Assembly: GCA_021432655.1 (NCBI GenBank)
Contig: MU271284.1
Span: 1-64,000 of the forward strand
Direction: 5' to 3'
Source: Atractiella rhizophila
Taxonomy: Eukaryota
DNA length: 64,000 nt
Within the stretch, counting starts at the first letter, position 1, and each line of letters opens with the position of its first letter. The position numbers and the translations under genes are program-made. This document shows, in pieces, positions 1 through 64,000 of this stretch. The notes under the pieces are model-generated. The model saw only the letters and a list, made by a program, of their open reading frames with translations. It searched no databases and had not been told where the DNA came from.

Positions 1-385
1 CGTGGTGTTTGGAACTGTTCTGTCCAAGCCTTGTTTTTGATTTGGGAATGACGTTTGCAGCTACTTCGCTCTCAGACTGCTGACCGTCGGTCCCCAAAGC
101 CTCCGAGTCGGACAGTGAACCTTTTGCTCTCTTTTTAGGGCGAGATTCTGTGTCATCCCAACCATGCGTGCGCTTCTTCGTCGTTTTAATTTCGCCCTGA
201 GCTGTTTTGCGGACACAAGGAGATTTAAACACTCTGGTGGTATTCTCAACACGGAAGGAGAAGACACACTGGTTCTTTTTGGGATTTGACGCGTTCTGGC
301 CATCACGAGACTCCGTTCCTCTCACTTTCAGTCTCCTGAGCCAGGCTGAGCTGCAGTGGAGCACAGTCGGCAATTTCTTGCAGCA
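1..385 (-). CDS. Possible exon of an unknown gene running off the left edge
   Basis: Stop-free minus frame (CKKLPTVLHC...KKRTHGWDDTESRPKKRAKGSLSDSE...KHH) from about 385 to position 1, basic and low-complexity. No start codon or recognisable domain. Confidence 0.25.
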
Positions 386-1702
386 TAAGGTTTATATAAT
401 TTGAAAAGGGAACAACCTTGAAACAAGGGGAACTCTATGTTGCTTTGCTAGAACCTCCGTACACTTCCTAGTTCTATCCTTTGCAGCTCAAGCGTCTCTT
501 CGACAGACACCTAGCATAGCAAGGAGGTTGTTTATAGGATTATCCCTCTGACGCGAAGAACGTCAGAATGCATCCATGTCATGGTGACCAAGTTGTCGCC
601 GACGAGACGGATACGGATAGGAGGGGACGAGGATAGAGGAAAGAATGGTGCGCAGTAGTAGGCTGAGATGTTTGTTTAAATGTTGTTAGTGAGATGTTTT
701 GTATGGATCCGCTTTTCAAACCTCAGTAAGAATTCGGACGAAGTGATAACAGCTCTGGTTCTCCTTGCTGCTGTGGCTCTAAGCCAGTGTTGACGCTCTG
801 GCTGAGAACTTCTAGAGGCTCACGTTCTCCTTCGTGTTAATACACAAGAATGAAGATGTGTGCATTACAAAGTCAAAACCTTTTTTGTTCCTTAGCCGCT
901 TTCAATCCGGTTTGAGTAGAAGGAAAGTGATGCAGCTTGCTTCGAGTCTTCGAGTCCCTGCGTGTAGGAAACGGCGTATTGTCAAGGTTGTTACATACAA
1001 TTTTGCGTAATCTGACTGTTGTGTGAACAAGTTCCCCATTATTTATTCTCGAATGCGCCCACGATTCTCAAAGTGACATCAAGAGACCGACATGTTGAAG
1101 TTGAAATGTGCGCCAGGCGGCCGATAGCAAGGTGTTGGTGAATCAATATCGGACCAAATCGCAATAATTATGAACCTTCAACTAAGGCCCCACTTTGTCA
1201 GTGTCTTTCAATTAGGCTTTGCCCCGTGAGCAAAATGTGAGCATTCAGAATAGTCAGATTACTCAATTACTCAAATTCTCCATCCAGTTCTTTCAAATCT
1301 GCCCTCAGTTGGCGAATGACATTCTAAATCTTCCACAAACCATTACCTTCTACTTCAATATGTACTTTTCCTCCTCACGAGCGGACGCATGGGTCAATGC
1401 TAGACCTACTGCGAGGAGATACGCAGGAGTACGGAGGTTCTCCACCGCTTCTCTCCTGTGTCTGCAGCGCCTGCAACGCTCATACTCAGCCGTGGGTTAT
1501 GTCTCAGAGCAACGTCTCCTTCAATGCCAATCTGCATGGACCAGTTCACATTTATTGAGGAAGCGGGGTTCACGAGATGTGTACGATGCCCTACTTTAAG
1601 ATACAACAGATTGTTTTGCTTTCGATCCTCAGTTCCTTGACACACTTAAAGGCAGGTTAGACGTGAGACTTCTCGCGGAGTTTTCGTTCACACGTTGTAA
1701 AG

Positions 1703-4553
1703 ATGAGCTACCCCCTCAGCTACACTCACACTGAACCAGAAACGGAAAAGGAAAAGGAAACGATACTGGGAATTACTAAGTTGGAGTGAGCTCTTCAAAA
1801 TTGTCGCTAGATACCGTTACTGAAGCCTAGCAGTCTGAACTTGCGACACGACCGGTTCCATCGCTCTCTTCACCTGTCCAACAACCCTTTCATTGATCCT
1901 GAGAAGAAAGAGTTGTTCCAAGACTACAAGTTTGTTCGACACCCTCTTCTTGACTTTCGATTTACTTTTTGCAGCCAACCTGAGGCAACACATTTTCGAA
2001 GTATTGCGGGTGGTCTCCAAACAGGGGAGCCAGAACCGTCCACGTCGACAATCGAGAAAGAAGAGGACCAAGACGCACCGTCAGCACCAGACGAGGAATG
2101 GCTCGGTGTGTTTTCTCTAGGTTAGAGTTACACCCATTCACTGTTGCCTAGATGGTCTGACCGATTTGTTCTTCGTAAGCGGGATGTTGCATTATCAAGC
2201 ACTCCTCATCGCGTACCAGGTCGGAGCCCTTGCCACATTCAATGAGGATCACGAGCTTTCAACAAAAGCGCAACTCGTTAACTTTGCTGGCTACTTCCTG
2301 GTCATTTGGTGGATTTGGGTCTCCCAAATATTGCTTGATCTGAAATTTCAAACGTCGGACGGCTTTACTAGGTTCATTAAGATCTACCAGGTCCTGTCAT
2401 ATTCGAAATCATTTCCTCCTTTCCACTGACCACTTTCCTTGTACAGCTCCTCATCTTCGCCACTCTGGGTTCCTATAGCGCCAAGATGGATATCACCTTC
2501 CCCCTAGCTGAAGTCGGTCTTTGCTCGTTTACAAAAGCTATCTAACTATCAATGCAGGGTTTCACTAGCGAGCAAATGCTGGCAACTGGATGGTTCAGCC
2601 AGGAAGAAGCAAACGTCTTGCCGATTTTTAATGACAAGGACACGAAATCTGCTCTGCAAGCTTTCGCCGTTGTCTACATCATTTCTCGGGTTGTGCTTGT
2701 CCTCCAGTACATTCGTCGTAGGTGACCATCAGCATGCATGGGAAGACTTGTGACATAGGTGAAGTACAACTTTACATCAGTTACGGAAAACAGCCGATTT
2801 CCACTCGACAATTTCGCACGCCAATCTTTTTTCCCATTCTGTCCGGCACTATCTCTGCAATTGCATGGGCTGTTGGATATGTTCTACTTACAAGACACCC
2901 CAGTTCAAACGGCCTTGCCATCACTAGGCTCGTTCTTTGGTTCGGCGGCATCGGTGTAGAGCTCGCAGCGGAGGCCATGGTCACGCTTGTGAAAGGTTAT
3001 ATCAAGTTCAGGAGAACTCAGTTGGGAACGAGGGTGGGACTGTTCACACTCATCATTCTCGGTAAGACCACGACTATGCGACTGTACTGTACCTGATTTA
3101 ACTAGGCGAATCCATCATATCCATTGTTCAAGTAGGCAAATTTCTTGTCGGAGGTTCTGGGTACAGCGTTAGGACGTACATCCAGCTGTTGTGCTCCTTT
3201 CTCGTCATCTACTGCGTCTGGTATGCATCTTGGTTGTTTTCACAATCGATTGTCATCATTTTTAGGGCAATTTATTTTGACGGATTCGCCAAAAAAATAG
3301 ATGGAGGTCGTCTCAGAACTATCTGGTGGTTGTATGCGCATTACTTTGTGCAGCTGTGCATTGTTTTCTTGTTCGTTTCAAGCCTGCTGAGTTCCACGTT
3401 GTCCTAATAATCCTGAATCTAGGTTCGCCAGTATAGCTGGCTGCCTCAACTTCCTGGTCAGCACCAGTAAGCTTGTGTTCTCATCTGACACTGGTGTATT
3501 GGTGGTCAGAATGCGGCAGACGTTGCCAACAGGCTGCAGATCATCGTTTACAATCAAACTCTCAACTTTATCCTCGACCATGATATCAAAAACTTACTCT
3601 ACCATCCTGCTCCTGGCCTCCTTTTCAACATCGAGGACGAGAACAACAAAGAAATCATCAACTTTATGAATGAGTACGTGAGCGATTATAGCTGGTTCGT
3701 CTCACCCTCTTTTCCCACGAGCCTCCTAATTTGTGAAGGCTGGGTTTCGTAAGTTTTCCTTTGTTGGCTGAGGAATCGACTCGAAGTTGTTTCAGCTCTC
3801 AGAGGCAAATACCACGTTCTACCAAGTTTTGGCCCAGAATGGATTCAATGGAAGTCAGCAGGACCTGTTGAATCAAGCGAACCGGGCTATTCTCTCTGAG
3901 GAATACAAACTCGATATCGCAATTATTATCGGAGAGTTTAAAGAGTTCAGGATTAATTTGGACGAAGAAACAATCTATACGGGCCGGGGCTTCACGATTT
4001 CGGATTTTGTTTCCTTTGGTAGGTAGTCCTCATTTCATGACTTCATCTAGAAGTTACTGACTCTGAACATAAGATAATTACTGGGATTGGATTGCCCAAG
4101 TCTCCACCGACGCTTTGAAACCTTCTCTGTTCCTCCTTCCAGCGGCTGGTGGATTCTTGATTTCTATTGTCGCTCTCCGCTTGAATACGCGCTTGCCAAA
4201 AGGTGAGCTCCGCATTTTGCGAAAAGACAGTACAGGGTCGCTCACACGGGCTCAAAAAGACATGTGGGATTACGTCTCACTTGCAATCATCTCCGTCTTT
4301 GGGGTTGTGTTCCTGTTCTTTGCACTATTTTCTATAGGACATCAGCACATTAGGGAAGACGGGATCTACCCCTTGATACCCTATAAATTGGTCGTAGCGG
4401 AATGGTTGAGTGCGTCCTAGTGTCTCCATCCTTTCACCGCTAACCTCCAAATATACAGTCCCGACCGTCCTCATCATCTTTGCGACGATCGTCATCAGCG
4501 AGCAAGTGTTACTCTTTTTCGTCCGACGCGCTTACGTGAAACAAGAGAAATGA
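1703..4553 (+). CDS. Multi-pass membrane protein, LtrA (low temperature requirement A)-like, highly spliced
   Basis: Spliced reading gives EEWLDGLTDLFFVGALATF, FLVIWWIWVSQ and RVGLFTLIILGESII, which resemble LtrA-family motifs. Many hydrophobic segments and more than 15 short GT-AG introns. ATG at 1703, TGA at 4551-4553. Confidence 0.7.
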
Positions 4554-4806
4554 ACAGTTTGAGATTCTTGTCATGAAGCTTTCAGGCTTAATTTTGACGG
4601 TGCATGTGAGAGCTCCGCGCACGCTCCACAGCTCTTTGATCATTTGTTACAATACTAGCAGCTCATACCAAATGCACAAGCGAGCTTTGAGTGGAAATGC
4701 AATGACACTGTGACTGTCGCATTTGATGCTGACAAGCCGTCATGACTCGGAACCTCTTCAACTACTCTAACTGAACACGCAGCCGAAAAAATGCCAATGG
4801 AAGGCC

Positions 4807-5332
4807 ATGGCTCCATCATTACCTACTGAACTTCTCCATGAAATACGATTGCGTGATGTTTTGCTACAGCAGGATTCCACAGAACAGAGTTGTTCCTGAA
4901 GCTATTGCGAAGTTCACGTCCCTATGAATTTTACGATTTCTCGCGCTTAGGTACGATTTCACCAAGGAAGATTGGTTAAAGCTTCTCCAAAATCTCATGC
5001 ACTCCAGCATCCACCACTTGTCAGCTTTTGGCTACCTTTCCGACATACCAAACCACTTCCGGAAGATGTACTCGAATGCATAGACTTCTCCCAGCTTCTT
5101 TGCGGAGTCTCGAACTGGAATTTACCACAGTGTGTCAAGCACAAGTCATTCGGCGATTTTCAACAAGTCTCAGGATGCCCAATGTGCACTTGATCATGTT
5201 GAGAAATTGTTTCTTCCAATCGGAATGGCGGAGGAGTTAGTTGCTGAATGGAAGGAGCAGCAAAATTGCGCCATAGTACTAACAGAAAGGAAGATCAGGA
5301 AAGACGATTTCGTTTGGTATGTCACATTCTAG
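4807..5332 (+). pseudogene. Degenerate F-box/LRR-like gene relic
   Basis: MAPSLPTELLHEI (F-box-like start) at 4807, then a frame change and an LRR-like IAKFTSL*ILRF with in-frame TGA (4925-4927) and a later TAG. Confidence 0.45.
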
Positions 5333-5816
5333 AGTGTAAACATTGTGAGCGGAAGCTATTTGTTAGAAATCACAGAATCTGGACTGGAACAACATATGTA
5401 TGTCAGAATGGAGGCTTTTGGCCCACAAGCTTACAGTACTTGTAATGTGAAGACTGTTTTGCATGTTTTCAGGTCACACTGTTCACATTCTGGCGATCCA
5501 GCTGGTATGAAAGTATGAAATGAACTGAATTGAAGGCATCAATGTGTAAACTCACGAGAGTCTCCTCCTCAAGCTCATAACCCTGTTCTTTGAGTTGCTC
5601 TTCTTCATACACTGTACATGTGAAGAAGACGCTTGCCCTGGAAAGATCCGGAAGGAAGGCTTGCTCCTTCTCCGGCCACGTCGGCACGTTGTCGCACCAA
5701 ACCAAACGACCACAACGAAAAGACTCACTTCCCCAACGCTTGTTGTAAGTTTTTTTTCCTTGATATTTAGCATGGGAGAGTAGTAATGAGGAGTTCGTAG
5801 CATAGAACCTTTAGCT

Positions 5817-6964
5817 ATGGCTCAACCGTGCGTTTTCTGCATTTTTTTCTGGCGAGTTCAGGAGGTGAAGTTTGAATCTTGGTATGGTGTGGGTTTGTAG
5901 AGTCCCTCCTGCCTGGAAAGATATCGGAAAGAGCGCTTCCGACCTCCTTGGAAAGGATTACTACATCTCGTCAACCTCTCTCGAGGTCAAGACTACCGCT
6001 CCTAATGGAGTTGTCTTCAAAGTTGCGGGTCAGAAGGACAACAAGTCCCAAGCTATCTCTGGTGACCTCGAAGCCAAGGTACGTGCTTACGTTCTCAAAA
6101 TGGGCCGAGAAGGAGAACGGTGTTGATTTCGCGCTTTATGGCTTTGGTGAGAGTAGTACTTCGATCCCAAACACGGCTTCACCTTCACCCAAGGATGGAC
6201 CACCTCCAATGTGATCAAGAACCAGTTCGAGATCGAGAACCAGATTGCGAAGGGTCTCAAGTTCGACCTAGCAACTACTTTCCTTCCCCACAACAACGCT
6301 AAGAGCGCCATTTTCTCGAGCGTCTACAAGCAAAGCGGAGTCAACGCTAAGGTCGCCATGGACCTCTTCCGTGGACCCACGTTCAACGTTGAAACTGTAG
6401 GTCTTTTTGATCTGTGCAAATACTTCTACTCAGGCGATGTTAAATGGTTGTCTTCCTAGGTTGCTGGCCGCGACGGTTTCCACGTTGGAGCTGAGGCTTC
6501 TTACGCTCTTCCTGCTGCCTCAATCACCCGGTACTCCGCTGCCGTTGGATACTCTGCGGCGGACTACACCATTGCGCTCCACGGGCTCTCGAACCTTTCT
6601 CTCTTCTCTGCTTCCTACTACCACCGCGTCAACAGGGACGTAGAGGCTGGTGCTAAGGCAGTTTGGGACTCAAAGTCCACCGTTGGAGGAGTCGCCATGG
6701 AAGTCGGATGCAAGACTTATCTTGACGTATGCTCACATTCATTGTTCTTCCATGAAGGTGTTAATGGGCAAATAGAACTCTGCCTTCGTCAAGGCTAAAA
6801 TCAACAACTCAGGCCTTGTCTGCCTCGGCTACACCCAAGCCTTAAGGCCTGGCGTCAAGGCTTCCTTTGGTGTCGCCATCGATACCCAGAAGCTCAATGG
6901 CGTCGATGCTACCGGCAGCGCGGCTCACAAGGTCGGAGCCCAGTTTGTTTTCGAGGGAAAGTAA
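5817..6964 (+). CDS. POR1: Mitochondrial outer-membrane porin (VDAC)
   Basis: MAQP|VPPAWKDIGKSASDLLGKDY, SLEVKTTAPNGVVFKV, YYHRVN, FVKAKINNSGLVCLGYTQALRPGVK and AHKVG are VDAC hallmarks. Four introns, TAA at 6962-6964. Confidence 0.95.
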
Positions 6965-7743
6965 ATCAGTATCTGCCAGAAGGGACTGTTAAGCATTGAT
7001 GAGAGTGGCGTGGTGGGAGTTGGATGTAGACACAAGCTAGTCCGTAACCGTAATATACCTCCCCATTCAATCCCTTCAATTACGACGTGTCCAATCAATG
7101 AGTATCACATTTTTCAAAGTTGAAGCAAAAGACATTCTACTCGTTGTAAATGATATTTGCTACAGCGAAGAGCTGAGCAATTAGCATTAAGAGAACATCT
7201 AGTTTTCTGATTTTATATTTTTGTTAGTGGGAAAGGGGATTGAAAGCACATTGTATAGTTTCCTAACCTCCTCCACGTGCGCCGGGCTGCAATATCATAT
7301 GTCGAGTCACACAAGAGGCTCTGATTGACCTAAGTATGCCGGTAGGATGAATGTTGATGGTAGAATTCAGGAGCTTGCAATAATTTCCCCAGAACCCTCT
7401 TGAACTCTTGAACTTCTGTAAAAAAGGACAGAAAATCTACTCCCCTGCACCCAGAAAAGGAAAAATGAACATGAAAACGAGTAAGTGCCAGATGGAAGGA
7501 TTTGTAACCATCTCAGGGCTTCAAGTGAAGTTGACAACCGTGGTATCGAGGAAGAGCACAAATAAAGTCATAGAGATGATCAATATTTGCAATCTAGAGC
7601 GCCATTTTTCTGTGTGCGATTTCGAATTGTGTTATGAATACTTGAATCGATAAATTTGTACATTATTACTTCAAGCGGGGTAGAACACACAATTCCCGTA
7701 ACGTGACAAAGAAAAAGGCTGATGTTCTACTTCGAAACTGTCT

Positions 7744-8264
7744 CTACTTGCCCGGTTGTCTTTCATAAGCGTTCCTATTATCACTGCTGTCCCCATTCTC
7801 CGCTCCATTTCCTTCTCCTTTCTCACGGTCGCGGTCGTGGTCATGATTGCACTTATGATGTCGATGCTTCCGTACGCCTCGTGCAGCCTTTCCTTTCCCC
7901 TCTCCTCCAGATCCGCCCTCCACATTTTCTCCATCAGAGCTTTCGTCAGATGATGACTCTCCAGACGACGACTCGTCAAAAGCGCGTGGTTTGTGGTAAA
8001 TGCAACAGACTTCGCCAATAAAACGCCACATTAGCTATTCGTCTCTTGCAGTTGCGATGAGGAGCTGTACGCACTCTTTGACTTCTTCTTTCCCATTCCC
8101 TCGTTGTCGACGACCTCTTCGCCCCATGTTATCCGCCGATTAGACACTGGTCCTCCGCGCAGTCGAATGATCTGTGGTGAACTGGAGGACGGTTCGGGCG
8201 GCGGCGCAGGTGTTTCAGTAAGTGAGCCATTCGTGGCTGCCTGAGGTTCAGTTTGACGAAGCAT
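7744..8264 (-). CDS. YPI1: PP1 regulator Ypi1 / Inhibitor-3 (PPP1R11)
   Basis: RRITWGEEVVDNEGMGKKKSK|VCCIYHKPRAFDESSS (RVxW-type PP1 docking motif plus CCIYHK) and C-terminal NAYERQP. One intron. Confidence 0.92.
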
Positions 8265-8347
8265 GCTTCTGCAGTTTCTAGTTATCTTCGTTGTCTTGTC
8301 ACTGTCACTTCTATTGTTCCTGCTTGTTTCGCTTGCGACTGAGTGTA

Positions 8348-8356
8348 TCACGTGAC
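8348..8356. promoter_or_regulatory. TCACGTGAC E-box (bHLH/Cbf1-type) in a very short divergent promoter
   Basis: ATCACGTGAC lies between the YPI1 ATG (8264, minus) and the importin ATG (8442, plus). Confidence 0.35.
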
Positions 8357-8441
8357 TTGGGATAAGTAGACAATTTTTTGGAATGACCATCTCGGGCGTA
8401 TTTTGATAGTTACTCTGGTTGGAGGGCGAAGACGCGAAGAA

Positions 8442-11400
8442 ATGGATATTCAGACACTTTACAACTGCTTAGGAGCGTCCTATCACCATGACATAACGAT
8501 TCGATCGCAGGCGGAGCAACAGTTGAAAGCTGTCGGTCTTCCTCTCCCGCCTAACAGATCCAGCTTTTGAAATAATGGCCTCCCGTTGTAATGTGTGCAG
8601 GTAGAATCACAGCCAGGATTTATCCCAGTCCTTGTTCAGTTAATCGGCACGCCAGATTCAGACGAATCGATCAAGCTCTCTGCTTCTATCTACCTCAAGA
8701 ACTCCGTCCAGAATCGCTGGGTCGAGCCTTACGCCGGCACGACTTATGCTTCGAAACCATGGGTACCCATACCAGATCAAGACAAGCAGTTCTTGAAGGA
8801 CCACATCCTTGAGCTCCTTGTTAACGCGCCGGCTCGGATCCTTGTTCAGCTCAGAAGCATTCTAGGGAAGATCACGGATCACGATTTTCCTAGCAATTGG
8901 GAGGGTTATGGAGACAAAGTAGTCGCGTTGGCGACTCAAAGCGAGAGTAGGGAGAGGACGGAAGCGGGTCTTGTTGCCTTGGTTGAGCTATACAAGGTCT
9001 ATCGGTACGCGATTTCTTCTTCTCTCTCGCATTTGGGTGTTTGGCTCCTTCTCTCATGCATTGCTGCGATATAACGATGCTGCAACCTGCTTGTAAATTT
9101 TGTTCGCAAACGCGTGCAAAGCGGCGCGGACATTTGCCATCATGCACGAGATCCGATGCTAACTTCTACTCGCTACAACAGGTGGAACGACAAAAAACCT
9201 CGTGAAGCCCCTTACCTCGTCTCATCCGTTGTCTTCCCCGCTCTTCTCCAGTTAGGAACGCGAATCCTCTCGCAACCGTTATCACCAGCGGACCTCCATA
9301 CGCTCTACTTAGTCATGAAGGTGTATAAGACATCAATCCTGATCGATCTTTCGCCTTCCCAACAAGCGGATGAATCCATCATTCCCTGGGTGAGCTTCAT
9401 TCTTAGTCTGGTCATGAAGGAGCAAAGCGCGGAACAGAAGAAAGAGGAGGAGGACTTGGAAAACGACATGAAGGCAAAGAGCATGTGGTGGAAGATGAAG
9501 AAATGGGCATTTTTCTCCGTACGTTACCTGTTCCCCCTCCCCGCCTGACACGTATGAATCAGACTTTATTCTTAGCTCAATCGCCTCTGGGCACGGTTTG
9601 GAAGACCGTCATCGTTGCGAGATGAGAAGAGGATGCAAGAATACCTCGCATTCGCTGACAAATTTGAGCGGAACCTCGCACCTCAGATCCTCACCAGTTA
9701 TCTGAGGCAGATCGAAATCATCATCACCACAAAGGCCTACTATCCACCTAAGTGTATTAATCACATCCTGAGTTTCATTGACGATTGGTATGTACCCTTC
9801 CCTTTCTTCCTTTCTGGAGCTCTTTACCCATGTTGCGCCGCGTGGGTCCCGAATAGCATAAAACCGAAGGTTACTTGGGACATCCTACAACCGCACATTC
9901 AGCCCTTGTTATCTCAATTCGTCTTTCCTCTCCTCAACCAAACCGAGGAGGAACTAGAGGAGTTCAAAGATGACCCCATCGAATATTCCCGCTCGCATTA
10001 TGCTGGTCTGTCACCCCCCCTTGTCTCTCTCGATGCTAGACTTGACCGATGTTACAGAGTTTGTCGAAGAGTATTTTGAGAGTCCAGAAAGCGGAGCAAC
10101 GAGTGTTATCCTATCTTTAGCGGAGGGGAGGAAGAAGTCAACACTCGTACCCATGCTTCATCAGATCAACGAGATTGTCTCAAAGTTCGTTCTCATCATC
10201 CTTCAAGGTTCTCAATTCAAAGCTTGTTCTAGATACCCAGCTGTGACCACTCCGATACAGAAGGATGGCGCCATGCGCATACTCGGCATTCTCTCTTCAG
10301 TTTTACGAAAGACCGTCAGCTTCTCCTTTTCGATCATGAGATAACATTGAGGTGACGTGTGCAGAAAATCATGGATATGATACCCACCTTCATGACCAAC
10401 TACGTGTACCCAGAACTCGAGAGCCCTCACGGCTTCCTCCGGGCAAGGGCGTGTGACTTGGTGAAACAGTTTGAAGAAGCTGAGATTTCACTGACGGAGG
10501 AGGTTAGTTCAGTTTTGCTAGGTCATAGCATTTGGATCTGACCAGAATGCCAGACTCTGAAGTCGCAAGTACGATTGATGCTTAAAGCTTTGGAGGATCC
10601 GGAGATACCAGTGAGAGTTTGTGCTTTCATGGCTCTTCCAGAACTAGTAGGATATGAGGAAGGTAGGCTGTCAACTCGATGCTTCCCCTTGAGAAGCTAA
10701 CCAAATTTGTAGTGGCCGACGCTCTGGCGCCGAATTGTGGCAAGATTCTTCAAGATCTGCTTAACCTTTCGGATCAACTGGATATCGATGCGTTGACACA
10801 AACCAGTCGGTCGCTTGTCTCCCAATTCTCGGAACAAATACATCCTTTCGCAGTCCAACTCTCTCAGCAGACGGTAAAGCATTGTTCTTGCCCCGATTCA
10901 CTGGCTGACCGTGTGACAGGCTGCATCTTACCTGCGGATCATGCATGAGCAAATGGAAGTACGGAATCGAGTTGGACGGGAGAGGTATGAGGAGGACTTC
11001 GATCCTTCTGGAGAAGAGAAGACCCTTGTCGCCATGAGTCTGCTCAAGACGATGGAGCAACTTGTTCTTGCCATGGAACAGCGGCCAGACCTACTCCCAG
11101 CGCTGGAAGACGCGATCGTTCCTTGCATCTCCTTCACCATCGTCAATGACTTCTATGGTGCCGCTTCGTTTCATCTTTTGAACTCCGCTAATGTTATCAT
11201 TTAACTGGAGCAGAGCTTTACCGAGAAGTTTTTGAGTTGACCGACTCTATGAGCTTTTCTCAACGCTCAATATCGCCTACGCTGTGGTCTGTCTTCGAAG
11301 GTATGCACCAGTGCTTCATGAAGGGAGGAGCCGACTATTTCGACGGTATGTAGCTATAAAATGCCTGACAATTGGCTGACTGCGATCCAGAAATGTTGGG

Positions 11401-12560
11401 GACGATTGACAACTTCGTCACATATGGACAAAGCACTTTCGCAACTACGCCCAAATATCGGCAGATGATCGTAGAGATGTTCAATCATGCCACTACCTCG
11501 GCTGGATTGGGAGCTCACGATCATTGCCTCGCTTGCAAGATGGCGCAGTCTGCTCTACTGAATCTCAAAGGCAGCTTTGACGAGGTGAGTCTTCCCCCAG
11601 TCTGTAGCTTGTGGCTGACTTCGTCTAGGGGCTTGAACCTTTCGTTTCACGTGCTATGAGCTTTTTGCTAGATCCTAAGAAACTAGGCGACCTACACCTG
11701 CCACTCCAGCTTCATTCCATCCTCCTCATCGCTCACGCCATGTACTACAATCCAGTAGCCACGCTTTCGATTCTGGAGGCGAACGGATGGACAACAAATT
11801 TCTTCAGCCAATGGTTCACGCATCGATCCGAACTCACTCGCGTGTATGATCGTAAAATCTCCCTGCTTGCGCTCTGTGCCGTCCTGCAATCCTTACCTTC
11901 GCTTCCTCAATCGATACAAGACGTTGTTCGCGACATCGTTGCTGGCACTCTAGCGTTCTTCGATGGTTTACCAGAGGCGATTGAAAGTACGTCTGTCCAT
12001 GCTCGATGAAAATTGACGTTCATCCCAAGTTAGCCAAAGAAAACCAAGAGACAGCATTCAATTCAAGCGACGGAGACGCACCAAATTACGGAGCCATGGG
12101 AGGAGGTAAGTTGTTTTGACAGTAGTATATGAGTAACATGACTCTACGTAGACGAAGAGGAGGACTACTTCGATGTGGATCCTTTGACAGAAATCGTTCG
12201 ACGGCAGGTATGGGCTCCGATTTTCCCGCTCAAGACATCTTTGACATCAATCTAGATGGCTAAGGAACGGCAGGCTGAAGAGGATGACACATCAGAAGCA
12301 TGGACTGAAGAAGTACTTTTTGAGACACCATTAGATAACCTGGATTCTTACGTTATCTTTGTTCAAGTGATGAGGGGTGCGTGCTTCGGTTCGCTACGTG
12401 TTTAAACTCAGGCCTCTCCTTAGGTTTGGAAGCTTCCAGACCAGATCTGTCCCAAAAAGCGACGACAGACCTTAGCACCGAACAGAGAACTCTGTTGGAG
12501 CACATCATGCAGCGAGCATCAGGAGGAGGAGAGAAGGCTAGATTCGTACAGATCTCATAA
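8442..12560 (+). CDS. Importin-beta family karyopherin, importin-7/8 (Nmd5/Sxm1)-like
   Basis: IBN_N-like start (IRSQAEQQLK, LSASIYLKNSVQNRW), DHDFPSNW, WWKMKKWA, KDGAMRILG, FLRARAC, RVYDRKISLLAL and an acidic C-terminal region. Many short introns, TAA at 12558-12560. Confidence 0.88.
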
Positions 12561-12627
12561 TCTGAGTTTGGATGGCTGGGAGGGATGCAAGAGCTGGATG
12601 GATGGATGCGATACAAGATGTGACATG

Positions 12628-15600
12628 TTAAATTACAATTTTTGTTTTCTTTCTGCCAAAAAAGTGTTGATTTTCTCTAGTAATTCAGCGTCTGTCGATT
12701 CATCAGTACCGAAATGTTTGGGAGCTGCTGAAACGTACTTGGAATGACTTGTTCGATCTTGAGTGGTTGTCGGTTAAACGGATCCGTTGGATCGCTGAGC
12801 AGATGTTGCTTGATTGTGCTGCGATCGACCACTGCTTTCGAGCCAGGCAGAGTGACTGGATCACGCATAACCACGTAGGTGAGGGGATCTGTATCTTCGT
12901 CAGTGGGCAACACGGCGGTGGTGGTGGGAGACATACCGAGGAACTCGTCAGGATAATCTCCCATCTCCTCATCCGCCGCTTCTTGTGCTCGGATGTCCTC
13001 CACCTGTGACACCAATTTTCGCAGGATTTGCAAATCTTCTTCACTCTTGATCGCTTTTTTTCGGCATATCTCCTCTGCTCTCTCAAACAGACCTTTCGAA
13101 TAACTTCTTCCATCTCTCGAAATTGCCTGAACAAACTCCGGGGCCTTGGCGAGATTGACGTAGACGGAAAGAATATCGTCAAGCAGCTGCTTTGGACGGA
13201 AACGATACCGCTCCTTGTCCGAGACAGAGAGAGTCTGACATTTAGGTCCAGCGAGGACGTCGAGGTTGAAATCCAGCATGGCAGCAAGCCGGTCTACAAT
13301 CTCCGGAGTAAGGAACGGTGCCTTCGTCTCAGCTGTGAAGGCCTTCAGCGTGTGAAGGTTCTCATTGCACAAATCCAGATAGCCTTTGGCGCGACTTTCG
13401 GATTCACCAAACCCTCGTTCTGCATCCTCTCGCTCCTCGTTTGTCAGCGCTTCCCACTCCGCGGTACGTGCTTTTCGCTTCTCAAATTCGTAAATCTTCG
13501 CCAGATGCGATAGCGACTCGTCCAAGACGTACGTTGTGTCGTTCATCATGAGATTCACAAAGCGTACAAAGTGCTCGAGATTCCTGGTCATATTTCAGCA
13601 AAGTCACCTGGATGAGAAGCAGTCCCACTTGGTCTCCTCCCTAAGAGCCTCTCGATGGGTGGGATTATCCCAAAGGAATCTGAAAATTTGTGAAATGCTG
13701 TTGGAAATGAATCAGTGGTAGATCAGTCAAAGAAGAAGCTATAAGACTTGCTGGAAACGGGTATTGAACTTGTCATAGAACTGACTGTGCGAACCGGTGG
13801 TTTCGATATCAATATAGATGGTTATGAGACCCGAGGAAAGGTATTTCAGTGCCATGGGATTATAGTTAATCGCGTCTCCGAAGGTTCCACGTCGATAACC
13901 AGGAATCGGTTGACATGTGAGATAAATGACCTGAAAACACTCTTTAAATGGAACTCTCGCAAGATGGACTATCCTACTTCAACGAGCTGTCCTCGAAGAT
14001 ACGGATTCTTGATGTATTCAGGTCCGCTCGCCAGAAAGACAAGGATGAAAGTAAGCAGCTCATCCTTCGTTTGGTTCGCCAACACTTGAGGGGCATGATT
14101 AGAAACGAAAGGGAAGAACTCTGCTATATCCTCCAGAATGTATTCGGGGAGCATCCTAAACTTTGCTGGCGCGTCCACTGGCAATGGCAACCTATAACCT
14201 TCTCATCAACCAATGCGATCAGTTTACAAAGGTCTAAAGGTTTACGTGATTTGAGGATTTGGGTGCTTCCCCTTCGGGTCCACCAGCCTGACCAACCAAG
14301 TCATTGCGAGATTCAAGAACCCGATTGTCTTTGCCAAAAATTCAGGATGAAGAAGTTGGGCCTCCATCGCCATCAGAAAGCTCTCTAACTGATCCTTTTG
14401 GCTCTTTAACCTTTCCAAACTAACGCGCATCACAGGTTCTTGAGGTGTCCCTCTCCAACTGGATTCCTCCCTCTGTGCTCGATCGTACTCTCGAGCGAGG
14501 TCAGAACGCCGCCTTGAATATCGCTTGAAAGTGCCGATCGTCTTCATGAGCCCGAGATGCATGAAGGAGCAAGTGAGGAAGAAAACATCAGAGATGAAAT
14601 TGGGTGATGGGACTGTGTAAACAACTTCCGTCAGCAATATTTCCAGGTGTAAAGAGGAGGACGAACTTGATGAAGGATCCGTGACGGCGTAGTACTCCTT
14701 TGCCTCCTCACTCGTCGCATTTATCTTGGTCTCTTCATCGAGATTCAACCTCTTCCCTCCCTTGAAATAGAGCGGATCGATCTTGTCCACCTATGCAGAA
14801 CTTTCAGTCGTCGCACGGATCGTTAGAGAGAGTCCAAGCGAGCCTTTGAATATTGCGGATCAATGATAGGTCCAGCAAACCCTAACAACACGGCCAGGAT
14901 ATTAACCATGAACCCGTCGCTTGAGACCGTCCTCGGATCCACCTATCATCCCGATTCTCATCAGCTACGCACTCATCTCGTTTGAAGAAGGAAGAAAAGA
15001 ACGCACATAAGCACCAGCTCGTTTTTCATTCAGCCTCAAGACCGCACACCAATAATTTATCACATGTTCTCTCGCTTTCGGTCCACTCCGTACTATGTTG
15101 TTTGTGATAGTGAACAAACTATTCTGTGCATTTTAAAGAGCTCATCAGCTCGGCGCAAGCTCAAAAGGAAGGAAATAGAATAGAACAAACGAACCTGCAC
15201 ACTAGTACTCGTGCCCCTCAGCCCAGCGAAAGCCGAATGTATATCACCAGGGTTCATATTCGACGGCTGAGGAAAGAAGGTGGATGCGTTTTGCGGCTAC
15301 ATCAGGCACCAAAATACTGTCAGCGAGTGCCATGGCAGACCACAACAAGAAGGGAGGGTACCTTTTTATCCGGGAACGTGGAGAGGCCAAAAAAGAGTCC
15401 GAGAGGTGGACAGACCTCCAGAAGTTGTGGACGACCAGCTGGGATCTGTTTCAGTCCCTCCTCGAGCAGTTCTGCTATCTGTAATCGTTGAGAAACGCAT
15501 CATTCTCTGCCTCCCACAGGAAAGGAATACGTACAGCTGCAGCTACACCTTTGATCTCACTGAGGAGCACCATCGCCTCGATGAACCGCCTCCATTCGAG

Positions 15601-17048
15601 TCCGGTAAGATCTCCATTCTGTCCACTCGCCAACCGAGTGTTCAGCTCTCTCACCAATGGCGAGATGATCGGTGATATCTCTTCCGCTCGTTCTTTGGAG
15701 GTAAGGTATGCCGTGAAGTCGGAAAGGAAGGGGTTCAAGCTGTCTTTGGTCAAAGCGGATGATGACGGTTCGGCGAGCAGGAGGGGAAGGAACTCGAGGA
15801 TGCCAACCACCTTTCTACTTCAATGGTCAGGGATTTTGGGAAGATGAGGATCGCAGGACATACCCGCTTGGTTGTGGGAGCATCTCGGGTTCTGTCATGC
15901 TCAGTGCTGCATAGGAGAGCACCATCCCTTTGAGTTCGTCCAAAATCTTACTCCTCTCCTGAAACTCTGTGGGGTCTGCGTTCTGTCATCCGAAGTCGGA
16001 AAGATAAATCAGATACCTATAAATGTGCTTTGTAGCATGGATATGACATACCCGATAGCGAGCATGGTCCTTCTGCCCTTCGCGGACGCGCATCCAACAT
16101 CCAACCAAGTAATCAAGCACTGTCTTGCCTTCGTTGATTGGGAGGGAAGCAAGGACTTGGAGCACTTCCGGATCGTCTGTCATACTATCCGGGGATAAAG
16201 AGAGGCGGGAAAAGAGTATTCGACTGTTGCAACAATCAGCTATTCCCATTTATAGACAGATGGGCTACATACTCGGCTGAGTCAATGTTGAGCAAGAAAG
16301 ATGGATTACCTGTATTCACTTGTTAGGGAAGAAAGGAAGAAGGGGAGAAGGGAAATGGACGCACCGACGTTCTCCTCTGTCAGCTCCTCTCCCAGCTCTT
16401 TCATCCACACAATCTCCCAGTTGCTCTTCTCAGCCTTTTCGCGCTGCAGCGAAGCAACAGCGACACCAACGGCACTTTGAATGGCAGTCCTCAAGGGAGA
16501 TGAAGGACATACATCGAACGTAATCTGGAACACATGCTGGATCAAAGTGTCTTGCCACTTCTGCAAGCTGAGTGGAAACTTTGTGGGACCCGTGCTCGTG
16601 GCCGATGGTGCAGGTCTTGCTGACGCAGAAGCAGCGGTTGAAGAAGTGGTGGATGGAGTCGATACAGGAGCAGTAGGCTTCCTCTATTCATATACAGCTC
16701 ATTACAACACCACCCTTCACAGTTTAAGGAAAAAGCGCACCAGTTTCGCCTCTTCCGAAGGAGCTGGAGGAGCTTTAGTCTTCGGTGGTACGCCATTGCC
16801 ACCACCAGCACCAAGTCCAACGCGAGCAGATGAGGTAGAAGTAGAGGCCGGTCCAGGAGCAGGAGAAGGGGTAGGAGATACCCACTGAGCAGGGGTACTG
16901 GCTGCAGATTGGAGTTTCGCAAGTCGCTTGAGGCGGATCTGGACGATCAACGACTCGTCAGCTCCGAAGCGCAAAGACGCGAAACGAGGAGAGAATGGCG
17001 CACCTTGTCCGCGTCGCTTTGGGGTGAAGGATCGCTGGGATTACTCAT
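12628..17048 (-). CDS. UFD2: U-box E4 ubiquitin chain elongation factor Ufd2
   Basis: [52 protein letters not shown] and the U-box [48 protein letters not shown]. Confidence 0.95.
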
Positions 17049-17183
17049 TGGAATATGTGCGACTCTTGGGAGTATTGCAAGCAACCACGAAGAGGAAAAG
17101 AGTTGACTCGCCTGATCGAAGAAGCAGTGATAAAGTCCTCTTCTTATTGTCTTAGGGTAGAGTACAGTGCCTCGGATAAGGTC

Positions 17184-17268
17184 GCCCGCGTGGCTCAGTG
17201 GTAAAGCGTGGCTCTCGTAATATTATGAGTTCAAGCTAAGATCGAGTGTTCGATTCACTCCGTGGGCA
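17184..17268 (+). tRNA. tRNA-Thr(CGT) with a 13-nt intron
   Basis: Acceptor stem GCCCGCG/CGTGGGC, D-arm TGGCTCAGTGGTAAAGC, anticodon stem TGGCT/AGCTA, anticodon CGT at 17216-17218, intron 17220-17232 after A37, T-arm GAGTG-TTCGATT-CACTC. Downstream T-runs fit a Pol III terminator. Confidence 0.9.
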
Positions 17269-17530
17269 ATACTTTTTAGCCTTTACATTTTTTTTGCCTC
17301 AATCTTGGCCAGTTGGCCACGAGGGAGTGCGTTGGAGGGAGCAGCAATCTTTATTAGGCTCCTGTCATTCCATTTTACTCTGCTGTAACAGTGTAGACCT
17401 CATGGGAGCGAGAAGTCCAGAATACGAAACGCGACTATCTATATCAACATTCTCTCCTCTTGGATCGCAAACCGAGTCCACAACACGGTGTATGGAGAGG
17501 CTTGGAGTGACTAAACATGAATCGAAAGGC

Positions 17531-18983
17531 TCAGCTGAGCCATACACTCTGAACATTGGAATCTTGCAAGCCAACACGATTCATAACGGCGTTCAAGCCT
17601 TCAAACTCTTATCAGCAACGCAGTTGCAGGGGAGATCAGAAGACGTACGGGACTTCTCCCCCTCACTCAGGAACATCTGCACGAAATTAAATCTCTTTGT
17701 TTTCGGAAGTTCCTTCAGAATTTCGTTAATGTGGACGTAGTAAATTTCGGCATCATCTTGCTGCAACCTAAGAATCCATCTGGTTCACTTCGATTCCCAA
17801 ACTTGAGAGCAGAAGGAAGAGCGTACCCGAACTCTACTGCTGCTAGAAGTTCTCCTATTGTTTCTGCCTCCAACGAATCTCCAAAGATATTCGGTAGGCT
17901 CGCAGGGGGAAGATTTCTGAGGACATTCCATCGATGCGGAATCTCTTTGGAAGTCGGCGATCCACGTAGAGCGTTCCACTTCCTATCGAACTCAGAAGCA
18001 GAAAGGGGAACGAGTTTGCGCTCCGTTCCTGAACCGTTCAGGTTTGGCGCCATCGTAGGTTCAGCTGAAGAGATGGCAGCAGATGACGATGCAGGGATCG
18101 AGGATGTAAGAGGGATTAAATGACTTTTCTCCCTCGCTTCCATCTTCTTCGTCCTCTCCGCCTTCGCAGCTGCGAAACTCTTCTTCCCACCACCTCCCTC
18201 TTGGTCTTTCCCCTTCTCCTTGGTCGCAGGAGCAGGAGCGAAGCGTCGAGTCGTTGCCTCTTTCAAGCCTATATCACTGTCCGGCTCAAAGGCTACTGCC
18301 GCTTTTAGTCGAGACGTCGAAGGAGAAGAAGTTGTGTCGTTTGCAGCAGCCGATGCAGGTGGCGGTAATTCCGCAGGAGAGTTTGGTGGAGTTGGTCGAA
18401 GAGAAGAAGTAGTGGCAGTGGCTGCTGCTTTTTGGCGCTTTGCTGAAACGAGCGTGCTCACAGACTCAATCTCAGCGATTATCGTCGCGTTCTTAGGCTC
18501 TAGTTTCCGGGCCGCTTCAAGGTCTACACTTTCCTCATCCTCAGCCATATCATCACCAAATGAACAAGGTTAGGCGGGAACGTACCTTTTAAGGCACTAG
18601 GATAGTCCTCGCCAATTCCCTTTTTCGCAAGCCCACGACGAAAGAGAGCCTTTGAGTTATTATCTTTCAGTTTTAATGATGTATCACAGTCCCTTGATGC
18701 ATCGTGAAACCTGTACCAAGCTTAACCTCAGTTATTCGTAGAGCACTAAGCAAGGAACAAGCACTTGTTGAGTTTAAGATATGCCATAGCACGGTTCAGT
18801 GGATACGTTGCCTCTTTTGGGTCTAGTTGCATCGCACGCGTGTAGTGACCAATAGAGAGAGGATAATCCCCTTTCTTGAACGCTTCCTTGCCCTGCATAT
18901 ATCAGTCAAGCACTTGCCAAGGAGCAAACAAGGTGACATACTTTTTCTTTCTCACTTTGAGCGGTGGAGGTTGGTGTGGCCAT
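17531..18983 (-). CDS. TPR co-chaperone with a C-terminal RPAP3_C-like domain (RPAP3/SPAG1-like)
   Basis: TPR clamp-type motifs (GKEAFKKGDYPLSIGHYTRAMQLDP, YPLNRAMAYLKL, KALFRRGLAK, LEPKNATI) and C-terminal SASEFDRKW...LPPASLPNIFGDSLEAETIGELL...RFNFVQMFLS. The last exon was inferred by eye. Confidence 0.75.
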
Positions 18984-19825
18984 GGTGTATGGTTGTGTAT
19001 GCCGCTACTGCTACTTTTGTGTTAGGAGAGTCAGTGCCGTCCACATGTTTGTATAAAGAATGCTTTGATGCCTGGAAATCCATCCCAGAGGCTCAGAAGT
19101 GTTATTTTGTTTAAAATGACCCAATTATGAAACATAGTAGAATATTCACCTGCTCCAGAACAATTTAAACAAACTCCACTGAAGTTGCAGTAAGGGCTTG
19201 GTTGTTCATGGATTCTACCTCCTTTGAGTAACATGAAAGGGTGCTAAACTGCAAAGCCAAAACATCATCTACTGCGTATCAACGAACGAGCTGAAGTAAA
19301 ATTTAAACCTAACATGGAATACACGTATTTGTCTTTTATTACAGCGCTTCCTATGATCACAATCACCACAACAAACCCTGCCTTCTGCACTAGTGGATGA
19401 GATAATCAAAGCATAACATCGAGAAGCCCTTTAATAAGTCCCAGAGCTCATTTATTCAAAAATTCCTAGTCTGAAAGGCCTTTCAAAGTAACGGGTCAGA
19501 CAATGATTTCAAGGAGGCAACTGTCCTCCCAAAAAAAAGCAAAGTTTGTAGAAAACTCAGCGTCTGTACGCACCTCGCTGACCAAATCCTACGCGTTATA
19601 ATTGATTTCTAAATCTCTGATAAGGATTTTATGGCAACCACAACCTTCTCTTCTTCAAGCCTGGTTTCTTGGTTCGGTGTGGTAGTTGGCCCTTCCGACA
19701 AACCCTGCAGCTCATCAGTGCACCTCAACTCCTGAGTGTGCTTTCAAGCTGCAAATCCGTTTCTTCAGGTAATTCTCTTCTACAATTCTGGGCCATTGTT
19801 TCCTGACACTATAGCAGACGATAGG

Positions 19826-21769
19826 ATGTCACCCGACCCCAGAGTTACTGATCGAGAAGCGGCAGCGTGAGTTCCCAGCCATCTCTTGAGCCCTCAACTT
19901 CAGCTTCTTGGGTGCTAGAATCAACGCTGCTGCTGCAGTAAGGCGCTACGATGTGCACCCACGACTGACCTACAAGACCGTTTCGTCTATCAATGGTCCT
20001 TTGGTAGTGTTGGACAACGTCAAATTTCCCTCCTATAACGAAATCGTCACTCTCACCCTCCCCGATGGAAGCGTTCGTCAAGGCCAGATTCTGGAGGTTA
20101 CTGGAAAGAAGGCGGTGGTACAGGTATTTGAGGGGACTAGCGGAGTTGATGTGAAGGACACGAAGGTGGAATTCAGTGGCAGCTCCATGAGACTGCCAGT
20201 CAGTGAGGACATGTTGGGAAGGATCTTTAACGGGTCGGGAAACGCAATTGATCGTGGACCAAAAGTCTTTGCGGAAGACTATTTAGATATCAATGGTGCG
20301 ATCATTCACTTGCTTGCCTTCGCGGATGTGGAACATGGGTTGAACATTTGTGTGATTGGTATGGTGCAGGATCCCCCATCAACCCGTATTCGAGGATTTA
20401 TCCTGAAGAAATGATCCAAACGGGAATCTCCACCATCGACACCATGAACGCGATTGCTCGCGGCCAAAAGATCCCCATCTTCTCAGCCGCAGGTCTCCCG
20501 CACAACGAAGTCGCGGCTCAAATCTGTCGACAAGCTGGATTGGTCAAGAAGGCGGGCAAGGGAATTCACGACATGCACGAGGACAACTTCTCCATCGTTT
20601 TCGGAGCCATGGGTGTGAACATGGAAACTGCTAGGTTCTTTAGGCAGGATTTCGAGGAGAATGGAAGTTTGGACAGGGTCACTTTGTTCATGAATCATGC
20701 GAACGACCCGACGTATGTAGCTTCATTCTCTTCCCTTTCAAAAATGGACGGATCGCTGAGGAATTGTATTGTAGCATCGAACGTATCATTACCCCTCGTC
20801 TTGCTCTCACTACGGCTGAATATTACGCTTATCAACTGGAGAAGCATGTTCTTGTCATTCTCACCGATATGTCTTCTTATGCCGACGCTTTACGAGAGGT
20901 TTGTCCTCCACTCTGACACAAATTTGCGCTATTTTCCATTCTAAGTATGCATACACTGGGTAGGTCTCAGCTGCGCGAGAGGAAGTGCCTGGACGACGAG
21001 GATATCCAGGATACATGTACACTGATTTATCAACGATCTATGAGCGTGCCGGTCGAGTGGAAGGGCGGAATGGGTCCATCACCCAAATCCCCATCCTGAC
21101 CATGCCCAACGACGACATGACGCATCCTATTCCGGATTTGACGGGTTATATCACCGAAGGACAGATCTTCGTCGACAGACAACTGCATCAGAAACAGATC
21201 TACCCTCCCATCAACGTCCTCCCATCTTTGTCTAGGCTTATGAAGTCCGCCGTGGGTGAGAAACTGACGAGGAACGACCATGGCGATGTTTCCAATCAGC
21301 TCTATGCTAAGTACGCCATCGGGAAAGACGCGTCCAGCATGAAGGCCGTCGTCGGTGAAGAGGCACTTTCGAGCGAGGAGAAGCTCGCTCTTGAGTTCTT
21401 GGATAAGTGCGTTCCTCGTATCCCCCTCCATTTTCCACAGAGAATATTGAACTTTGGTCAATCGATGACAGGTTCGAGAACACCTTCGTCAACCAGGGTC
21501 CTAACGAGAATCGCGACATCTTCAACTCGCTAGACATCGCCTGGTCCCTCCTTAGGATTTTCCCAAGAGAACAATTGAATGTCTGTATCCGATTCTATTG
21601 CTTCCACTCGATCCTCTCTCTTCTGCCTATTCCTCTAAACATGGCTGACTTGGGTTCATCTGGACAGCGTATACCCGCCAAAATCCTGGATCAATACTAC
21701 TCCCGAAAGTCGACACTGCGTCAAGGAGGTGACAGTAACACTAAAGACACGAAAGATAACACGAAATGA
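19826..21769 (+). CDS. VMA2: Vacuolar H+-ATPase subunit B
   Basis: [71 protein letters not shown] and [14 protein letters not shown]. Confidence 0.97.
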
Positions 21770-22104
21770 GCTCTCTGGCTTCCTTTGAGATCGACTGATG
21801 CTCCAGCATTCTGAATTAGCCCACATAGAACAACTTGTTCTTACATTTGTATATTCTCATCTGAACCTGACGCTGTGACAAGGCAATGAAAGAATAATCA
21901 ATTTCGTTTTACAGATATTGATTGCAAAGTGGAAGAAAGGATGATTTTGCACAAAAAGGTATCGACACATACTGAGAACACATTGCGATATTTGCTAATG
22001 GCACAACAAGCTACTCCTCTAAAAACAAATCCAGAAATCCAAATATGTACTGAACTAAACGCACTCTCCAGATCAAGCATAGTCCGCGGATCAATCGTCA
22101 ATCG

Positions 22105-23155
22105 TCACTTGACCTTCTTAATCGTAAAAACCGCCACTCTGCCATCTTGTTCAATCCCATGATTGATACCTACACGGAAGACCAAACATGTCAGTTGCCT
22201 TCCTCTCACATCCCTCCGTTCTCTATCCTGGAACCAAAGGCAATGGCTTACCATCCTTCCCTGGCGGTATCAATCCCTCGGCGTATTCCACAGTAGTCTT
22301 CCAACACGAACCTTTCCAACAGCTTCCCCTGACTGCCGCATTAACGATCAAATTTCTTCCTGTATCGTACCCATTGGGAACGATCTTATGATATTTCGAT
22401 GCATCCTTCTCTTTAGAAGCAGCAATGAACCAAGCCCCCGAATTAGCTTCAGTCCCGTTTTGCCTCCACGCGCGGAAGTGGTTGCCTCCTATATTCGAAG
22501 TAAGTGGAAGTTTAAGAGCACAGGAGCGGTGAGTAAGACGATGGACTAACCAATAGCACTCTCAATACAAGTACCGAAGAGGGGAATGTACGATTGTCGC
22601 AACTCGTACATCTCGTCCAACCACCCCTGACCGTCGCCTAAATTTGCCTGTTCTGCTCCAGGAACCTCGTCAGCTGTGCACCTACAATTTGGTAGAGAAT
22701 AAACGTACGGAAAGCTCCACGATGCATGCCTAGGCATTCAGGCGCAAAACGAATGGATCTTGCCCAGGCTAACATGCCTTTGTCGGTGAGGATGTCGGGA
22801 GAGGAATGACCAGATATTATTATCTGAAAACAATATCACTACTCGTAGTGCTGTTAGGAAGTGATGGCAGAGATCATTTACGTTCAAGGGTTCCCCCAGA
22901 TCTCTCTCCCAAGACATAGCCTTCAAAAATCCTCAATCCCATATCCAACAAAGAAGCAGAGAAACGAACAGTGGTACATCTTCCCCCGAGCTCTCCAGGA
23001 TCAAAAAATCCTTTCACTCCATGTGTCCGTGAAGCTTCAATCCACCCGTCCTCGATCACAAGTTGACTGTTATCATAAGCATTGCCGGCCTTAATCGGCG
23101 TGCAGAACGTGCTCAGGGGTAACGTGAGGATAGCAAGCAAGGCGGAAAACGCCAT
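22105..23155 (-). CDS. Putative secreted protein of unknown function
   Basis: Signal-peptide-like MAFSALLAILTLPLSTFC. Spliced exons give GEPLNV, CLGMH, QANLGDGQGW, FGTCIES, GGNHFRAWRQNG, HKIVPNGYDTGR and GINHGIEQDGRVAVFT. TGA at 22105. Confidence 0.7.
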
Positions 23156-23639
23156 GACCCTAGTCGTGAAAGTCGTTATGAGCACTACTTCTGAGCGCTG
23201 AGTATCGTATCCTAGCTAGTTTGGGCAAGTTCTTGGGGGATAGGGGCAAAAGAGAGTTGGTCGAAATTTTTGGCGACGCAACGCGCGATCTCAGCTGCCA
23301 GATGACGACCAGGTGACTTCGAATTCAAAGGCGTAAATAGAAAGCCGTAGCTCATATGGCATAGGAATACTCCCTGTGTGATCTTGAAAACGAGATATGG
23401 TAGTGCGCTGATAGCGCCGCTCGTAAGCTCTTTATTTTGCGTGCGAGACGAGATGTCGATTGGCTTGACGCATAATGGCTTGCGGCGACTTACAGTTACG
23501 CTAGGTAGGTATGTAAATAACAGGGGATCTCAAGACTTTTGAAGACTTCGAGACGTAGTCTAATGCTGCCGTGAACTCAAAATACTCCACGTCCTACAGA
23601 TTTTCCGCATACAGGTACATAGCTTTCAGGGCTAACTGT

Positions 23640-24241
23640 CTGCTAATGTGAATTGCTTTCGCTGCTGAGTAAAAGGGGAATGGTTGATCTTTTCTGAGCC
23701 TTCCGTTGTGACAAGGATCCTCATGCTGGTAATCGTTTAATACTCAGGCTGCATAGAGATAATCAAGGTCCTGGGATCACATTTTCCAGAGAGAGCCTAC
23801 TTCAGTTTTCTTGACAGAAAGGATTTGCACTTAAATGACTCCTGTAACCACAGCGACTGACAAATCTCCAGCTTGATGAAGGTAGGTGGTAATGAAGAAT
23901 GAAAGGCCAGAGTCACTCCTGGAAATCTTAAATCCCTCTCTTTGTCCATCCAACAACCATTTCTTAAATACCAAAAGGAAGAGCCGCTCAGAGACAGGTA
24001 GTTCTCGGAAATCCATTCTATACTTTGACCCAGATGGCTTTAGGTGAACTGAGAGCTGGACGACAATGGAAGACATCTTCCAACAAAGCGAAAGTGTGCC
24101 CAATTCAAAAACGATCAAGACAATAGTCAGGACGAGATGCTGAGCATAATTACAGTCATGCGATTGCGACTCAGCAACTGTCAGTAACACCAGCGGTTTC
24201 TTGTGAGACTTATCTTCGACGTTACGTTTGTAAACAACCAA
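23640..24241 (-). pseudogene. Decayed, CpG-depleted coding relic
   Basis: ORF 23831-24241 continues in frame through TAA, TGA and TGA (VQILSVKKTEVGSLWKM*SQDLDYLYAA*VLND). CG dinucleotides are visibly rare. Confidence 0.35.
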
Positions 24242-24381
24242 GCACTGCGGTTCCGTCAGTTTCTACCACAGCACGCGACCATTACTCCCGCTTTCCTTGT
24301 CTTTCCTCAGCCTCAGCGTCACGACAGTTTGTAGCTTTCTGTATAGACGTGGCTATACGCTCAAGCTGTCCGTGGACCATA

Positions 24382-26727
24382 ATGTCCTCCTCCAACACAT
24401 TCTCCCAACGATACTCCACCCTAATCACCTTACGCAAGCGACTCATCTCCTGCCTCCAGACCAAATACGCATCTTCTTATCTCGACCAGTTGGACCTTTC
24501 CGATTTAGGAGTGCTGGCAGATGTGATTTCCTCAAGTGATGGTAATCCATGTTTTCATACCCTTCGATGCCCACACTCTAGGTGCTGATGATCTTGATGA
24601 GGAGACAGATGTGGAGCTGTCAACCTCGGAAGAGAGGATGTTCGAGGTTTTCCAAAGGAGCGTGATTGAAGCAGAGAGGGACTTTAAGGTCGTCAAAACG
24701 CTAAGTACGACCAATTTCAGCTCTGTACGACTTTCCTCCCACGTTGCTCGTTTCCGTGTGGTGGAAGCGATAATGGTTCTGACTGGCTTGTATGCAGATC
24801 AAGCTCGTTACGCCTCGAGGGGTTCCAGCAAACGGTGGAAAGAAGAAGAAATACATCCTGAAGAGCTGTCGGAAACAATTCGCGTACAAATTACGCCATG
24901 TCCGTCTTCCTTTCATTTTCCCTCTCATTTCTAGTCTAAGCTTGCTAAATGAGCAGCAAAACTCTCTTTGGAACGAACGTTCACTCCTCTCCTCCTTGAC
25001 CTCATACAGTGCGTATATACCCACTCTGTATGCTTCGCTCCAATCGCCGACCTCCCTTCACTTCATTATGGAATACATCCCTGGAGGAGACTTGGAAACC
25101 CTCTTGAACGCGTGCGCTGAGGGAGTTGGAATTGAAGAGGACTGGGTCAGGTTTTGGGTTGGAGAGCTTGTAGAGGTGTTGGGATGGTTGCATGAGAGGT
25201 CATGGGTGCATCGGTCCGTCCGTCCTTCTCACTCTCCGGACTCTCGATATTTAATTCTGCCTGTGATCAATTGTTGAATTAGAGATATCAAACCCTCAAA
25301 TATCCTCTTGTCATCCTCCTCGCACATTTTTCTCACTGACTTCGGCTCCTCCGCTCCACTCCTCCAGGAAGGCAAAGTACCGAGAGAGGCGTGCATTGTC
25401 CCTATTGGAACGTGCGACTATATCGCACCAGAGATTCTCAAGTGGCATGAAGTAGTGGTTTCTGGCGAGGAGGCGGATGAAGAAGAAAGCGAGATCGGTG
25501 GATATGGTGCGGAGGTCGATTGGTGGAGCACTGGGGTAATGGCATATGAGGCATGCTTCTTTCTTCTTGTTCGATCCATGGTTGGACGGAATACTCACGA
25601 CGGACTATCGGAAAGATAGCTCCTAACTACCCAAACGCCTTTCTTCCATGACTCTGTAAATGAGACTTATAGAATGATAACGGCGCACAAGAATGTAAGT
25701 CTTTCCATATTCTTTCTAGCTTCGAATAGGAGAACTAACAATAGTGCTCAGAACGACATCTCATTTCCAGAAACGAGCAAAGGTCGAATCTCCCCCATCT
25801 CACGCTCATTTGTCAATGGGTCAGTTCCCATTCCTCCTCTAATGTTTCTCCCTTTTAAATGTCGATTGACGCGAATAATGACCTAGATTACTTAAGGATC
25901 ATCCGCGCCGACTCTCCTACTCAAGGATCAAGAACCACCCTTTCCTCGCAGGAGTTCCCTGGGGTTCCATCCATCCCGTACCTTCAGGCACCCCGATCTC
26001 TCACCCTCCTCCTCTAGAGCCATCCTTTTCCGTCTCTCCGTCCATCATGATGTCGACCGCCAAAAAGCCTTTCGGGTTTGGGTTCGGTTCCTCAAATTTC
26101 GACTTCACCTCCTTCTTGTCCTCCCCCGGAATGTCCGTCTTGCGTCCCAGAGATGAAGATGCAGATGCAGATGGGAGCATGGAGCAGAAGAAGAGGGAAC
26201 TGATTGAGCAGGAGAGGGATTTTTGGACAGGCTTTACGTGGTACGGAGAAGGGTTTGGATGGATGGATGGTCCCTCCCAAGATTCGGAAGCAGACGGTGA
26301 AGAGGACGATGAAGATGAAGATGAAGTGGACGAAAATCTTCAGCGTTTCATCACCCCTGCGAAACCATCCAGAAGGGGAGGAGCAGGAGGGAGAGAAGCA
26401 ACTCAGAGTCATAGTTCGAGGAAGGTGAGGGGGATAAGTGAGATGGAGGCGTGGAAAGAAATGACGGAGATTGCTTGGGAGATCGGAATGACCGCTAAAA
26501 AGAAGAAATGGGAGGGGAGAAGGGGAGGAGAAAGCGGAAATGTCAAAACTCCTAGCAGGCTGAGAGAAGTTCATCAGACTGATGATGATTCGCAAGAGGA
26601 GGAGACGATTGTTGCAGGAGATACGTTGACACAATTAGAGAAACGTCACGAGAAGATTCTGGAGGATGTCGAAGAGATAGAAAGGAAATACAAGCGGCTA
26701 TTCGAAATGGTGGATAAGCCACGTTGA
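24382..26727 (+). CDS. AGC-group Ser/Thr kinase (DMPK/MRCK-like catalytic core)
   Basis: YILK, LHFIMEYIPGGDL, WVHR|DIKPSNILL, LTDFGS, GTCDYIAPEIL, DWWSTGVMAYE, IKNHPF and an FTW hydrophobic-motif-like segment. Acidic and coiled-coil tail. Confidence 0.85.
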
Positions 26728-26871
26728 TGCTGCGCGGAGTCAATAACAGTTTACATAACCCATTGCATTTTGTACATATTATCACATCCAGCAGACCAAG
26801 CAGATTCAGCTCTTACAGAATATTCCCACAATGAACGCGCAAATCGATTAGAGTTGATAGATACTCAGCTC

Positions 26872-29800
26872 TCACGAGGTATTCATGTTATTACCATCCA
26901 CCTGTGGAGAAGTCACTTGCTCAACAGGCACATCTACTTGTTGACTTCCTCCTTCTCCGATGCTTGTTCCACTGGAACCTTCAGGCACGAACGAATAGGC
27001 GCCATCCTCGGGTCTTGGGACCGGTGAGAGAAATGCTTGAGGCAGATACGCCGCCCATTCTTCAGTCAGATATCCACCAAGTGGGAGACCGAAAAAAGCA
27101 GAGTTTTGATCGAAGGGTTGAGATGCAAACGCATTTGCGCCACCGACCGGGGAGCTCGCTGAGAAGTTGTTTAAAAGCTCAGAGAAGGATGGTGATGGTG
27201 CTGCGACTCCCCTCCCATAGGTGGATGGATCGCCGTTCTTCACTGCGGCAGAATCGATGCCTAGAATCTCAAACGTCTGAGGCGTCACCGCGCCGGTGCC
27301 ACTTGCCGTCCTAATTTGATGTGCTCGGAATCCTTCAGCAGCTGGCGCAGCTTGACGTTGTTGCATCATGGGAGGAGGCATCATTGTTGAAGGAAGAGAA
27401 ACATCGTAGGTGAAAGGGGAGTCAGGAAAGACGAAACCACCGTTTTGAGGCCTGCTGTCGTTCGACCCAGAACGGAAGTGACCTGCGGGATTCTGACTTG
27501 ACCGCGAGGCTCGACGACGAGAGGTCGAGTTGCTTCGTCGAGGTCCCGGTCGAGTATGGAAGGTGGTCTGGCGAGCGAAATCTCCGTCACCCATGGCGGT
27601 TTCATCTTCAGCACCGCGCTTCGTCCCTCGACTTTCGCCTGGTCGCGCTTTGCCATCCCATGTATCTCGCATATCAACGAGGCCAGAAAGAAGTTCCCAA
27701 GCCCGGATAGCACTTCCCCAAGTCAACTACAACGTCATGTCAGTACTTGTCTGCAGTTCGAGATTGAAAATTCACCTCCATCGCTTTCAAAGCGTCCATA
27801 CACTTCTGGAGATTGACCTTGGCCGTGCTTGCAAGTGCAGGATCATAAGTCGTGTTGTAGACATGCATGATGGCTGCTGTGAAGATGGGGTATGTCATGA
27901 AAGGAGGACATTGTCGGAGCGTGAAAGTTTTCTGAAAAATGGAGACAATGCTGAAGTCATGTGTTAGTATTTGCAAGAATTTGGAGAGGCGATCGACTCA
28001 CTTGCTGATCGCATTAGCAGAAGTCGTACAGATGGAATGGCTAGGCAAAGCAGTAGTCGGACCTTTGTGCGGCACCGTTTGGCCTGGAATGAAAGGACGA
28101 TGCAGGAGTATAAGGGAGCAATAGAACTGAGCGTGCAGGCAGAGAACTGTGAAAATCACGTTGATTCAACGAGTTCATGCATAATCGTGAAAGACGAACC
28201 ATGGGGCGGTGGTACCTTTTTGCTTGTAGGGTTGAAGCTAAGATGCGGCGGAAGGTTAAGGAACCAATTGGCGAGGTTCTGGTCGAAGAAGCTCAACAAG
28301 TTAGCACTACTTTGTCCAAGAACCCTGGTCCTGATCGCATAGATGTTAACGATGATCCTGCTGACGAGGGTTGCAAGCTGCCCGGATGCATTAAAGCAGG
28401 AGATAGAATGCGATTTAGTGGGTGGATAAGGAGCTCGAGGCTTTGCGTCCTCTTCATACCCCGGATCTCGCTTTGGCGGATCGTCCCAATCCGTGCCATC
28501 AGGACGGAGGGGACGCCATTGCTCATGCTCATCTGGCTCGTCTTCATTTGGCAAAGCAGTATCGTAATCTCTCTCAAAGATAGCCATGGGTCGTCCTGTT
28601 ACACCATTCAATCATCGTCAGTCAGCAATAGCCAGTACAAATGCAGAGGTAGAACTTAAGGAAGAAAGACAGACCAATGTATGTGGCGACATATTTATCG
28701 AGAATGAGACAAGCCCACCATACCCTCTTCCTCGTCTGTTTCTCCTCATACGAGAACTTATTGACAGGCATGAACCACTTATCGACGTCTCTGAACAGTC
28801 CAAGGTCTTGACTCATCCTCACCGCCATCCCCACGTAAAGCCAGCTCTCACTCATCGCACCGATCCCGATCTGCCTATAGGCCAATAGGAGCAATGCTTG
28901 GACAGTGACTAGTTTCGTAGAGCCATATTCTTGGTTCAAGATCCTTTTGGCGGCGTTGTAATATTCCTCTCCAGCGGTCCAATATTTGCCGTCCTTCCTG
29001 GGTGCATCCGAATCTGAATACCGACTAGCAAGGGCAAATATGCAGAGGAGGAGCAAGGTGGGAATTTTGCCAATGTTGCTGGGGGTAGCCCCACCGCTTT
29101 GAGAGGTCGCCCAAGCTCGATATTGCCGTAGGATGTGTGGTTTGTAAAGGAGAGGATAATGTGGATGGACGTAAGTCATGTAAAGATCCAGAAGGTGGTC
29201 TTGAGTTGGTCGATCGGGCAAACAATCCGTCGCTTGCGCTTCCACAAGGATCTCCTCTTCAGTTTTCACAACTTTTCCTTCTGAAGGAGGCCAGAAACCC
29301 GTGGATGGGAACTGCCTGTTATGACATCGAGCCATCAATGTTAGCGCTAGACACAAGGGAACGAAGATGAGAAAGAGACGCATACCAGAAGAAATCCCTA
29401 TACCTCGAGCTCTTCGAGATCAAATACAACCCCGAACTCCTCCCATGATACCTCACCTCCGCATTCTCATTCAAACTCAACTGTCCAACCACATCACTCA
29501 GCTCGTTCATCACAACCATCCCGCTCTCATCCGGATCTCCAGCGGCAGCAGCAGCATCCATGGCGGCCTTGGAGAGTGAATAGCTAGCCGATCCCGTGTG
29601 CGGAATGCTCCCTGGTGCATCTGGGTTCGGTTGGGGACCGAAGAGCACTGTCCGACTGAGAGCAGGAGAGGACTGGGGATGCGTTGGATGCGAATGAGGA
29701 AGAGAATTATTGTTGGCTACAAAGGGAGAGGTCATCGTCAGATTGGGGGAGCCACCAGGGCCGTTCGTATTGAGCCTCCTCTTTTGGCGTGCTACAGGTA

Positions 29801-31297
29801 TCGACGATCAAAGACTGGGCAGACCAAAGAGGAGGGACAGGGACACACCGTTTCCACTGTCGTTGCTAGCTGGACTCCCTCCCTCGCCTACCATACTCTG
29901 CATACCAGTCAAGGCAGGATTAATTCCCAAGTCCATCTCCATTCCTCCACCGCCTCCCTGCTCCGGACTACTCCCAGCGAAAGCTCCGTTCGCCCATTGC
30001 CCACCCTGCATCCCGCCAACGAACCCCAGCGAGTTCACGCTCCCGTTCAACGTGCCGCCGATCCCAGCGCTGATCCCAGTCGTCCACTCCGGGTTCACAC
30101 CTACCGAAGGGTCCCAACCATGCTGCATCCCGGTGTTCGAGAGGTGCGAGCCCGAGTGAGGATGAGGATGGGAGGGTGGCTGGGGATACGGGAACAAGTT
30201 GGGGTCCCCACCACCAATCGGAGTCGAACCCACGAGCGCTTCCGTCTTGAAAGTCGAAAAGGATGGGGCAACAGAAGGCTTCCTCCTCTTCCCATTGCTT
30301 CCTTCCCCCAAGGTCTCCGGGATGGGAGATGGAGCGGGCTTCCAGCTTTTCCTTGCGCGCTTGGACGTCGTGGCCGTCTTGAGGTCTCGGGCTAAGATGT
30401 CGCGCGCCTCGTCATCTCCTATAGACACACAGCGTCAATCATATGGTCTATTCGAAGTTCAAGTAAGGTGAAACGGCGGAAGGAGAACATTTGTGATAGC
30501 ATTAGAAGGAGGGAGAGCAGGGTACGAACCGATCAATTCACCCAATAAAGCCTGTGCTCGAGGGTCGTCATTCTGCAACAAACCTCCCAATAAGGCTTCC
30601 ATACGATGCAATCGACTCTCGATCGCCTCAATGTATCTAACCCAGGCGCAATCAGGAGCAGCCCAGCTTGACGAAGCAGAGACATACCCTTTCGGTGGGC
30701 CACTGTGACATCAAATTCGAATGCGAGTCAATACAAAGCTCGGGTGGTGCAGGGTGGTGCATGGAAGGGGCGCTGGGGGAAGGACGCACCGTTTACGACT
30801 CGCTCCCAAAAACGTGCATTCCGTACCCACTGCCATGCAGTTCTGGCAGGCTCCAACGGGCAACTTGGTCTCGGGGTCGATGTCGCGAGTGCATTTGCAC
30901 CTACACAGCTCGTTGTTAATGGGTGAGAGGGGATTGATGGAAGAAGTACGTACTTAGATTTTCGACAACTTTGAGCTCTCTTATCAGCTCTCGATACAAA
31001 GAAACAGTAGAATAACGTACTTATCGCCTACATCCAAAGAAAAAGAAAGAGAAATGGTCAACCTCCTTGCGCAGACCTATCATGCATGTCAGAAGGAAAG
31101 TACGCACAAGCCTTACTGCTCCTCCTTCTGACAGCCTTCTTTTTCGCGTCTGCGCTCTCCGCCGCACCTGAGCCTCCATGACCTCCTTGCCCTCCAGCAA
31201 TCTTTCCGATACCAGTGATATCGCTCTCCTCTTCCGATGCCGACTCAGAATCGGCGTTGAGTGTAATTTGGGATACTGAGACGTTAGGTTTGGCCAT
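26872..31297 (-). CDS. Zn(II)2Cys6 transcription factor with a Fungal_trans (middle homology) domain
   Basis: Spliced RRRSSKAC-DN-CRKSKCKC...CQNC...CTF...KRGPPKGYIEAIE. Middle region YHGRSSGLYL, VQALLLL, GMAVRMSQDLGLFR and RKRVWWACLILDK...GRP. Confidence 0.92.
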
Positions 31298-31543
31298 AGC
31301 AGGCTGCAAAATAGATGAGCAGCTTAGGCTGTTTTCAAAGCGAAGTGTTCGTTGAGGTGGGGTTGAAGCTGGGGCAGAAAAGCAACCGGTGTTTTGTGCG
31401 TTCCGCGTTCCAAGATCATCCGATCATCGGAATCAATTCATTCTCTCAATTCATTAGCAATATTGTTTCATTTCAAATAGTAACCTCCGAAGGAGGAAAG
31501 TGCGGCACTCTATTCTGCTAACATTGTGGTCGCGGTTTCAGGT

Positions 31544-33875
31544 ATGGCGGAATTTCCACTGCCAGAGAGGGAATACGAAAGCTGGACATGTAAAGGTGCG
31601 TCGTGTAACCTGATCGGCGGCTGGGCTGACTTAACATACGCGTAGAGATATATGGTCCATCCTTTCTTGCTTCCAACAGAAGTCAGATTTCTAACTGTCT
31701 TCTTGGGCGTGTAATCAGAGTATTGGCTGCGAGGGGAGATTGACTTGGAGCCAGACTACCAACGAGAGAAAGTGTGGACTGATGGGAGGGAGCGTGACCT
31801 GAGTACATCTGCACCATCCTTTGACAGCTTGTTCTCGAAGATGTTCTCATGACTGACAACTGTTGATGGGAAAAGTCGATTCCATATTCAGAAACATTTT
31901 TATCCCCGCCATCGTCGTTTCCTGGAATTCTGAGAAGGGTTGTTGGACAATAATAGATGGTAAACAGCGTCTGTCTTCTGTCTTTGCGTCGGTACTCCCT
32001 CCTTCGAAGCTCAACTTTGCTCTAACGGTCTGTATCGTGATTGAATGCGCTGTAGGTTTTTCGAGGGAGAGATCTACTGGAAAAAGGACAAAAGCGCGAA
32101 GAAGTGGTACTATACTGAGCCGATTGAAGGATTGAGTAGTGGGAGCGCACTGCTAAGGGAACAAGAGAAGCCGATTTTTGATGAATATAAATTTCTTATC
32201 GGCAAGTTCTTGATCGATCTCCTCCTCCAATTGAATCTATGTGCTCGCTAATCAGCGCCATTTTCTTGGAACAGTGCGATATACCACGCTTAGCATCGAT
32301 CAGGAGCGCGTCATCTTTGACCGGGTGCAGAGAGGCTTAGTTCTCACAGGTGCATACGTGGTTTCTCTCTAGACTTTCACGAGCTTAAGAGGAGTGTACT
32401 GGGCGGCTGATGTATATGTGGGCAGGTGGCGAGAAAGCAGCCTCGGTTGGAGGACCATGGGGGGTATGGATCAACCAACTCTCGAAGAAGTACACCTTTT
32501 CAAGCAGCGAGAGCCCATATGGATGGGCCCCTCGGATTGCAAATTTAAAGTACGCCACTTCCACCTAGCTACCACCTGCACCCTATGCTGATACGCCAAC
32601 TGGAAACAGGCGTGGCAAACAATTCATCATCCTCGCCCAGATCGCTCTTCACGTCAAAGACGGATCCGTAGCCTCACATCAAGGAACAGAATCGATAAAG
32701 AAGCTCATATCAGAGCAGAAGGACGAGCCCGAACCGACATTTCGAATCAAGGTGGAACGGCTACTGAAAAAGATGGATCGATTGTTTCGTCTCCCACCTC
32801 CACAGAGAGACGCTGCGACCACATATGAAGATGGGTCGAGGACACTCAAAACACCTCATACTGTTTTCACAGAGAACAAGAAACTCGCTCCTGTAGAGAT
32901 TATCTGGATGGCATTCTTGATTCGTGGGTTGACTCCTCTTGTTCGACCGTGATTGATGGTCGAGCTAATGATTGCCGTCCTCTTAGAACACTTTGATACT
33001 ATGCAGGATGGCGAGCTTCTAGAGGTGATTGAGGGGATGAGGAGGGCTGTAAATGCAGCCCACCCCGGAAACGTGAAAAACAATAGTTTGTCGCTCTCTG
33101 CACTGGTCCAGTTATGATATGACCTTCGCGATAGGTACCGTTTCAGGCTATCTAAAGAAGTGGATATTGTAAATGCTCCTTAATTTTCAGCCTCGGCCTT
33201 CGGTGATGCATGCTAAATGACTGACCTTGTAGAACCTACAACACGAGCGCAATGACCTACAAATACCTCAACAACGGCAAATTCAACCCCGAACGCGGTA
33301 CGAAAGTTGGAAGCCGTCCTGCAGGAAACAATGAAGATACGGAAGAAGATGAGCTTGCAACATCGCCACAACTATCTCGAGCCCCTCTATCGACATCTAC
33401 CCCGACGCAGGTGAAAAAAGTTAACAACACCAGCATCGCACATCAAAATGGAGTGCCCACAAAAATGGTGAAGAAGATCAAATCATCCAGCACCCTCTCA
33501 AACTCCACTTCCAATCGGGTCTCAGACCCTGCCCCCAACACTTCTATAGCATCATCGAGCTCACAACCAAAACCCCGAACCTCCGATCCGTATCCCTCGA
33601 ATCCAGCACTGGCATCTCTTAGTAGTCGACCATCCGCATCGACGAAGATAGTCCGAACAGATCCACCAACTGTCGATAACCAGGACGAAGGCTTCCACAC
33701 CGTCCGACTGACAAAAGCTACAGCTCGCCCACCGAAGGGAATGGGACCCGGCAGTTCGAAGAGGAAGCGGATGAGAGAAAATGGATCAGAAGTGGATGAC
33801 ACTTCGGTATCGCTTCCGACGAAGAAGAGGAAAGATCTGAAGCTGGGACAAGCTCTGGATCTGGAATTTGATTGA
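31544..33875 (+). CDS. DUF262 (GmrS/ParB-like NTPase-fold) domain protein with a disordered basic C-terminus
   Basis: Spliced GEIDLEPDYQREKVW, LIDSIFRNIFIPAIVV, IIDGKQRLSS and ERVIFDRVQRGLVLT match the QR, DGxQR and FxRxN-like DUF262 motifs. About 10 introns. Confidence 0.78.
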
Positions 33876-34197
33876 AGCAGCCTTGTCCAGCAGGCTTTTG
33901 CTTTTCTACTACTCAGGGTCTCCTTGGAACTAAGGCATCTTTTACCTTGTTACTGCAGCATTTAGCGCATAATGCCATTGTTTTGTCAGTCAGGCAACGA
34001 TTCTTGTTGACGCAGTTGGTTTCTTCAGTTCAGGCTTCAGGCTTCAAGCTTCGTTACTTCTGTTCTCCGTGCATAATTTCAAAACACTGTCTGGGAACAA
34101 AACCTGGAAATGCAACTGCAATTACTAGTACTACAAAAGGCAGTCATGATACAATTACGATTGAGAATCCCCTCACATTCACATTGAATGGTTAAAA

Positions 34198-37100
34198 TTA
34201 TGCAGATGTGGACATAGCAGAAAAGATGTCGTCCCAGGCTTTCTGTAGCTTAGTTTCATCCTTGCACACCGTCTCCAACTCTCTACATATCTCATCTACG
34301 TCTGGGATACTTGCATGCCTCGCCCTGCTTCTGGAGATGAATAACCTGTTTTTGAGAAATAGGAAGCCCTCCCCGTCATTTAAAACAGCCACGGAAGCAC
34401 AGCCAGAACGGTGTAAGAATTGTGCGTGATGACAAGGATCCCTCCTATACGTGTATTTAACGTCGATCGTGGGAGAGAACACTGCATCCATTTCTATATC
34501 CAGAAGGTAGTCGAGATTCTTGAGTAGTTGGCGTTCAAAATATTGAAAGGATTGGACGGACGGTTGCAGCAGTTTTTCAAGGTTTGTCACTGCAGGAGGC
34601 GGAATCGCGAAAGAAATTCGGGTAGGTAACTCGAAGGGATTATCATCTCCTTCGAGCTGGCCAACATTTGTTTCGACGAGATTCAAGCCATACTGATCCG
34701 CCGTTCGCTGCCACATGTCGAGAGTTGGGGTTAAGAGAGACGCTGTAAGTCTAAGCCAGGAAAGTTCAAGATGAAATGCCGCAAGTGGGTTGTGAGATAT
34801 GTCGAGGTGGAGCCAGAGGATTTCGGACCGTTCAGAAGCTTGGAACTTATCTAGATCGAGAATGATAACTCGGCTCATAACGATTTGTCCTCGGTTTTCC
34901 GTGCGCATTGGGGAGGTTCGATTTTGAGCAGTAGGCGAGCTATCGCGGGAAGGAATCGCGTTGCTCTGTCTCTCCACATCTGCTTTTTGCGTATTACCGA
35001 ACCATCTGCCCGTGTTACGAGGAAGGAATTCTCGATAATCCCCCTTGATGTTGTAGAAGAACCAGCCGTCGAGGAGAACACGGGAACCTTTCGTAGCATG
35101 CTCAAACAAGCCTTGTCTACGGAGCTGATCACCTAGTTCGATGGCTTTCTCTCGGGTTGGAACATCTTCGAAAGTATTGACGAGCCATGTGACGAATTGG
35201 AAGCCGACAAACACATCCTGATGCTTTCTTCCCCACCAATTGCGATTTCGTAGTTCAACGCCAGAGACTGGATCGCACATGAGTTTGGCAAGCGTGTCTA
35301 CAAAACCTTTCAGCTTGAAAAGGAGTGATACCAGTGGCTACCGACCGAGGGGAGTCCCTTGCAATCTCCTAGCATTGGCGGGGTACTGTCTGTTGTCGTG
35401 ATGTCTGGCTTCTGAAAGAGCATAAATCGGGGGCTCGAGAGTCGTAAATTCGACAGAGATAGGATCATCGTCCAAATTCATTCCAGGAGCGCACCAACGA
35501 GCATCTTCAAAGAGAGAGAAAAGCTGAAACATCCCGGTGAGCCTGATATCCTCGTCAGTCGCGCTGGCATCCAGTTGAGTCCTCTGTTCAATTAATGCAG
35601 CTCTAGACTCTTCCGTGGGCTTCTTAGGAAGGAGAACACAACGCATCCGCCAGTACTTCATGGAGTCTCGCAGACTTGGGTGTTTCTCACCGCCAGATAG
35701 GATTGTGTCTAGGTATTCCCAATCCTCAGGTGAAATTAGAGAGGGATAAGCGAACCGGATCCTCGAATCTCTAAAGGTTTCCGTTGACGAAATAGCAAAA
35801 TTGTAGACATAATCCTCTGTAGCCCAAGTCCGCTTGCGGGTTAGGATGTCAACAGTCACAAATCGCGAATCGGTACTGTAGGATATTTTATGGATCTGAT
35901 TGCTCAGGCTGAGATAGACTGAGGTGGTCCTGCCCCGCTCAAGGTCATCGAGAATATCAGAAATTGTCTTGTATTTGTCAGATTCGGCGAATTCTGGGGC
36001 TCCTCGTCTACGATAGCGATAGGCCTTAGTAATAATTTGAAAGCCTTGAGAGCGATCAGCTTGGGAATGATATGGGACAGGGTGATACCTTGTGCTAATC
36101 GTTGGCACATCATCTCCATCACCAGAGCCCATGGTCGAGACTTCTTGATGGCTCGAGCTTTCAACATGAGTGAGGATGACCGCATCGAAACCTCATACTT
36201 TTCGGAAACATAGAAATATCTCTGCTCTTCTTGAGATGGAATGTAATCCGAAACGAGAGGGAGAGAGCTAAGTGACCCACGTCAAAAATCTTTACGGGGG
36301 TAGAAACGAAAACATACGCAGGTGTGGCGAGAGAGCGCCATTTGATGCTCCGTTGGTCTATGAAGCTTTTAGGAAAGACGTTTTGCCACCTCCGCTTATC
36401 TCTAGCTCGAGGACCTTCTGGTGTTTTAGAAGACTTCGAGGGGTTGAACGGGCGAGGGGGTTCAGGTGGTTCTGCTCGAGCGTGCATTAAATCAATGCCA
36501 GAGGCCCGAGAGCCGTGTTTTTTGGACACCTGAAGCTGTGACACACGTGGGTCTTCATCCTCTGGTTCAAGCTGGCGAATAAGTTCATCGGACATGGTGA
36601 CGGTGGTTGTGGCTTTCGCTTTGGTAGCAAAATTGAACTTCGGACCAGAGGAAGATTCAGATGTTACTCGAGGTTTAGACAATGTAGTCACGCCTTTGGA
36701 CGGAGCCATGAAACGGGATATGAGCAGAGGCGGTTTAGACGTAGTTGTTGCCTGTGATGAGTCCTTGATCGTCGTCGTGGTCCGTCCAGTCGTTGTGGTC
36801 GATGTGAAAGATCGGTTTGAGGCCACGGAAGTTGAGCGGGAAGCAGCACTGAGGGAGGGAGAAGTTGGATTAGAAATGGCTGCATCTTCCGCTTTCAGTC
36901 TCGCCACGGGAGTAGGCGACCTCCCCTTCTCACTATCCTTCTCCTTCGATCGTTCGGGAGCTTGCGAGAGCGTGGAGACAACGTCGGTACTCCTTCCCCG
37001 CGACACCGCTTCACCCTTCGGTTCCACTCTCGCAGGCGGCACGATCTGTTCAGGTGCCTTCAACTTCGGCCGCATAGCGTGAGTCGGGCCATCGAAGGAA

Positions 37101-39190
37101 CCGCTGCTTTCGTCTCCGTTCGAAAAGTGCCCATAAGGTGAAGAATTGAATTGGTACGGATTCTCATCCCCCGTCGAATAGCTCGAACCTGCGAACTGAA
37201 CTCCTGCGTCCGGATTCCTACCCTTATAGCGTGGCGCGAATACCTGTGCGTCATAGGCATCTCTAAGCATCTGGCGCTTTTGCGCATTCGACGATCGAAA
37301 CCATTGGTCGCCTACGTCGCTATAAATCTGAAGGCTCCCATTCTTCTCTTCCCACGGCGAATCGTCATCTTCCTCGTCGTTCGAGGAAGACATAATGCTC
37401 CTCTCCGACATCTCCAACAATCGGGCAGGCAAGAAACCGTGATGCTGTTCCTCGTCCAACGGGATTTTGAGATCCAAGAAGGGGAGGAGAATCGGCTGCA
37501 GCTGCGTAACTCCCATCATACTAATCTCTCCTACTCTCGCTCGGGGAATAAACCTGTCAATTCTGAAAGGCTTATCATACTGTTTCGCGAAGAAAGAACA
37601 GTCAACCCAGATCGGCTTGACATAGAAACTGAGGATCTCGGCGGAAGGACCGGCGGGATGGTCAAAGTAGAGAGGATCGGCTGAATCCCCTTCGTCCCAG
37701 ATATTCTTTGTGGAAAGCTCAGGTGAGGACGGGTGTAACTTTCGGTGAGAAGATGTCGGCGAGAGGCGATCGGAAGTTTGGTGACGGAACTCTTGAGGAT
37801 TGGAAGACATGAAGAGCAACAGCGGTACTACAAAAGCTCAGTGGGTAGGCATAGAAGAAGTGCAACAAGAAACGAACCAGCATGCAAAGGCTTCTTGCTA
37901 AGAGAAACCAAATCAACTCCTAATCCAAGATACATAGCCCTCTCGATGGTCAGTCGGAGGAGTCGCTTGTCCACCTTGAAGAAACAAGTTCCAGCGGTAA
38001 CGAAGACTATGCTGAGTCCAGTTTTCGAGAGGTCCCTATCTATATAATGCTTATCAAAAGCGTTGAAGACGAGATTGATAGGTTCAAGAAAACTTGATTC
38101 GAAAGCGTAAGTCAGTCGTCCGACGAGTCGAATATCGCCTTCAAACTTCGAAGCCATCTCAGACATTGCGATTCGCCGAAAATCGACAAATTCTTTCATG
38201 ACCTTCAGAAGGATGGTATCTTCATCAAGGTGCGAATCTAGATCCACGACCACCTTATAAAAATCCTTGTACCCTCCTTGCCCATCCTCATCCCTCGTCA
38301 CCGGCTCCCTCACCTGTCCTAGTTCCGCTTGATCATATCTCACTCTTCCAAACATGACCAACGACACAGAATGGCTTGTCCTCCTTGCCTCCCATTTCTG
38401 AAACAAACTCGGGAGGAATACGTGAACGCAGCGCTCGAAATACATGGTGCCATCATCATCGAACTCAAACATCTCTTTCGAGACTTGAATCATAATATAC
38501 TGCTTGCAGCTCTCGCTCCTGAACACGAATTGAGTCTGCGAATTGACGATGCCCGAAAGTGAAGCCTTGTCCCGACTCTCGACATTGGTAGAGTGCGTAT
38601 CAGAATGAATGCGGTCGATCCGACAGCGGATATTCGTCGAAGGGAGGGATACGATTTGGTTTTGAAAGACAGAACGCCCGAGGAGGACGAGAGAGAGCTG
38701 GAATTGGTCTGCTCTTCCTAAGTATTGAGAGCCAAATAGAAGTTCGATGTGCGTTATTTGCGTGGAAGGAGGAAGAGGCGCTGGTATCTGGTTCGCAAGG
38801 CAACTTTAACAACATGGCAAGGTAAATGAGGAAGAGTTTTGATGTGGTAGCATCTTTCTCACAAGCTGCGACGCATGTAGACTCCAAGCTCTGCATCTCG
38901 CAAAACAAAAACTGGAACAAGGAGGAGCATTTGAAATCACAACTTACTTTCTCTACCTTCACCACGTCTCTGTGTCTCCAACCAAATGTCCTAGCCACAT
39001 TTGCACTGACTTGGAGCTGCAAACTTCCTGCCGCATCTTCGCTCTCTCCTTCATACTTGAAAATCAGCTTCCCTCCAATCTTGAGCACGTCTCCTTCTCC
39101 AATAGAAAATGGCAGAGCCTTTGCATTAATCAGAATGTCGGCCGAAGGGGTCCCCTCTGATACCCACAGCGTGAGCTCGGGAGGACGCAT
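34198..39190 (-). CDS. IML1: GATOR1/SEACIT subunit Iml1 (DEPDC5)
   Basis: QYLGRAD, VFRSES, IQVSKEMFEFDDDG, HYIDRDLSKTGLSIVFVTAG, RWQNVFP, WRSLATPA, a DEP domain (FVGFQFVTWL...TREKAIELG...DGWFFY) and QFLHRSG. Confidence 0.93.
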
Positions 39191-39551
39191 GTTGCTTCAT
39201 GGGATGTCTGCGAGTACAAGACAGTTCACGTGGATCGTTTAAAGTAGAGAAATAATAGACTAGACAATCATGATAGAGTATCCTTGAATGTGGTAAAGCG
39301 TTGACCAACCCAAACAGCGAAACTTAAGCGAAGTGAAGATTTGGTATTGATATCACGTGTTCTAGTTCATTAGTTACGGTATTAGTCACGCTTTTCACGG
39401 GCAAATATGCGTCTTCCAGCTGCTGTAAAACGACGAAGCTCCGTTCTCCAAAAAGTATTCTGCACATAACTCACTCCTGCTATTATCTCAACATTATCAA
39501 CTGGGGCAATACTGCACACCCTTTACCTATCACTGCGTCTGACAACATCCC

Positions 39552-42304
39552 ATGGTATCTTCAAATCTGGTCCCAACAACACCTGAAGCAGAAACCAACG
39601 AGCACGCTCAGGAACCCGATAAGGATGGCGAAGAAGGTGTAGAGGACGAAGAAACAAACTTGTTGTGGCAGGCTCAGGTATGTAATCGAGTTCGTTGCAA
39701 AACGGGATATTAGGAATGGGTGCGCCACTGGAGCTCTTGGCGTGCTGCCGCTCCATTGCTTTCAAGTCATTTGTATTTGTTGATGTAAGCGAGCGAGCTT
39801 GCGTCGAATTGTATTTTGAGATATCACTTCATGGCATTTCGTCTTTGAAGAGCTCGGGCAGACATAGTTCCCTGCACTCTGCTGGTTTACCTTGAGGTAG
39901 TTGCAGGTGGTGTCCAGCTGCTCTGTTCCTGCATTGTATCAACTATTGCGTTCTAAGAACAGGCAGCAGAGTGAATCGAGCATGCATGTTGCTGCTTCAG
40001 CTGAATTCATTTCCTTTAAAGTATCCCAGCCCAATTGAACGAGACAATCTTTTTCTTTTCTCAAAGATGACCGAAATGAGGTCCTCACATTCAATCCCTT
40101 ATCAGTGAATGTGGCTTCCTCCGAATGCACTAACCTTGGCTCATCGGGCCGGTCGCGGTTGCCTCCAACCTGAGGCCGACCCCGCACAGATGTGAGGATC
40201 TTCTTTTGCGGTCGCTTCTCTCATAAACAGTTTTCGAAGGCTTGAGTTCTGACCATTCTCCTGAAACAGATGTCGTTAATATCCCATGACTCGTCAGACG
40301 CCATAGCATATCTGAAACAAGCAGCTGAGCAACACAATTCCTCCACTGCATGCCTCAACCTGGGGAGGTACGGATTGTTTCCTTTTCCACCTTGCTTGCA
40401 GCTGACGGTGGTGGTGTGCCTGGTTCGATAGTATCTACGCTCGTGGTCTCCAAAATTATGGCGACACCGTGATTGAGGCAGATGGTGAGGCGGCAGCAAA
40501 TTGGTATATTCGTGGGCTTGAAGTAGAATACGAGAAGCTGGGAGAGAGCAGTCGGGAAAGTGAGAATGAAGAGGTCGAATATGGAGAACATGGCGAGCTG
40601 TCTACGCTTCTCGATCTGTCAATAGCCCTAACGACGATCTATCGTGTCCTCTCGCGCTCCAACACTCGTTCCTCCCAATTCGATGCCGCTGCTTCCATCG
40701 CTCTCAAAATCATGCAGCATCCTGCCATTCTCTCCTATCCGGAGCTTGACCTTCATGCCCATTTCCCTCTCTGCGATACCTCCTCGCCGCCGTCATCGAC
40801 AATCAGTCGAACCCATTCTCGCTCTTCCTCTCTCGCAGCTTCTTCAAACTCTTCTCGTATTCCGAAGGAAGCAAAAGACCGACTTGTTGTAGTCATTCAC
40901 CTCTCCTATCTCGTCGCCCTGCATCATGGACCTCAAGGCAACAAATGGTGGAGGTATATAATTGCAATATCTAGACAAGAACATTTGGGGAAGGAGGCAA
41001 CTGACCTTGTAAGGAAGACGGAGCGAAGACTTTCGTTGGTGGAAGAAGAAGATTCGAGTCAAGAGGAGTTGGGTGCAGAAGCAACTGCAAGAAGTCTGGC
41101 AGTTGAGATTGGAGAGCCGTTGCAAAACGCGGACATTCAAATCAAGAAAGGACGTCGTTCTTCGAGCACTGTCGCCGGGGTGGAAGCCAACGCAGTTCCA
41201 TTTCCGACATCCACTGCTGCGACAGCTAACGAGACCACACCACGTCCGAAAGGGCGAACAGTTCAACATCTGGTGCACCCGCCATCGTCTTCCTCTCCTC
41301 ATCGTCCCATGTCTCTCACTCCAACTACGACCCGTTTCACCCGAGCTTCTATACCGACGCGTCCTCCTTTGACTGCCGTCCCATTCCCAAACGTCTCCAG
41401 TCTGCCCTCCGCTTCTGGCTCCCGCCACACTACCGAGTCTACTGCACGACGCCCTCGAGCGGTAACAGGGATCAGACCTGCGACAGTTTGGATTGATAAT
41501 GGTGGGTGGGAGGGCGCTCAAGCAAAGAATAAGGGGAAGGGGAGGGAAGTGGAAAGGGGAAGAGAAGCTTTGATGAGCTATTTCAATCGTCCAGCACTGG
41601 ATCATCCCTCGCCTGCATCACCCAATCCCAGCTCCACCATGAAGCCTCGACGCTCGAGATTTAGCAGTCTCACGGGAAGCGTTCGCCGATTCACGAGCAC
41701 CCTTAGTTTGCCTGCGGGCTTCTTCTCGGAAGAGAAAACGCCCATGGACGCAACTGGTTCTTTGAGGAAGGTGTTGAAAAAAGATCAAGCAATTGTACGA
41801 TACGAGTTTGAGGACGATTCTGATTCCGGCAACGAGAATGGTGACGAGGAAGGCGTGATCACACAGGAACCAGAGGAATTGGAGGACGATGAAGATGATG
41901 AATCAGATTCTGTTAAGGTGAAAGATTACGGTTGGTCAGCCTCTGATCATTCAAATGACCCCGAATCGCCATCGACGACTCCTCCCTCTTCTACGAAAGC
42001 TTTGACCGCCCCTGTACCTGTTGGACCGGCTCCCCACATCTCTTTCGAAGCGATTGAGCCCAAAGGAATAGTCAGACCAGTTCAAACGAAGAAGGCGAAA
42101 AAGAGAATGGCAAGTTTCTCAGATGCCGGTCTGGATTGGAAGTTGAAAGAGGTAGAAGACAAAAGCATGCTCAATGTGAAGACTGTGTGTGCAACATGTG
42201 GCAAAAAAGGGGTCAATTTCCCGAGCGCTAAGGATGGGAGAACCTTTTGCTCGAGACACTGTCGCGTGGCTGCTAGGGCAGACACGGCGAGATTGGTGTC
42301 TTAA
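39552..42304 (+). CDS. Hypothetical protein with a Sel1-like repeat and a C-terminal degenerate zinc finger
   Basis: AIAYLKQAAEQHNSSTACLNLG|SIYARG...AAANWYIRG (Sel1-like), a long Ser/Pro-rich region and a terminal CATCGKKGVNFPSAKDGRTFCSRHCR. The 5' exons are tentative. Confidence 0.55.
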
Positions 42305-42724
42305 AACCCCATCTGCTATTCCGCTTCAACTTGAATGGCGTTTTCTTGTATCAGTGTCTCATGGTTTCTGATGGTTCTGCCTTTGTACTTCGATTCGCGT
42401 GGTTTCATCATAGAATGTGTTGGCTTGGGTTTATTTCTCATTGTTTCCTAATGGCGAGTTGTCATCTCATTTGTATTGGTACATATCGTTGGTCACAAAA
42501 TGGTGTTCTTGACGACATCTTGAATTCTGAAGCACTTCTAGTCCACCAATTCACTGGAATTTGTGACGCTGTTGGTTGTGAAGCAGCCTAGAAGTAGCAA
42601 CCTGAGATATAACTCGAACGGGAGCTACTGGTGAAGCAAGGGTCCCTGAGTGGATTTAGGTTAGATTCGCTTGTTTGGGTTTGAACCCAGGCACCTAGGT
42701 CCATCAAAATCGCCTAACGATCCG

Positions 42725-45700
42725 CTAGTTTCCCTGGGAAAGTTCTGCTATCAAGTCGTCTACCTTTGACTTCAATTCGTCTTGAGATGCATTTAACCTG
42801 ACGCGGGCGATTAAATCAAGTTTCTTATCCTTCACATGCAACGTACCAGGCTGTACCAAGTAGGATCTCTTGCACAGCTTCAGTTGCTTCTCCTCTCGTC
42901 TGCAGGATAAGGTAGAGATCGTCAGCAGCTGCAGTTCGCACCTTTACAGAGCATCATTAATGTCGATGTGGACTCGCGAGATGCTCACGCGGGGGATGTC
43001 ATTACACAGAAAATCGGGAATAGCTTTCAAGACCTTAGGACGGAGGACATCGATGTTGAAAGAAGAGAGAACACTGTTCAGATAAATTAGCTGCACATCA
43101 TGTCACAATGGTAGAAGGTACTTTTTAACGCAAACAAGAATCCGTTGGACGTTCTTGCTCGTCGTCGACTTGACCATCATCTCCGCGATCCTATGGAGAC
43201 TGCCGTAGAAATGAATAATGAATAAAGAGGACATGTTTGTGAACTTGCATACATTGGTGCACCGGTCTCCGTGTCTGCCAGAGGCTCCAGCAACTCCGCC
43301 TCTAGTAATAAACCGACAGCTTGTGCTGTAGGGATGAAGATACGGTGTTGAGAATACTTGGATTTGGCGAGCTGGAATAGATCCTCGCAAAGGTCCTTCA
43401 GGCTGTATACATCAGCCATAGGCTCGACTTCTAATACTGAAGCGAAATCGACAAATGCGGTTGCCGCACCACCAATCTGTTACTTCATTCAGCCCTCAGC
43501 CATAACATGGTAGGAATGTACTGATGTTTCCATCCTGCTGCCTAGGCCTAATACCACACCTTCCAGAAATACACCACGATATTCCTGTACAGCTAGAATT
43601 GGCAAGAGGAGCTCAAATACTTTCCCTAGATCCCTCCACTCCGCGACATCCTGACTGGCGCCGCATAAGAATTGAGAGAAAATGAATAAAGAGACTCACT
43701 CCAGTATTGGCTGAAAGAGATCCCTTCGATGCAAGCAGCTTCTGCTTTCGGCGTCGACGGCTTTGATGAGAGCTATTATTGTGCCCCTAGCCACAATTCT
43801 GACTGTGTCTATCTTTTCTAACGTGTGCTTCAATACGTTTCCCACGATCGTATCGAGCATATCTTGTTGCAGGGATTGTTCGCTCTTTAACATGAGAGGG
43901 ACAAGAACCCTGAGGCCTTCAAGACAGGCTGACCGTACCCATGAACCGACATCCCCTCTTCGATCGCTGGTGTAATCCTTGAGACCTTCTAAGAACAGAG
44001 GGACCGCCACCATTCCGATGTTATTTGTTCGACGTCCAGGAACAGATACCAAGGATGTCGATATCAGATGTAGCGCCTCGAATCCATTACGCCGACCTTC
44101 GATCCTGGCCGCTTTCTTCGGAGACTAAGCAAAATGTAAAATTGTACACAGCAGATAAAGGGGAGCCCTACATCGGCTTGTATGAAGGGAATCATCGCAT
44201 GTAAAACCTTTTCGTAGTATTTATGGCATGGGCCTAAATAATCAATTCTTCCTAAAACTAGAGCTGCCCCTTGTTGCGCAACAGCAAGCGATCGTCCCAT
44301 TTCCTGCAGGAGAGTGGCTATGAGAAGAGGGTAAGAAACTGTTCCAGTTCTTAAGAAAAGGTATTCGTATCTATCAATTTCCTGACCACAATCGTGGAAC
44401 TTGGAGATGTTGCCCAGAGCCTGAGCAGCGGCAAGATGGCAAGCCTCGTCTCCATTTCTGAGACACACATTAATGACAGCCCACCAGTTAGTCTTCTCCA
44501 TCTCGCTTTCCATCGAGTATGCATTCTCGATAACAGCGCAACATGCTATGAGGATCGATGCTGAAGAGTAGGCGTTAAGTATGGGGGAGGGTATATCGGA
44601 GAGAGACTTGAATATCTGCCACAGTCTGTTAACCAACTTCGCTGCTCTTGTTGTTGTTTTCAAAACCACGCACCTGCACTCTGATCGCGAGATATGGCGG
44701 AGATCCAAAGTCATGACATATCGCTGCGAGCTCAGAAAGCGCCCATAGAGCACCGTGGATCTTGTTCGCCTCTTTCTCCTTTAGTCGTTCCATCTAAGCC
44801 CTCTTTTTCTCTCAGATGTCTTCTTCGTCCTTTCAGAAGGGCTCACCAACAGCCGTGCAACAGTATCCACTCTTCCAAGTTTGTCCAGTTTCAACAGTGA
44901 TGCTAACGCTTTACCGCCCAGCTCCCTCATCTCAGGGTCATAATGCGCCAGAGTTCTCTTAATCAGATGATTCTCTAAGTTCTCTCTGTATTCATCGAAT
45001 GCCGCCACCTCAATCGCAGCCTGAAGGAAGCTCTTCCTCCTCAACCCGACCGCCAGTCCATCCATCTTCTGGACTACGTTGATGCCTTCTGGCAAGCTCC
45101 CGACGCGCCCAGCTGCCTCTTGAAAAGCTGCACTAGCGGCACGACGCACGTGAACTTCCTTGTCAAATAAAGCGACCTTGGTCAAGGTGTGTGCAATGAG
45201 CAAGACTTGATGGGTAGAGAAGCGGGCGGAGGACCGGGCGAGGGACCAGAGGACGTAGCTAGCTGAGTCGCGAACTGATGATCCAACAGGCTGAGAGGAT
45301 CGGAGATAGTCGAATACCATCGCCTGTCATGTCATGGTCATTTACATTCCTTCCCACATTTCACCAGCAGACGATATTCAGAGACAAACCCTCGCGATCC
45401 ACTTTAAGACCTCCCCTAACGCCTCGTCCCCAACTTGGCCTTGACGAACCAGTTCTGCGACGGCGAGACAGGCGCCATGCCATGTATTATCCGGTACAGT
45501 GAACGGGTCGTATTCTCCATCCTCGTCGAACGCCACATTCTTCTCGAACAGAGAGAGGACAGCTTCTAATAGTTGTGAGGAGAAGGAGGCAGGCACACGG
45601 GAGGCGACACGTGCTATGTACTTCGCTGAGGAGTATCGGACGACGGTATCTTTGTCCTCTAAGCCTTCCAGCAGATGTTGAATGATATTTTCTACTTCTT

Positions 45701-47405
45701 CTGGTATGTCGAATTCATCCTCCTCCTCATCATGACCTTCAGCGACAGACTCTCCTTCGGCTGAGAAAGCCGCTTTGACGGCTTTCCCTCTGACCTTCCC
45801 CCTTCCGTAGGCACGAAAAGGCAGGTAAAGGACAGCGACCCGTCCAATGACTTTTATCCAATACTTCCTAGTCAAAATGCTCCTTCCAATTACCTTCTTC
45901 TCTTCATCGTTACCCTGAATCAAGAAAGCAAACGCAGAAATATCGCCAAGCATGGGCAACACAGTTTTCCTAGGAATGGCCCTTAAAATAGCAGCGAGCG
46001 TTTGCAGAATCCCTTCCTCGGTTACATTCCATCTTCCCCCTCCCTCCTCCGCGCAAATTTCACCCCTTATCACATCCAAGAAGTTGGATAGACGCCCGCC
46101 GAGTTGGCCTTCGGAGCGAGAGTAAAGGGAAGATAAGAGGCGCACGGCAGCGTCCCGGTCTTTCGAACTTCTGTGCAGGTGAGTGAACGCGACATATTCG
46201 ATGCGTTCGACCGTGGTGGTGGGGGAGGATGAAGGGAGAGGGAGGGTATCGAAGGAGGAAAGGGAGAAGGGGAGAGTGACGACAAGGGAAAGCCAAAGAA
46301 GGAGGTCGTAGTTGATTTGCCAGATGACGCTGTCGGGAGTGGGGATGAGGGAGAAGAGTCGGAGGAGAAGGGAGAGGTCGGATACGGAATGCGGGAAGTA
46401 ATGTACTGTGTTATTTCCTGCATCAGTCGTGCCCTGGAAGAATGCACAGAAAGTAATAAAAATATGAAAACAGCGGTCTCTTGTGTTATTGACAATTCTT
46501 CCCCAATTTTTTATGCTTCGTGTTTTCAGCCTCTCCTTAAGAGTGAATTGACAATGCCGAAAGAAAGGCCACAGGGCAATAATGTGGGCAAGATGAGACA
46601 CAGAGCAAAGGTGAGGATTTATAAGGAAAGTAGCTAGAGTGATTTTGTGCCGTTCTCAGGCGACTGCACAAATCTACCTATTGCATTTGCCCCAGTCACA
46701 CACAAATAGAAATTATTGATATTCGAGAGAGAGAGAAAGAAATCAGCCTCATTCTGTTACAATAAACGGAATGACCTGAGCGAATGAATAAAATTGGAGA
46801 GAAAAAAACAAGAAAATACACATCAAAGGAAGAGAAAACTCACCGATGTACTTCTCACCTCTCACCTTGCACATCCAATAAATGAATTTAGCGATAATTT
46901 CCATCCTTTCGCTCTTCAAGGCATTCACTACTTCCTCTGCACCATGATTATAACTAGGATCATGTTCTTCTTCCCATCGCTTCATGACCGCTTTCAAATC
47001 GACCCGAAACTTCTCTACAACCGGCTGCACGATCCTATCGAGGTATGGATCGAGCAGGTACGGTTCGGATTGATAAACGTCCAACTGGAGGATATCGGAT
47101 GGAATATAAAACCAAATCCAAAATAGAAACAGCAAACCAAAATGGAAATGAGAATCAGCTCGGCGTGCAATGGCAAAGGAAGAAAAGGAGCGCACAATGT
47201 AACAAAGCATATAAAAAGGCTTAGTACCTGTCCCAGTAGCCCAAAACACATTTTCCTTCCACCTCGCATCATCGATGAACTTGTCAAAAGCTCCCCAAAA
47301 GTCTTTGGCACGGTGTAGAGTACTCCGATCGAACTTTGACACTGTCTGCTCTTCCTCTTCCATATCTTCCACTGTCTCAGGCTGATCCTGCTCAGATGCC
47401 GACAT
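42725..47405 (-). CDS. Tubulin-folding cofactor D (TBCD/Cin1/Alp1)
   Basis: EPYLLDPYL, DKDTVVRYSSAKYIARV, WHGACLAVAEL, GSSVRDSASYVLWSLAR, FDKEVHVRRAASAAFQE and DYTSDRRGDVGSWVR. Confidence 0.93.
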
Positions 47406-47799
47406 GGTTCGTGCTCCTTTCGACGATGTTTACGAGAAGTTGGGTGGCGTCCGAGTCAGATATCGTCAGATCGCGAATGGCAAAGTCAGGAGAAAGGAAG
47501 AAGCTCTTTTATAGTCACAGGCAACGAGGGAAAAGGCGAGAGCGGTTCAACACTCGGAAACGACAATCACTCACGTGCCGCATTGTTAAAGTTCTTGAAC
47601 CGTTCAGATCTTGAACTTTCTGAACAAGGAAGTTAGGAAGTTGTCGAGGTAAATATGGGTAAATACACAATAACTCGACCTGATCTTCGATACTTCGTGA
47701 GAAGTTTAGAATCGCGAGTACTTTTTCTAGTTAGGACTTGCATTCTGACTGTCTGGACATCTAGCGACAGAACATCGACAATCAGGCAGACCATTGGCA

Positions 47800-50700
47800 A
47801 TGGATAAAATTGAAATGGACGGAGACAGCAATCTACCTCTCCCGACAGAAATCATGATCCAAATATTCAAAGATATACTTCCAACTACTTCTCCAATTGG
47901 CCAGCTTCTTTCCTCCTCCGACCTGTGCTCTTTCGCGCGCGTCAACAAGCGGTGGAATTCCATTGTCCAACCATTGCTCACTAAATACGCTGTGCTCACC
48001 TTCGATCTTGACCCCGGGGATGAAATTACGAGTCGGGAAGAAAATGATCAACCTTGGTCGGCGGTTAATGCGGAACGGGTGGAACGTTTCGAGGGGGACC
48101 ATGGGCCAATCGCGTGAAGATGACGGTCTCAAGGTTGTTGTGTTGAGAGATAGCCCAGAGACCAATTGGCAAGATGTAGCGAAAGACTGGAAACCCTTCT
48201 TCGACTTTTTCCATGCAGGTTTCCTTCTCTTCTTCGCCACAAAGATCACCTACCTTGACCTCGAGGCCTTCGATCCCGACTTGCCACTAACTTTCAACTT
48301 CCCTTCTCTTCGGACGTTAAAGGTCGAAATGGTTTTCCATCGCAGAGGGTTTATGGCTACTATTCAGGACACCTTTCCACGTTTTGCCGAATTTTCAGCA
48401 TTACAAGTGCTCGAGCTTCGAAACATCGACTTTTTCAGGGGGAACTCGGGCCTCCAACCTCCAACCTTTGCACTTAGATCCCTCTCCGCTTCCACCAAGT
48501 ACAGTCAGAGGCCCGCCGATGCGAGCGATCTCGACCTGTTCCAGTACCTGTCCGCTTCCGACAGCAAATTAGAACGCCTCGTGTGGCGTACAGAAGGACC
48601 ATTCGACAAATTGAATCTCATAACCTGCAGCTACCTCGTTTTCTTCTCGTGTACAATTGAAGATTTTCATTGGGCGCTTCCTGTCTTCCCGCCGCTTCCC
48701 AAACTCAAACACCTCGAATTCGGCACTTCACGATATGGGATACAAGATCTTCCCCTCCTATCCACCTTTCCCCATCTCAATCAATCGAGGGGGCTCAAGT
48801 CTCTTAAACTGACTGAAGTACTCATTATCTTCCCGCCGCCTGAATCAGGCTTCCACTTCGATGCAACCGAATGGAAATGCGAGTTGGAGGAATTGGAGTG
48901 GACCCACCCGCGAGATAAGTTCACGCCAAGCGATGTATTTCTCAGCCTCCAAATCCTTTGTCCCGACTCCTCCTCTCCTCCCCTTCGAAGATTCAAGTTA
49001 TCTTATCTATCATTTGGTGATCCGAAATACAACATCCTCTTCCTATCTCGCCTGCTCTACTGCCCCACTTCGTCATTCAATCCCAGCCCATCATCCCTCA
49101 ACATCTTCAAAAACGGCTGGCTCGAGACTATCCAAACTCGATACCTCCATCCCCTTTTAATCTCCACTCCCACATACGAATTGCAAGGCCGCACACTGTA
49201 CCTAGATGACGGTCATCCGGACTCTCTCCGTCTCTTCATCGAACCACTCATCCGTTCTATCCAACAAAACACCTTGCCCTCTCTCACCACTGTGAGGATC
49301 GGATGGACGATAGATCCTGATGATCCCTACCAGGTTTTGCGCGGCCCGATGGAGTTGTCTTCGGAAGATTACCACCTATTACAGCAAGTGAAACATGTGA
49401 CGAGCGAAAAGAACATCCTGTTTGAGAGTGGGGATGTCATTATGAAGGCGCCAGAGGCGGTTGGTGCTGCCGCCCAAATAAAGGACGGCGATGTGGGAAG
49501 CGAAGAATATAGAGATAACGAGAACGAGGAAGACGATGGTGCAGAAGAAGGTAGCGATTATGAGCAACCGGATGAGTCCGATATCGACTACTCTTACTTG
49601 TCGTCAGATGAGTCGGATGAGGATGCTTCAAGCCCAGGCTCAGAGGAATTGCTCAAACCCACTCAGTCGACGGGACATTCATACAATATCCTGTTCCTAG
49701 GCACAGGCACTTCAGAGAGCATACCCACCATCTCTTGCCTCACCTCCAATCCCTGTCTCTGTTGCTGCCTCGCTCATCCGCCCTCCAAATCCAAATTCAA
49801 ATTCATATCTAAGTCCAAGTCAAAATACAAATCCAAAGCAAAAACCGAATTCAGATCCAAATCCAAATCTGAGGAATCCAAGCGGCCACTTCCTAAGCCT
49901 AATAAACGCCGGAACACCTCCGCGCTCATCACTCTCCCCAGCGGAAAAACAGTACTTATCGACTGTGGCAAAAGCTTCAGAGAAAGTGCGTTAGAGTTCT
50001 TCCCGAAGAACGGGAAGAGTGTCATCGACGCTGTGCTGCTCACCCATGAGGTTAGTATTCCCTTGGTATTTCATAACGGTCATGGTCTTCGTCATAAATG
50101 GTGGTCTGATTGCTGCTGACCATATATTTACGAAGAATTTCATAAGAAAACATGATTATGAACGTTACAATTTCCGTAGATCGAATGCACGATACTATGA
50201 AATGAGTGGATTCTGCGGACGACGAGAATTGACCTAGATTTTGCATGCGAACAGCACGCTGATGCTGCCTATGGACTGGACGATCTACGGGCGTGGACTC
50301 TAGGAGGAGCAATTCAACCCTCATTGGACGTTTACTGCGATCGAAAGACGTATGATGCGCTCTCTCGCGTCTTCCCGTACACCATCGACCGATCAGCTTC
50401 CACGGGGGGAGGGGATGTTCCCCAGTTCTCCTGGCACATATTCGAGGCTGATCAGCCTGTGCATTTGTTCGACAGCACCATCGTACCTCTCAAAGTCGAG
50501 CATGGACTCTCAGCCCCTGACTCTGACCATTCCTCTGACCGTGCCCCCAACTCCGTCTCAAACTTAAGCCCCTAAGATGTGGACCAAGTTGGCGAGAATT
50601 CGAAGGAGACGATGAGAAAAACGCCATATTATTGTCTCGGTTACCTGATCGACGATTCCATCGCCTACCTGTCAGACGTATCCCAGATCCCTCCTCAGGT

Positions 50701-51271
50701 CTGGCACCGGCTCCATTCTTCATACCAACTCACGGGTCGTCACTTGGACGTACTCGTTATTGATTGCTTGCGTCTTCTACCCCACATCTCGCACTACGGA
50801 CTCCCCCAAGCCCTCCTTACCTCCGGCCTCCTCCATCCCACTCGCACCTACCTCACAGGTTTCGCACATCGTGCCACCCATTCTCAATGGGCCAGTGTAG
50901 CGGAAGATTGGGGCGAAGGCGAGTGGCGTGTCAATGGAAGAGAGAAGATCCGAAGGCTAGGAGAGATGGATGTACTTCAAGTTCCTCCAAGTGATCTGGG
51001 GGCTGAACGTATCAAAGAGAAATCGAGAAGGATTGACAAGGCAGCAGATGGAGCGGAGTCGGCGTTTGTGGAGATAGCAAGAGAGATGACAGAAAAAATA
51101 GCCATAGAGAACGTCCTTGGAGACGTCGCAAGACAGGTGCAGGGAAAGGTGATGATGCGGCAGAAGGTTGTCGGAACCTGGGTTCGACCTGCATACGATG
51201 GCTTGAATGTTTTCGTCGGTGTCAACGAGCAGGGTAGAAGAGTTTGGGATGACTCGCCTGAAGAACTGTGA
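47800..51271 (+). pseudogene. F-box/LRR-like + MBL-fold hydrolase fusion, copy 1 (frameshift and in-frame stop)
   Basis: Paralogue of 52766-56131. The F-box LPLPTEIMIQIF is in a different frame from the rest (one extra base within 48012-48044). In-frame TAA at 50573-50575 inside the MBL domain. Intron 50051-50254. Confidence 0.75.
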
Positions 51272-52765
51272 CGTATAGTGCGCTTTCTTTGCATCTAATG
51301 TCAGGGCGCCCGTTGACGATTGGCAAAGGAACAGAGCATACATCGCAGCATTACGAGCAAAATAAATACACATGTCATCGCACTTAAAGCTTCAAAAGGC
51401 ACTCAAAGTTGCGGCTAAAAGTCCCCAGAAGCCAACTCAGGCTCCTCCCATCTCTTATTCTGCGATGCTTCAATTGAGGTTTTGGTTTATATTGAGGGCA
51501 ACGGCAGTGCAAATCCGCCCCGCAGAAAAACTAATGTAATTGAGAGGGCGTTGGAAGTCAATGTCCCCCATACTGCTGTGGCTCTTCTCTAGAGCTGAGC
51601 TATCGACTGAACGTACCTCACACTCTTGGTGTGCTTTCAGCTTTTAGCTTTGCTGTCAGGCACCACTTTCGAGGTACCTCCTCGGAACTCTTGACTACTG
51701 TGAACATCAGATAGCAATCCAACTCTTGTTCATGTTCATCTACGGTTGCATCGTAGGCGTTCGGTTCGGGACCACCTCACGTGATCGCGATGGAAGAAGG
51801 TTAACCCATCAGACGTCCACTCGACCAGCTCGTCGGAATTCACATTCGGTTGCATTGCTTTACCCAACCAACGATCTAGTGATCCAACCCAAAACCCTCA
51901 ATAGGTGCGTGATCCTTTTCGTGTGTCCATCAGGTACCATCAGTCACTGTATCAGGTCATTAATGGTCGATCCTGCACAGTTGACGCGTTCGAAATATAA
52001 AGCTATGGCACCTTGCATTACTAGACTGGTGAGAGTCATCATCAGGGGAAATCGTTTAGAAACTCCCGATTTTAATGGTATTTATTTAGAGCAGCCTAGG
52101 AAGCGTGTTATTGTCTTCAACTCTTCGTTTTATTCTGAGTTATTTCCAGAGATCGTTCTGCGGGCAAGGGGTGCTGTTGTCTCATCCTCCATTTCGTGCC
52201 GTGTTCCGAGTCAATCTGTGGTACCTGGCCAGGCATCATCATAACGCTATGACTCTCCCGCCTTCTATGATTCAAATTCTGTGTCAGGGATTTATTCTCC
52301 AACGCATTTGCTGTTAAGTTTGGTTCTCCCATGTGAGAGATTTCTAGGTGTTTGCTGTTTCTTGTGCAGTCTTTAGTGTGCCGCGCATTATGTGCTGCAC
52401 TTGTAAAACAGACATTTCGGTTCGTAACGGTCCTTAAATCTTTCTTTCCCCCCCAGGCAAACGAAACCGCTATGTTTCACTCTTACACAAACGCTATACC
52501 CTCGTTTTGTCAAGGACAAAGAATTAATTGGAGGTGCTTTACCTAGCGAGCTCCAGTCCGACGGCGGTGCGTTTCAATCATAATAAGTAAGCATTGTTTG
52601 AATCTTGAACATCGTGAACGAAGGAAGTAGGTTACTTCCAGTATATTTCATGAGAATTTAATTTAGGAAACACTTCATTCCGAAGGCGTGGACAGCTGAC
52701 TGGATTGCATGTCTATCCAGAAACACAGCAACACCAGACTCAGCGATATCTTGGTAACTCGAGCA

Positions 52766-55700
52766 ATGAACAGCTTCGACATGGAGGTGGAAAGCGATAT
52801 ACCTTTCCCTACAGCAATCATGCTCCAAATCTTCGCATACATGCTTCCGAACAAATCTCAATACAGTCAGCTTCTCTCCTCCTCCGATCTCTGCTCTTTC
52901 GCACGCGTCAACAAGCGGTGGAACTCCATCGTGCAGCCATTGCTCGCCAGATACGCCGTGCTCCTGTTTGATCTCGACCCACGGGATGACGGGTTGACGC
53001 GTAAAGAGGCCATCGATCTCGGAAATCGTTTAATGCAGAATGGATGGAATGTTGCGACTGCCGCAGGGGACGGACCGAATAATGACCATGGTCTCAAGGT
53101 CGCTGTGCTGAGAGATAATCCTGGACCCGAAAGAGATTTTGGGAGGTTTTATTGGGAACCGTTTTTCAAATTCTTCCAGGCACGCTTTCTCCCTTTCTTC
53201 TGCTCCCAGATCACCTACCTTGAGCTCGACGACTGCGACCCTGCCTTCCCCGTGACTCCTGACTTCCCTTCTCTCCGGACGCTGAAGCTCGACTCTCGCG
53301 GAGGCATTCTGTACAAGATCTTTCCACGTTTTGCCAATTTCTCATCCTTACAAGTCCTCGAGCTTCGAAACATTGAACTTTTCGGGTGGGATTCGGACCT
53401 CCAACCTCCAACTTTTGCACTTAAATCCCTCTCCATTGCCACCGAGTTCAGTCAGCGGCCCGCCGAAGGCAGCACTCTCGACCTGTTCCAACACCTGTCC
53501 ACTTCGGACAGCAAATTAGAACGCCTCATATTGCGCACAGAGGGGGAACTCGACAACTTCAACTTCACATCCTGCAACCACCTTGTCTTCTTTTCTTGCA
53601 TGATTGATAATTCTCATCGGACCCTTCCTGTTCTTCCTCTCTTCCCGCCGCTTCCCAAACTCAAACACCTAGAATTCGGCTCCTCTCGTTACGGGAAACA
53701 GGATCTCCCTCTCCTCTCCGTTTTTCCCTACCTCAACCAATCGAGGAATCTCAAATCTCTTAAACTGACTGAAGTCACCATAGCTCTCCCACCCAGTGAA
53801 TCAGGCTTCAACTTCGATGCGGAGGACTGGAAATTCGAACTGGAGGAATTGGAGTGGACCCACCTGCGAGAAGGGGTGGTCAAGTTCACACCTAACGATA
53901 TTATTCTAAGCCTACGAGTCCTTCGTCCCGACTCCTCCTCTCCTCCCCTTCGAAGATTCAAGTTATCTTATCTATCATTTGGTGATCCGACATACAGCAT
54001 CCTCTTCCTATCTCACCTCCTCTACTGCCCCGCTTCGTCATTCAATCCCAGCCCACCATCCCTCAACATCTTCGAAAACCGCTGGCTCGAGACCATCCAA
54101 ACTCGACACCTCCATCCCCTTTTAATCTCCACTCCCACATACGAATTGCAAGGCCGCACACTGTACCTAGATGACGGTCATCCGGACTCTCTCCGTCTCT
54201 TCATCGAGCCACTCATCCGTTCCATCCAACAAAACACCTTGCCCTCCCTCGCCGCTGTCAGGATTGGATGGACGATAGATCCTGATGATCCTTATCAGGT
54301 TTGGCGCGGTCCGATGGAGTTGTCTTCGGTAGATTACCACCTATTACAGCAAGTGAAACATGTGACGAGCGAAAAGAACATCCTGTTCGAGAGTGGGGAT
54401 GTCGTTATGAAGGTGCCAGAGGCTGTTAGTCCTCATGGCCGAAGGGAGGAGAACGGTACTGTGGGAAGCGAAAAAGACAGTGATAGGGAGGACGAGGAAG
54501 ACAATTGCGCAGAGGAAGGCAGCGATTATGAGCAACCGGATGAGTCCGATATCGACTACTCTTACGAGTCGTCAGATGAGCCGGATGAGGATTCTTCAAG
54601 CTCAGGCTCAGAGGAATCACTCAAACTCGGAGTCCACCTGACGAGACATTCGCACAATCTCCTCTTCCTGGGCACAGCCACTTCAGGGTGCATACCCACT
54701 ATCTCATGTGTCACCTCCTCCGACCCATGTCGCTGCTGCTCCCTCGCACACTCTCCCGCCAAATCAAAATCCAAAAATCCCCTCCCAAATCCTAACAAGC
54801 GCCTCAACACTGCAGCGCTTATAACACTCCCCAGCGGTAAAACGATACTCATCGACTGTGGCAAGAGCTTTAGGGAGAGCGCGCTAGAGTTCTTTCCGCG
54901 CAACGGGAAGAGCGTCATCGATGCCCTTCTGCTCACTCATGAGGTTCGTTTTTCCTACTCAGTTTCATATTTTTTCGTCACGATATTTTTTGCCGTGCTT
55001 GCTATGACTGTCGCGGTATCATGATGGGGAGGATGTATTAAATAACTGTCATGAAAGGCCTCATATTACAGACTTCGTGCAGCGAATTGAGTGACATGGT
55101 TGTGGGGACAGCATGCTGACGCTGCCTATGGACTGGACGATCTACGGGCGTGGACGCTAGGAGGAGCAATTCAACCCTCATTAGACGTTTACTGCGATCG
55201 AAAGACGTACGATGCGCTCTCTCGCGTCTTCCCGTACACCATCGACCGATCAGCTTCCACGGGGGGAGGGGATGTTCCCCAGTTCTCCTGGCACATATTC
55301 GAAGATGATCAGCCCCTGCATTTATTTGGTAGCACCATAGTACCCCTCAGAGTCGAGCATGGCCTCTCAGCCCCTCACTCTAACCATTCCTCCAACCCTG
55401 TCTCCAACTCAGTCCCAGAACCAAACCAACATTTGAATTCAAACGGCATTAGCGTGACCGCAGAGAACTTGAAGGAGAGACCGACAAAAGCGCCGTATTA
55501 CTGTCTTGGCTATCTGATTGACGACTCGATCGCCTACATTTCTGACGTCTCCCAAATCCCCCCTCCCGTTTGGAGACTCTTCCACTCCTCATACCAGCGT
55601 ACAGGTCGTCCCCTGGACGTCCTCGTCATCGACTGCTTGCGTCTCCTTCCTCACGCATCTCACTACGGCATCGCACAAGCTCTCTTGACCTCCTCCCTCC

Positions 55701-56131
55701 TTCGTCCAACTCGCACGTACCTCACAGGGTTCGCACATCGCGCCACCCACTCAGAGTGGACACGCGTAGGGAAAGAGTGGGGCAAAGGCGAGTGGAAGAT
55801 TAACGGGAGGGAAAGGGTCGAAAGGAAGGGAGCAATGGATGTCCTGTTCCCAGCTACTTCCTCTCAGGTCTCCCTTGGAACAAAAGAAGAGTTTGAGAGA
55901 GGAATTGAGAAGGATGAGGAGGCATTTGTCAAAATGGCGAGAGAGATGACAGAGAAAACCGCCATTGAGGACATCCTAGGAGAAGTCGCATATGAAGCCT
56001 TGGGAAAAGTGATGATGCAGCAAATGGCACTCGGAACTTGGGCAAGACCTGCCTACGATGGGCTCAACATTTTCGTTGAAGATGACGTGCGGGGCAAAAA
56101 AGTTTGGGATGACTCTCCAGAAGGGCTTTGA
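52766..56131 (+). CDS. F-box/LRR-like + PhnP-like metallo-beta-lactamase-fold hydrolase fusion, copy 2 (intact)
   Basis: One frame runs from the F-box (IPFPTAIMLQIF...DLCSFARVNKRWNSIVQPLL) through LRR-like units (FPSLRTLKL, FSSLQVLEL, LPKLKHLEF, NLKSLKL) and an acidic linker into LLFLGTATSG, ILIDCGK, LLTHE|HADA, VEHG, YISD, HASH, GFAH and RPAYDGL. One intron, 54944-55111. Confidence 0.85.
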
Positions 56132-56282
56132 TGCATAGCGCGTTCTTTCTTGGCTCCATTGCTCGAAATCCCGGCGTTGATGGTTGGTATAGGAATGACA
56201 GACACATCCAAATAACCTGTAGACATACTATGAACCATTGCACTGAAACGAACGTTCACTCAACACGCTCTCCTAGTCGACT

Positions 56283-57264
56283 TCAGGGGTAACGCTCAAA
56301 ATCCTTCGAAGCCTTCTCCAACTCTTCACAGCGCCCATTCTGCTCTCCCTCCTTCAACTCATGTTTATACGGGGGGACGACCCGATAAAGGACCCCGCTG
56401 ACTGCAGCTGCTAAGAGGTCTCCGATCCACCAAACCCACTGTTCCCTCTGCCACATCCAGCTCCCAAACGCCATTCCGAAGCACCGAGTTGGGAACGCAA
56501 TCCCTCCAGAGAATCCAGGGACGAGGCCTGATGTTGACCAACTGGACAATGCGATGGTCAGTCCCACCAGGAAGGGACCAAGCGCTGGACCATTCAGCTC
56601 CTTCGATCGAGGATCAAGGCCTACACCATAGGCAATGAAGAGCACACTGAGAGCCGTTGAAAATTCTGGGAACACACGTGTGAATTGTAACTCTCTGAGA
56701 TGCAAGAATGAACGCACCAACGACCAGTGCTTGTCCCGCCGTATACGATCCATCTTCTGGGAACCAACAACCTCCTGCGTGCCTCCTCCTGGTTCGTTCT
56801 ATGCCCATGCCTCCCCTCAACAAAGCCCCAGCGACGGCCGCGCCAATCAGCTGACAGAAGACGTAAATAACTCCCCTGACAGGTCGACATAGGCCAGTCA
56901 GAACTGTGGAAATGGTAATGAGCGAGTTGACATGTCCCCCAGAGACGGGTCCCGTCGCAAAGATGGCCAAGGAAACGACTACGAAGTTGGATATGGCGAT
57001 GTAAGGGCCAGGTTGGGACGTCCCATATGACTGGATGGTCTCGTTAGCTGCTCCGCTGAGGAATACAACGGCCAAAGTGCCGAATGCCTCAATGAGACCC
57101 TGCTTCCATAATCGAGCTGACGTCCACTCTCGAAGGGACCAGCCGCGCGAGCTGAAGAGAATGGAGAATGGAGAATGCGTGTAGGCGTTTTCGGGAGCGG
57201 GTGTGAATGCGAGGGAACCAGGAAAGTCTGGGGAGGGGCGTGTCTTGGATTCTTCCAAATCCAT
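56283..57264 (-). CDS. Aquaporin (MIP family), XIP-like, with non-canonical NPA boxes
   Basis: IEAFGT, PVSGGHVNSLIT, YVFCQLIGAAVAG, loop-C GGC, YGVGLDPR, GGIAFPTRCFG and WVWWIG. One intron near 56667-56712. Confidence 0.88.
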
Positions 57265-58075
57265 CTTTGCAGTGTGATAGCTAATAGGGTCAAGGCCTGA
57301 AGAGCGAACGGCGAGCGACGAGTCAGAAGGGCTTATGATGTTTATATTCAACGGAATGTGCGCCCTCATTGTACTGGACGGAGATCGGGCAAAACGAGTG
57401 CCCATGCAACAAGATGTAATGCTCTCCCAGCCCGGTCTCAAACATCATTGGTATGAGCTTGGGAAGGAATGAATGGAAGGAAAATATTGGAATAGAGCTA
57501 ATGATGAAAGCGTAAGATTGTCAGAAACTCTGCCCTTGGGCCTCAATACACCAATTTTGGTGCCAATTTAGCATGACGACGTGGATGCCTTCTTAAATAT
57601 TTCGACTCGAAGAAAGTCAATATTTGAAGACGTTGGACAATGCATTGAACTTCGAGGTAGCTGATCGACTGGTCAAACCATGAAACGAAACACAAAATAG
57701 TCCACGTTAAACGTTTGAAACGACAATGGATGTGCAGGTTGAGCGACTGTGGTTGTGAGAGAGAACAGAAGCAAAGAATGAACAGGTGGGAGTGGTATTC
57801 TTAGCCCAAAGAAATCAAGAACAGTTTTGATCGGAGAGTGAAAGGATAAAGGTCCGTACAATGACATGAGCTTTATCGCTTAACGAACGATAAATTCTAA
57901 TCCAATCCATCCAGGAATAGCTTTTGTCACCCATATCCAGTCCAATATACAACGAAGAATGTTTTAAAGAATTAAAGAATTCTGAGACTCGAAATTTACG
58001 GACCGACTGATTGAAGAAATGAAATAGCAAAAAGAAAAATCCAAGAAACCACTCTGATGCCCATGAGCTGAGTGC

Positions 58076-61000
58076 TCAATATCGGAATGCAAGTAACGGT
58101 GCTTCTCGACTGACGGCATGAAGAATCTCTGGTGCCGGAGCATAGGTGTCCTGTTCGAGGAGGTCCCGCGACTTCTTCTTTTTAAGCCCAAAGCCCAACA
58201 GTTTACTCTTCGTCTTCGCCTGTCTCGAACTCCTTCCATCGTTGTTCTCCCAGTCGTAATCTGAGTTGGGATTCGGAGACGCTGCCATTCCAAAGTATCC
58301 ATTCGGCATCATTTCTTCTCCAGACCGTGAACCCTGATAATACTCTTGTCCAGGTCCGTATGGCCCCTCAGGAGGTGGGAGAGCAGGAAGTGATTTCTCC
58401 TTACGGATACCGTTGGCAGGTTGCGGTTGCATCAAGTCAGGGATGACAGAGTTACGTTGGTTCGAATTGGGATGGTTGATAGCGTCAGGCGGGAGAGCGA
58501 TGACGGGAGATTGATAAGTGTTCGGGGAAGGCGAGAGATGATGTTCATAAGCGTTTGGTACGCCCCTTCGGCTGCTCATAGAAATTGTGTCTGAGGGCCT
58601 TCGGAGGGGAGCGAGAGGAGGATGGGATGGGTAAGGTCCAGGTTGGCCTTGGCCCAGAAGTTTGGAGGCGACAGAATTGTAGGACATGACACTCCTTCGA
58701 TCGGCGGGTAATTGACCGTTCGTCATCGCTGGGGAATAAGGCACTGGACTCGCGCCAGGGGGGAGTGAGTTGACGGACGAGGATGAGCGCGAACGTTGAT
58801 GGTCGCGAGCGAGCATATTCATGGATGGAGGGGGAGCGAGGACGTCATTGTCGTATTGTTGATATTGGACTTGCGGCGTATGAACCTGCTGTTGTCCGCC
58901 ACCGCTCTCTTTCTTGTCGCCGCCTTTAATATTCAACATGCTGAGGATAGCCTTGAGTCCCTTCCTCTTCTTCTTCACCGTTGTCGCCGTCCCATAAGTC
59001 TCCGGGCTTTGAGCCCTGACATCCTGCATGCTCATCGCTCCATGATGTCCACCAGGCATCATCGACAACCTCGGGTCGCCGTGACCCAACGGCAGATGTT
59101 TATCGTTATAGAGTCCGAGGTGCATATCCATCATGCTCCCACTCGGAGCCAACGAAAGCATTGAATGGGTTGCGCTCCTCCTGCCCCTACTCCAGAGACT
59201 GAGCCTACTCTCTCCACCCATGCTCATCCGACTAGGGCTCAAAGAAGGTGCGAGAGAAGCCGAATAGGTCCTCAAATCCGTCGAGCTACGCGCTCCCATC
59301 TGATTCGCCATCTGGAAAGGCATAGCAGGCGACCTATCAAAGGCTGGCGATTTCGAGATTTTGACTGGGCTCGAAAATCTCCTACTCTTCGGTCCGGAAA
59401 TCCAAGGCGGTTCGATCGGATCGTACGACATCACAGACGGAGGGCTCGAAGGTGAAATCGGGCTATTGGGCATCAACCTCAAGCCATTATAAGGCTGAGG
59501 TTCGACGATCGAGTTCCCTCTACTCCTGCTCCCACTAGACCGTTTCTTCTGTCTCCTAGCCTCTCTCTCGTCCCTCCTCGTATCCACCTTCTCCATCGTC
59601 ATCCCATTCGGCAAGAGGGTGGAAGTTCGGTTCCTTGAAGAGGTCGTCTTGATCGTGAGACGATCATCCAGCGTGCCAGTCATGCTGTACCTCTGTGCGG
59701 TTTCCACGCTAGTCTGCCTGTCTGCCCGCTCCCGATCGGCAGCGGAAGCCTCGCGAGCGTGGCGCTCGAGCTCGAGGTAGTGAGCTTGCGTGGCGAGGTA
59801 AGTCTGAAGGGTCTTCCAACGGAAGTTTGAAGCCGGAGGATTCTTCACGACAAGTCACTCTCCCATTCCTCGACAAAAACGAAAAAAGCGAAGACGAACC
59901 ATGTTTGTCCACAACCTCAAAGCGGGAGTGGTCAATCTCTGACCCCTTCCAATCTTTTTCCTCTTCCTCCCTCCCTCCTTACTCCCACTTCCACTCCCAT
60001 GCAAATTGCTCGCGCTCGCGCTCGCACCAGCCAATCCGTCCCTCGAATGGGCCACACTACTCCCCTCAAAATTCTCTCTGCTCCTTCCGCCCCTCTCATC
60101 GTTCGTCCTAATCTCCTCCTCCTCTTCCGTCCTCAACGCCTCCTCGAAATCTGCATCGCTCGCCCTCGCCCAAATCCCCGGAGAGGTCACATCGACATCG
60201 ATCATATCCTGATCTCGCATCATACACTCGATGCACACCTCCTCTTGCTGCACAGGCTGGGGTGGTCGACGCGGTTGTTGCTGTTGCTGTTGTTCTTCCC
60301 TTCTATCCCTCGCCCTTGCGGGAGTCGAAATGGAGGTCCGCATGTTCGGCGCGCTCTGACTATTCGGCATCCCTCCTCCTCCAGCTCTCTCCTGAATGGG
60401 TACCGGTATCGAGGACGGTTCTGGTGAAAGAGAGCGCATCTGTGCGGCTGCGACGGAGGTGGAGTAATAGAGCGATGCCTTCCTCAACAACTCCTCTCCT
60501 CCTCCTCCCTCCCCTTCTTGTCCTGCAACAATGACACCCGATTTCTTCGACTCCCCACTCACCGTTCTCTTCCTCACAGCTCCCTTCACACCGCCAGTTC
60601 CACCAGGAGCGCCAGCACCAGCGGCTGATGGGCCAGGGGTTCCAGCCTCGAGCGCTCTATTTGAGAGGTTCATTCCTCCCATGACCGCATTCGGCGTGGG
60701 GGTAGAGGAATGGAGCGGTGTGAGTTCGGTGGAGAGGTATGCGGGGAATGAGGTCGGCGGGGCTGGAGAACGCGGGGAGCGAGCGGAGGGAGAGGATGGA
60801 GTGGAAGGGATGGACTGTTGTTGTTGTGAGGGAGAGAGGGGTGCATCGAGGGATTTGCGGGGCGGAGTGGATGACGCACCGCCGTGGTTGGGGCTGGGAT
60901 TTAGAAGGCCAGGTTCGGGAGAGGAGATTGGTTGGGAGTGTGCGTCCCCGTTGACTGGGATCGGTGTAGGATTTGGCGGGGCAGGAGTCGACACGACGGG

Positions 61001-61528
61001 GTTTGAGATTGGAGGTGCGGAAGATGTCCACATCTCCGGAATCACATTCTCACCTCCCCCTAACACTTCCTCTTCTCCATTAACGTTACCGCTACCGTTT
61101 CTGTCTCCATTTCCATTCGGTATCCCAACTCCCAACCCGAGTCCCAAGTTACCGACTGAAAAGGTAGGGTTGAAATGGGCCAAATTATCCAGTGCCGTCG
61201 TGAAAGAGCTGTTACTAGGAGCACCTTGTTTATGCGTCTTATAGTTGTTCACCCCTGCGACTCCTGGCGTCGGTCCAGCTGCCGACGGGTTTGGATTGTC
61301 GAGGGGAGGCGGCGACGACATTGGGGAGGCAGAAGCGGCGGTGGATGGGGGTGTGGGCAGCGCGCGCCGGTTGACAGGAGAGGAACCCGTCGGTGAGCGC
61401 GGGTAGCTCGGTTGGGGGGATGAGGTATAGCCATTCGGCTGTCTTGGTTGGTTGGGAGAGGGAGATGGGTGTGCGTATGGATCCATCGTTTGACTGCTTT
61501 TCGAAGGAGCTATCCGCACCGCCGTCAT
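58076..61528 (-). CDS. Large Pro/Ser/Gly-rich hypothetical protein
   Basis: Two long ORFs joined by a short intron near 59845-59900. Ordered island EEVCIECMMRDQDMIDVDVTSPGIWARASDADFEE...LRLWT..NPPASNFRWKTL and SLAPSGSMMDMHLGL. Confidence 0.7.
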
Positions 61529-62012
61529 GCGGGTTTCCTTCACCCTGAAATGAAGAAAGCACGCACTACTGAGTTGCTTTCGCCGTCGAATCTTTGGGTA
61601 AAATCCTCGAAGTCCTCCAATGTCTCGACTATCAAAGAGCAATATCTACCAGCTGGCTAGACAACGTAGCCACCTGAACAATTCCACCGAATGAATCCAG
61701 CCTCGGATGCTGATTAGCTGGGTGACGAGGGTCGGTCGAAAGGACGGCCGCTTTCTTTTCCTCTTGGTCGCTTGTGCCCTGGCTTGTCGAGGCTGGGGCA
61801 AGGGCAAGGGCGAGCGAGTTGGAGGTGATATCGAAGAATGGTCGTTTCGTCGCTTCGGTCGGCACCGAAGGTGGAAAGTGGCGCAGTCACATGCATCGAT
61901 TCTTCGACCAAGACGCCTCACTCGACAGCAGCCAGCACTGAGCCACCACGCCAACGACGCGGAATAGCTAGATTAAACGGTTAGACCGACGAAAGACTAA
62001 GAATCGATAGCA

Positions 62013-63477
62013 ATGGCAGACATCTTCGAACTGGACGGATGGGTGAATCAGCTCCTCCAGTGCAAGCAGCTCTCAGAGAACGACGTCAAGAAACTATGCG
62101 ATAAGGTCTGTTCTCCTTCTCCTCATCTCCCTCATGCCGCCATCTCGAACGAAGTCTTATCATTCGGTGTGTGGTGTGCTCGCTTTGTCCGCGGCTGGAT
62201 GGTTCACGTCGTGCCTGGGTGTATGGATCGGATGGGGATGAAAGGCGCGCGAGATATTGATGGAGGAGTCGAATGTTCAGCCGGTCAAGTGTCCTGTCAC
62301 CGTCTGTGGTGATATCCACGGTCAATTCGTGGGTCTCCTTGCACTCCGCTTGTGCAAAAAGGTATTGAAGTGGGAATACGTCCAGCACGACCTCTCGGAA
62401 CTCTTCCGGATCGGCGGCAACTCTCCAGACACCAATTACCTCTTCATGGGCGACTATGTCGACCGTGGCTACTACTCCGTCGAGACCGTTACCCTGCTCG
62501 TGACGCTCAAAGTGAGGTACAGGGAGAGGGTCACCATCTTGAGAGGCAACCATGAATCTCGACAGATCACTCAAGTCTATGGATTCTACGACGAATGTCT
62601 GAGGAAATACGGAAACGCAAACGTTTGGAAATTCTTCACCGATCTCTTCGATTATCTGCCCCTCACTGCCCTGATCGATGATCAGGTAGGCGTCCTTTCT
62701 CTCCCTAACCTTAATACTTTGCCTCCTTTCAATCCTAACGTCATCATCAGATATTCTGTCTTCACGGCGGCCTCTCCCCCTCCATAGACACCCTCGACCA
62801 CATCCGCTCCATCGAACGCATTCAAGAGGTCCCTCACGAAGGTCCGATGTGCGACCTCCTCTGGTCCGACCCCGACGATCGTTGTGGATGGGGTATCTCG
62901 CCCCGTGGCGCCGGATACACTTTTGGGCAGGACATCAGTGAAGCCTTCAACCACAACAATGGCTTGACATTGGTGGCGAGGGCACATCAGGTGCGTTCAT
63001 CCTTTCTCTAGCGACGGAGCGGGGTGGGATGGAGCTCCTTTCGTCCAATACCGATTATTCTTCCAGTATCCCCAAGCAGAGGATGGCTGACTGACAGATT
63101 GTTGTTGTGACAGCTCGTGATGGAGGGCTTCAACTGGTCGCACGAAAAGAACGTGGTCACGATCTTCTCCGCCCCCAACTATTGCTACCGATGCGGCAAC
63201 CAGGCGGCGATCATGGAGCTGGACGAGAAGCTCCAATACACCTTGTCAGTCCTCCCTCGTTTATTCCCCTCATCCCTATCCTCTCCCCTCTCCCCTTTAC
63301 CCGATCTCGGTCTTGGTGACTGATCCCATCTGCGATCGACAGCCTCCAGTTTGACCCTGCACCGAGGACCGGGGAACCGTTGGTCTCGCGGAGAGTACCG
63401 GACGTGAGTTCATCCCTTCCTTCTTGTCTCCTTGATGGGATGGGAAATTGATTGATTGGGTACAGTATTTCCTCTAA
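62013..63477 (+). CDS. PPH21: Ser/Thr protein phosphatase PP2A catalytic subunit
   Basis: [53 protein letters not shown] and C-terminal RRVPD|YFL*. Confidence 0.95.
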
Positions 63478-63807
63478 TAGTCGTCCCTAATTTCCCTTCG
63501 GCCATCCTCCTTGTCACGCTGTCACCTCATTGAACACATCACTACCTCCCGATTTCCGATCACAACCCGTCCCCGAAAAGAAAATAAAACGACGAACAAA
63601 ATCCGTACTGCCGATCGAGCACAAGAAGAAGAAAAAAGAAGGAATAAATTCACTGTTTGAAGCAGAAGAAGAAGTATTGATTGGTTGGTTGGCATCGAAT
63701 CTTTCAAGTCTAATCGAGTACAATCTCAAAGAAGAGGAACATTTCAAGTCTGAGTCTGATGATGTTGGATGTACATGTGCCTCAGTTTCTGTTCCAAGTT
63801 CGTCCCT

Positions 63808-63955
63808 TACTACTACTATATTCTTACCCTGTAGACTCTTTCCTTCTTCCCTTCCCTTCCTCCCTTTTTTATATTTCCCTCTCTCGACAATTTTGTTGGT
63901 GTGCGTACCCTTGGTCAATGAACTGGCTTTTGAACCAGGATGTGAGGCATTGGAC
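63808..63955 (-). CDS. Possible 3' exons of a gene continuing beyond the right edge
   Basis: A minus-strand exon (QCLTSWFKSQFIDQG) flanked by an AG acceptor and a GTACGC donor, then G-VRI* after a CAG acceptor. Product not recognised. Confidence 0.3.
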
Positions 63956-64000
63956 TATAGATATTCACATTTGCGACATCAGCATGAATCTTAACGATCT

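Follow-up and report, generated by a model that had tools for sequence, protein, structure and literature searches.

Gene structure

Atractiella rhizophila is a root-associated fungus. The window analysed here, a stretch of 64,000 nt of its DNA, contains at 52766-56131 on the forward strand a coding sequence of 1065 codons after splicing, with a single terminal stop. As the original prediction had proposed, an F-box, an LRR-like region, an acidic linker and a metallo-beta-lactamase-fold (MBL) hydrolase domain lie within this one frame, which contains one spliced intron. The features of the locus and of an adjacent paralogue are as follows.

47800..51271, + strand: tandem paralogue of like layout (frames, Pfam, RNA)
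51815..51904, + strand: 3' part of the 5'-UTR exon, ending with an in-frame TAG at 51902-51904
51905..52720, + strand: 5'-UTR intron of 816 nt, GTGCGT...TCCAG (RNA joint)
52766..54943, + strand: coding exon 1, 726 codons; ATG 52766 is the first in frame past the spliced-in TAG
52808..52939, + strand: F-box-like motif, aa 15-58 (Pfam PF12937, 26.7 bits)
53183..53965, + strand: LRR-like solenoid region, about aa 140-400 (LxxLxL roughly every 24-36 aa)
53966..54406, + strand: aa 401-547, the conserved C-terminal end of the N-terminal module (paralogue comparison)
54407..54649, + strand: Asp/Glu/Ser linker, aa 548-628 (composition)
54656..54943, + strand: N-terminal part of the MBL domain, with the Cys cluster and T-H-E of the metal motif
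54704-54739, + strand: Cys cluster SCVTSSDPCRCC, aa 647-658 (family alignment)
55112..56131, + strand: coding exon 2, 339 codons and stop; remainder of the MBL domain and C-terminal tail

The coding sequence is assembled from two stop-to-stop frames, 52700-55024 (774 codons) and 55091-56131 (346 codons), which are joined via a 168-nt phase-0 intron at 54944-55111 (GTTCGT...ACAG). An RNA contig of run X8 skips these 168 nt (joint 54943/55112, GT..AG, side of 41 letters), and the Pfam profile is continuous over the intron (positions 39/40), which interrupts the HxH|xD metal motif. Upstream, the joint 51904/52721 (GT..AG, skipping 816 nt) is present both in X8 (side of 93 letters) and in a soil metatranscriptome, X1 (side of 88), and the in-frame TAG closing the UTR exon identifies ATG 52766 as the start. 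Both introns are spliced and the gene is transcribed, and the open frame predicts a single mRNA that runs from the F-box into the MBL domain. Metatranscriptome coverage is small, amounting to five pieces from X1, three from X2 and two from X3.

N-terminal module and linker

The profile search returned both families that the original prediction had expected, the F-box and Lactamase_B_2. PF12937 (F-box-like) lies above its curated cut-off of 24.3 bits in all three copies that contain the F-box region, the paralogues scoring 34.7 and 31.5 bits, and PF00646 (F-box) falls under its own in the focal protein (16.8 vs 20.5 bits). The AF2 model places helices at aa 14-26, 39-48 and 50-63 in the F-box region, with pLDDT below 50 there, and in the ESM Atlas aa 1-547 lie next to clusters of fungal F-box proteins of 498-646 aa, with scores of 0.96-0.97. 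The F-box is predicted to bind Skp1.

An LRR-like solenoid is weakly indicated over about 490 aa, and the earlier proposal of such a fold stands in part. LxxLxL motifs are in excess in aa 131-400, with 10 occurrences vs 3.9+-1.8 in shuffled sequences (7 of 2000 shuffles reach 10), but no LRR profile in Pfam exceeds its threshold, the best being LRR_14 at E 0.1 and 11.7 bits vs a cut-off of 40, and the 753-aa frame of the neighbouring paralogue has no LRR match in Pfam at E up to 1. For the N-terminal 547 aa, the AF2 model from a four-row alignment is poor (mean pLDDT 41.8); in it, short strands recur at intervals of about 25 aa, with pLDDT 50-75. The listed Foldseek matches of this poor model are LRR-type repeat proteins at TM 0.13-0.29 (best E 2e-4), with COI1-ASK1 chains at the top and TIR1 also among these weak matches. 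The following segment, aa 401-547, is 91% identical to the neighbour, with a low dS (0.11) and blocks of common 31-mers.

The linker of about 80 aa consists of Asp, Glu and Ser to 51% and is probably disordered, as its pLDDT of less than 50 in the structure model suggests. It begins at an internal Met548 (nt 54407), which is also the start of a public 493-aa model, P0004, and an equivalent methionine is retained in all three copies covering that position. A weak Pfam match to BKRF4 on the linker was rejected as compositional.

Hydrolase half

The hydrolase occupies the C-terminal 435 aa of the frame. Lactamase_B_2 (PF12706) is split at the intron: exon 1 carries profile positions 2-39 (12.4 bits) and exon 2 positions 40-198 (48.8 bits). 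On the public model P0004, which is spliced, the profile reaches 86.7 bits (cut-off 27). The metal-binding motifs and the Cys cluster that had been named from the letters are all retained, namely SCVTSSDPCRCC at aa 647-658, THE|HADA at 724-730, VEHG at 807-810, YISD at 868-871 and GFAH at 932-935, and in an alignment of 42 family sequences their columns are near-invariant. The metal ligands H725, H727, D729, H809, D871, D900, H907, H910, H935 and H939 occupy near-invariant or invariant columns, C648, C655 and C658 near-invariant ones, and every near-invariant column of the family (C, C, C, HxHxDA, H, D, D, H, H, H, H, PAxDG) is kept. Presumably, the Cys cluster corresponds to the structural Zn site of PhnP. 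The metal motif is HxHxDA rather than HxHxDH; Ala occupies the fourth motif position in at least 90% of the 42 aligned sequences, and this form is common to the eukaryotic family as a whole and is not a local decay. A C-terminal family tail with WARPAYDG (aa 1036-1043) lies in exon 2.

The structure model of the MBL half reaches pLDDT of at least 90 at 244 of 493 residues. Searching the PDB with the family profile gave 6b9v at 3.9e-49 and PhnP at 7.9e-12, and the best structural matches (TM to target) are 6b9v (0.83), 3md7 (0.78), 3qh8 (0.76) and E. coli PhnP 3g1p (0.73). By its closest structures, profile matches and N-terminal Cys cluster, the enzyme half is a member of the broadly defined PhnP family, together with 6b9v, 3md7 and 3g1p. 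The description as PhnP-like therefore holds at the level of the family, whereas the NCBIfam PhnP equivalog TIGR03307 scores 34.6 bits, so far under its cut-off of 272.25 that the protein is not PhnP itself. Two further profiles score higher and are likewise sub-threshold (MBL_Geo_Pelo, 113.9 vs 360; PRK02113, 94.3 vs 386).

Paralogues and selection

The junction was said to recur in the neighbouring paralogue, and it does so within limits: LRR-like part, linker and MBL domain share the single frame 47858-50119, but an A-run at about 48040-48043 contains a +1 frameshift that severs the F-box from them, and the MBL part is interrupted in frame by a TAA at 50573-50575. The neighbour's intron at 50051-50254 is spliced in RNA. 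The order of the parts and the linker are repeated in at least three loci; the frame is intact from F-box to MBL domain at the focal locus only, the other two loci being seen as partial protein models. Over the neighbour, X8 shows a 1-nt deletion at 47889, and contigs 95-99% like the window carry several more indels in 49596-50227; these may come from other paralogues. The X8 contig over 47745-48343 has no gap at the A-run.

Comparison with the neighbour gave dN/dS values of 0.23 for the F-box (aa 1-70), 0.35-0.36 for the solenoid, 0.72 for the linker and 0.10-0.20 for the MBL domain and tail. With dN/dS below 1 throughout, the sequences indicate purifying selection on each domain.

Distribution and public annotation

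The N-terminal 726 aa, used as a query, matched three proteins, all from A. rhizophila. Seven relatives have at least 595 aa; the N-terminal part is common to just the two A. rhizophila models among them, and no F-box family appears in their precomputed Pfam lists. Likewise, no F-box was detected in the 19 representatives scanned (the 18 of at least 462 aa, and P0004) out of 150 listed, which are themselves the best 150 of 886 from word-indexed searches that can miss relatives. The architecture search proposed at the outset returned no F-box beside this hydrolase in any other species searched. Among 71 matches of 186-594 aa, the sole A. rhizophila entry is a truncated model of the focal locus. 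The sequences found therefore bear out the expectation that the hydrolase stands alone in other fungi, at about 300-450 aa. A separate stand-alone copy in A. rhizophila was also looked for and none was found in the protein databases, from which both this absence and the copy number are counted.

All four public A. rhizophila models of the family are partial and none carries both domains. In one, everything before the linker is missing, and in another the F-box; a third has been joined to a protease-inhibitor fragment and the fourth ends after the LRR part. The fusion is consequently invisible to database architecture searches. At the focal locus, P0004 is a 493-aa hydrolase from the internal Met548. 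Its extra 75-nt in-frame 'intron' (55400-55474) and the 36-nt 'intron' by which P0001 removes the neighbour's stop were rejected as gene-caller devices; X8 has no such joints, its contigs 16 and 13 being continuous through them. The fusion had been thought to be unannotated and undescribed, and the literature search agreed with the public models in this respect, finding no description of an F-box joined to an MBL hydrolase, in A. rhizophila or elsewhere. The domain architecture is real and new, although its parts are known, and it is restricted to this lineage, having been found in one species.

Proposed origin and function of the fusion

With moderate confidence, we interpret the locus as a transcribed, lineage-specific F-box/LRR-PhnP-hydrolase fusion gene that was later duplicated. 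A typical fungal F-box protein of about 550 aa would have been joined onto the N-terminus of the conserved fungal PhnP-family binuclear metallo-hydrolase, with the acidic linker forming the join, and the fused gene would then have given rise to a tandem copy and to copies at other genomic sites. By analogy with its solved relatives, the enzyme half is predicted to be an active Mn/Zn-dependent phosphodiesterase or diphosphatase with a nucleotide-derived small-molecule substrate, and the F-box, if it binds Skp1, would hold the hydrolase on Skp1/SCF. F-box proteins are turned over by auto-ubiquitylation, and the likeliest consequence of the fusion would be SCF control of enzyme abundance or location, rather than new catalytic chemistry. 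An extra hydrolase-only isoform starting from Met548, beside the fusion, is possible.

It is unlikely, if still credible, that the locus makes two products instead, with the hydrolase arising from an internal transcript near 54.37 kb and the upstream F-box/LRR part being either separate or a decaying remnant. The start of P0004 at Met548, the conservation of that position in the three copies covering it and the stand-alone state of the hydrolase in every other fungus found would all fit such an arrangement, as would contig 15 of X8, which begins at 54374, 33 nt before the Met548 ATG, and runs through the linker and the beginning of the MBL domain to past the intron at 54944-55111. The preceding bin (54034-54330) is shallow in X8 (depth 3.2), and none of the 17 RNA contig pieces listed, out of 41, bridges 54204-54374. 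However, the contig ends at 53669, 54204, 54374 and 55126 all lie within 31-mer blocks common to the paralogue, and since de Bruijn contigs break at shared 31-mers, they are not transcript ends and the gap carries little weight. The depth dip and the uncovered stretches therefore speak neither for nor against a transcript break. Against two products, 726 codons run from the F-box into the MBL domain without a stop, the upstream part evolves under in-frame purifying selection (dN/dS 0.23-0.36) and its transcript carries a 5' UTR whose splicing appears in the data of two studies. Moreover, for a protein of F-box and LRR part alone, the transcript would have to be polyadenylated within the linker, and nothing points to a site there; an internal isoform could also coexist with the fusion.

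We consider it improbable that the MBL half is non-enzymatic and provides an SCF receptor with its ligand- or substrate-binding module, whether in a metabolite-gated E3 or in an integrated decoy that baits an effector. Small-molecule-sensing F-box/LRR receptors are known, the weak structural matches include COI1 and TIR1, and the titles of the entries for the Brucella relatives report bound AMP or GMP in crystals. However, all near-invariant residues, metal ligands included, are retained and the MBL part has the lowest dN/dS, as an active enzyme predicts. The lack of a separate stand-alone copy among the A. rhizophila protein models makes the enzyme half look like the working copy, not a bait duplicate, and the neighbourhood shows no sign of an immune or conflict locus; the integrated-decoy idea has no support. 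A separate and more speculative reading, which we regard as very doubtful, is that the MBL pocket recognises a mark or metabolite derived from a nucleotide (an ADP-sugar or a cyclic phosphate, for instance), on or together with a target, and that the F-box couples this recognition, or hydrolytic removal, to ubiquitylation. If this were true, the protein would be a 'Rosetta stone' linking eukaryotic PhnP/Fpd-like hydrolases with SCF ubiquitin ligases, and a ligand-gated or modification-reading E3 receptor with catalytic activity built in.

The least probable account is an artefact or a dead gene, whether by chance read-through of adjacent genes, by misassembly or as a pseudogene like the neighbour, and although the neighbour has a frameshift and an in-frame stop and the public models of the family are all partial, it is countered by the recurrence of part order and linker in at least three loci, by X8 contigs matching the window at 99% or more in 18 of 28 pieces with 28 of 30 bins covered, and by a focal frame free of defects over 1065 codons with dN/dS below 1 throughout.

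The preferred reading, a fusion gene that was later duplicated, matters in several respects. F-box proteins define the targets of SCF ligases, and eukaryotic PhnP-like hydrolases, conserved across fungi, have to our knowledge no assigned role. The fusion copies are apparently the organism's only copies of a housekeeping-type enzyme family, and a natural fusion under purifying selection hints that the level, place or substrates of the enzyme may depend on Skp1/SCF. For annotation, the fusion is absent from the public gene models of A. rhizophila. Its reach is limited to one species, and F-box fusions are common in eukaryotes.

Comparison with known systems

Among known proteins, the enzyme half is 35-45% identical to stand-alone fungal PhnP-family hydrolases (Rhizopogon, Puccinia, Coprinopsis, Rhodotorula), with which it shares the Cys cluster, HxHxDA, the later His/Asp ligands and the W-x-R-P-A-x-D-G tail. 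These hydrolases have 300-450 aa and lack an N-terminal module, whereas the focal protein has about 630 residues extra. The original prediction had named this fungal group 'S. pombe SPCC777.06c-like'; a literature search on the identifier SPCC777.06c found no paper.

E. coli PhnP is a cyclic-phosphate diesterase of the C-P lyase pathway, and its structure 3g1p has fold and family in common with the enzyme half at 20% identity. The entry titles of the Brucella relatives 3qh8 and 3md7 name AMP or GMP as the ligand bound in the crystals. The best match in both sequence profile and structure is 6b9v, at 29% identity to the enzyme half, which is a 271-aa single-domain chain with no F-box and, in contrast to the HxHxDA of the fungal family, HxHxDH. 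Its PDB title reads 'a New Diphosphatase from the PhnP Family'. In PMC7599082, the legend of a figure describes it as an FAD photoproduct diphosphatase with Mn2+, and the reference list of that article names Beaudoin et al., Biochem J 2018 for the enzyme.

On the other side of the linker, the N-terminal F-box followed by a putative LRR-like solenoid resembles the layout of the F-box/LRR SCF receptors COI1, TIR1, Skp2 and FBXL3. No MBL-fold hydrolase was found in known F-box/LRR or F-box-enzyme proteins, among the representatives scanned and in the literature. Eukaryotic F-boxes occur joined to many other domains, and F-box proteins with an enzyme domain are represented by KDM2A/B (JmjC) and Fbh1 (helicase).

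Gene structure and transcription of the fused gene

The focal gene (52766–56131, + strand) combines an F-box-like domain, an LRR-like module, an acidic linker and a metallo-beta-lactamase-fold (MBL) hydrolase. Two long frames lie within 52700–56131 on the + strand, the first of 774 codons from stop to stop and the second of 346 codons, and a 168-nt intron connects them. After splicing, the CDS runs from ATG 52766 through 1,065 codons with the terminal stop as its only one, in agreement with the original prediction of a single frame through F-box, linker and MBL domain. The RNA run X8, available as assembled contigs, behaves as RNA because GT..AG joints are present in its contigs, four in total, one of them also spliced in X1, a soil metatranscriptome of another study.

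Splice joints in the X8 contigs
Joint 50050/50255, + strand: 204-nt intron of the neighbouring paralogue, homologous to the focal 168-nt intron
51278–51328, + strand: 51-nt GT..AG intron, 6 nt past the neighbour's stop codon (51269–51271)
51905–52720, + strand: 816-nt intron in the focal 5′ UTR, joining the upstream exon to 52721; spliced in X8 and X1
54944–55111 (joint 54943/55112), + strand: focal 168-nt intron, GTTCGT...ACAG, phase 0

The upstream exon terminates in a TAG (51902–51904) in the CDS frame and is therefore 5′ UTR, with ATG 52766 as the first in-frame start; ATG 52709, upstream of it, is intronic. Short upstream ATGs occur in the UTR exon, such as ATG 51789, which meets a TAA four codons later. 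Between the two genes, X8 covers 51329–51519 and 51815–51904; the UTR exon may begin independently or extend from the 3′ end of the neighbour, and the intron at 51278–51328 is either a 3′ UTR intron of the neighbour or a sign of read-through transcription toward the focal gene.

RNA had been proposed as a check across the linker (54300–54700), and it goes part of the way: X8 contig 15 starts at 54374, covers the linker and the first strands of the MBL domain, and continues across the 168-nt intron, but none of the 17 of 41 pieces listed bridges 54204–54374. X8 depth in the bin 54034–54330 is 3.2. Such breaks might be taken as the sign of a transcript start before the linker; the contig ends at 53669, 54204, 54374 and 55126, however, all sit within 31-mer blocks common to the focal gene and its neighbour, where de Bruijn contigs branch or stop, so the breaks are no evidence for such a start. 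The conserved stretch just upstream of Met548 is coding with no stop after it, so a transcript that includes it must encode the fusion if it extends to the 3′ end.

The focal gene and its neighbour were compared codon-wise by the Nei-Gojobori method, with the neighbour's frameshift bridged and its stop masked.

dN/dS by region, focal gene versus neighbour
F-box, aa 1–70: 0.23
aa 71–200: 0.35
aa 201–400: 0.36
aa 401–547: 0.35
Linker, aa 548–625: 0.72
MBL N-terminal part, aa 626–726: 0.10
MBL C-terminal part, aa 727–945: 0.17
C-terminal tail, aa 946–1065: 0.20

These values indicate that each folded part evolved as coding sequence in this single frame. The dS values range from 0.11 at aa 401–547 to 1.6 in the C-terminal tail, suggesting that the copies underwent gene conversion, including a recent tract just upstream of the linker (53966–54406 versus approximately 49230–49670).

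The neighbourhood in the window is ordinary, comprising genes for an RPAP3-like protein, an ATP-synthase alpha/beta-family fragment, a fungal transcription factor and tubulin chaperone D, in addition to those below; nothing among these genes hints at a conflict or secondary-metabolite locus.

12677–13594, − strand: Ufd2-type U-box ubiquitin elongation factor (E4)
34198–38805, − strand: Iml1/DEPDC5 (SEACIT/GATOR1) gene
56283–57444, − strand: aquaporin (MIP) gene downstream, tail-to-tail with the focal gene

N-terminal F-box/LRR-like module

Pfam returned both of the expected domains. The F-box-like profile (PF12937) matches focal aa 15–58 at 26.7 bits (cut-off 24.3), and exceeds the threshold in all three copies that include the F-box region. 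The LRR-like solenoid is only partly borne out: LxxLxL segments recur at aa 170, 195, 219, 251, 299, 329, 359 and 395, and aa 131–400 contain 10 matches versus 3.9 ± 1.8 in shuffles (at least 10 in 7 of 2,000), but no Pfam LRR family is above threshold in the focal protein (LRR_14, E = 0.1) and the neighbour has no LRR match. A low-confidence AF2 model (mean pLDDT 41.8) places three helices in the F-box region, followed by short strands about every 25 residues. The matches listed by Foldseek for this model are LRR-type repeat proteins with TM scores of just 0.13–0.29; COI1-ASK1 chains rank first, and TIR1, Skp2 and FBXL3 are among the others. In the ESM Atlas, aa 1–547 neighbour fungal F-box protein clusters of 498–646 aa (scores 0.96–0.97), and we interpret the module as a fungal F-box/LRR-type protein of the ordinary, fast-evolving kind. 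The linker (aa 548–628) is 51% Asp/Glu/Ser and predicted to be disordered (pLDDT <50).

The hydrolase half belongs to the broad PhnP family

Lactamase_B_2 (PF12706) is divided exactly by the intron, with profile positions 2–39 at the end of exon 1 and 40–198 at the start of exon 2, the latter part scoring 48.8 bits against a cut-off of 27. All motifs recognised beforehand are found in the focal protein.

aa 647–658: Cys cluster, SCVTSSDPCRCC
aa 724–730: THE|HADA
aa 807–810: VEHG
aa 868–871: YISD
aa 932–935: GFAH

HMMER with the enzyme half against 1.84 billion representatives gave 886 matches at E ≤0.001. Named relatives of near length occur in many basidiomycetes, rusts, Rhodotorula, Mucoromycota and Pneumocystis and consist of a single domain in about 300–450 aa, consistent with the earlier view of a stand-alone fungal family. 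The focal protein retains all near-invariant columns of a 42-sequence family alignment: three Cys, H-x-H-x-D-A, the His of V(H/E)HG, the Asp of SDVS, the Asp and both His of the DxLRxxxHxSH stretch, two His of GFxHxxxH, and the C-terminal W-x-R-P-A-x-D-G. Ala instead of the last His of the classical HxHxDH characterises the eukaryotic family in this alignment, whereas a bacterial row labelled PhnP-type enzyme has His at this position.

The PhnP-like assignment was upheld by profile and structure comparisons. Against the PDB, the family profile matched 6b9v (3.9e-49), the Brucella proteins 3py5 and 3md7 (about 1e-38) and E. coli PhnP 3g1p (7.9e-12), with Apyc1, RNase Z and PqqB as weak matches. 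The AF2 model of P0004, the spliced public protein of the focal locus, has a confident core (pLDDT ≥90 in 244 of 493 residues), and Foldseek placed first 6b9v, "a New Diphosphatase from the PhnP Family" (TM to target 0.83), followed by AMP- and GMP-bound Brucella proteins (0.76 and 0.78) and PhnP (0.73). The 6b9v enzyme reportedly cleaves ADP-sugar-type diphosphates, not cyclic phosphates. The NCBIfam PhnP equivalog cut-off was far from reached (34.6 versus 272 bits), ruling out PhnP proper; by profile and model, the domain therefore falls within the broadly defined PhnP family, with 6b9v nearest to it. A figure legend in PMC7599082 describes 6b9v as an FAD photoproduct diphosphatase with Mn2+, and its original description is cited there as Beaudoin et al. 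2018.

Distribution of the fusion and state of the neighbouring paralogue

Word-indexed searches, which can miss proteins, returned just three database relatives of the N-terminal 726 aa, all from Atractiella rhizophila; the exact match of one of them, P0001, to the neighbouring gene assigns the window to this fungus. The whole F-box-to-MBL architecture is present in none of the four public models of the family in this species, and no mention of an F-box joined to an MBL hydrolase was found in the literature, in line with its having been considered undescribed.

P0001 (neighbour), 1,003 aa: letter-for-letter identical to the neighbour gene; begins past the frameshift, without the F-box
P0002, 1,048 aa: Inhibitor_I9 fragment, then the last solenoid part, linker and MBL domain
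P0003, 473 aa: F-box and first solenoid part
P0004 (focal locus), 493 aa: begins at internal Met548 (nt 54407) and lacks 25 aa of a variable loop

The loop omitted from P0004 corresponds to a 75-nt in-frame GT..AG segment (55400–55474) that is unspliced in X8 contig 16; either alternative splicing of a true intron or an artefact of gene calling may explain it. The N-terminus of P0002 is Peptidase-inhibitor-I9/subtilisin-like, and P0003 has a tail resembling a continuation in a shifted frame. About 85 aa are identical between the two models, which are nevertheless listed on contigs that differ in length; they may represent two further loci, haplotigs or mis-modelled copies.

Seven relatives of at least 595 aa were found. 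Apart from the two A. rhizophila models, none of them shares the N-terminal module; the remaining five carry PRELI, TGS/GTPase, RhoGAP or VHS/SH3 families and no F-box. Pfam scans of 19 of the best 150 of the 886 representatives (the 18 of at least 462 aa, plus P0004) found SET, DM10 and LisH/Usp as extra domains and no F-box. No stand-alone enzyme copy was seen among A. rhizophila database proteins, the sole entry among 71 relatives of 186–594 aa being the truncated focal-locus model.

The neighbour (47800–51271, + strand) has the same order of parts and its own intron spliced in X8, and the solenoid-linker-MBL junction recurs there, as noted beforehand, and in P0002; the neighbour's frame, however, is shifted and interrupted.

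About 48040–48043, + strand: extra A in GAAGAAAATG, placing the F-box out of frame with the remainder
50573–50575, + strand: TAA in the variable loop after the VEHG motif

An X8 contig over 47745–48343 has no gap at the A-run relative to the window, which speaks for a real frameshift, and the 36-nt "intron" through which P0001 evades the TAA has no joint in X8. The neighbour is probably a recently disabled copy. At 47889, the X8 contig over its F-box is one base short relative to the window, so that the F-box core would be frame-shifted in the sequence derived from RNA; an error, an allele or further decay could each account for the difference.

Proposed function and comparison with known systems

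The original observation is borne out, and its interpretation is upheld in part. Collectively, the focal locus has one frame, spliced RNA, selection across all parts, an intact set of catalytic residues and a lineage-restricted distribution. Its C-terminal half is predicted to be an active binuclear phosphodiesterase or diphosphatase with a nucleotide-derived small-molecule substrate, and the F-box would bind Skp1, so that the fusion would tie the apparently only copies of this enzyme in A. rhizophila to the Skp1-containing ubiquitin ligase SCF. The likeliest effect would be control of enzyme stability or location, and a hydrolase-only isoform starting at the conserved Met548 may coexist with the fusion. 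A bolder alternative is that the enzyme pocket serves as part of an SCF substrate receptor. We consider the reading as a whole, from fused gene and active enzyme to an SCF tie controlling stability or location, reasonably probable; taken by itself, it is very likely that the fused frame represents a real gene.

F-box fusions are common in general, and the enzyme-SCF function here is predicted. The fusion combines known parts into a domain architecture that is new and has so far come from a single species, where partial gene models mask it. It opens a useful way into a conserved enzyme family that is still uncharacterised.
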